Positions 1 through 32,000 of a stretch of 32,000 nt of DNA are shown here, piece by piece (position 1 is the first letter of the stretch; the number at the start of each line of letters is the position of its first letter). Origin of the DNA: Candidatus Jordarchaeales archaeon (GTDB lineage: Archaea > Asgardarchaeota > Jordiarchaeia > Jordiarchaeales > Freyrarchaeaceae); contig JAWCFL010000001.1 of the NCBI GenBank assembly GCA_038858525.1, positions 1-32,000 on the forward strand, written 5' to 3'. The notes beneath the pieces are model-generated. The model made no database searches, was not told where the DNA came from, and saw only the letters and a list, made by a program, of their open reading frames with translations. A program made the translations under genes and the position numbers.

Positions 1-155
1 GGGTGGTGTCTCCCCGAGCATACTTAAACAATGCTCCGGCGCCACACAGCACACGTCAGGCACAAGCTCAAAGAAAGCCAAACAAAAACACCTATAAAAA
101 TCCATCCACAAAACCCAACAAACCCTTTTTATTCACTTAGGTTTTATTTTATCAT

Positions 156-671
156 ATGCTTGATTTGAAGAGAAAAGCTCAGTTCTATAATGAGACAGCA
201 TGGATGTATGATAAGCGTTACGGCGTTCAGCAAAGCTTAAAACACTCTGTCGCATTGTTAGAGCTACCAGTGGAAAGACGCGAAGTCGTAGTTGATCTTG
301 GTTGTGGTACGGGAGACTTCTTGAAAAGAATTAAAAATGTAGGTTGTGCATGTTTAGGTATAGACTTTTCTTACGGAATGATCTTAGAAGCAAGAAAGAA
401 ATACAGCGACCTTGACCTTGTATTAGCCGACGTGCACCATCTTCCACTGCGGAGCAGCAGTTGCGATAAATTTTTCGCAATCACGCTTCTCCAGAACGTT
501 GATTCACTTAAACTCTTCAAGGAAGTCGTTAGAGTATGCCATCCAGGTAGTTGGGGTGTAGTGTCTACTATATCGAAAAAAGCCGTGTCAGTCGCTCCTT
601 TCAGCGAGTATATTGAAAAAGTTTTAGAGGTAGACGAGGACGTTATGGTCCTGCTTAAACTTCCAGAGTGA
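156..671 (+). CDS. Class I SAM-dependent methyltransferase
   Basis: Motif I VVDLGCGTG, acidic GID after strand 2, 'ADVHHLP' post-motif. Substrate unknown. Confidence 0.85.
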   Translation: MLDLKRKAQFYNETAWMYDKRYGVQQSLKHSVALLELPVERREVVVDLGCGTGDFLKRIKNVGCACLGIDFSYGMILEARKKYSDLDLVLADVHHLPLRSSSCDKFFAITLLQNVDSLKLFKEVVRVCHPGSWGVVSTISKKAVSVAPFSEYIEKVLEVDEDVMVLLKLPE

Positions 672-680
672 ACGTCGAGA

Positions 681-1409
681 TTATATTCCGCTACTAGGCA
701 GTATTATTATTCCTTTATCGCTGATTTCAAATGGCACAACTTTCAAGGAATGCTTTGTGAACCTTAGTTTCCTAACCACCAAGGACCTTTTTAGCTCGCC
801 CCGTTCCTCGTTTAAGTAAAGGACTATTATTCCTTGAGCTATGAACTCTTCTACACCAAATCTTGACAGCTCATTCTTTGAGGTTATCTCTGATGTTAAG
901 AGGCTCGTTGTGTTCAAGTCATTTAGAAGTGATGCTATCTTGAAAATAGCTGTTCTAATGGCCGTTAGCGACTCAAACCTTATGCCGAGACTTGAAAGAG
1001 AGTCTATTACGACGCGCTCAGCATTTATTTCTTTTGTAGCTTTGTATATCTCTTGCGCTAAGGTGCTTATGTCAAAGCCTCTTCTCAGAGCGTAGGGTTC
1101 CGATGTGGGTATTCCTGCTTTACTGGAAGCTGCATCTATTATGATTAATTTTCCGTCTTCCTCCAGTTTCTTCAAATCCCAGCCGAACTGCATAGCCTCC
1201 CGTCTTATGTCGTCCGGTCTTTCTTCAAGTGTTACAAAGACGCCGGGTTCATCGTAATCCTTAGCTCCATAGTAAAGGGATTGAGTGCAAAAGATAGTTT
1301 TTCCCGTTCCTGTCCCACCAGTTACTAGAACGTTAGTTCCCTTAATGAAACCTCCATTAGTTATCTCGTCAAGACCAGGAATACCTGTTTTAACCCTCTC
1401 GATCACCAT
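681..1409 (-). CDS. KaiC-like/RAD55 single-domain RecA-superfamily ATPase (COG0467 type)
   Basis: N-terminal 'RVKTGIPGLDEITNGG', Walker A GGTGTGKT, Walker B 'RVVIDS', 'FGVEEFIAQGII' and 'RSLVVRKLR' motifs. Confidence 0.9.
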   Translation of the reverse strand: MVIERVKTGIPGLDEITNGGFIKGTNVLVTGGTGTGKTIFCTQSLYYGAKDYDEPGVFVTLEERPDDIRREAMQFGWDLKKLEEDGKLIIIDAASSKAGIPTSEPYALRRGFDISTLAQEIYKATKEINAERVVIDSLSSLGIRFESLTAIRTAIFKIASLLNDLNTTSLLTSEITSKNELSRFGVEEFIAQGIIVLYLNEERGELKRSLVVRKLRFTKHSLKVVPFEISDKGIIILPSSGI

Positions 1410-1423
1410 CGGCTCCCCCCTTC

Positions 1424-1909
1424 TTATTTCTCTTGAGCTATTAATCCTATTATCTCTTCTCCTTTAAGAAGCTCATTTAGACGCCATACGCCGACCTCCT
1501 GAATATCAGGGCTCCTTCTAAAACCGGAGATTATGCTTTCGAGCTCCTCTTCCGACCTAGCAACAGCCACCAAGTAAAGCTCGTTCCCTTCATCTCCCAC
1601 GCCGATCAATCTTATAAAATCATTTTTCATCAGGCTTTCAGCGATCTCTCTAGTTCTTTTGAGGGTAAGATCCTTAACTATGTGCCCGCCTACAATTATC
1701 CTGATAAGCGCTAAGGCATTATAACCGAGTTTTTCAGCAGATACAGCCACAGTAAACTTGCGTATAATACCTCGCTCAACAAGTTTACGAACCCTAAAAT
1801 GCACCGTTGTATCAGGCACTTGGAGCTGCTTTGCAATTTGGGTAAAAGGTATTCTTGAGTCATTCTGAAGGATCTTCAAGATTTCAATGTCAAGCGAGTC
1901 TATTTCCAT
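1424..1909 (-). CDS. Lrp/AsnC family transcriptional regulator
   Basis: HTH 'LDIEILKILQNDSRIPFTQIAKQLQVPDTTVHFRVRKLVERGIIRKF' followed by a RAM-like C-terminal domain. Lies 14 bp upstream of the KaiC-like gene on the same strand. Confidence 0.9.
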   Translation of the reverse strand: MEIDSLDIEILKILQNDSRIPFTQIAKQLQVPDTTVHFRVRKLVERGIIRKFTVAVSAEKLGYNALALIRIIVGGHIVKDLTLKRTREIAESLMKNDFIRLIGVGDEGNELYLVAVARSEEELESIISGFRRSPDIQEVGVWRLNELLKGEEIIGLIAQEK

Positions 1910-2274
1910 TAATAAAACACCTCTTTTTTCGATCGACCCAAAATTAATATGATCCTTTTTGTTAAAAATTTAACTTATCATAAATTAAAATGTTTCTCTT
2001 TATTTTAACAGATCTCGTCCATTAAAATAGAAAAAATAAGTAAGAAAAAAGTAAGATAACTCTTTTTTTCATAAACTTCTGGGAAAATACGGTGAAGCAA
2101 ACGCCAACATCAAACTCTCTGGTGAAGTCTAGTCTTCCAGAATATCACACCAGTCTAAAAACAGTTTGCCAGCTAGATGAAGATGAAAAAGCAAGTAACG
2201 TTCCAAGAAAGAGAAGGTTTACTTTGTTTATTTCGCCTACCGTTGTAAAATTCATAGACGTTCATCCTTTCACC

Positions 2275-3220
2275 TCAATTTTTTAGAGGTTCATGGAAGG
2301 CATTCGCCGCCAACTGTAAAGGACGGCACATCGAGAGTTTCATGGTTATATTCCAAGCGGCAACCAGATGTCTATATGCTTTGACGCCACATTTTTCTTA
2401 CATATGAAGGCACGCCCATTCAACTTACTCACTTCGCCACATATCGGACATGTCCTCGATGCGTCTTTAGCATCTACAAAATCAGATTTTAAACCATGCT
2501 CCATCACCTTTTAAGTAATGTAAGACTGCACCTTCCTGAAAAGATATGCTATGGCGCCTGTTCATTACCCGCCATACTTTATTCGATCCTCTAATGCCAG
2601 TAAGGTCTTATATCACTGGCTTTACATTCTCCTCTACCACTATGTTGGCTATAATCCTCGCGGCTTTATGAAGTATATAATTCACCTTCCTCCTTTCTCT
2701 CCCTGAATATTTTGCCAAAGATTTTTCCCCAGCCTTCCCCCTGAAGTCTTTGCCTGAAAATTCCGCCTCTTTTTGAAATACCTATCCTTGATATGCTTCA
2801 CCTCACTCACATAAATTTTCACAAACTTTACCTTTATCTAACTTCACTATCGCCAAATCTATGCTCCCCTCATTTATGCCAATATTCAACATTCTCTGGC
2901 TTCTTCTCCTTAACCGCCTTCCTGAATGTTACCTTCAAAAAGATTTCATCCCCTTTCCTCACAAACCTTGAACCTTTCACTTACCCAGCCTAAAACTTCT
3001 TCGCATGCTCATGAATCTCAAATGGCACAACTATGTGCCCCTCGTGAGTAGCCAATTTCAAATGCCCCCACGCAAAACAAAATAAATGCGAATCATCCAA
3101 AAAACCACATTTAAACCATTCATATCTGGAAGGCGAACCTTTTTTCTCTTCTTAGTAAGCCTCCTTTATTATAGTTGCCAATTACCCGTGTTATCATAGT
3201 GTAGATATAGTGTGAAGAAA
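2275..3220 (-). pseudogene. tnpB: Degraded IS200/IS605-family TnpB (RNA-guided nuclease) remnant
   Basis: Minus-strand fragments across several frameshifts read SHYIYT, LDDSHLF, HLKLATHEGHIVVPF, 'NIGINEGSIDLA', 'KYSGRERRKVNYILHKAARIIA', 'VI*DLTGIR', Zn finger 'SRTCPICG...FICKK(C)G' and 'YRHLVAAWNI..MCRPLQLAA'. Multiple stops and frameshifts; no tnpA nearby; 5' boundary approximate. Confidence 0.85.
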
Positions 3221-3524
3221 TCTTTCTATTTTGAAGCTGCTGACTAACTCTTCCATGGTATTCTAGTGTTCCCATTGAAAGAGTTACTCTGTCGATAAGC
3301 TTAGGGAGAAGTGATGCATCCTTCCATGATGAAGGATTTTTTGCTTATTATGACGCATATTATGGAGGTTTCATTGATTCTCATAAATAACCTAATTCTT
3401 AAAAATCTATTTCAAAGCTCAAGCGAACAATTATTTAAAGCGTCTAAGCGGAGAAGTAACTTGCTCGAGCATCTTGATTCTTAAGTTATTTTATGCTCTA
3501 TTTTTATTGTCAAGTGAACGTTCT

Positions 3525-5066
3525 TCATAAGGCGCCATCCCCTAAAACTCTACCGAGAAGCATGCCTTCAACTCTAACTGGGATGAGAGATGAGGCTAGC
3601 TCGACAGCTTTGGAAAGTCTATACTCGCTTCCCGAGTGAATTTCCAGGAGTGCGTCGCCTTTAGATACCTTGTAGCCTCTCTTAAACCTCAGAACTATTC
3701 CGGCGCCTTTATCTGTTGGAGCACCAGCTGCTCTAGCTATTAGTTTCACGGCTTCATTGTCAACATCCACGACGTACCCGTCGTTCTCAGCTTTAACCAC
3801 CGCGACGTATTCTCCAATGGGAACGTCATCTGGTTTGATGTGTGGGTTTCCTCCTTGAGCGTCTATTATTTCTTTCATTTTTATAAGCGCCTTACCACTC
3901 CTAAGAATATCCTTAGCGATGACTTGTCCCTGACCAACTTCAGCTTTTCCACTCATCTCAAGAAGGATGCCCGATAGTGATACAGCTTTTTCGACCAAGC
4001 TCATCGGTCCTCCACCCATTAACGCCTCCAACGCCTCCCTTGCCTCTAAAGCTGGGCCAACAGTATACCCCACCGGTTGTCCCCCATACGTGATTCCACA
4101 CTGAACGTTGATGCCCAGTTTTCCACCTATTTTTATAAATTTAGCAGCTAGTTCTTCTGCATCTGCCTTGCTCTGTGCCTTGCACCCTCTCCCGATCGGT
4201 ATATCAAGAACCATATTGTCCACGCCTACAGCGAGCTTTTTTGCCAAAATGCTAGCTATCATCTGAGGAAGGGGGTCAATCATCAGGGGATGCTCCACCC
4301 TGATTATAATGTCATCAACAGGTGCTATGTTTAACCCGCCACCCCAAACGATTGCTCCCCTTACACGTTCGACGATCTCCTTAAATTCCTCGACAGTAAA
4401 GATTACTGGTGCTAAAACTTCCATAGTATCCGCAGTTCCGCTTGGGCTTGTAATGGCCTTACTGCTGGTCTTGGGAATGAGGAGTCCCGAGGCGGCTACT
4501 ATGGGAACTATTAGAAGGCTTACCTTGTTTCCAGGAACGCCGCCAACAGAGTGCTTATCGTATGTTTTTTCTTTAAAGTGCAGTCTTTCTCCACTTTCAG
4601 CCATGGAAACAGTTAAGGCTTCTATTTCTCTGTCGCTCATTCCTTTAAAGTGCTGCGCCAAAACGAACGCTGCAATTTCGGCGGAACTTAGTTCTCCCTT
4701 AACTATGCTTTGTATTATGGAAGATACTTCATTATAATTCAGCTCTTCACCTCTCATTTTCTTTCTTACATGCTCTAAGGCAGGATGAGAGGTCACTATT
4801 TCTAGAACTGCTTGCTCCCCGCCTGATACTCCTAGAAGCTTAACTAAACTTCCGCAGACACCTATCTCGCCTCGCGCCACTAAGGATCTTGAGAGGGACA
4901 CGTTAGCTATCGCCTCACGCTTATCAACTTTAACTCTAACATGGTTTCCCAGAGCAACATGAAGTTCTTCGGCATCATCTGTATTCATAATAATGGTTGA
5001 GTTTTCAAAGTCAAGGTCTAAGACGCGCACTTCAAAAAGCTTCAAAAATGTAACCTCCAATGCCAT
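3525..5066 (-). CDS. deoA: AMP phosphorylase (thymidine/pyrimidine-nucleoside phosphorylase family)
   Basis: 'DKHSVGGVPGNKVSLLIVPIVAASGLLIPKTSSKAITSPSGTADTMEVLA' signature plus the archaeal N-terminal double-psi-barrel-like extension; 513 aa. Confidence 0.9.
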   Translation of the reverse strand: MALEVTFLKLFEVRVLDLDFENSTIIMNTDDAEELHVALGNHVRVKVDKREAIANVSLSRSLVARGEIGVCGSLVKLLGVSGGEQAVLEIVTSHPALEHVRKKMRGEELNYNEVSSIIQSIVKGELSSAEIAAFVLAQHFKGMSDREIEALTVSMAESGERLHFKEKTYDKHSVGGVPGNKVSLLIVPIVAASGLLIPKTSSKAITSPSGTADTMEVLAPVIFTVEEFKEIVERVRGAIVWGGGLNIAPVDDIIIRVEHPLMIDPLPQMIASILAKKLAVGVDNMVLDIPIGRGCKAQSKADAEELAAKFIKIGGKLGINVQCGITYGGQPVGYTVGPALEAREALEALMGGGPMSLVEKAVSLSGILLEMSGKAEVGQGQVIAKDILRSGKALIKMKEIIDAQGGNPHIKPDDVPIGEYVAVVKAENDGYVVDVDNEAVKLIARAAGAPTDKGAGIVLRFKRGYKVSKGDALLEIHSGSEYRLSKAVELASSLIPVRVEGMLLGRVLGDGAL

Positions 5067-5218
5067 TTAACACGAGGTTTACAGAATTATTAACGCTTCT
5101 TTCTTGAATTTGTAGCGTGCATTCAAGTCATATATTACTAACTCTTTTAGGGTGAGTTAAGCAAGGTATTTAATGACGGCGGGAAGACATTTTCATGATA
5201 AAGGGGGGGCGCCTCAAC

Positions 5219-6967
5219 ATGTTGTTTTCAAAAATAGCGGATTTCTATGAGAAAATAGAGGCTACAACGAAACGGCTAGAAATGATAGACCTCCTTGTTA
5301 ACCTTTTCTCGGAAACTCCGCGAGATATAATCGACAAGGTGGTTTATCTAACTACGGGTAGGCTCTACCCGTTATTTGTTCCAGTAGAGCTAGGGGTATC
5401 TGAGAAACTGGCTATGAGGAGTATTGCCATGGTTGCCGGCGTCTCTCCTAAGGAAGTAGAAGGTGCCCTTAAGGAGACAGGCGACTTAGGATTGGTTGCT
5501 GAGGCATTTATGAAAAAGAAGAGACAGGCATCCCTGTTTCATAAGCCATTAACTGTTGAGACAGTTTATGAGACGCTGGATAAGATAGCGAGGGAGAGCG
5601 GAGAGGGCTCGGTGGAAGCAAAATTAAAACATCTTTCTAAGCTATTACTTGACGGCACACCTAAGGAAGACAAATACATTATAAGGATAGTTATTGGTAC
5701 ACTCCGCCTTGGCATAGCAGATTACACCATTCTTGATGCACTGGCTGTGGCGTTTACTGGATCAAGAGATAATAGACCGGTTCTTGAAAGAGCATACAAT
5801 ATAACTTCAGACTTAGGATTAGTAGCTAAAGTGGCTGCAACCGAGGGGCTTGAATCTCTTCGAAACTTTAAGGTCACCGTTGGAAAACCGGTCAGAATGA
5901 TGCTTGCACAAAGAGCCTCATCACCGGAAGAGATTTTGGAGCGTATGGGTGGTCGTTGTTCAGCTGAATATAAACTCGATGGGGAACGAATGCAGATTCA
6001 CAAGGACGGGGACAAAGTAGACATTTTCTCCAGAAGACTTGAAAACATAACATACCAGTATCCTGACATAGTCAAGCTTATAGTGGAAAACCTGACTGTG
6101 AAAAGAGCAATAATTGAGGGAGAATGCGTAGCCATAAACCCTGACACTGGGGAAATGCTACCTTTCCAACAATTGATGAGAAGGAGAAGAGTTTATGGAA
6201 TTGAGGAGGCAATGGAGAAGTATCCAGCCATGATATATCTTTTTGATGCACTTTTAATCGAGGACGAGGATCTTACAGGAAAACCTTATCCTGAACGCAG
6301 AAGAAGACTTGCAGAAATAACGCGTGAAAACGAGCGAATAAAACTGGTTAAAGCTGAGATTCTTGATAACGTAGAGGCAATAGAGAGATTTTTCGACGCC
6401 GCGGTTGAGGATGGTTGCGAGGGCATAATGGCAAAATCAATCCAACAAGACTCAATATATGAAGCGGGGAGCAGAGGATACAAGTGGCTTAAATTTAAGC
6501 GGGAGTATAAAACAGAGATGACTGACACAATAGATGCGGTCATAGTGGGGGCTTATATGGGTAAAGGAAGACGAGCCGGGTCATATGGAGCACTGCTAGT
6601 TGCCGTCTATGATGATGACTCGGATACCTTTAAGACGATTTGTAAGGTTGGAACTGGGTTTAGCGATGAAGAGCTGGAAAGCCTTCCAGAGATGCTTAAA
6701 CCGTACCAGATGGCGCATAAGCATCCAAGGGTGGATTCGAAGCTAAAAGCAGACGTTTGGTTTACTCCCGCTAAGGTCATTGAAATAATTGGAGCTGAGT
6801 TGACGGTAAGCCAAGTGCACACTTGCGCTTTGGGATACGTTAAGGAAGACAGCGGGATAGCTATTAGATTTCCAAGGTTTACTGGCAAATGGAGAGACGA
6901 CAAGGGGCCAGAAGAGGCGACAACGGTGAGAGAAATAATCGAAATGTATGAGCAACAGAAAAAATAA
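5219..6967 (+). CDS. lig: ATP-dependent DNA ligase
   Basis: Motif I EYKLDGER, motif IV EGIMAK, motif V WLKFK, OB-domain 'IRFPRF'. Start moved to ATG 5219, which follows a G-rich RBS. Confidence 0.97.
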   Translation: MLFSKIADFYEKIEATTKRLEMIDLLVNLFSETPRDIIDKVVYLTTGRLYPLFVPVELGVSEKLAMRSIAMVAGVSPKEVEGALKETGDLGLVAEAFMKKKRQASLFHKPLTVETVYETLDKIARESGEGSVEAKLKHLSKLLLDGTPKEDKYIIRIVIGTLRLGIADYTILDALAVAFTGSRDNRPVLERAYNITSDLGLVAKVAATEGLESLRNFKVTVGKPVRMMLAQRASSPEEILERMGGRCSAEYKLDGERMQIHKDGDKVDIFSRRLENITYQYPDIVKLIVENLTVKRAIIEGECVAINPDTGEMLPFQQLMRRRRVYGIEEAMEKYPAMIYLFDALLIEDEDLTGKPYPERRRRLAEITRENERIKLVKAEILDNVEAIERFFDAAVEDGCEGIMAKSIQQDSIYEAGSRGYKWLKFKREYKTEMTDTIDAVIVGAYMGKGRRAGSYGALLVAVYDDDSDTFKTICKVGTGFSDEELESLPEMLKPYQMAHKHPRVDSKLKADVWFTPAKVIEIIGAELTVSQVHTCALGYVKEDSGIAIRFPRFTGKWRDDKGPEEATTVREIIEMYEQQKK

Positions 6968-7146
6968 GTGAAGGAAGGAATCTAAAGTAATATAAGTATT
7001 TTTGATTAATGCATAAGTTTGTTAAGTTTTTAAAAAATAGGAGAGGAGTATGTGATTATGTGTTGCAAAAATTTTTAATAGCGTTAAAGATATAACTATT
7101 AGGGGAACAGTTTTTTTATTGAAACTCATGTAAGAGGTTGTTAGCT

Positions 7147-7542
7147 TTGTCCGTCGAACAAATAATTGCCGTTATAAATGAGCTTATTTCAGCCAATGAA
7201 AACGTAACTGCGGCAGCAGTTCTGACGAACGATGGACGTGTAATATATCAAACGGAAAATTGGGACGTTAGAGGGGACGCTACGAGCTTAATTTCTGCTT
7301 GGAGGGAAAAGGCGCCAGCAATATCAGTTCAAGGCATCAAGTACTCTGTTCTCCAATCGACCGAGGAAAGACTTGTTGCAACAAACGTAAGCGGACTTGG
7401 ACATATAATAATGGCGACAATACAGTACCGCGGCGTTCTGTTGGCATATGTGTCGCCTCAAGGCGATACTGGCGGAAGTTACGTGGATGTTAGCCGGGCA
7501 GCCATGAGACTTGTTCCAGTACTTCAAGCCATGGGTTACTAA
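7147..7542 (+). CDS. Asgard profilin (Odin-like, no Loki-loop insertion)
   Basis: 'GRVIYQTENW', 'ISVQGIKYSV', 'ERLVATNVSGLGHII' and 'LLAYVSPQG' match remembered Asgard profilin motifs. TTG 7147 lies 9 nt after AGAGG; alternative start 7138. Confidence 0.9.
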   Translation: MSVEQIIAVINELISANENVTAAAVLTNDGRVIYQTENWDVRGDATSLISAWREKAPAISVQGIKYSVLQSTEERLVATNVSGLGHIIMATIQYRGVLLAYVSPQGDTGGSYVDVSRAAMRLVPVLQAMGY

Positions 7543-7581
7543 ACACGAATTAAAGTTTAACCTTCTTTCTCTTTTCTTCTA

Positions 7582-8259
7582 CTAATAGATTCTCCTGATC
7601 AATCGCACTTCTTCACTTTCCAAATCGTAATCTACAAGTTTGGCGTTAACTAAGTCATGGATGCTTTTTAAGATCACTGCTGGCTGGAAGCCGGCGGCTT
7701 CAGTTATTTCTTTACGTTTCATAATGTTTTTAGCCCCATGAAGTAGATATAGGATTTTAGCGTGAGGCTGCCCGCCGAAAACGTCCTCAAGCAGTGTGAT
7801 GTAGATCGAGAGAAGCTGTCTTACATCTTCAATTTCTTCTTTCTCCTTAGTTATCTCTCGGTACATTTTTGATATTCTTGAAAGCTGCTCTCTTATCGAG
7901 TTTAGCTCCTCTTCAAGCTTGTTCTTCTCTTTCAAAACTCTAGTTAGTTCTTCATCTTTTGTAGCTACTGCTTCTTTAGCCGCCTCTAATGCTTTTTCTG
8001 TTTTTGCCAGATTTTCCTTAACAATTTCAACCTCTTTTTGCAGTCCATCAATATCTAACTTCATTTTGTTCGATTCTTCTTCTTTAGTTTTTAACATATA
8101 ATTAAGCCGGCTTATTTCCATATTTTTCTCTTCTATTTCCCTCTCTCTCGACGCTAGAACTCGCGTTATCTCAGCTACTTTATGAGTAATAGACTCCATT
8201 CTCCCGCAGATTTCTTTTAGTAAAGCATTAACGTCACTCATCTCCTCCATTATTCCCAT
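7582..8259 (-). CDS. Long heptad coiled-coil protein with C-terminal winged-helix domain, function unknown
   Basis: About 14 uninterrupted heptads in the central part. C-terminal 'PHAKILYLLHG..MKRKEITEAAGFQPAVILKSIHDLVNAKLVDYD' has a wHTH pattern. Confidence 0.75.
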   Translation of the reverse strand: MGIMEEMSDVNALLKEICGRMESITHKVAEITRVLASREREIEEKNMEISRLNYMLKTKEEESNKMKLDIDGLQKEVEIVKENLAKTEKALEAAKEAVATKDEELTRVLKEKNKLEEELNSIREQLSRISKMYREITKEKEEIEDVRQLLSIYITLLEDVFGGQPHAKILYLLHGAKNIMKRKEITEAAGFQPAVILKSIHDLVNAKLVDYDLESEEVRLIRRIY

Positions 8260-8393
8260 GGATTCCCCTCCTGAGGACTTTTCATGACCACTATTTTCTT
8301 TTTAGAGAATCACGTATTAACTCTTTTCGAAATTTTTAAAGGGATTTTAATGCTTAGGAACGATCAGAGAAATACGATAGGCTGGGGGGCACG

Positions 8394-9308
8394 ATGGAGG
8401 ATAGCATAAGAGAGGTTATGGAGAAAGTAATCGGGGAAAGTATTCAGAGAAGCATAGAGCCGTTTATGCGTGCACTGCTTAAAAGCATCAAATTAGTTAA
8501 GGACGAAATTGATTCCATAGGAGGCGAACTAGAAACATACTCCAAAGAATCCTCAGGCCGTCTAAGTGACCTTTCAAAGATTCTCCAATCGATCTATGAG
8601 CGCATACAAGAGCTTAAAGCAGCACAAGGTGAAAGGGAACTACAACTATCGATGGTCTCATCCTTAAGTCAGCAAGGAGATTTAGAAGCTATAATTGAAC
8701 GAAAAGTTAAGGCGATTATTGAGCCTATAGGAAGGGCTATGCAGAAAATTTTAGACCAACAAATTGCATTATTAGATAATATTGAAAAGGTAATCGAGAC
8801 ATTAAAGAATATTGAAGAAAAAAGCGGTTTCGGATCTAAATTGATTTCAGGAGCTCTTTCATTACCTTTAGCGGAAGAACGCGAGGAGAGTAAAACAGAG
8901 GAAGACACAACTGTAGATAACTCCAAAGGAGTTCTTTTTTCCCAGTTAGAAGAAGCCGTAAAAAGTCTTTCAGGAGAAATGAAGATTGTAGAAGCTAAAG
9001 AAGGAGAAACTTTGGAACTTAAGGAGAGCGGCGTTGATATAAAAAAGGAAGTTGAAGAAGAGATTACGGAAGAAGGCGCAGCGGCATTTGAGCAGGCTTC
9101 AAAGGAGACGCCTACGGTCGTTGAAGAGCTAACACTTGACAAGTTACAAGAAAGAGTGGCAGAGATAGATAGAGAGATAACAGATCTGACTTTTGATAGA
9201 ATGAGAGGAATTTTAAGTGAGGCTGAATACCAAGAAAAGAAAGCTAACTTGATGAAGGAAAAGGAGGAGTTGAAGAAGAAAATTGAAGAAGTGGCCTCTA
9301 AGGTATAA
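8394..9308 (+). CDS. Coiled-coil protein with acidic linker and SHOCT-like C-terminal helical hairpin
   Basis: Helical N-terminal half, Glu-rich linker, C-terminal 'LTFDRMRGILSEAEYQEKKANL' resembling the SHOCT G-h-h-S-x-x-E-Y pattern. Confidence 0.6.
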   Translation: MEDSIREVMEKVIGESIQRSIEPFMRALLKSIKLVKDEIDSIGGELETYSKESSGRLSDLSKILQSIYERIQELKAAQGERELQLSMVSSLSQQGDLEAIIERKVKAIIEPIGRAMQKILDQQIALLDNIEKVIETLKNIEEKSGFGSKLISGALSLPLAEEREESKTEEDTTVDNSKGVLFSQLEEAVKSLSGEMKIVEAKEGETLELKESGVDIKKEVEEEITEEGAAAFEQASKETPTVVEELTLDKLQERVAEIDREITDLTFDRMRGILSEAEYQEKKANLMKEKEELKKKIEEVASKV

Positions 9309-9347
9309 GAGAGGAAAGGTTCTTTGTATTTTAAGCGGGGGGACTGC

Positions 9348-9629
9348 TTGGACTTGGAGAAGCTTAAAGACGTCTGGGAGTACTACCCTACCTATTCTGT
9401 AGATAGAAGTGGTAAGAAAGTGCTGATTATACATGCCTATGCTTCCCTTAAAAATCTTGGAAAGTTTAATATTCAAAGCGAAGAGCAGATTAAGAAGTTG
9501 TGGATTTCAGCTCTTTCTAACGTCTCTTCTTTAGATAAGAAGGCGCTTAATGATTCTCTGTTTGAGGTAAGAATTGAGGGAGGGGAAGTTGAGGTCAGAG
9601 TAGTTATTCCTCAAGACTACGTGAAATAG
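9348..9629 (+). CDS. Hypothetical protein (about 93 aa)
   Basis: ORF tightly packed between two same-strand genes; TTG 9348 preceded by a GGGGGG RBS; no family recognised. Confidence 0.6.
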   Translation: MDLEKLKDVWEYYPTYSVDRSGKKVLIIHAYASLKNLGKFNIQSEEQIKKLWISALSNVSSLDKKALNDSLFEVRIEGGEVEVRVVIPQDYVK

Positions 9630-9643
9630 CTTGAAAGGTAAGG

Positions 9644-10261
9644 GTGAGAAGGGCTTTGATTCATATGGTTTATGTTATAGATGAGAAAAGTGGGATAAAC
9701 CTCCTTTTCCGAAAGTATGGGGAATTAGAAATGGATGAGGTTCTTATGTCAGGATTTCTAACTGCCATCAAACATTTCTCATCTGAATTTAAAAAGGACG
9801 AACCGGATACTATTCAAGAAATAGAGATGAAGACGTATAAAATAGTTTATGCTTCTGACAAAGGCATTCTTGTGGCTGCAGTATCAAACTATGACGACAG
9901 CACACCAATAATTAGAAAAGCGCTATTAACGCTCGCGTCTCGCTTCTCTGAGGAGTATGGAAAAATTCTTAAGAGCTGGCACGGAGATACATCAATTTTC
10001 TCAGAGTTTACCGCAGAAATTGATAAGATACTTATGGATGGACGGGTTGGAGAGGGCGTTAAGAGACCAAAGCTAAAGACCAAACTCATGACAAGCATGG
10101 TTAGAATGGGATTCATAAGCGAGAAAGCATTTAGAGTGGGTGAGTTATGTGACGGAAAACGAACAAAGGAAACTATTGCAGATGAGCTCGGAATGCCAAT
10201 TGAAGAAGTTATTGAAGCGATAAGGGAACTTGAAAGAAAAAAGCTTATAGAGTGGCGTTAA
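9644..10261 (+). CDS. Longin-like domain fused to a C-terminal winged helix
   Basis: N-terminal 'IHMVYVIDEKSGINLL...LMSGFLTAIKHFSSEF...IQEIEMKTYKIVY...RFSEEY...WHGDTSIFSEF' is the Asgard longin pattern. C-terminal 'LCDGKRTKETIADELGMPIEEVIEAIRELERKKLIEW' is a wHTH. Confidence 0.75.
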   Translation: MRRALIHMVYVIDEKSGINLLFRKYGELEMDEVLMSGFLTAIKHFSSEFKKDEPDTIQEIEMKTYKIVYASDKGILVAAVSNYDDSTPIIRKALLTLASRFSEEYGKILKSWHGDTSIFSEFTAEIDKILMDGRVGEGVKRPKLKTKLMTSMVRMGFISEKAFRVGELCDGKRTKETIADELGMPIEEVIEAIRELERKKLIEWR

Positions 10262-10296
10262 AAAGGCATATCTGGTTTTGAGGTGACCTTTTAGCA

Positions 10297-11187
10297 TCAT
10301 TCGGCTTCATACTGCACCCCGGAGGTTATTAGGACCAAAGCTACTATTACTATTATAGGCGCGATAAAGATCGCTATTTCTCCTAGAACAGATTTAATAA
10401 TAGCAGCCTGCAAAGTCCGGCCTACATAATAGGATATAAAACCGATTCCTAGAAGTAAGGCCTTTCGTCTTATAACACCTACACTATTCCAAGCTACATA
10501 GAAAAATAGCAAAGGTATAAAGACTGAATATAATGAAGCTAAGACATAGTTTATGGTTAAATATATTGCTCCGCTTGGCTGATATGTAATGACCCATTTT
10601 GTTGGAAACAAGGGGCTGAACGGATCAAAGCCAAGCCAGAACAGCGCTTCATAACCGTCTATTTGGATTTGTGGTATAAAGAAGGGGATTTCATTTATGT
10701 TATAACCAAAAAGAACGTCTCCTGGAAGGAAAAGTAAGGAGACGCCTGCGAATAGTGGGGGTAAATGTAGTGTTCGCCTAAGCCATTTGTTCTCAAGCCA
10801 AACGTATGCAATTCCCAGAGATATAAATGAGACACTAAGCCATTCCCAAAAGGACGCTATACGCCAGTTTAAAGTGTTATATATAATGAGCGCTTCGACA
10901 AACGATGGATACGGAGTTGATGCGGCAGATAAGCTTAAAGTTAGAGGAATTATTGTTGGCTTATCATAAAAGTCGTATAACAGGAAAAAAACTCTGCCTA
11001 TTGCAAGAGTTATAAAGAAGAGTGCAAGCATAAGATTAAAGAAGTTCTTGTCTTTCCTCCACTTGAATAAGGCAAGATATATGAAAAGGAGGAAGTAGTA
11101 TCCTATTACCGTAAACCATAACCCTATTGTAAATGTGTAAGGAATGTATTGAGCTGGAATCATTCTTCTCACATCCTTTTTCCTCAA
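10297..11187 (-). CDS. Seven-transmembrane protein without a soluble output domain
   Basis: About 7 hydrophobic segments; 'FFITLAIGRVFFLLYDF' in TM2 and a basic 'GVIRRKA' loop before TM6. Alternative start at 11163. Confidence 0.7.
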   Translation of the reverse strand: MRKKDVRRMIPAQYIPYTFTIGLWFTVIGYYFLLFIYLALFKWRKDKNFFNLMLALFFITLAIGRVFFLLYDFYDKPTIIPLTLSLSAASTPYPSFVEALIIYNTLNWRIASFWEWLSVSFISLGIAYVWLENKWLRRTLHLPPLFAGVSLLFLPGDVLFGYNINEIPFFIPQIQIDGYEALFWLGFDPFSPLFPTKWVITYQPSGAIYLTINYVLASLYSVFIPLLFFYVAWNSVGVIRRKALLLGIGFISYYVGRTLQAAIIKSVLGEIAIFIAPIIVIVALVLITSGVQYEAE

Positions 11188-11262
11188 AAAAGTAGGGAGA
11201 CATGATTTTTATAAGTATTTATATTTTCATCTTGAATAATTCAAATGTTGATTGGGGGTTTT

Positions 11263-12087
11263 ATGCGATATATTATTGGCGTGTCTTCAGGATGTTTTCT
11301 GCATAGAGGAGACGGGTACGTTTTGCGGAAGAGTATTCCGGCAAAGTTTAGAAAGTGCTGGTTTGAATTGCAAATTGGGAGAGGTTACTTCTTTGAAGAT
11401 TTCGAGAAAGTTATTACAGTTCACTTGCCATTCCGCGAATATCATGTTGCTTATAAAGGCGATATGAAGTTATTCTTAGAGGGAAGGGACGTTAACATAG
11501 CTACGCTGGATCGTGAATTGAGGAATTTTTGGCTGAAAAAGTTCATAGAAATTACTTCTGAGGCTGCATCTAGAGATGTGAGAGCGGCGGTGCTACATTA
11601 TGGCGGTTGTGATTGTCAGAGTGGGTTAAATGATGAGCATAGGAAGAGGCATTGGAAGGCTGAGGCGTCATTTCTAAAGCGGCTTTCAGTCTTCTGTGAT
11701 GATGTGGGCGTGAAACTTTTAGTGGAAAACCACCCTTATGACGACACAGTTTTTTTGAGTCATTTAGAACATATGAAGGCTATAATTGACAATGGGTTCG
11801 CTCAGATCTGTTTAGACCTCCCTCATGCATACTACAGAGAGTTCAGAGGCGAAACTAGCGTTGAGATGCTAGTAAGCTCACTTAAGGACGAAATCCTAGA
11901 AGTACATTTAGCTGATGGAAACGGTTTAAATCATGCTCCTCTTCAATTAGGAGAAGGGGGTATGGAAGTTGAGGCCATACTGCAACAGCTAGGTAAAACA
12001 GAGATTTTCATAATAGAATTGAGAGAGGATCCTTCGCCCTCGCTTGAAACAGCTAAGAAAATTCTTAGGAAACTTCGTTCGTCATGA
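11263..12087 (+). CDS. Sugar phosphate isomerase/epimerase / AP-endonuclease-2-like TIM barrel protein
   Basis: Metal-ligand motifs 'VLHYG', 'LLVENHP', 'CLDLPHA', 'EVHLAD' and C-terminal 'IIELR'. ATG 11263 follows a GGGGG RBS. Confidence 0.8.
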   Translation: MRYIIGVSSGCFLHRGDGYVLRKSIPAKFRKCWFELQIGRGYFFEDFEKVITVHLPFREYHVAYKGDMKLFLEGRDVNIATLDRELRNFWLKKFIEITSEAASRDVRAAVLHYGGCDCQSGLNDEHRKRHWKAEASFLKRLSVFCDDVGVKLLVENHPYDDTVFLSHLEHMKAIIDNGFAQICLDLPHAYYREFRGETSVEMLVSSLKDEILEVHLADGNGLNHAPLQLGEGGMEVEAILQQLGKTEIFIIELREDPSPSLETAKKILRKLRSS

Positions 12088-12129
12088 AAGTCTAAGACGA
12101 CTAAGAGGTCATGAATTATTTGTTTTTAA

Positions 12130-13407
12130 TCATAGAACTTTAGATTCCAAGTCCATTATTGCTTCTTGGAAATACCTGTAGGGTACATCTGAAGCGGCGA
12201 ACAGTATTCTTCCAATTTTGTCTTTTAATGGGGCTTTTTCCGGGTATCCCCAGTCATATAATGGTTTATTAAGAAGCGCTTCTAGTCCGAGTGGAATTGT
12301 TGCTTTCGCCATAAATGAAAGGTCAGAAAGCATTTTGATGCCGTGCTTTTCCAAGTAACTTTCAGGTTCGAGGAGGCTTTCTCGCTTAAGATCATGAACT
12401 CTCTTAATTGCCGAGTCAAGATACAACTGCATTTTTTTAATTTCTTCGGTAACGTCGCTACCCAGAATATTTCCGTATTTGTTCAGGAGACCGTCAGTTT
12501 CGTGGGAAATAGCGGATATAGGAGCTTGCCATATTATCTTCGAGAGCTTACCGAGAGCCCTTTTGACTTCATCATCGCTCGTTTCCTTCTTTAACTCACT
12601 AATTTTTCTGTCTAAATAAATAACAGAATTCAAAAAGCCGTCCAAGTCAACTTTAAGTTTTCCTTTAATTTCATCATAATCTATAAGGTAGAATTTCTGA
12701 ATTTCTCGTTCTAGCGTAAAACCAAGGTATGATGAAGTTTCTCTTATAACGTTTAGTATAAAAGTTAAAAACTTCTTTAAACCAAGCTTTCCGAGGATCT
12801 TAACTAATTTTTCTCTGATTTCCTTGAACCTTAATATTTTATCCTTCCTTACAAGGATTAGAGCATGATCTCCGGGTTTAAAGTGGAAACAGTATTCTTT
12901 AAGTGCATCGCTAAGACTGGTTTTTTCTCCCAACTTGACCGGAAAAATGGAAGGGTAACCGTGAGCCGCCGTGTTAAAACAATAGTATGTTCTTCTGTTT
13001 TCAGTTGCGGGGTAGCTGAAGATTATAACTCGCTCTAAGTCTCCTGGGTGATGAGCTTTTCCAGAAGCCACGGTGAAGCCTTTACTATAAGACAGCATAA
13101 CGTATATCGAGTATCTTTCTTCGCGCTCAACCAACCCTGGAAGATTTAGTATGAATCCTATTCTTTCTAGTACGCTTTTCCGGTCTTTAGCCCATTCGGA
13201 AGCTAAAAGGTAGAAGCTTCGCTTCTCTATGTCGCTTGACACCATTTTGAGAAGACCAAAAGCATCACGTTTTCTAGCGTATTCGTCTAACTTGTCAAAG
13301 AGTTCAGAGATAACTTGCATGCTTTTTTTGAGTACGTATTCGCGGCTACGTTCTTCATATATTGCCACTCGCCTGGGAAGGTATACTTCAACCTCCAACC
13401 TTTGCAC
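12130..13407 (-). CDS. Putative Vps62/NPP1-like domain protein
   Basis: Ordered motifs HPGDLE...TAAHG...PGDHA parallel the H-x-G-D-W-E...S-A-H-G...G-T/S-H-A motifs of Vps62-type proteins. The C-terminal half is helical and unassigned. Confidence 0.55.
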   Translation of the reverse strand: MQRLEVEVYLPRRVAIYEERSREYVLKKSMQVISELFDKLDEYARKRDAFGLLKMVSSDIEKRSFYLLASEWAKDRKSVLERIGFILNLPGLVEREERYSIYVMLSYSKGFTVASGKAHHPGDLERVIIFSYPATENRRTYYCFNTAAHGYPSIFPVKLGEKTSLSDALKEYCFHFKPGDHALILVRKDKILRFKEIREKLVKILGKLGLKKFLTFILNVIRETSSYLGFTLEREIQKFYLIDYDEIKGKLKVDLDGFLNSVIYLDRKISELKKETSDDEVKRALGKLSKIIWQAPISAISHETDGLLNKYGNILGSDVTEEIKKMQLYLDSAIKRVHDLKRESLLEPESYLEKHGIKMLSDLSFMAKATIPLGLEALLNKPLYDWGYPEKAPLKDKIGRILFAASDVPYRYFQEAIMDLESKVL

Positions 13408-13436
13408 TCTCCAAACACACTATTTTTGAACTTAAA

Positions 13437-13931
13437 TTAGTTGATTGAGTCATGATCGGCTGATATCTCTTTTTCTCTTAAAACATTCGCAGTTCTTGAC
13501 TCTCTCCTGACGCGTTTAAACATAATTAATACAGCAAGTAAATAAAAGATGGATACAAGAATCAACAACGTAGTGAGATTTATGAATTTTGCTAAACAGA
13601 TTCCAAAGCCAAGAGAAAAACCTGTTGTGACTCTTATCCAGTTTTTACTTTCTCTTCCAAGAACACTTTGCGTCCCCCAGTCAAGTAAGGCAGGCATCAA
13701 CAAAAGAACGATTAATGCTACTGCAACCTGCTCTGTGATGTAAAGCCACCACCAAAAATGCAAAACGAGAATTCCGGAGAAAAAACCTAATGTTAAACCG
13801 CTGCACCTAGCGCAAAGACGAACTTCATGGGTACGAATTTTTAAGCGTAGAGTTCTATGAGCATATTCCTCGGTATGATGAGAAAGAAGGAAAACCAAGA
13901 ATTTCTTAATGTTTTTTGATGGTAACTTCAT
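13437..13931 (-). CDS. DUF2085-like membrane protein
   Basis: 'LCARCSGLTLG', 'PALLDWGTQ' and 'NWIRVTTGFSLG' motifs with 4 hydrophobic segments. Confidence 0.8.
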   Translation of the reverse strand: MKLPSKNIKKFLVFLLSHHTEEYAHRTLRLKIRTHEVRLCARCSGLTLGFFSGILVLHFWWWLYITEQVAVALIVLLLMPALLDWGTQSVLGRESKNWIRVTTGFSLGFGICLAKFINLTTLLILVSIFYLLAVLIMFKRVRRESRTANVLREKEISADHDSIN

Positions 13932-13999
13932 TTTAAAAACGCTCTTTTAATTCTATATAATTTGTGAAAGAAAAAAGAGGATTTAGGTTTTGCATTTCA

Positions 14000-14194
14000 T
14001 CATTCTCTCACTATTAGGTATATGATGAGCCCTATGATGCCTGTTAAAAGTACTATTATCATCCAAAGTGCCGCTTCCATCCCTCGCTTTTCAGCATCAC
14101 TATAAACCCATACTGCAAGGATTATTGCTACAATGCACCAAAGCACAACCACAAGGTACAAGCCTAATCCAAATAACTGAAGTGGTAGTAACAA
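14000..14194 (-). CDS. Small membrane protein, PLDc N-terminal-like domain
   Basis: 'LAVWVYSDAEKRG...LWMIIVLLTGIIGLIIYLIVR' pattern. TTG 14194 follows an AGGAGG RBS (the ORF track starts at 14224). Confidence 0.75.
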   Translation of the reverse strand: MLLPLQLFGLGLYLVVVLWCIVAIILAVWVYSDAEKRGMEAALWMIIVLLTGIIGLIIYLIVRE

Positions 14195-14366
14195 CCAACA
14201 CGACCTCCTTCCCAACCTAGACATTTTGTTCTATTTTTTAAATTTTCCACCTAAAAAATATTGCGTTAGAAGGAGAGCCAAAAGGGTAAAGATTTAACAG
14301 AAAGGTTGTCTAAGAGTCGAAATTGTTAAATCATTTTTAGAATTTAAGATGAAGTGGTGGGGAGAG

Positions 14367-14936
14367 ATGAAGGTAAGTATGGTTTTGTTTGATCATCCAG
14401 GGCCTGCAAATACTGACGAAACTTTGAGGGTTGCGAAAGACTTTGCTGAAGAGAATAAAGTAAGGGACATAGTAGTTGCTTCTACGACTGGGGAAACTGC
14501 TCTCAAGGCGCTTCAAGTGTTTCCTCCGGATAAGTTTAACTTAGTTATAGTCACGCATAGTCACGGCTTTGTTAAGCCGGGAGAGCAAGAGTTTAACAGT
14601 GATACTAGAGAAAAGCTTGAAAGGAAGGGTGTTAGGGTTTTAACGTGTGTTCACGCTCTTTCAGGTGTTGAACGAGCTTTTAGGAATAAACTTAACGTTT
14701 GGATGCCTGTAGACTTGATTGCCAGAACACTTAGATCCATTATGGGTGACGGATTTAAGGTCTGTATAGAAATTGCTCTAATGGCTGCTGATGCAGGGTT
14801 GATTCCGGTGGACAGGGATGTAATTGCAATAGGAGGAACTGGAAGGGGAGCAGATACGGCGATTCTTCTTAGGCCGTCAAATACATCTAATTTCTTGGAT
14901 TTACGTGTTAGGGCCGTCCTCTGCAAGCCTCTTTAA
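14367..14936 (+). CDS. Pyruvate kinase C-terminal-like domain protein (COG1751/MTH1675 family)
   Basis: 'PGPANTDETL', 'IVVASTTGETA', 'LIVTHSHGF', 'GFKVCIEIALMAADAG', 'AIGGTGRGADTA'. Confidence 0.85.
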   Translation: MKVSMVLFDHPGPANTDETLRVAKDFAEENKVRDIVVASTTGETALKALQVFPPDKFNLVIVTHSHGFVKPGEQEFNSDTREKLERKGVRVLTCVHALSGVERAFRNKLNVWMPVDLIARTLRSIMGDGFKVCIEIALMAADAGLIPVDRDVIAIGGTGRGADTAILLRPSNTSNFLDLRVRAVLCKPL

Positions 14937-15745
14937 GAAAAATATTTTTTTATTGGTCTTCCACATGAGGGACATTTTTCTTTTTGGGTAAAGTAATCGT
15001 TCAAATGCTTTTTACATGCCTTCCCAAAACAGAAGGGACATATGAGCTGCTCGCTGTTTGAAGCCAAATTTTCTCCGCATATCACGCATCTTTCCTTTTC
15101 GGCTTCTTTGACCGAGATTTTTTCCAGCCATTCAATCTCCTCGGGGGAGCCAACTTCGTAGACGCCACCTTCTATCAGCATATCCCTAATTTGTATCCTG
15201 AGTTCTCTGGGAGCGTCCTCGGATATTAGAAGAATTTTTTCGGCTTCTTCTAAGAGGGAGCGCCCACTTAGTCTAGATGAAACCATTTGCCATATTTGTC
15301 TTAGAAGAGGGGGATTTTTAATGAATGCACCATAGAGGAAGCTTGCACACTCATAGCTTCGACCTTCATCAAAGTAATAATCTATAGCCTCTTTAAAGAG
15401 ACCGACTCTGAGTAGCTGTAGGACAGGATGACCCACTCCTTCTTCATCGTATTTATCTAGGATTTTTTCAGCCTGCCTAGTTCTAACTATAGAATAAAAC
15501 GCACAAACAGTTATGCATAGGAGGAAGATTAGGCTTAATGCAGGAAACGTAATAGGATATTGCGTAAGTGCTCCATTCCAGCTGAGTGCTATCAGATTGT
15601 AAATTAGCCACATGAAGAAGTCTTCGTAACGGTTGTAAGTGTAATACATATAAATATCCACAGCGCAGTAGACTGCGAATGCTGCTGAGAGGAGGAGGAG
15701 CAAGACAAGTCTACGTCTTAACTTTGACTTAGCGATTTCCGTCAA
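14933..15745 (-). CDS. Membrane-anchored protein with C-terminal RING-type zinc finger (putative E3 ligase)
   Basis: 2-3 N-terminal hydrophobic helices. C-terminal C-x2-C-x12-C-x2-C-x4-C-x2-H-x10-C-x2-C. TTG start after a GAGGGTGG RBS. Confidence 0.75.
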   Translation of the reverse strand: MTEIAKSKLRRRLVLLLLLSAAFAVYCAVDIYMYYTYNRYEDFFMWLIYNLIALSWNGALTQYPITFPALSLIFLLCITVCAFYSIVRTRQAEKILDKYDEEGVGHPVLQLLRVGLFKEAIDYYFDEGRSYECASFLYGAFIKNPPLLRQIWQMVSSRLSGRSLLEEAEKILLISEDAPRELRIQIRDMLIEGGVYEVGSPEEIEWLEKISVKEAEKERCVICGENLASNSEQLICPFCFGKACKKHLNDYFTQKEKCPSCGRPIKKYFS

Positions 15746-15921
15746 AAAACCACCCTCAATGAATTTATTTCTTGTTCATAAAATTAATTTTTTGTAAAAA
15801 AATTCTCCCAGTAACCAAGCAATAACAGATTTACCAGTTATTATTCTTGGTAATATATTATTGGAAAAATTTATATATTATGAGATATAGATTCCTTGAA
15901 CAAATAAAAGAGGTGTCGATC

Positions 15922-17460
15922 GTGAAGATAAGAACGCCGCATGAAGAGCTGGAGAAGGTCGACGATGCGCCGATAAGGAGCTACGAGGAGATCAACGAGA
16001 AAATAAAGCGGGGAGACGTTGTCGTCGTCACAGCTGAAGAAATGATAAAGATAGTTGAAGAGGAAGGAGTAGCTAAGGCAGCTAAGGATATAGACGTAGT
16101 TACAACAGGGACGTTTGGTGCCATGTGCTCAAGCGGCGCCTTCCTAAACTTTGGACACGCAGATCCACCAATAAAAATGGAGAGAGTGTGGCTCAATGAA
16201 GTCGAAGCATATCATGGAGGAGCAGCTGTAGATTGCTACATAGGCGTCACTAAAATGAGCCAAACCAAACCATTCAAGTACGGAGGCGGACATGTAATTG
16301 AGGACTTAGTGGCAGGGAAAGAAATTGAAGTTAGAGCCATAGCTTACGGCACGGATTGCTACCCCAGAACACGCGTAGAAACCACGATAACTATAGACGA
16401 TCTTAACCAAGCTATTCTTTGCAACCCCAGAAACGCGTACCAAAGATATAACGCCGCAACCAACGGGCGTGACGAGGTTATATATACGTACATGGGTAAG
16501 CTTCTCCCTCATTATGGTAACGTCACGTTCTCAGGGTCAGGATGCCTTAACCCACTATGCAACGACCCAGATTACGAAACAATAGGGGTTGGAACGCGTA
16601 TATTTCTGGGAGGCGGAATAGGATACGTTATAGGAGAAGGAACGCAGCACAACCCAAAAGAACAGTTTGGAACATTAATGGTTAAAGGTGACCTTAAAAA
16701 GATGAAACCAAGATATTTGAGAGGGGCCGCCTTCGCTAAGTATGGCACAACAATGTTTGTCGGAGTCGGAGTCCCAATACCGATTCTGAATCAACGACTA
16801 GCTTTGAAGACAGCGGTAAGTGACGAGGAAATAACAACTAAGATTCTCGATTACGGTGTTCCGAGGCTTCAGAGGCCTGTCCTAAGAGAGGTAACTTATA
16901 GTGAGCTGAAATCTGGAAGAATAGAACTAAATGGTGAAACCGTTAAAGTGTCTCCGCTTTCTAGCATAAGCATGGCGAGAGAAATTGCTGAAACACTTAA
17001 AAAGTGGATAGAGAACGGGGAGTTCTTCCTCTCAGCCCCCGTAGAGAGACTGCCTCAAGACGTGGTCTTCAAGCCAATGAAAATGACGAAAGAGGTAAAG
17101 TATGTTAAAGCACTTATGAAGACGGCGGTCACATGCAAAAGAAATGACACGATAGAATCAGTAGCTAAGACAATAATCTCCAAGAACGTTAACCACGTGG
17201 TAGTTGTGGACGAGGATGGCAAGTTAGCGGGAATAGTCACATCGTTCGACATAACTAGAGCAGTAGCGGAGAACAAGAAGAACTTGGCAGAGATAATAAC
17301 TAAGAGAGTTATCTTTGCGGAGCCAGATGAGCCTGTTGATGCTGCAGCGAGGAGAATGAAGGAGCACGACATCTCAGCACTTCCAGTTATAGATTCACAG
17401 AGAAAAGTAATCGGTATAATTACTAGTGAGGACTTATCCGGGCTCATTACTGGAGGATGA
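15922..17460 (+). CDS. L-aspartate semialdehyde sulfurtransferase (DUF39 + tandem CBS; MA1821-like homocysteine biosynthesis protein)
   Basis: 'DVVTTGTFGAMCSSGAFLNFGHADPPIK' and 'NPRNAYQRYNAA' plus two C-terminal CBS domains. GTG 15922 follows an AGAGGTG RBS. Confidence 0.92.
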   Translation: MKIRTPHEELEKVDDAPIRSYEEINEKIKRGDVVVVTAEEMIKIVEEEGVAKAAKDIDVVTTGTFGAMCSSGAFLNFGHADPPIKMERVWLNEVEAYHGGAAVDCYIGVTKMSQTKPFKYGGGHVIEDLVAGKEIEVRAIAYGTDCYPRTRVETTITIDDLNQAILCNPRNAYQRYNAATNGRDEVIYTYMGKLLPHYGNVTFSGSGCLNPLCNDPDYETIGVGTRIFLGGGIGYVIGEGTQHNPKEQFGTLMVKGDLKKMKPRYLRGAAFAKYGTTMFVGVGVPIPILNQRLALKTAVSDEEITTKILDYGVPRLQRPVLREVTYSELKSGRIELNGETVKVSPLSSISMAREIAETLKKWIENGEFFLSAPVERLPQDVVFKPMKMTKEVKYVKALMKTAVTCKRNDTIESVAKTIISKNVNHVVVVDEDGKLAGIVTSFDITRAVAENKKNLAEIITKRVIFAEPDEPVDAAARRMKEHDISALPVIDSQRKVIGIITSEDLSGLITGG

Positions 17461-17464
17461 AAAC

Positions 17465-17851
17465 ATGAGGATGCTGGTTAGGTTTAACACAGATAAAGTT
17501 AAGGAAGCTGTTACGGCGAACGTCATTTTAGAGACAGGAGCAACCATAAACATTTTGAGTGCCTTGCTCAACGAAAAAGGAGGAGAAATGCTTCTAGAAG
17601 TACCAGATGCAAAGGCAGAAGAGGTCAGGGAATCTTTTAAGCGAAGAGGCGTAGAAATAGAGGATAGGAAATATGTGGAAATACTTAGAGAAAGATGCGT
17701 AAACTGCGGTTTATGCTATTCTCTCTGCCCTGTTAATGCCATACAGTTAGACACAAAAAACTACGAGATAAATCTGACAAAGGAACTATGTATTGGATGC
17801 TTTAAATGCCTTGATGCATGTCCAGTTGAAGCAATAGTAAAGATCAAATAA
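17465..17851 (+). CDS. NIL domain + 2x[4Fe-4S] ferredoxin (MA1822-like iron-sulfur subunit)
   Basis: NIL-type 'INILSA' N-terminal domain; CVNCGLCYSLCP and CIGCFKCLDACP; 4 bp downstream of its partner gene. Confidence 0.92.
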   Translation: MRMLVRFNTDKVKEAVTANVILETGATINILSALLNEKGGEMLLEVPDAKAEEVRESFKRRGVEIEDRKYVEILRERCVNCGLCYSLCPVNAIQLDTKNYEINLTKELCIGCFKCLDACPVEAIVKIK

Positions 17852-17853
17852 AA

Positions 17854-17883
17854 TCTTTCTCCTTTTTTATTTATTTCCTTTAA
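17854..17883 (+). terminator. Probable archaeal U-rich terminator tract
   Basis: Pyrimidine/T-rich run immediately after the ferredoxin stop codon. Confidence 0.4.
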
Positions 17884-18169
17884 TTTAGGTGTATTCAAAG
17901 CCTAAAGCTTTCTCCTTCGTTTTTTAAATGTCATTTATGAGAGCGTCATGGTGAAACGAGAAAGCATAAAATGCCGTTCATTCAGTAACATTAACTTTCT
18001 CGAAGAGGGGAAGGATTCCTTCTTAAGGGATAATTCATTTTTCTTATGCATCAAGCGGAGAGGCTTTCCACTTTTCTTCTTGATAATTCCTAGGTTAGTT
18101 TCTTGAAAATGCATGGAGTTAAAAAGGTTTTTGCTTCATTAATCAGACACCATGCGGGAGGACGTTTGA

Positions 18170-19189
18170 ATGGATGTGAGCAGATATCTGTCCTTAAAAA
18201 GCGTTACGTTATTTTACAATGGAGGCGCCTTATTAGAGTATGAGGGACAAATTCCAGTAAAAGACGAAGACACAGTATATCTTATGCCAGTCGAAATCGA
18301 GCTAGCAGAGCATGTTTTTTCTACGTTAAATGTAAGCGACTTTGATGGGGGAGCAATAACCGGGATCATCTACCAGCCTCCTGAAGAACCAATTTATAGT
18401 TGTGATATTAAGAGTAACGATTTTATTAGATGCTTGTTGCCCAAACTTATTGGAAAAAACATTAACTTAGGACTGAAAGGTGGCGAAGCAATTTCAGGCG
18501 TACTCTTAGGGTTCGATGAAAATAAAAACGATGAAGGTAACGATGTGTTTCTAAATGTTCTTTCGTCTGACAAACTTTATCGGGTCAGTATGGTTTCCGT
18601 GGAACATATTACTTTAGGAAGAAATTACGCTCTTGAACTAAGAAGCTTTGCTAAGGGAGAGTTAAAGGCCTATGTTGGCTGGAAGCTTGACCCAGGAACC
18701 TTAGTAAAAGACAAACACTTGGTGAACGTTAAGTATTTTCAACCATTAGGAAAGGGATGGAAAACTTTCTACCACCTTTACATAACAGATGACATATGGG
18801 TTCTGATAGTTTGGTGTGAGATCGTAAACGCCACTCCGAAAGATTGGAAGGACGTATCTATTATCCTCACAACGGGGGCACCACTTACAACAGCCACTTC
18901 TGAACAAAAAGACGGTGGGATAGTAGAGCATAAGATCAATGGCCCAGTTACTGTGCCCAAGCTTTCAAGGGTCTTAATTCCGGTATCTAAGCTCGATGTT
19001 AAAGGCGAATTACAACTTCAGATAGATAATTCAGGTAAGATGAGCATAAAAATAAACATTACAAATGAAAGCGGGAAAGTGCTGTTGCCTGGAAAAATAA
19101 CCGTGTGGAAAAACGACCGACTTTTGGGAGTAGGAGAACTGCAATTTATTAAAAAAGGAGGAACGGCATCGATCGAAATAAGAGCCTGA
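18170..19189 (+). CDS. DUF4139-like protein, apparently short at the C-terminus
   Basis: 'NATPKDWKDVSIILTTGAP', 'PVTVPKLSRVLIP' and 'LLPGKITVWKNDRLLG' resemble DUF4139 motifs. Confidence 0.65.
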   Translation: MDVSRYLSLKSVTLFYNGGALLEYEGQIPVKDEDTVYLMPVEIELAEHVFSTLNVSDFDGGAITGIIYQPPEEPIYSCDIKSNDFIRCLLPKLIGKNINLGLKGGEAISGVLLGFDENKNDEGNDVFLNVLSSDKLYRVSMVSVEHITLGRNYALELRSFAKGELKAYVGWKLDPGTLVKDKHLVNVKYFQPLGKGWKTFYHLYITDDIWVLIVWCEIVNATPKDWKDVSIILTTGAPLTTATSEQKDGGIVEHKINGPVTVPKLSRVLIPVSKLDVKGELQLQIDNSGKMSIKINITNESGKVLLPGKITVWKNDRLLGVGELQFIKKGGTASIEIRA

Positions 19190-19392
19190 AAAACAACTAT
19201 TACTCAGAGACGACACTTCTCAACCGGTCTGCAAGAAGCTACCCACCTATTTGTTAATTTGGTAGGAATTTTTGCATATGTTTGGAAAAATTTATCTTTT
19301 TAATTCTGTTAGAAGTTTCCGTTAATTTCATGATCGCACTTAAGTGATATTAATCAAATATGTCAAGATAGATGACACAGAGTTGAATAGGT

Positions 19393-20262
19393 ATGAAGGG
19401 CAAGTATGTAAAGTACTCGGATAAGGTTTTAGAATTATTTTACGGCAATAGAGACGCATCCATGTTTCTTCCACTATTGAAGTTGTTTGCGGAGCACATG
19501 GAAAGCGTCTGCGAGGCTTGTATGGAAAATAAGATGGTTTGCACACTAAGACCCATGTGTCCTGATAGGAGATGGCTTAGTTTTCTCATAAAGATAGGGG
19601 CGCAAAAACGTGACTTACCGAGTTTCTGCTATAAAACGAGGATTAGCGAGATTAAAGCGATCATAGAAAAATCTAGTCATATACATTTTAGTGATGCCAT
19701 TCTTCAGACGGATGTCTTCCTTAATATTCTTTCAGGTGGAAGATCACGTCTTATAGAGCCACTTAAAAACGGTGACCTTGAAGGTTTTACTGAGGGGCTT
19801 ATAGCAGAGTTCAGGCGGCATATAGATGATGTTTCGTTTTTTGTTGGTGAAAATTACATATTTGTTTTGGTGGAGGATAACATATTTCTTATCTATTTGG
19901 ATGATGGGTTCGTTCTGATAAATCCCGAGGAGAAAACGTTTGATTCCATCAGTGAGTTTAATGATCTAATACTGGCGGTTAAAAATCATTACGAAATACC
20001 CATCTGGGTGGAGGAGGATTTTAAGGGGTTTCCTCGTATATTAGTGAGGGTTCCTTATAAGCCAGATGTGGAACAAGCTTTAGGCAAGTTTGTTGAAAAG
20101 GTGGCGGACAGCACGGAGCACGCAAGCTTCTTTCGTAACGATGAAAGCTTCATATTAGAAGTTGAGTTTGGCGCTATTAATTCTTCTCTTACGTTCAAAA
20201 AAGTGCTTTCCGTGCTCCGACGTATAAGGTCTCTTTGTCAAGAAGTAACTAGAGAAAGCTAG
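19393..20262 (+). CDS. Hypothetical protein with N-terminal Cys cluster (C-x2-C-x6-C-x5-C ... LPSFC)
   Basis: Five Cys in the first ~85 residues; ends 14 bp before the giant TrmB-like gene. Confidence 0.7.
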   Translation: MKGKYVKYSDKVLELFYGNRDASMFLPLLKLFAEHMESVCEACMENKMVCTLRPMCPDRRWLSFLIKIGAQKRDLPSFCYKTRISEIKAIIEKSSHIHFSDAILQTDVFLNILSGGRSRLIEPLKNGDLEGFTEGLIAEFRRHIDDVSFFVGENYIFVLVEDNIFLIYLDDGFVLINPEEKTFDSISEFNDLILAVKNHYEIPIWVEEDFKGFPRILVRVPYKPDVEQALGKFVEKVADSTEHASFFRNDESFILEVEFGAINSSLTFKKVLSVLRRIRSLCQEVTRES

Positions 20263-20276
20263 GTGAGGTATCAGTT

Positions 20277-23200
20277 ATGGCTAAAGACTTTGTGTCTTTG
20301 ATTGCCAGTAAATTTGGTCTCAGTGAGGATGAAGCAAAAGTATATAGCTTATTCATTCTGTATAGAATTCTTACTTTGGGGGAAATATGCTATCACACGG
20401 CTCTTCCTACTTCAAAGGTTGAGTCTATTATTCAGTCCCTTAAGGATAAAGGCCTGATATCCCATGTTCCAGGTGTAATTGAAAGATATGTAGCCGTAAC
20501 TCCCTTCAGGGCGCTATCTAAAGTGGCAGGCGATTTTATAAAGACGGCAGAGGAGGCAGATGCAAAATTAAGGAAGCATTTTGAAGTTAGCAAAGCTGAC
20601 ATAAAGAGAGCTGTTGACTCCTTTAAGTCCAACTTGAAGGATTCCGTGACGAAAGAGCTGCAGACTCTGAGGGGAGAGGTAAATAAGGCGAGCGAGCTTT
20701 TGGAAAAACTAGTTCAACGAGAGAAAGCGGACTTAAGTGACATGATAAAAAGAGCGGAATCTTATTCCTTAGGCCAACTGGAAAGTTACAAAAGATTTAG
20801 TGAGGAGTCTTTAACTTTAGTTAAAAGTGAGGTCGAAGAAGAATTAAAAAGCGTTTTAAACGAAGTGAGAAGAGTCACTGGGCAAAGTGCTGAAAGAGCA
20901 TCAAATACTCTTGCATCTATGCTAGACAATGCGAATGTTATGTTGGGAGAAATTGAGAAAAAAGTGATAAAGGATGTTTCGAAGATAGCGGAAACGACTG
21001 CTCTGACGGCGGGCAAGATCGCCGAGAAAGTAATGGAAGCCAAAAGTGAGTATGATTCTAAAGTAAGGGAGACTGTCGAAGTTGCTAAGGGGATTACTTC
21101 TAAAACGATAGATCTGTTGAGAAAAGAGCTGGATGAACGAGCTGGTTTAATAGAGAGAATAACGTCTGAAACAATACGAAAAAGCATAGAGAGAAGAAAG
21201 GAGCAGGATAATAAGTTAGAGAAAATATTGAGCACGTCTCTGAGAGGTTCAGCTTCAGAGATCGCTAAAAGTATTTCTTCTTTCTACACTTCGGCTTTAA
21301 GGCCTCTCTGGTCCTTAAGTAGAGAGCATGAAAAATGGATTCAAAATATTTCAGAGCGCACTAGTAAGCTTGTAGATGCAAGCATTTCGCGTCTTTCTTT
21401 CATGATTGAGGAAACGAAGGCAAAAATTGCTGAACGCATTAAATCACAGTTTGAAATTCAAGAAGAAGTATTGAGAGGATTTGGCTCAAAAGTAAGAGAG
21501 CACGTGACGTCTAGTCTTAGGGAGTTTGATGCGGCTTCTTCTTCGACTAGAGAGCGGTTCTCGTCAGTCATAATGGAGAACACAAAAGCCACTAACGAAA
21601 CCTTCGAGAAAACGAGGAAAGCAGTTGAGTCACTCGTATCAGAGAACGTGGAGATTATAAGAAATATGCTGAAAAAGGTTGAAGAGGAAGTTCAGGCATC
21701 ACTGGTCACAGAGAGAGAGGCCGAGGAAAAGGAGTTTTCTAAGTTTAAAGACGCGTTTTCGTCTATGTTGGAAGTTTCTAAGCGTGAGTTGACCGAGGCA
21801 ACAGGGTTAATGTCTGAAAACGCACTTAAGGAAATTTATACACGGACAACGGAATTTATAAATGAATTGAAAAAGCTGAGGGAGAAAGTTTCCGAGGCCA
21901 TCGAGAAGGAATTGAAGATGGTCAGGTGGGAGGCTGAGGAGGCACGAGGAAGCATAGAGAGATTTTTGGTTCAACGTATCACCGGTATGGAGGAGTATGC
22001 AGAACGCGTAAAGCAGCAGTTGGAGAGTATGGTCAAAGAGAGGCTGGAGGAGCTGAGTATCAGTGCTGAAGCTGTCCAAGTAGGATTTGCTGAATCAATG
22101 GACAAGATATTAGACAGAGTTAGGGAGATAGTAGAGGACGCGAAGAATGGTTTTTCGGTTTTACTTTCCACGCAGCTATCTTCATTTAAGGAAAATTTAG
22201 ATAAGCTTGGCATGTCATTTGCCGATGAGCTAAGCCGGCAGGTGGATGCAACTAAAACGGAGGCAAACGAAATTCTTTCAAACTTTTCAGAGGAGCTAGA
22301 GCACAGAGTTTCAGAAGTTGAGACTTTAGCGAAGCAGATTATGGAGAACGCGGAGGCTATGTTTAAAAGACAAGAAAAAATTAGCAGGCAACTTAGAGAC
22401 GTAGTTTCAACTTTCCTTGTCCAAGAAACAAAGCGATATATAGATTCTTTTTCTAATATTTTAATTTCTTTAAACGAACGCTCGGTCTCCCTCATAGAGT
22501 CGAAGATAAAGTCGTTGGAGAAGCTCAGAAACAATCTCGAAAAAGAACTTCACTCCCTTATAGTTAGTGAGGGGGCGGCGATAGAGGAAAAAAACGCTAG
22601 TTTAAGAGAGACGGTAAACTCATATGTTTCGGAGAGATACAAGGAATACGTTGAGTCATTAGAGGGCGTTGCTAAAGAGGTTGAAGAGCTACTTCGCGAA
22701 CATATTGAATATTATAAAGAGCACCTAGAGGGGCTTATAAGAGGCTTATCAGACGCTCTTGAAGAAACTTTAGGAAGAATATCTCAGGCCTCTAACGCAG
22801 TTATAAGTGATGCAGCTACTCAATTGGATACAGAAAAGGAAGCAATTGCGGGGGAAGCAAAGATTTTAATCGAAGCTGCGAGTAAAATGCTTGATTTTTA
22901 CGTTAAGAAGCTGAGGAGCAGCATTGCGGCCTCTTTAAATGATCTACTGAAGGAAGTATCAAGAAGAATAGAGAGCTTAAGGGAGGAGGGGGAAAGAGTC
23001 GAATCTTTAGTGAGGGAGGTCGTCGAGGCGGACTTTAAAGAATTTGAAGAGGCGCTCAAGAACTTAGAAGGAGCTTTAGCTTTAAATGTTAATAATGAAA
23101 AGGAAAGAACACTTTCCAGTGTTATCCAGTTAGAGTTAAAGTTACAAGATTTGCTAAACAAGGTGGGAGAGGAACTTGGCGCTTACTCAAGAGGTATACA

Positions 23201-24200
23201 GGAAGAAAGCAAAGGAATTTTAGATAATTACTCGAGAGAAGTAACAGGTCTTCTGGATGCTTCTGGTAAAGAAATTAACAGTTACCTAGAAGAAAGTAGG
23301 AAAATTTTCGGAGTAAAAACAGATGAAGTTAAAGACATGATTAATGGATTAATGGAGGAGCTTTCAAAAGAATTAGATGAAATAATACATAGAACACGTG
23401 AAGGCATAGCTACATTAGTAAAGGGGTATCATGAAAAAATAGAACGAAATGTGGAGGAGACTAGAGCACACCTTATAAGTGAGCTTAAAACATGCATAGA
23501 AAAAGAAGAAAAAGACGTGACTAGCTTTAGTCAAAACGTAGTTGAAACGCTATTTCGTCTAATGGAAAGTTGTGGAAAAACATTGGAGGAATTAAACAAC
23601 AATGTGACATCATACTTAAGTGAGTTTTACGAGAAAGCCGCCGAACATTTAGATGGTACAATGAAGGGAATAAGTGAAAAAGTAAGAATTCTACTTGAAG
23701 AGTTAAGAGCCGTAGAGTCAATATCTAGCTCAGCATGGGAGGAACTGGCGAAAGCCCCCCTAAGCATTGAGAAAACGTGTTTCATAGCTACGAGAGAAGT
23801 AGTAAAAACGCGGATGAGGGATATGGCAAAGCGAACTAAAAATTCATTGATAATAGTGGCTCCCGAGCTAGGAGAACTTCCAATAGAGGAGTTATTAGGG
23901 ATAGAGCCGCCAGCGAAATTGTACGTGTTCACTGATTTCGATTTACCCTCAGAGCTCAGCATTTTGAAGAGCTTAATAAGTAAGAGGAATCTCCGTTTGT
24001 GGAAAAGAAAGGAAAAAGAATTTTTCATGTGTCTACGGGACGATGAGGAAATTCTGATTGCTCCAGTATCCAAAGAAACACCTATCTTAGCAATAGTGAG
24101 CGAAGAGCGAAGCTACATTGATTCTTACAAACGCACATTAATACCGTTTCTCAGGTCGACAGCTAAAGAAGTGAAATTGAAAGACATAGACTCTGTTTAG
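20277..24200 (+). CDS. Giant TrmB-like protein: N-terminal wHTH, ~1,090-aa hendecad helical rod, C-terminal TrmB effector/PLD-fold-like domain
   Basis: N-term 'FGLSEDEAKVY...LTLGEI...KVESIIQSLKDKGLI...RYVAVTP' is a TrmB HTH. C-term 'RMRDMAKRTKNSLIIVAP...CLRDDEEILIAP' resembles the TrmB effector subdomain. GGTGAGG RBS. Confidence 0.8.
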   Translation: MAKDFVSLIASKFGLSEDEAKVYSLFILYRILTLGEICYHTALPTSKVESIIQSLKDKGLISHVPGVIERYVAVTPFRALSKVAGDFIKTAEEADAKLRKHFEVSKADIKRAVDSFKSNLKDSVTKELQTLRGEVNKASELLEKLVQREKADLSDMIKRAESYSLGQLESYKRFSEESLTLVKSEVEEELKSVLNEVRRVTGQSAERASNTLASMLDNANVMLGEIEKKVIKDVSKIAETTALTAGKIAEKVMEAKSEYDSKVRETVEVAKGITSKTIDLLRKELDERAGLIERITSETIRKSIERRKEQDNKLEKILSTSLRGSASEIAKSISSFYTSALRPLWSLSREHEKWIQNISERTSKLVDASISRLSFMIEETKAKIAERIKSQFEIQEEVLRGFGSKVREHVTSSLREFDAASSSTRERFSSVIMENTKATNETFEKTRKAVESLVSENVEIIRNMLKKVEEEVQASLVTEREAEEKEFSKFKDAFSSMLEVSKRELTEATGLMSENALKEIYTRTTEFINELKKLREKVSEAIEKELKMVRWEAEEARGSIERFLVQRITGMEEYAERVKQQLESMVKERLEELSISAEAVQVGFAESMDKILDRVREIVEDAKNGFSVLLSTQLSSFKENLDKLGMSFADELSRQVDATKTEANEILSNFSEELEHRVSEVETLAKQIMENAEAMFKRQEKISRQLRDVVSTFLVQETKRYIDSFSNILISLNERSVSLIESKIKSLEKLRNNLEKELHSLIVSEGAAIEEKNASLRETVNSYVSERYKEYVESLEGVAKEVEELLREHIEYYKEHLEGLIRGLSDALEETLGRISQASNAVISDAATQLDTEKEAIAGEAKILIEAASKMLDFYVKKLRSSIAASLNDLLKEVSRRIESLREEGERVESLVREVVEADFKEFEEALKNLEGALALNVNNEKERTLSSVIQLELKLQDLLNKVGEELGAYSRGIQEESKGILDNYSREVTGLLDASGKEINSYLEESRKIFGVKTDEVKDMINGLMEELSKELDEIIHRTREGIATLVKGYHEKIERNVEETRAHLISELKTCIEKEEKDVTSFSQNVVETLFRLMESCGKTLEELNNNVTSYLSEFYEKAAEHLDGTMKGISEKVRILLEELRAVESISSSAWEELAKAPLSIEKTCFIATREVVKTRMRDMAKRTKNSLIIVAPELGELPIEELLGIEPPAKLYVFTDFDLPSELSILKSLISKRNLRLWKRKEKEFFMCLRDDEEILIAPVSKETPILAIVSEERSYIDSYKRTLIPFLRSTAKEVKLKDIDSV
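21603..22328 (+). repeat. Eleven consecutive degenerate 22-aa (2x11) amphipathic repeats within the rod (aa 443-684)
   Basis: Cutting into 22-mers from F443 places hydrophobic residues at positions 1, 4, 8, 12 and 16 in most units. The same register recurs further downstream. Confidence 0.7.
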
Positions 24201-24473
24201 TTTTTAAATTTAAAGGAAAAGCAAGGCTCAAAGCGCATATTTCCGTATTAGTAAACAAATTATAGGCGCCTTCCTTTTTTTAGATACAAGTGGCTTTAAA
24301 AATGACGCTGTCGTATGGCTTATTCATTGGAGCCATCTTTGATGAAAGCGAAGCAACCTAAAATTGCAAGTTTAATATTTCAAGTGTTATACTTGACCTT
24401 ATAAGAGATAATGTATTAAAAATGGAACGAGTGACGAACAAAGTGTAAAAAGGGGAAAGTAAAGGTTGGTTTT

Positions 24474-24821
24474 ATGATAAGCTGGGAAAATGTAGGTGAT
24501 GATGAAGAATTAAAGGAGTTGAATGCTTTAAAGAAATTTGTGACAGGTGATTATGTCAAAATAGCTATCTTAGAGCAACTTGTCAAAGGAGGCTGGTGTA
24601 CCTTGAGCGAGCTGTGCAGAGCTGCAAGGGGGTACGACAGATATGTCGGACACGTGAGAGTATCTACAATATTACAATACATGGAGAGCATCGCTAAAGG
24701 CATTTTAGAAAAAGCAGAAAACGAGTTTTCTGTAAAGTGGAGAATTAGACCTGAGAAGAAAAAGGACATAGAAGGCTGGATTGGAGAAATAAAGTCGACA
24801 CCTTATCGTAAAAGTTTTTAA
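24474..24821 (+). CDS. Small winged-helix protein, hypothetical
   Basis: 'VKIAILEQLVKGGWCTLSELCRAA...VRVSTILQYM...ILEKAENEFSVKWRI' follows a wHTH helix-helix-helix-wing layout. Confidence 0.65.
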   Translation: MISWENVGDDEELKELNALKKFVTGDYVKIAILEQLVKGGWCTLSELCRAARGYDRYVGHVRVSTILQYMESIAKGILEKAENEFSVKWRIRPEKKKDIEGWIGEIKSTPYRKSF

Positions 24822-25017
24822 AGAACGTTGAAAAATATGGATACTTGAGAGATTGTACTTAAAATCAAGGCTTAAAAAAGATTTTTAAAAAATACATCAT
24901 TAAAACATAAAAAACAGTCATTGTAATTAATGGCAGCTTGTTTTTATAGAGTTGTCTTCTGGAGACTTAAGGATAGAGAGGCCCTCATGAAACCAAAAAC
25001 TAATTGTTAAAAAATAT

Positions 25018-25629
25018 TTATTCTATTCTTGTCTCTTCAATTTTGTTTTTCGTTATTTTGAAAATTTGTATGGGTCCGCCTGATGCAGTGTCCCGGGACC
25101 TAGCGGCTCTTATTGCGCGCTCAGCTAAGCTAGCTGCTTCGTCAACAGTAATGCCGTCTTTGTACTCGTCTTCTAAAACACCGAATGCTATCACTGAGCC
25201 GGATCCTGTAGCGCCGAACTTGTCTTCTTCGATTAGGCTTCCCATGGGGTCTAGAGTGAAAAGGTGGGGGCCTGTAGAGTCTACTCCACCTAAAATGAGC
25301 ATACTGATGTAAGGGAATAACCGGTTTTGAAAGAGAATTAATGATGTAAGACGAGCTGCGGCTTTTACTGAAACGTCTCGTTTAAGCTCCATCTTCAGGA
25401 GTGAAAGATTTGCTTTTAGCACATCAACGACATGTTGACAGTCCGCAACGGAGCCGCTTATTGTTACTGCAATTCTATCAGCGACCTTGAATATCTTGGG
25501 GGCGGTAGTGCTTGCTATTATGTTTCCCATAGTTGCTTGAGATTCCGTCGCAAGCACAACGCCATCCTTGCAAACTATTCCAACAGTTGTAGTACCGCTC
25601 ATAAAAACCTTCGAGTTTTCCCGCTGCAT
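25018..25629 (-). CDS. psmB: Proteasome subunit beta
   Basis: 12-aa propeptide ending in G, then the catalytic TTTVG N-terminus, 'KIFKV', 'SGSVAD' and 'ATGSGS'. Confidence 0.97.
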   Translation of the reverse strand: MQRENSKVFMSGTTTVGIVCKDGVVLATESQATMGNIIASTTAPKIFKVADRIAVTISGSVADCQHVVDVLKANLSLLKMELKRDVSVKAAARLTSLILFQNRLFPYISMLILGGVDSTGPHLFTLDPMGSLIEEDKFGATGSGSVIAFGVLEDEYKDGITVDEAASLAERAIRAARSRDTASGGPIQIFKITKNKIEETRIE

Positions 25630-25771
25630 AAGGATCCCCTCACTGATTCGCTCAAATAAAGACGCTGAATCTAAGAATTAAGAAGGAATATATAAATGCT
25701 TTTTCACATCAAAACCTCAAAAATTAAGTATCTTCACGTCTAATCATGGAAAACAAAAATATGACGGAGGT

Positions 25772-25864
25772 TGGTGGGCGGGCCAGGATTTGAACCTGGG
25801 TCCTCCACGGTGTCAACTTCGCCTCTTCTTTGTGTGGCGTCATAACCAGCTAGACTACCCGCCC
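25772..25864 (-). tRNA. tRNA-Val(GAC) with a 16-nt non-canonical intron at 30/31 (25818..25833); CCA encoded
   Basis: Removing ACAAAGAAGAGGCGAA gives a 77-nt cloverleaf: GGGCGGG/CCCGCCC acceptor, CCACG-TTGACAC-CGTGG anticodon arm, TTCAAAT T-loop. Confidence 0.92.
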
Positions 25865-25877
25865 ACTAAGTGATGAT

Positions 25878-26022
25878 TGGTGGACCCCGCGGGACTTACT
25901 CAACCCTTTCTAGGTTTTTGAATTCGCGGTCCCCTCTTCAGGACACCCGCGGCCTCCGCGATGCCGACGCGCCCCCTTGGTTGGGGGAAACGCGGTGCTC
26001 TACCAGGCTGAGCTAGGGGCCC
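25878..26022 (-). tRNA. tRNA-Ala(GGC) with three non-canonical introns: 33/34 (25966..25988), 53/54 (25923..25945), 58/59 (25896..25917); CCA encoded
   Basis: Removing 23+23+22 nt yields a 77-nt cloverleaf with the Ala identity pair G3:U70, A73, CCGCG-TTGGCAT-CGCGG and GCGGG-TTCAAGT-CCCGC. Each intron forms a bulge-helix-bulge. Confidence 0.92.
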
Positions 26023-26049
26023 ACCGTGAATGACAAAGTATTCATGGAG

Positions 26050-26064
26050 ATTTAAGTATTTTTC
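26050..26064 (-). promoter_or_regulatory. Probable BRE + TATA promoter of the tRNA-Ala/tRNA-Val pair
   Basis: Minus strand reads GAAAAATACTTAAAT about 28-42 nt upstream of the tRNA-Ala 5' end. Confidence 0.6.
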
Positions 26065-26451
26065 GGGAGGCAAGAATACTAAATTATTTTTCCTAAGTTA
26101 GCTGTTTTTTAAGAGCTGAAGTTTAGAATATTGGTTTAAATGCTTCTTAAACTGTGAAGCTGTTGCAAGAAAGGTAATAAATTTAGGAAAGCGAAATTAG
26201 TTGCAACGCTATAGTACTACATAGTGAAGTATCAAGTTAAAGAGCCACCTTTCATTTTGCTTTCGGTGATTAATTTTAATAGGTGGCGGTGTTCTGGACT
26301 CAGGTTTAAATGCGTTTAAAGACCAAATTGTTTAAGAAATGGGATCTGGGCTGATTCGAATGAAAGTAAGCGGACGGCGGTGTTTCATGTTTGTTGTTTG
26401 TCTTTTATGTTGGGGTTTTAATAGAAAGGTGAAGTTTAGAGAACGGGTGGG

Positions 26452-26805
26452 TTGATGGAGTTTGAAAACCCGTTTTATTGGTGGATTACGAATCCGGGGA
26501 TAAATTTTCTTTTGTCTCTTGTCTTCTCAGCTATAGCTTTCATAGGTGTGATATACTTCGTAGTTAACTTGGTTTTTCTTTCATCAAGTGAGAGAAATAA
26601 AGGAAAACATATCATTGGGATCTTGTTTTCTCTGCTGGTTATAGGGTTCTGCCTAAGGTGGGAGTGGTTTTTGATTTTCATTGGAAACGTGTCAAGCCTT
26701 TTGACTAAAGGAATCGGAGATATATTAATGCAAGCGGTTTATTACTGGTATCTTTATAGCTTCGAGGAAAAAGTGAATTTAACCTTAACTTCACTAATCG
26801 TTTAA
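26452..26805 (+). CDS. Hypothetical membrane protein (2-3 TM)
   Basis: Hydrophobic hairpin with a short polar loop 'SSSERNKGK'; GGGTGGG RBS-like sequence upstream. Confidence 0.6.
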   Translation: MMEFENPFYWWITNPGINFLLSLVFSAIAFIGVIYFVVNLVFLSSSERNKGKHIIGILFSLLVIGFCLRWEWFLIFIGNVSSLLTKGIGDILMQAVYYWYLYSFEEKVNLTLTSLIV

Positions 26806-26845
26806 ATAAAACGAAAAAGGTATCGGGATATTAGGAAGCTGTAAC

Positions 26846-27109
26846 TTACTTGTTTTTGAGAGTATATATTTCGTTATCTACTAGTATGTAAAAGGTATAT
26901 TCATGAAGAATTATTGGCTTCCTGAACAAGAATGCTAACTTAAGGAAGTTTGAGACTTGTGCTTCACCTTTAAAAACTATTTCTGAGCAAGTTTGCCTAT
27001 TAAGCTTGAACTCATCGGGAGTTATAATTGGCACTTTCTCCTCCTTCGCTTTGATTTTCACTCTTTCTACAAACTCGGTTTTTTCGGCGTCTTCACCAAA
27101 AATCGGCAT
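26846..27109 (-). CDS. Hypothetical protein (87 aa)
   Basis: Globular-protein-like composition, GGAGGAG RBS upstream, convergent with the previous gene. Confidence 0.55.
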   Translation of the reverse strand: MPIFGEDAEKTEFVERVKIKAKEEKVPIITPDEFKLNRQTCSEIVFKGEAQVSNFLKLAFLFRKPIILHEYTFYILVDNEIYTLKNK

Positions 27110-27438
27110 GAACTTCTCCTCCTAACATTATACGGGCAGTTATACTTAATATTAGTTTAGAGCAAATAAAACTTTTTAATGTTTCTTTTTATTGGCACAA
27201 ATGTGCAGTTTACAGCAATAAAGCAATAAGTTATTCTTTAGGGAAATAGTAACATAAGACGTTTGCATAAATAAACAAAGTTTTGTCCGCTTCTTTGAGA
27301 AAAAATGGGGGAGAGCTTGGGGTGATAAGTTGTAACTTTCGATCTTCATTTTATCGTACAGGATAAAAACTTACTGCTTATATTAGATAATGTTTTTAAG
27401 GAGGATTCTTGGTCTGATAACCTAGATTTAAAAAAGTT

Positions 27439-28161
27439 ATGGCGGTGAAACTTGTGTCTCAAAATGACGGGCTTGTTGCAAAGGGAGACTTTATTCTTGT
27501 CGATTTAACTGGACGCGTGAAGGACGGAGAAGTTTTCGAAACTACGTTAAGAGATGTTGCTGAGAAAGAAGGAATATATGATGAAGGTGAAGTTTACGAG
27601 CCGCGGCTTGTCATTGTAGGTGAGGGATGGGTTTTACCTGAGATTGACAGAACGTTAGAGGGTATGAGAGTCGGCGATACGAAGCTTGTTGAGGTAAAGA
27701 ATGCGTTTGGGGAGTGGAAAAGAGAAAATGTTAAGTCCTTTCCTCTTAAGGAGTTCCTGAAGAATAATATAGATCCAAAGCCGGGTATGCGTGTAAGGAT
27801 AGGCGGAAAATTAGCGACGATTAAAAGGGTGGGGGGTGGAAGAGTTAGGGTTGATATGAATCACCCATACGCTGGGAAAACCGTAGTTTATGAGGTCATA
27901 GTGAAAAAAAGGATAACCGACCATGATGAAAAAATAAGGGCATTGATTAGGAGGAGAATGCCGAAGGTTCCCCTAGAAAAGACAAAAATAAATGCTGAGG
28001 ACACGAAAAAAATCACTATTGAGATACCTAAAGAGATATTTTTTGCTGACGGAGTGCAGCTTGTTAAATTCGGATTAGCAAGAGATCTCAAGAAGTACGT
28101 AGGATTCGAAGAAATAGTTTTTATTGAAAGGTATAGCGGGGAACTACTCGGTGAGTCTTAG
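27439..28161 (+). CDS. FKBP-type peptidyl-prolyl cis-trans isomerase (long archaeal SlyD-like type)
   Basis: 'KGDFILVDLTGR..GEVFETT', insert-in-flap region, 'VDMNHPYAGKTVVYEV' and a C-terminal archaeal extension. Confidence 0.92.
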   Translation: MAVKLVSQNDGLVAKGDFILVDLTGRVKDGEVFETTLRDVAEKEGIYDEGEVYEPRLVIVGEGWVLPEIDRTLEGMRVGDTKLVEVKNAFGEWKRENVKSFPLKEFLKNNIDPKPGMRVRIGGKLATIKRVGGGRVRVDMNHPYAGKTVVYEVIVKKRITDHDEKIRALIRRRMPKVPLEKTKINAEDTKKITIEIPKEIFFADGVQLVKFGLARDLKKYVGFEEIVFIERYSGELLGES

Positions 28162-28584
28162 AAAAGCAATCTTTAATTTTCTTCCAACTTGACAATCTAC
28201 TTCGCCATCTATTTCCTCGACAACGCAGCGGTCACCAGGTCTTAACGCGCTTGGCTTGCATAAGTCAGAGTTGATGCAATCCTGAGAGCAATCAATGTGT
28301 TTGTAAAGTAATATGGCACCCTTTACGGCTTGCCTCGGTTCTAGGGCTGCCGGAACAGAGGAGAAGACTACTTCAACTGCTCTAACACCGTTTTCATGAA
28401 GCATGCATGAATGCTCCATTTCACGCACACTTACAACTTCATAAACGCGTCCTGGTTCTAAGTTTTCTATACATACTTTCCTAAGTTGACATGAACTGCA
28501 TGGTCCTGCTGAACCATTATGCACAAATTTGAATCCGACCTTAGCTTGCATTGATCCTACGAGCGTTAAAAAGCGGCGTGGCAA
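28144..28584 (-). CDS. UPF0179 family protein
   Basis: 'TLVG...AKVGFKF...CSSCQLRKVC..NLEPGRVYEVVSVR..HSCMLHENGVRAVEV'. Confidence 0.88.
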   Translation of the reverse strand: MPRRFLTLVGSMQAKVGFKFVHNGSAGPCSSCQLRKVCIENLEPGRVYEVVSVREMEHSCMLHENGVRAVEVVFSSVPAALEPRQAVKGAILLYKHIDCSQDCINSDLCKPSALRPGDRCVVEEIDGEVDCQVGRKLKIAFLRLTE

Positions 28585-28600
28585 TGTGGATCCTCCCGTT

Positions 28601-29698
28601 TTAGTTTATGACACCAGTTATTGTTGCAAGCCTTATAGCAGCTTCTCTATCTATACCTTTTTCTCCGAGAATAGTGTATCTCTCTGGACGGATCTTATGA
28701 GCTATACATAAAGCTTCAATTATGTACTCCGCATCTATTCCTAACTCTTTTGCCGTTGTTGGTGCCCCTATGGTTTTTAGAGCGTCTCTTATTGCTTGCC
28801 AATCGCCTCCGTGAAGGTACATCATCATTATGGCTCCTACGCCGCACTGCTCCCCGTGGAGAGCAGGAGCGGGAGCGATCATGTCTAAGGCATGACTAAA
28901 CATGTGCTCTGCACCGCTAGCTGGCCGACTACTGCCAGCGATTCCCATGCTGACACCGCTACTTATTAAGGCTTCTATAACTGTTCGGAGGCTATTTTCG
29001 GTCCTCTGAGCTATGAGGGGGGCATTCTGAAGGATAATTTCACCGCTAAGTTTTGCAAGCGAGGCAGCGTACTCACCGAAGTATTCATTTCTTAACTTAT
29101 AAGCTAACTCCCAGTCTTTGACTGAAGTTATGTTAGCTATAACGTCACCGCATCCGGCTGCCGTTAACCTATAAGGTGAGCTCCCTATTACATTGGTATC
29201 AGCTATTATAACTAAAGGTGTAGCTGCCTTGAGAGAGTGAGATGAATTCGCATTTTTAATACTCGCCCTAGGGGAAGCTATTCCATCATGAGATGCCGCT
29301 GTTGGAACACTTATGAAGGGAAGCCCTTCAAGGTAAGCAGCAAGCTTAGCTACATCTATGTTTTTTCCTCCTCCGACCCCAATAATTACGCAAGCCTTAA
29401 CTTTCTTTGATTCCGCTCTAACTTTTTCAACTTCACTCATAGTAGACTCTCTCACTAATACAAGATGGCTGGGAATATTTACGTCATGTAAAGAATCGAC
29501 AACCTTTTCGCCTGCAACTTTACTTGTTTTTGTTCCAGAAACAATGACCGCGTGTCCTGTCAATCCAAGCTTAACGCATGTCTCACCAACCATACGTATA
29601 ACATCGCGCCCAACAAGCACTTCTCTTGGAAGTTCCATTTTATGTATTGGTAATCGGACCTGTAAGGTCGTTAATGTTTCATTAGTACCGCGCATCAA
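28601..29698 (-). CDS. egsA: sn-glycerol-1-phosphate dehydrogenase
   Basis: 'GVGGGKNIDVAK', 'SVPTAASHDGIASP', 'SSRPASGAEHMFSHALD' and 'LHGEQCGVG'. The true start may be a few codons downstream. Confidence 0.96.
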   Translation of the reverse strand: MMRGTNETLTTLQVRLPIHKMELPREVLVGRDVIRMVGETCVKLGLTGHAVIVSGTKTSKVAGEKVVDSLHDVNIPSHLVLVRESTMSEVEKVRAESKKVKACVIIGVGGGKNIDVAKLAAYLEGLPFISVPTAASHDGIASPRASIKNANSSHSLKAATPLVIIADTNVIGSSPYRLTAAGCGDVIANITSVKDWELAYKLRNEYFGEYAASLAKLSGEIILQNAPLIAQRTENSLRTVIEALISSGVSMGIAGSSRPASGAEHMFSHALDMIAPAPALHGEQCGVGAIMMMYLHGGDWQAIRDALKTIGAPTTAKELGIDAEYIIEALCIAHKIRPERYTILGEKGIDREAAIRLATITGVIN

Positions 29699-30248
29699 GA
29701 TTCCATCAGCCTCTCTTAATGACTTAAGAATGTTTAGAACAGTCCTTTTTAATATTTATACCTCGAATTTCGCGGTAAAAATCGACTATCGACGAAAAAA
29801 ATGATTTAGTTACTAAATAATCGAATTAAAAATTGAGGGGGATGAAATATTATCTCGAAAATAACGTATCACGGTTAACACTGGGTTTACGTAGTGGGCA
29901 ATATAAGTAAATGATAGTAATGAGGAATTAATAAAATTTTTATTTATAAGGTTTAATTTGTTTTTAACAAAGTTGAAAAGAAGGCTTGAAACAAAAAGAG
30001 ACGCCATTTTTTATAGTTTCAGTTTCCTTTTAATCAGCGAAATGTTTATTACTAGTTGCAGGCAATACGAACTTGAGCTCTAAAATCAATTTCTTCTAAA
30101 ACAAGTTAAATTTATAAAAACAGAGGGCTGAAAATTCTTTCTTTCGAAAGAAAAAGCTTTGCGTCTCTCCTTGTGGCTTAATGCAGTTTCAATGTGAGTT
30201 TAATTGATGAGTTAAGAAAAGTGAAAAAGTCAGGAAGGGTGCGAGAGG

Positions 30249-32000
30249 ATGTTTTACGAAGACATTGATGAACTTAAACAAGCGATTTTCGAGACGATTC
30301 CAAAGTCGGCAGAAGTTACAGCAATAGAGTTGGAAGGACCTGAGATAGCAGTTTACTTGAAAAACCCAAACTTGCTGGTTGACGATGCTGAAGTAGTTAA
30401 GGCTATAGCAAAGAAAGTTAGAAAACGCATAGTAATTAAGTCGGATCCTTCTGTTAGGCTTCCACCTGACGAAGCGGAAAGGATAATTAGGGAAAAAGTC
30501 GATGAAGATGCGGGCGTCGGAGAGATCTCATTCGATAATAATCTGGGAGAAGTTATAATAGAGGCAAAGAAGCCTGGTCTGGTTATAGGAAAAAACGGTG
30601 CAACATTGAGGGAGATAATAAGAGCCACCCGGTGGAGACCTGTAGTTGTAAGAGAGCCACCGATAGAGTCGAAGATGGTTAAGAATATAAGAGGAGTTCT
30701 TCAGGCTGAAAGAGAGCAGAGAAAAGAAATCTTAAAGAACATAGGGTGGAGAATACATCGCCCATCAATCTTCAAAAATGGATGGCTAAGAATAATTACC
30801 TTAGGTGGATTTAGAGAAGTTGGACGGACAGCTATTTTAGTTCAGACACCTGAAAGCTCGGTCTTAATAGACTGCGGAATTAATGTGGGAGGTGGGGAAG
30901 GAGCTTTTCCACATTTAGATGCACCAGAATTTGATATAGAAAAACTAGATGCCGTTATAGTAACTCATGCTCATCTGGATCACAGCGGTTTTGTACCTTT
31001 CTTGTTTAAATATGGTTACGAGGGACCAGTTTACTGTACTACGCCAACGAGAAATCTTATGACTTTGCTTCAACTTGACTACCTTGAAGTAGCAGAAAGA
31101 GAAGGAAAAATAACGCCATATACTCAGAAGGACGTTAAAAAAATGGTGCTTCACACTATAACTTTAGAGTATGGAGAAGTAACTGATATAGCACCCGATG
31201 TGCGTCTAACTCTCCATAATGCTGGCCACATACTTGGATCAGCAATAGTTCATCTTCATATTGGTGATGGGCTACATAATATCGCCTACACTGGTGACTT
31301 CAAGTTTTCTAAGACCCGACTCTTTGAACCAGCATGTAACACGTTTCCCCGGCTTGAAACGATAATAATAGAGAGTACATATGGTGGGCCTGAAGACATT
31401 AAGCCATCTAGGAAAAGTGCTGAAAGAGCATTAGTTTCAGCAATAAATACCACGTTAAGTAGAGGAGGTAAAATTTTAATCCCTGTCCTGGGTGTTGGAA
31501 GAGCACAAGAGTTAATGCTGGTCATCGAGGAGTACATGAGACGAGGAATGATAAGTGAAGTTCCAGTTTACATTGATGGTATGATAAGTGAAGCTACGGC
31601 AATACATACGACACATCCGGAGTATCTTTCACGGGACTTACGAGAAAGAATATTCCATCAGGGAAGCAATCCGTTTCTTGCAGAGTGCTTTGAGACGGTT
31701 AAAAAAGAAGCTAGGCCGGACATAGTTGAGGGAGGCCCCTGCATAATAATGGCAACTTCGGGAATGCTTAGTGGAGGACCAAGCGTCGAGTATTTTAGAG
31801 TTATGGCTCCTGACCCAAAAAATTGCTTGTTATTCGTAACATATCAGGTTGAGGGAACTTTAGGAAGAAGAATACAGAAAGGATGGAGAGAAGTGCCGAT
31901 GAGAATGGCTGATGGAAAAACCGAAATAGTCCCAGTCAAAATGGAAGTAAAGACGATAGAGGGATTTTCCGGTCATAGCGATAGAAGGCAGATCATTAAT
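30249..32000 (+). CDS. fttA: aCPSF1/FttA beta-CASP ribonuclease (KH-KH-MBL-beta-CASP); runs off the window end
   Basis: Absent from the ORF track (no stop in window). Frame from ATG 30249 reads MFYEDIDELK...EGPEIAVY, KH 'GLVIGKNG', 'LGGFREVGR', 'THAHLDH', 'AGHILGS', 'GRAQE', 'FSGHSD'. Confidence 0.96.
   Translation, partial: MFYEDIDELKQAIFETIPKSAEVTAIELEGPEIAVYLKNPNLLVDDAEVVKAIAKKVRKRIVIKSDPSVRLPPDEAERIIREKVDEDAGVGEISFDNNLGEVIIEAKKPGLVIGKNGATLREIIRATRWRPVVVREPPIESKMVKNIRGVLQAEREQRKEILKNIGWRIHRPSIFKNGWLRIITLGGFREVGRTAILVQTPESSVLIDCGINVGGGEGAFPHLDAPEFDIEKLDAVIVTHAHLDHSGFVPFLFKYGYEGPVYCTTPTRNLMTLLQLDYLEVAEREGKITPYTQKDVKKMVLHTITLEYGEVTDIAPDVRLTLHNAGHILGSAIVHLHIGDGLHNIAYTGDFKFSKTRLFEPACNTFPRLETIIIESTYGGPEDIKPSRKSAERALVSAINTTLSRGGKILIPVLGVGRAQELMLVIEEYMRRGMISEVPVYIDGMISEATAIHTTHPEYLSRDLRERIFHQGSNPFLAECFETVKKEARPDIVEGGPCIIMATSGMLSGGPSVEYFRVMAPDPKNCLLFVTYQVEGTLGRRIQKGWREVPMRMADGKTEIVPVKMEVKTIEGFSGHSDRRQIIN

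Follow-up and report, generated by a model that had tools for sequence, protein, structure and literature searches.

A TrmB-type rod protein and its genomic neighborhood

In the window analyzed here, a stretch of 32,000 nucleotides from a hot-spring Asgard archaeon, a single open reading frame with an ATG start (P0001; positions 20277-24200, + strand, as for all features below) encodes a protein of 1,307 amino acids that is publicly annotated only as "helix-turn-helix domain-containing protein." The protein starts with a TrmB-type winged helix-turn-helix (residues 1-78; 20277..20510), assigned by PF01978 and a match to TrmBL2 (5bpd). This is followed by a hendecad rod of ~98 repeats of 11 residues (residues 79-1159; 20511..23753), delimited by period, phase, core and a helix model, and by a TrmBL2-type, PLD-like C-terminal domain without an HKD motif (residues 1160-1307; 23754..24197), assigned with AF2 and Foldseek. 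Within the rod, we distinguished a patch in the N-terminal arm that is conserved among orthologues (residues 328-362; 21258..21362) and a central block around the rod midpoint with colinear similarity between distant subfamilies (residues 552-694; 21930..22358). Neither a membrane-like segment nor a signal peptide was found in P0001 (maximum KD19 = 1.32).

The gene upstream, P0004 (19393..20262), encodes a protein of 289 amino acids with five cysteines that are invariant in alignment A3 (C40, C43, C50, C56, and C79). Its stop codon is separated from the ATG of the rod gene by a spacer of 14 nt carrying GGTGAGG, a Shine-Dalgarno-like motif read directly from the sequence (20262..20268). Across 6 Asgard families, 13 genomes carry a P0004-like gene directly upstream of, and co-directional with, a rod gene. 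An AF2 model of P0004 (pLDDT 88) gave no clear fold match in structure comparison; with its cysteine cluster, the protein probably binds a metal or an Fe-S center. Further upstream, P0005 (18170..19189), a beta-rich DUF4139/MuiA-like gene with homologues upstream in L009, L010, and L011, is a neighbor conserved within the order only.

Relationship of both ends to TrmB and TrmBL2

A Pfam search identified the TrmB winged helix-turn-helix PF01978 at residues 12-76 (E = 5.5e-11; 42.6 bits versus a cut-off of 25.6). The best sequence match among solved structures, covering residues 2-101, was TrmBL2 (5bpd; E = 5.4e-7), and the winged helix of TrmB matched the N terminus with an E value of 9e-4. 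Residues conserved in this domain across the family are G14, L15, E19, Y23, G30, T33, L55, G66, R70, Y71, and P76, of which Arg70 and Tyr71 of the wing are retained in 79 and 86 of the 103 long family members, respectively. In the recognition helix, Tyr50/Asp51 of TrmB align with Glu49/Ser50 of P0001. Position 49 is mostly occupied by E (30), K (11), or Q (11) in the long family (n = 103), with Tyr absent from the six commonest residues, and exposed positions of this helix are often acidic family-wide. Because of these replacements, DNA binding by the head of P0001 appears doubtful in detail.

For the C terminus, no match was obtained when residues 1140-1307 were searched against Pfam or when a profile of the family C termini was compared with PDB sequences. 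Residues 1088-1307 were modeled by AF2 with a pLDDT of 95, and a Foldseek search with this model retrieved TrmBL2 (5bpd; E = 3e-10) and the sugar-binding domain of TrmB (2f5t; root mean square deviation of 3.0 Å over 141 columns). Furthermore, PF11495 (Regulator_TrmB) matches 38 of 119 C termini in the family, with a best E value of 2.2e-7. The C-terminal end was counted as TrmB-type on the basis of this fold match and these relatives. It consists of one alpha/beta domain of 148 residues with the conserved motif C.RD..EE.L.AP, after which the protein ends without a beta-barrel sugar subdomain. The catalytic PLD motif HxK(x)4D is absent, with no histidine in residues 1150-1307, and Nuc, NucT, and Zucchini are matched by structure only. 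The end domain has an inactive PLD-like fold of the TrmBL2/TrmB kind. The initial annotation had described a TrmB-like protein with both ends recognizable, stretched by a hendecad rod, and had noted that chromatin proteins occur in the TrmB family. This description was right: the N-terminal end is recognized by sequence and the C-terminal end by fold and transitive homology, an 11/3 rod separates them, and the nearest relative, TrmBL2, is the best solved match at both ends.

An uninterrupted hendecad rod of 1,081 residues

The rod had been estimated at roughly 1,090 residues; the long helix is indeed present, but its length was corrected to 1,081 residues (79-1159), corresponding to 98.3 hendecads. 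It is almost proline-free, as also stated before: Pro343 is the only proline between residues 77 and 1160. In the orthogroup, the rod has no conserved Gly or Pro at any position and no conserved Cys at its center. The last 72 rod residues were modeled by AF2 as one helix with a pLDDT of 93 to 96.

Fourier analysis of hydrophobicity yielded a sole dominant peak at 3.67 residues (11/3) with a power of 1131, whereas 100 shuffled controls averaged 75 and did not exceed 122. From residue ~80 to ~1145, the phase of the 11/3 period varies by no more than about ±30 degrees and never slips. Large hydrophobic residues occupy hendecad positions a (77%), h (73%), d (52%), k (39%), and e (36%), giving a core of about three residues per hendecad (a, d or e, and h), which is what a two-stranded coil would be expected to have. 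The choice between d and e alternates with a 22-residue component, in agreement with the 11/22-residue periodicity that had been noted before. P0001 therefore has the hydrophobic pattern of a hendecad coiled coil, with its 11/3 core held in register. Repeats of 11 residues with an a, d/e, h core form straight or right-handed coils (PMC6131620, PMC3293630).

Among the 1,829 open reading frames of at least 150 amino acids in the genome, P0001 has the highest 11/3 power (1260 versus 302 for the runner-up, a paralogue of P0001), and the genome's own SMC-like open reading frames peak at 3.5 residues. The rod has a net charge of -43, and basic residues are slightly favored at position e, on one edge of the hydrophobic face (24% versus 12% acidic).

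Conservation of rod length across Asgard archaea

The initial annotation had raised the question of how rod length varies across Asgard orthologues. Five orthologues (1307-1310 amino acids) align with zero internal gaps at an ungapped rod identity to P0001 of 37 to 66%, and the anchor-to-anchor distance is 1041-1044 residues in 19 proteins of distant Asgard subfamilies, the rods of which have otherwise diverged to background identity. The most conserved rod stretch among orthologues is the patch at residues 328-362 (AK..S.FY....K.L..L...HEK). Order-level orthologues share 11 invariant rod columns, and 6 of these fall in this patch, which we infer to be a candidate partner site.

Across the whole family, rods span about 50 to 1,800 residues and fall into discrete length classes of about 490, 675, 830, 1043, 1500, and 1650 residues. 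The end domain was matched in 35 of 41 genomes sampled across the Asgard phylum, often with several paralogues, and the nearest Atlas clusters are from Promethearchaeota. The long form was confined to Asgard archaea among the sequences sampled. No published description of the family was found in the literature; the family is real and apparently undescribed. Taken together, the lack of indels among orthologues, the equal length in distant subfamilies, the register that is never lost, and the phylum-wide retention indicate that selection acts on the rod itself.

Symmetry about the rod center

Residues 552-694 are the sole block that is colinearly conserved between distant subfamilies, and several windows of this block exceed the 99th percentile of in-register controls. 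An HMM of the central block hit held-out proteins of the 1041-1044 class with an offset of -1 to -2 residues relative to the expected center, and in P0129, which has a rod of 1149 residues, the offset was 0. In the 835-846 class, two copies of the block form a mirror pair at -146 and +143, which amounts to a difference of ~250 residues from the 1043 class in both outer arms. Tandem duplications were found around the same point: in P0139, two copies of 232 amino acids (~85% identical) form a unit centered within ~1-9 residues of the rod center, and a duplication of 417 amino acids in P0040 spans it. Doubling any central element gives a symmetric pair, and the duplication argument is to that extent arithmetic.

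Among paralogues of the short-rod classes, 10 of 24 proteins have the weakest point of their repeat no more than 15 residues to either side of the center, versus 1.7 expected, although the compared sequences are related and such symmetry counts are not independent. When core hydrophobicity, side-chain volume, and charge were tested for mirror symmetry, no signal emerged at the center of P0001, and in the P0001 orthogroup the hendecad pattern continues unbroken through this point. By the sequence comparisons of block position, duplications, and paralogues, the rod is organized symmetrically about its exact center.

Proposed topology and function

Such symmetry would be explained if the N-terminal half of the rod paired antiparallel with the C-terminal half in a two-stranded hendecad coiled coil. 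In TrmB, the dimer helix pairs antiparallel through Phe81/Ile91' and Phe84/Leu88' (PMC4158304). On balance, we lean toward a cytoplasmic architectural protein derived from TrmB/TrmBL2, a reading that we take as a whole, including the antiparallel pairing and a role as DNA spacer. The single connecting helix of the family has grown from about 30 residues to 1,081, all in an unbroken 11-residue repeat. Pairing within one chain would produce a fold-back arm of ~80 nm, one end of which would carry a TrmBL2-like head and the other, the tip, the central block, and pairing between chains would produce a domain-swapped dimer of ~160 nm with a composite head at each end. Since the contacts are identical in both, the two forms are inseparable by sequence. 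Either way, antiparallel pairing would place each winged helix beside a C-terminal domain, as in TrmB and TrmBL2. A tight hairpin seems less natural in the P0001 orthogroup than in the short paralogues, because hendecads cross the center unbroken and no Gly or Pro is conserved there.

The head would putatively bind DNA with little sequence specificity, like TrmBL2. The rod would then serve as a fixed-length spacer or bridge, either holding DNA at a set distance from a binder of the central block or linking two DNA segments, and may act together with the co-encoded cysteine-cluster protein; DNA binding, spacer role, and partner are the weakest steps of the proposal. As a more speculative extension, which we regard as a long shot, the family could comprise undescribed, ATP-independent chromosome rulers or bridges of Asgard archaea, in which a hairpin of ~80 nm opens by swapping into a two-headed bridge of ~160 nm. 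The central block would be the hinge or register-setter, the five-cysteine protein a metal or redox switch or an anchor at the tip, and the length classes would set discrete spacings.

The initial annotation had favored a continuous tether of 160 nm with its DNA-binding end far from the other end. In its most explicit form, this would be a parallel in-register homodimer whose two winged helices, paired at one end, are separated by 160 nm from its two PLD-like domains, so that DNA is tethered to a distant structure. Most winged helix-turn-helix regulators bind DNA through paired winged helices, which this arrangement would provide. An unbroken hendecad register without conserved helix breakers also suits it, and in-register pairing tolerates a change of length anywhere, consistent with family rods of about 50 to 1,800 residues. 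However, a parallel dimer gives no reason for a special center, yet the conserved block is central or mirror-paired, duplications span the center, and short paralogues break at their midpoint; moreover, the dimer helix of TrmB is antiparallel (PMC4158304). With the symmetry about the exact center pointing to antiparallel halves, the extended tether is not favored, and we consider the parallel dimer unlikely, if still a serious competitor. A parallel dimer with a centrally placed partner site is a conceivable variant. Alternatively, the protein could be part of a cytoskeletal or nucleoid scaffold, in which rods join laterally or end to end like intermediate filaments or crescentin and heads decorate DNA; the patches conserved at 328-362 and 552-694 might then be lateral contacts. 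Long coiled coils of fixed length are the building blocks of such filaments, and TrmBL2 itself makes stiff nucleoprotein filaments (PMC8707338, PMC11840125), but a rod net charge of -43 and a single-copy gene with no sign of high abundance make this scenario improbable.

An amphipathic 11/3 helix lying on a lipid surface or acting as a stress protectant, as in apolipoproteins, perilipins, or LEA proteins, with the TrmB ends as accessories, would account for the 11/22-residue periodicity, the basic preference at position e (24% versus 12% acidic), and a score of 103.3 bits for PF01442 (Apolipoprotein; cut-off 90) over 6 stretches. This score exceeds the cut-off because periodicity and composition are shared, and with one Pro in 1,081 residues the rod lacks proline punctuation, as it lacks a signal peptide or membrane segment. 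The rod's hydrophobic stripe, at ~3 large residues per 11, is narrow and resembles that of a coiled coil, basic residues do not cluster along both of its edges, and strict length and central symmetry are unexpected for a helix lying on a surface. The lipid-binding bundle put forward earlier is thus very improbable. We give the least credence to an ordinary TrmB-type regulator whose long helix is a neutral repeat expansion without spacer function. Rods do grow by large tandem duplications, and the existing annotation names merely a helix-turn-helix domain, but orthologues with rod identities down to 37% show no indels, distant subfamilies share the same rod length, and the register is kept over 98 repeats and the protein across the phylum.

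Comparison with known systems

The closest known counterpart of the favored cytoplasmic architectural protein is TrmBL2 (PF0496/TK0471; 5bpd, 5bpi, 5bqt, and 5box), a nucleoid-associated protein of Thermococcales that shares its three-part plan of winged helix, connecting helix, and PLD-like end without a sugar-binding barrel. TrmBL2 lacks the beta-barrel sugar subdomain of TrmB (PMC4158304). Its DNA binding is not sequence-specific, and it assembles into stiff filaments and stalls SMC (PMC8707338, PMC11840125). P0001 is much larger (1,307 versus 264 amino acids), and its helix, homologous at both ends to that of TrmBL2, is ~30 times longer (1,081 residues versus about 30-35 in the TrmB family and TrmBL2). 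It further differs in its strict hendecads, fixed length, conserved center, cysteine-cluster partner gene, and replaced recognition-helix residues Tyr50/Asp51. TrmB itself (3qph and 2f5t), a sugar-sensing regulator of Pyrococcus and Thermococcus, has a winged helix and first effector subdomain like those of P0001, but its second, beta-barrel subdomain with the sugar residues G320 and E326 is absent from P0001.

Hendecad coils also occur in the peripheral stalk (E/G) of rotary ATPases, the tetrabrachion stalk, and the ZorA tail, but these rods measure ~10-70 nm, belong to membrane machines or surface layers, and lack TrmB-type ends; the similarity to the ZorA tail is weak (29.9 bits versus an NCBIfam cut-off of 250). 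Apolipoproteins A-I, A-IV, and E share the 11/22 amphipathic periodicity but are proline-punctuated and secreted, whereas P0001 is archaeal and cytoplasmic.

Among prokaryotes, no closer relatives of eukaryotes are known than the Asgard archaea, whose cell architecture is unusually elaborate. In the family described here, a small chromatin protein has become a rod that measures tens to hundreds of nanometers and whose length is conserved to the residue. Its members form a natural series in which to study register-keeping in very long hendecad coiled coils and their growth via center-spanning duplications. The rod proteins should be tractable, being soluble and suited to recombinant expression, with electron microscopy reading out length and topology.

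The arms of SMC, Rad50, and MukB are long antiparallel coiled coils of conserved length with a special tip, the ends of which form a DNA-binding head. P0001 would be a functional analogue and not a homologue of these proteins: its repeat is a hendecad as opposed to the heptad of SMC-type arms, and Pfam and NCBIfam gave no match to an SMC/Rad50 ATPase head, hinge, or zinc hook. Elsewhere, we know of such length control only for SMC arms and a small number of molecular rulers. Provided that their heads bind DNA, the rod proteins would be the first DNA spacers or bridges described in archaea that have a fixed length and work independently of ATP.

A protein with TrmB-like ends

The rod gene (20277-24200, plus strand) starts with ATG, runs through 1,307 codons in one uninterrupted frame, and is the third-longest open reading frame in the 2.09-Mb genome (92.7% complete). 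It begins 14 nt past the stop codon of P0004, a partner gene for a 289-aa protein (19393-20262, plus strand), with a GGTGAGG motif in front. The product consists of an N-terminal winged helix (residues 1 to 78), a rod (79 to 1159), and an end domain (1160 to 1307); a 1,302-aa orthologue is labelled just "helix-turn-helix domain-containing protein" in public databases. The DNA of the window recurs in hot-spring metagenomes of several studies. In one sediment metatranscriptome, five short contigs match the locus (four 95 to 99% and one 90 to 95% alike) and sit on P0005, the P0005/P0004 spacer, the 5' end of P0004, the junction of P0004 with the rod gene (20016-20319), and the rod itself (22437-22692), a weak hint that the locus of a related strain is expressed. 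Gaps in this coverage carry no information. A promoter and terminator scan gave counts no higher than shuffle expectation; its models are bacterial and not applicable to archaea.

The initial annotation had read both ends of the protein as TrmB-like, and both were recognized as such, by different routes. At the N terminus, residues 12 to 76 match Pfam TrmB (E = 5.5e-11), and the best match by sequence among solved structures was TrmBL2 (5bpd; E = 5.4e-7, residues 2 to 101), followed by TrmB (3qph; E = 9e-4). The wing residues Arg70-Tyr71 and the structural core of the winged helix are conserved. Tyr50/Asp51, which are important in TrmB-type recognition, are replaced by Glu49/Ser50, and exposed positions of the recognition helix are frequently acidic throughout the long family.

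At the C terminus, Pfam gave no match to the last 168 residues (1140 to 1307), and a profile from ten relatives matched no PDB sequence, so that the identity of this end comes from fold comparison and from its relatives. An AF2 model of residues 1088 to 1307, built with 119 relatives, has a pLDDT of 95 and consists of a single 71-residue helix leading into an alpha/beta domain. Foldseek matched this model to TrmBL2 (E = 3e-10) and to the TrmB sugar-binding domain (root mean square deviation of 3.0 Å over 141 columns), then to phospholipase-D-fold proteins, and PF11495 is matched by the C termini of 38 of the 119 relatives. Since the end domain is devoid of histidine, it has no HKD catalytic motif.

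Several neighboring genes were also recorded. Directly 3' of the rod gene lies a gene for a 115-aa protein without a family match (24474-24821, plus strand), of which a homologue occurs, among the fetched loci, only in the same-genus relative L009. Upstream, the gene for a 537-aa homocysteine biosynthesis enzyme (PF01837 and two CBS domains) overlaps that for a 141-aa NIL-domain 2x[4Fe-4S] ferredoxin (15847-17851, plus strand), and this pair is kept upstream in the two closest relatives. ARAGORN reported 93 nt at 25772-25864 on the minus strand as "tRNA-???" and assigned an anticodon of four bases.

A continuous hendecad rod

Fourier analysis of hydrophobicity along the rod yielded a lone peak at 3.67 residues (11/3), with a power of 1131; the highest value among 100 shuffles was 122. 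Between residues 80 and 1145, the 11/3 phase deviates by at most about 30 degrees, and the register is unbroken over ~98 repeats. Large hydrophobic residues occupy hendecad position a in 77% and h in 73% of repeats, together with d (52%) or e (36%); occupancy of d and e alternates along the rod and adds a 22-residue component. The 11/22-residue periodicity described in the initial annotation was thus recovered, as was the nearly proline-free helix, with a single proline between residues 77 and 1160. No other open reading frame of the genome approaches this 11/3 power, and the heptad coiled coils of the same genome peak at 3.5 residues.

Two-stranded hendecad coiled coils show such a narrow three-residue stripe, and this stripe explains why the rod matches Pfam Apolipoprotein (103 bits). 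Binding of lipid in the manner of apolipoproteins, the alternative role proposed initially, is unlikely: the rod has a narrow stripe and lacks proline punctuation, and the protein contains neither a signal nor a membrane segment. The best-conserved rod patch among order-level orthologues is AK..S.FY....K.L..L...HEK at residues 328 to 362 (21258-21362), off center and about 250 residues from the winged helix; it may be a partner-binding site.

Rod length is conserved in discrete classes

An alignment of five orthologues from two genera covers 1,307 positions and has no internal gap; their ungapped rod identity to the rod protein is 37 to 66%. When rod length was taken as the distance separating fixed anchor points in the two end-domain profiles, it was 1041 to 1044 residues in 19 proteins. 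This class takes in subfamilies of other Asgard families whose rods are otherwise at background identity (0.05 to 0.09, ungapped), and further discrete lengths recur at about 490, 674, 714, 828, 1504, and 1649.

Large tandem duplications inside the proteins connect the length classes with one another: +232, +417, about +679, and about +289 residues, carried by P0139 (1,537 aa), P0040 (1,732 aa), P0022/P0026 (about 1,790 aa), and P0047/P0062/P0070 (about 1,100 aa); subtraction of the duplication gives other canonical lengths (1043, 1041, 825, and 546). In subfamily B of the 1043 class (L024, L025, L026, P0133, and P0134), the hendecad phase shifts by about +95 degrees, or one residue, at rod position about 250 to 290. 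This shift lies ~270 residues from the beginning of the rod; the new register is kept beyond it, and the distance from anchor to anchor remains 1043 in total.

The center of the rod is marked

Five lines of evidence show that the center of the rod is marked. Between two distant subfamilies, colinear similarity is confined to residues 552 to 694 once the one-residue shift of subfamily B is allowed for. This block is centered at 623, and the helix center is at 619; several windows within it lie above the 99th percentile for control offsets kept in register, and the remaining rod is at the control mean. An HMM of the block matched held-out members of the 1041-1044 class (L011, P0138, P0108, P0154, and P0034) at an offset of -1 to -2 relative to the expected center; on P0129, with a rod 106 residues longer, it matched at 0 with a low score that could be chance. 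In the 835-846 class, the top matches of this HMM are two copies, at -146 and +143 from the center, with outer arms of about 272 and 275 residues versus 521 in the 1043 class, the same difference for both arms. In P0139, a rod of the 1043 type, a recent tandem duplication of 232 residues (copies about 85% identical) has its unit centered within about 1 to 9 residues of the rod center, and the 417-residue duplication of P0040 spans the center, about 30 residues off. A duplication centered on a dyad preserves every antiparallel contact. Finally, in the short-rod paralogue classes the weakest repeat point falls within 15 residues of the center in 10 of 24 proteins (1.7 expected). In the orthogroup of the rod protein itself, the hendecad pattern runs uninterrupted across residues 607 to 640 with no central break, and no glycine or proline is conserved anywhere in the rod.

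The central signal emerged only with the register shift of subfamily B recognized and with the 143-residue block. No match at the center of other length classes was obtained with a 45-residue HMM of a midpoint motif (F..LL-S/T-S/T-Q, picked by eye), and ungapped comparison at offset 0 revealed no conservation there. Mirror-image tests for antiparallel pairing, of uncertain power, compared per-hendecad core hydrophobicity, side-chain volume, conservation, and smoothed charge, and nothing stood out at the center.

Topology of the rod

A special center points to antiparallel pairing of the N-terminal with the C-terminal half, which gives the midpoint its status, and some form of this arrangement is probable on the sequence evidence. 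In a parallel in-register dimer the midpoint would have no special status, and we consider this layout rather improbable. The initial annotation proposed that the rod, as a helix of about 160 nm, might link DNA to a distant structure; a parallel 160-nm layout is the less favored one given the central symmetry.

Antiparallel pairing could take two forms. Within one chain, it would produce a hairpin of ~80 nm with about 540 residues per arm. Between two chains, it would produce a dimer of ~160 nm, and each end of this dimer would combine the winged helix of one chain with the end domain of the second. In TrmB, antiparallel pairing of the connecting helix holds the dimer together, and the arrangement has been termed a domain swap (PMC4158304); likewise, the two rod forms would be related by domain swapping and share their contacts. 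They are indistinguishable by sequence. Continuous helices are somewhat favored by the uninterrupted central repeat and the tolerated center-spanning duplications, and the hairpin by the midpoint breaks of the short paralogues. Complex prediction with two copies of a short natural member (P0087, 450 aa) scored 0.06 versus a mark of 0.32, which gives no answer and is evidence neither way.

Distribution of the family and its partner gene

The end-domain profile found 400 cluster representatives among 1.84 billion proteins, and the domain is C terminal in nearly all of the 150 matches listed. The N-terminal winged helix is also present in 84 of 151 family proteins examined; their lengths lie between 323 and 1,907 residues, with a rod peak at 3.6 to 3.7 residues in almost every case. 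Across the phylum, 35 of 41 genomes sampled match the end domain, mostly two to four times. The nearest ESM-Atlas clusters belong to Promethearchaeota, and short TrmBL2-like proteins of other archaea score lower.

Two further proteins of the same genome come next in 11/3 power. A 520-aa paralogue (G000:C4:103521-105083; L028:4522-6084) ranks second (302) and has a weak PF11495 end domain; its winged helix was not detected, leaving a rod protein without the DNA-binding head. A 627-aa open reading frame (G000:C16:41162-43044) ranks third (120) and has the best PF01978 match of the genome (E = 4.7e-11); it was not found by the end-domain query and may be a further, divergent family member.

P0004 has no family in Pfam, NCBIfam, or the Atlas feature search. 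In 17 homologues, five cysteines (C40, C43, C50, C56, and C79) are invariant, as are P54, R59, N177, and P178. The cysteine pattern, CxxCx6Cx5C plus one more, lies inside an N-terminal helical domain and suggests a metal or Fe-S site. The AF2 model (pLDDT of 88, pTM of 0.84) had no Foldseek match in the PDB at E ≤ 0.001, and the Atlas shape search stayed below a TM score of 0.5. A wide VIA-align search reached a Z score of 8.4 at best, for residues 181 to 286 only; we assigned no function from this match, as the region is a common alpha/beta sandwich also found in pterin dehydratase and type III chaperones.

Of 41 genomes, 24 have a single copy of the P0004 family. The homologue lies immediately upstream of a rod gene and in the same direction in 13 genomes, which represent six Asgard families; five more distant cases lack this placement. 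This is strong evidence for a functional link between the two genes and no evidence of physical contact. Within the order only, the pair is joined by P0005 (18170-19189, plus strand), which encodes a beta-rich, DUF4139/MuiA-like protein. The complete genome G006 (locus L011) has a 1,306-aa rod gene with a DUF4139-like gene directly upstream and no P0004 homologue anywhere. Four congeners keep one, directly upstream of a rod gene in the two with fetched loci (G007 and G009), so the partner can be lost.

Discussion

In the literature searched, of which coverage is incomplete, we came across no account of TrmB-type proteins that carry long hendecad rods. New here are the residue-exact rod length across subfamilies, the conserved central block with mirror pairs and center-spanning duplications, and the phylum-wide link between rod genes and a five-cysteine partner.

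Strict length, unbroken register, and a conserved center argue for the rod itself as the functional part, which would make it a spacer or bridge with a set length. Homology predicts TrmBL2-like behavior for the head; TrmBL2 is an abundant protein that binds DNA nonspecifically, forms stiff filaments, and stalls SMC (PMC8707338, PMC11840125). The Glu49/Ser50 replacement and the often acidic exposed positions of the recognition helix in the long family call for caution in this comparison. TrmB has a sugar-binding barrel, TrmBL2 lacks it (PMC4158304), and the rod protein stops before it. Because both ends match and the barrel is missing, the architecture is that of TrmBL2, and the rod protein is a member of the TrmB/TrmBL2 family whose connecting helix is radically expanded and length controlled.

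Follow-up and report, generated by a model that had tools for sequence, protein, structure and literature searches.

The question raised by this locus is whether a 145-nt segment in the genome of a Jordarchaeia archaeon, which two tRNA scanners leave uncalled, can be a working tRNA-Ala(GGC) gene interrupted by three introns. The segment lies on the minus strand at positions 25878 to 26022 of the window, i.e. the whole 32,000-nt stretch of DNA analysed here. We report that it is, with a probability of roughly 0.93, a functional gene and the sole one for this tRNA in the assembly, and that its three bulge-helix-bulge (BHB) introns would be cut out by the endonuclease EndA and the exons joined by RtcB. 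As a tRNA-Ala(GGC) gene it is very probably real and functional.

The mature 5' end (G1) is at window position 26022 and the 3' A of the encoded CCA at 25878; the precursor begins with GGGCCCC and ends with GGGGUCC-A-CCA. Exon 1 (25989-26022) holds tRNA positions 1-33, i.e. the acceptor 5' strand, the D-arm, the 5' strand of the anticodon stem, U32 and U33, and is identical in three orthologues. Intron 1 (25988-25966, precursor positions 35-57) is 23 nt long and sits at site 33/34. Exon 2 (25946-25965; positions 34-53) carries the anticodon GGC, the 3' strand of the anticodon stem, the variable loop and the 5' strand of the T-stem, and is followed at site 53/54 by intron 2 (25945-25923, precursor 78-100; 23 nt). 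Exon 3 is a micro-exon of 5 nt, UUCAA (25918-25922), corresponding to T-loop positions 54-58, and intron 3 (25917-25896, precursor 106-127; 22 nt) comes after it at site 58/59. Exon 4 (25878-25895; positions 59-76) supplies G59, U60, the 3' strands of the T-stem and the acceptor stem, A73 and CCA. All three introns are thus off the canonical 37/38 site.

With 68 of the 145 nt being intronic, removal of 23, 23 and 22 nt leaves 77 nt, which ARAGORN calls as tRNA-Ala(ggc) and whose minimum free energy (MFE) fold is a cloverleaf (-36.8 kcal/mol). The spliced product has the features that identify an alanine tRNA (G3:U70, A73, the anticodon GGC and an encoded CCA) as well as U33, G18G19, a 5-nt variable loop and the T-loop UUCAAGU. 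The original prediction of a 145-nt gene that collapses to a 77-nt tRNA-Ala(GGC) on removal of introns at 33/34, 53/54 and 58/59 is exact in its coordinates, and ARAGORN and the fold agree with it, as do the blind search and the orthologues described below. It had also anticipated that standard scanners may miss the gene, and the two that were run both do: the unspliced form gives no call with ARAGORN or with the Rfam tRNA covariance model, even at an E-value of 10, and at this locus they report only the neighbouring gene at 25864-25772.

In a proper BHB motif each strand, read 5' to 3', consists of a 4-nt helix strand followed by a 3-nt bulge that is cut after its second base. All three introns have a central helix (H) with 4 of 4 pairs and, on each of the two strands, a 3-nt bulge located 3' of the helix. 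Specifically, H is CGCG/CGCG in introns 1 and 2 and AUUC/GAGU in intron 3; the bulges, with an arrow at the predicted cut, are UU↓U and UC↓G, GG↓U and AA↓U, and AA↓A and AA↓G, respectively; and the inner hairpins are CCCCC/GGGGG, GUCC(U)/(G)GGAC and AACC(U)/(G)GGUU. One pair in the central helix of intron 3 is U.G, and this helix begins with the base that ends intron 2. These helices, bulges and separate inner hairpins are those of the original prediction (there CGCG/CGCG, CGCG/CGCG and ATTC/GAGT), with the cut position given by the BHB rule. An intron-side helix (h') of 5 bp flanks H in each intron, and removal of the three introns restores the cloverleaf, such that each has helix and bulges, a flanking helix and a sensible product. 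The outer, exon-side helix (h) is weak or absent (1, 0 and 2 bp for introns 1, 2 and 3), less than the strict hBHBh' definition of at least 2-3 bp of h plus h', and the motifs are therefore of the relaxed HBh' type and not full hBHBh' motifs.

In every intron H is formed by an exon strand, which in the mature tRNA belongs to a stem or loop, and by a decoy partner within the intron. Each BHB requires that an anticodon- or T-stem strand is unpaired from its mature partner, which counts against the reading we prefer. The explicit fold with three BHB motifs (-47.8 kcal/mol) is moreover less stable than the computed MFE structure of the precursor (-65.3 kcal/mol); a stability below that of the MFE structure is the usual finding with bulged, protein-recognised motifs.

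How often such motifs occur by chance was estimated by counting, over the whole genome and on both strands, all sites where an intron 16-75 nt long would have H at 4/4 and 3 bp or more of inner helix. This gave 290,187 BHB-like sites, approximately 1.2e-3 per site and length, and with such a background it is very unlikely that three of them would by chance fall on boundaries fixed independently by the cloverleaf. In addition, a blind search was run in which all 7-bp acceptor-stem pairs 68-330 nt apart and with a U8 were combined with non-overlapping subsets of BHB candidates, and about one million virtual products were judged by ARAGORN. At the locus the sole insert-free product was that of the combination 35-57, 78-100 and 106-127; the others were nested register shifts that left residual bases behind and were called as Arg, Leu or Ala(UGC). 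Genome-wide, the search finds many multi-intron tRNA genes, among them a tRNA-Tyr locus with at least four introns; this partial census comprises about 18 loci and passes over relaxed motifs that have no inner helix, as well as genes lacking U8 or four G-C acceptor pairs.

These data bear on the possibility that the gene is spliced but at other boundaries, shifted by 1-2 nt, or that the number of excisions or the intermediate formed with introns 2 and 3 departs from the BHB rule. Register-shifted BHB-like candidates are indeed nested inside each hairpin (precursor positions 36-56, 37-55, 79-99 and 107-126), and the motifs of introns 2 and 3 overlap. However, 7-nt loops, U33 and a standard T-loop result only from the set 35-57, 78-100 and 106-127, and both the intron-free T-arms of paralogues in a congeneric genome and a compact tRNA-Ala(GGC) gene in another Asgard genome match the predicted length and register. 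We consider such shifted boundaries improbable, and retain the three excisions at 33/34, 53/54 and 58/59.

Comparison with related genomes, proposed in the original prediction as a check, shows that the tandem formed with the adjacent tRNA-Val(GAC) gene is present also in a genome of the same genus (G002) and in one of the same family but another genus (G004), with 87-88% identity over 251 nt to the present genome (G000). In both, tRNA-Ala(GGC) has introns at the identical three sites. Among these three genomes the exons differ at 0-1 of 77 positions, while the introns are 59-87% identical and vary in length. Several intron changes are compensatory: the inner hairpin of intron 1, CCCCC/GGGGG here, is CCUCC/GGAGG in G002, intron 2 shows G-C replaced by A-U and C-G by U-A, and the inner hairpin of intron 3 has compensatory pairs among the alanine genes. 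Ten alanine genes having both T-arm introns were aligned and the pairs counted for the two T-arm motifs; 95.8% of the cells were paired compared to 31-49% in slid controls, four pairs had changed on both sides, and the observed covariation score was reached by 0 of 500 shuffles, figures that are to be read with the relatedness of the 10 sequences, and the derivation of the structure from one of them, in mind. The micro-exon UUCAA is invariant in the 10 intron-bearing alanine genes.

The boundaries can also be placed from genes that lack the introns. In G002 the tRNA-Ala(CGC) and tRNA-Ala(UGC) genes are without T-arm introns, and their T-arms equal, letter for letter, what splicing is predicted to yield from the counterparts in the present genome; since intron 2 is missing from these two genes, its boundary is fixed without use of the motif. 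The spliced product can also be aligned gap-free with the tRNA-Ala(GGC) of a further Asgard genome (G019), which has no introns; 61 of 77 positions are identical. Standard tools fail on the present gene, yet comparative data fix every one of its boundaries. In the sister family the tRNA-Ala(GGC) gene has an intron at the same 33/34 site. As to its six genomes G005-G010, this 33/34 intron is longer and accompanied by an insert beside the anticodon, near 37/38, and T-arm introns are seen only in G005 and G006; for the gene in G007-G010 ARAGORN wrongly reports a tRNA-Phe(aaa) interrupted by 47-48 nt, and in G005 and G006 it makes no tRNA call.

It could be argued that the locus is a decaying tRNA pseudogene from which the insertions are never removed, and that the alanine codons GCC and GCU are read by a tRNA that was not assembled or not recognised. 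The assembly is 92.7% complete, which leaves some room for a second copy, and one could be hidden, given that standard tools overlook the majority of this genome's tRNA genes. Against this, the exons are 76-77/77 identical in three genomes from two genera while the introns diverge, the BHB helices are preserved by compensatory changes, the promoter-like block upstream is conserved, and the same architecture is found in the other two alanine isoacceptors. Moreover, no second tRNA-Ala(GGC) was found in the 92.7%-complete assembly by BLAST with the mature sequence, by a search for GGC anticodon stem-loops or by the blind search, and BLAST and the blind search likewise gave no tRNA-Ala(AGC) in it; the separate intron-free copy that, according to the original prediction, would together with a missing spliced product point to a pseudogene thus did not turn up in what has been assembled. 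Metagenome contigs scanned for exact copies of the spliced T-arm and anticodon-arm junctions gave no matches, a result of low weight because tRNAs are rarely assembled. We regard decay as very improbable. An artefact of assembly or binning is a still more remote explanation: the metagenome-assembled genome is a draft in 63 contigs, but G002 (8 contigs) and G004, which were assembled independently, have this Ala-Val tandem too, with introns at the identical three sites, and the T-arm introns are common to paralogues. A functional, triply interrupted gene is thus the reading we follow below.

All three alanine isoacceptors of this genome carry three introns. The genes for tRNA-Ala(CGC) (G000:C4:42217-42354) and tRNA-Ala(UGC) (G000:C3:49445-49582) both have a 16-nt D-arm intron at 22/23 together with T-arm introns at 53/54 and 58/59, and the latter are homologous to those of tRNA-Ala(GGC). 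In G002, tRNA-Ala(UGC) (G002:C1:1088321-1088413) and tRNA-Ala(CGC) (481105-481197) have retained the D-arm intron and lack both T-arm introns, whereas tRNA-Ala(GGC) of the same genome keeps all three of its introns; judging from these sequences, two neighbouring T-arm introns have been lost jointly and precisely (or through gene conversion) within a genus. The tRNA-Ala(CGC) and tRNA-Ala(UGC) genes are near-identical to each other, introns included, within every genome examined, which points to concerted evolution. At its 3' end the UGC copy encodes UCA and not CCA.

The census also listed an apparent tRNA-Ala(AGC), which is really tRNA-Asn(GUU) with its D-arm intron unremoved. The tRNA-Asn(GUU) gene (G000:C12:59895-60024, plus strand) is interrupted three times: besides the D-arm intron it has a T-arm pair, at 52/53 and 59/60, sites that differ from those of the pair in the alanine genes.

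In the two T-arm introns of tRNA-Ala(GGC), the 3' bulge of motif 2 (precursor A99, A100↓U101) overlaps the central helix of motif 3 (A100-C103), and the two motifs therefore cannot form together. The exon between the introns is 5 nt long and would be held by little beyond helix 3 if all four cuts were made simultaneously. Because of this overlap and the short exon, introns 2 and 3 are most likely removed one after the other. In tRNA-Ala(CGC) and tRNA-Ala(UGC) of G004, helix 3 starts with A:C as long as intron 2 is present and with G53:C once it has gone, and is fully paired only in the latter state, which hints, in this one lineage, that intron 2 is removed first. A possible but rather doubtful extension is that the introns at 53/54 and 58/59 make up a splicing unit with an obligatory order, in which the overlapping motifs and the 5-nt exon demand that intron 2 be cut and ligated before intron 3, and that the joint loss in G002 would be the record of loss through a partly or fully spliced RNA intermediate.

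For precedents outside the archaea we considered the tRNA-Ile(UAU) gene of Cyanidioschyzon merolae, which also has three introns (12/13, 37/38 and 53/54; PMC3728597, PMC9602550), one of them at 53/54. The order of intron removal from this tRNA was observed experimentally (PMC9602550), a precedent for ordered removal, and its T-arm intron blocks formation of Psi55 by Pus4 until it has been removed (PMC3728597, PMC9602550). In contrast to the present gene, it is eukaryotic and nuclear, one of its introns is canonical, and it has no T-arm intron pair and no 5-nt micro-exon.

The genome has two genes with a tRNA-intron endonuclease catalytic domain, on G000:C3 and G000:C43. One product, EndA alpha (191 aa), matches the catalytic alpha subunit of Aeropyrum pernix (3p1z_B, E 1.6e-48) and keeps Tyr129, His137 and Lys168; in a gap-free alignment of the Crenarchaea-specific loop (CSL/L1) its Lys46 and Lys48 stand opposite K44 and R46 of A. 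pernix. This loop, K44 especially, gives the A. pernix enzyme its broad substrate range (PMC3241643). The second paralogue (198 aa) has alanines where EndA of Methanocaldococcus jannaschii has the catalytic histidine, and for lack of this residue it looks like a structural beta subunit. A gene for the RNA ligase RtcB is found at G000:C1:35280-36587 (minus strand; 601 bits), 3.3 kb past the end of the window. The genome hence appears to encode what splicing at non-canonical sites would need, a predicted broad-range EndA and a ligase. Typing of the EndA subunits, which the original prediction had called for, has therefore given a two-subunit enzyme, with an alpha subunit that has the catalytic triad and the CSL/L1 loop and a His-less, beta-like partner; Asgard (alpha-beta)2 EndA with the L1/CSL loop has been reported before (PMC5829648).

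We propose that the precursor is transcribed from the conserved BRE/TATA-like promoter together with the adjacent tRNA-Val(GAC). In each intron four exon bases would then pair with the decoy at the intron 3' end to form the BHB, and the heterotetrameric (alpha-beta)2 EndA would cut after the second base of each bulge, with the CSL/L1 loop of the alpha subunit conferring the broad substrate range. The exons would be joined by RtcB.

The putative promoter is the BRE/TATA-like block CCGAAAAATACTTAAA on the minus strand (26051-26066), at -44 to -29 of the mature 5' end. This 16-nt block, CCGAAAAATACUUAAA, is identical in the present genome, G002 and G004, the upstream flanks of which have diverged, and it is probably a BRE/TATA promoter. 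Also conserved is the leader with its terminal TCACGGT; the GGU is the complement of A73-C74-C75 and lengthens the acceptor helix of the precursor by 3 bp. Downstream, 13 nt after tRNA-Ala, lies tRNA-Val(GAC) (25772-25864, minus strand; Rfam tRNA 51.9 bits), called by ARAGORN as Val(gac) with a 16-nt intron. The intron (approximately 25833-25818) is at the non-canonical site ~30/31 and has H CGCC/GGCG and no clear inner hairpin, making it a relaxed motif; the Ala-Val tandem is kept in G002 and G004. In the sister-family genome G006 the neighbouring tRNA-Val(GAC) is intron-free. A T-rich run, T5GT4 (25750-25759, minus strand; read from the sequence), follows 13 nt after tRNA-Val and is a likely archaeal terminator. 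With this spacing and the run behind it, a dicistronic transcript is likely and the two tRNAs are probably co-transcribed. A scan for sigma-70 promoters and intrinsic terminators gave nothing useful, its models being unsuited to archaea.

With regard to the lineage, EndA alpha shares 91% identity with its counterpart in Candidatus Jordarchaeia archaeon QC4, and the other close relatives are Jordarchaeia and Freyarchaeota. The Rfam tRNA model gives only 5 hits in this genome, 5-11 in genomes of its own family, 5-9 in the sister family and 13-14 in a third family that includes two complete 2.8-Mb genomes, as compared to 20-44 in most other Asgard families. By the EndA match, the number of Rfam hits and the blind search, this genome belongs to the intron-rich Jordiarchaeia tRNA gene set, in which most tRNA genes are interrupted. 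Unless multi-intron genes are searched for, it would seem to be without a decoder of GCC and GCU and without most other tRNAs. The practical use of the present gene lies in annotation.

Such gene sets have been described. Valentin-Alvarado et al. 2024 (PMC11291895) report introns in 92-95% of the tRNA genes of Atabeyarchaeia and Freyarchaeia, with over half of the intron-bearing genes having multiple introns, often at non-canonical sites. According to a preprint (Goswami et al. 2026, bioRxiv 10.64898/2026.10.13.758758), Jordiarchaeaceae and Freyrarchaeaceae have 2.0-2.4 intervening sequences per tRNA gene and up to five in one gene; the median insertion is 22-23 nt, T-arm insertions have strong canonical BHB motifs, gains and losses were repeated and two-subunit EndA is widespread. 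Compared with the intron-rich tRNAs of Jordiarchaeaceae, Freyrarchaeaceae and Atabeyarchaeaceae as presented there, the present gene comes from the same lineage and has several short, mostly non-canonical introns (22-23 nt here); it shares with them the strong T-arm BHB motifs, the failure of standard detection and the variable presence among close relatives. We see no essential difference, and the text of the preprint does not describe this gene individually. What the comparison adds is that the T-arm introns are common to the three alanine isoacceptors and that both have been lost from two genes of a congeneric genome. Such presence and absence within a genus is recent turnover of the kind that the preprint names for studying intron gain and loss.

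The view, held in the original prediction, that multi-intron tRNAs are established mainly in Thermoproteales-type archaea is out of date in the light of PMC11291895 and the preprint (bioRxiv 10.64898/2026.10.13.758758). The novelty of the gene was to lapse if many Asgard examples were known, and published work supplies them; the significance that the original prediction gave the gene for EndA specificity and for intron spread near the eukaryotic root is unsupported, as both the phenomenon and the EndA type had been published. The tRNA-Ala(GGC) gene is an ordinary member of a published class and brings no new principle, the lineage distribution, the association with BHB motifs and the EndA type all being on record. 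Thermoproteales tRNAs likewise have up to three non-canonical BHB/HBh' introns (Sugahara 2007, 2008; Marck and Grosjean 2003, cited after PMC4090602 and the preprint), and the enzyme that cuts them is an (alpha-beta)2 EndA having the Crenarchaea-specific loop (PMC3241643), as predicted here. They belong to a different phylum, however, and many of their introns fall into families that different tRNA types have in common, which has been read as transposition. Sharing across types is almost absent in Asgard archaea according to Goswami et al. 2026 (bioRxiv 10.64898/2026.10.13.758758), and in our data intron sharing is seen only among the alanine isoacceptors.

Finally, the original prediction had spoken of a profilin-encoding Asgard genome. 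The assignment to Asgard archaea stands, and there is a borderline profilin-like ORF of 134 aa (7138-7542, plus strand), which in a direct ORF scan scored 24.9 bits against a Pfam Profilin cut-off of 25 (E 2.4e-5), in agreement with that remark; the whole-genome Pfam search gave no profilin match. The ORFs at 26452-26805 and 24474-24821 on either side of the tRNA pair have no Pfam match and no significant PDB match. The pair is also flanked by a proteasome subunit gene (25018-25629, minus strand) and a gene for an FKBP-type isomerase (27439-28161, plus strand).
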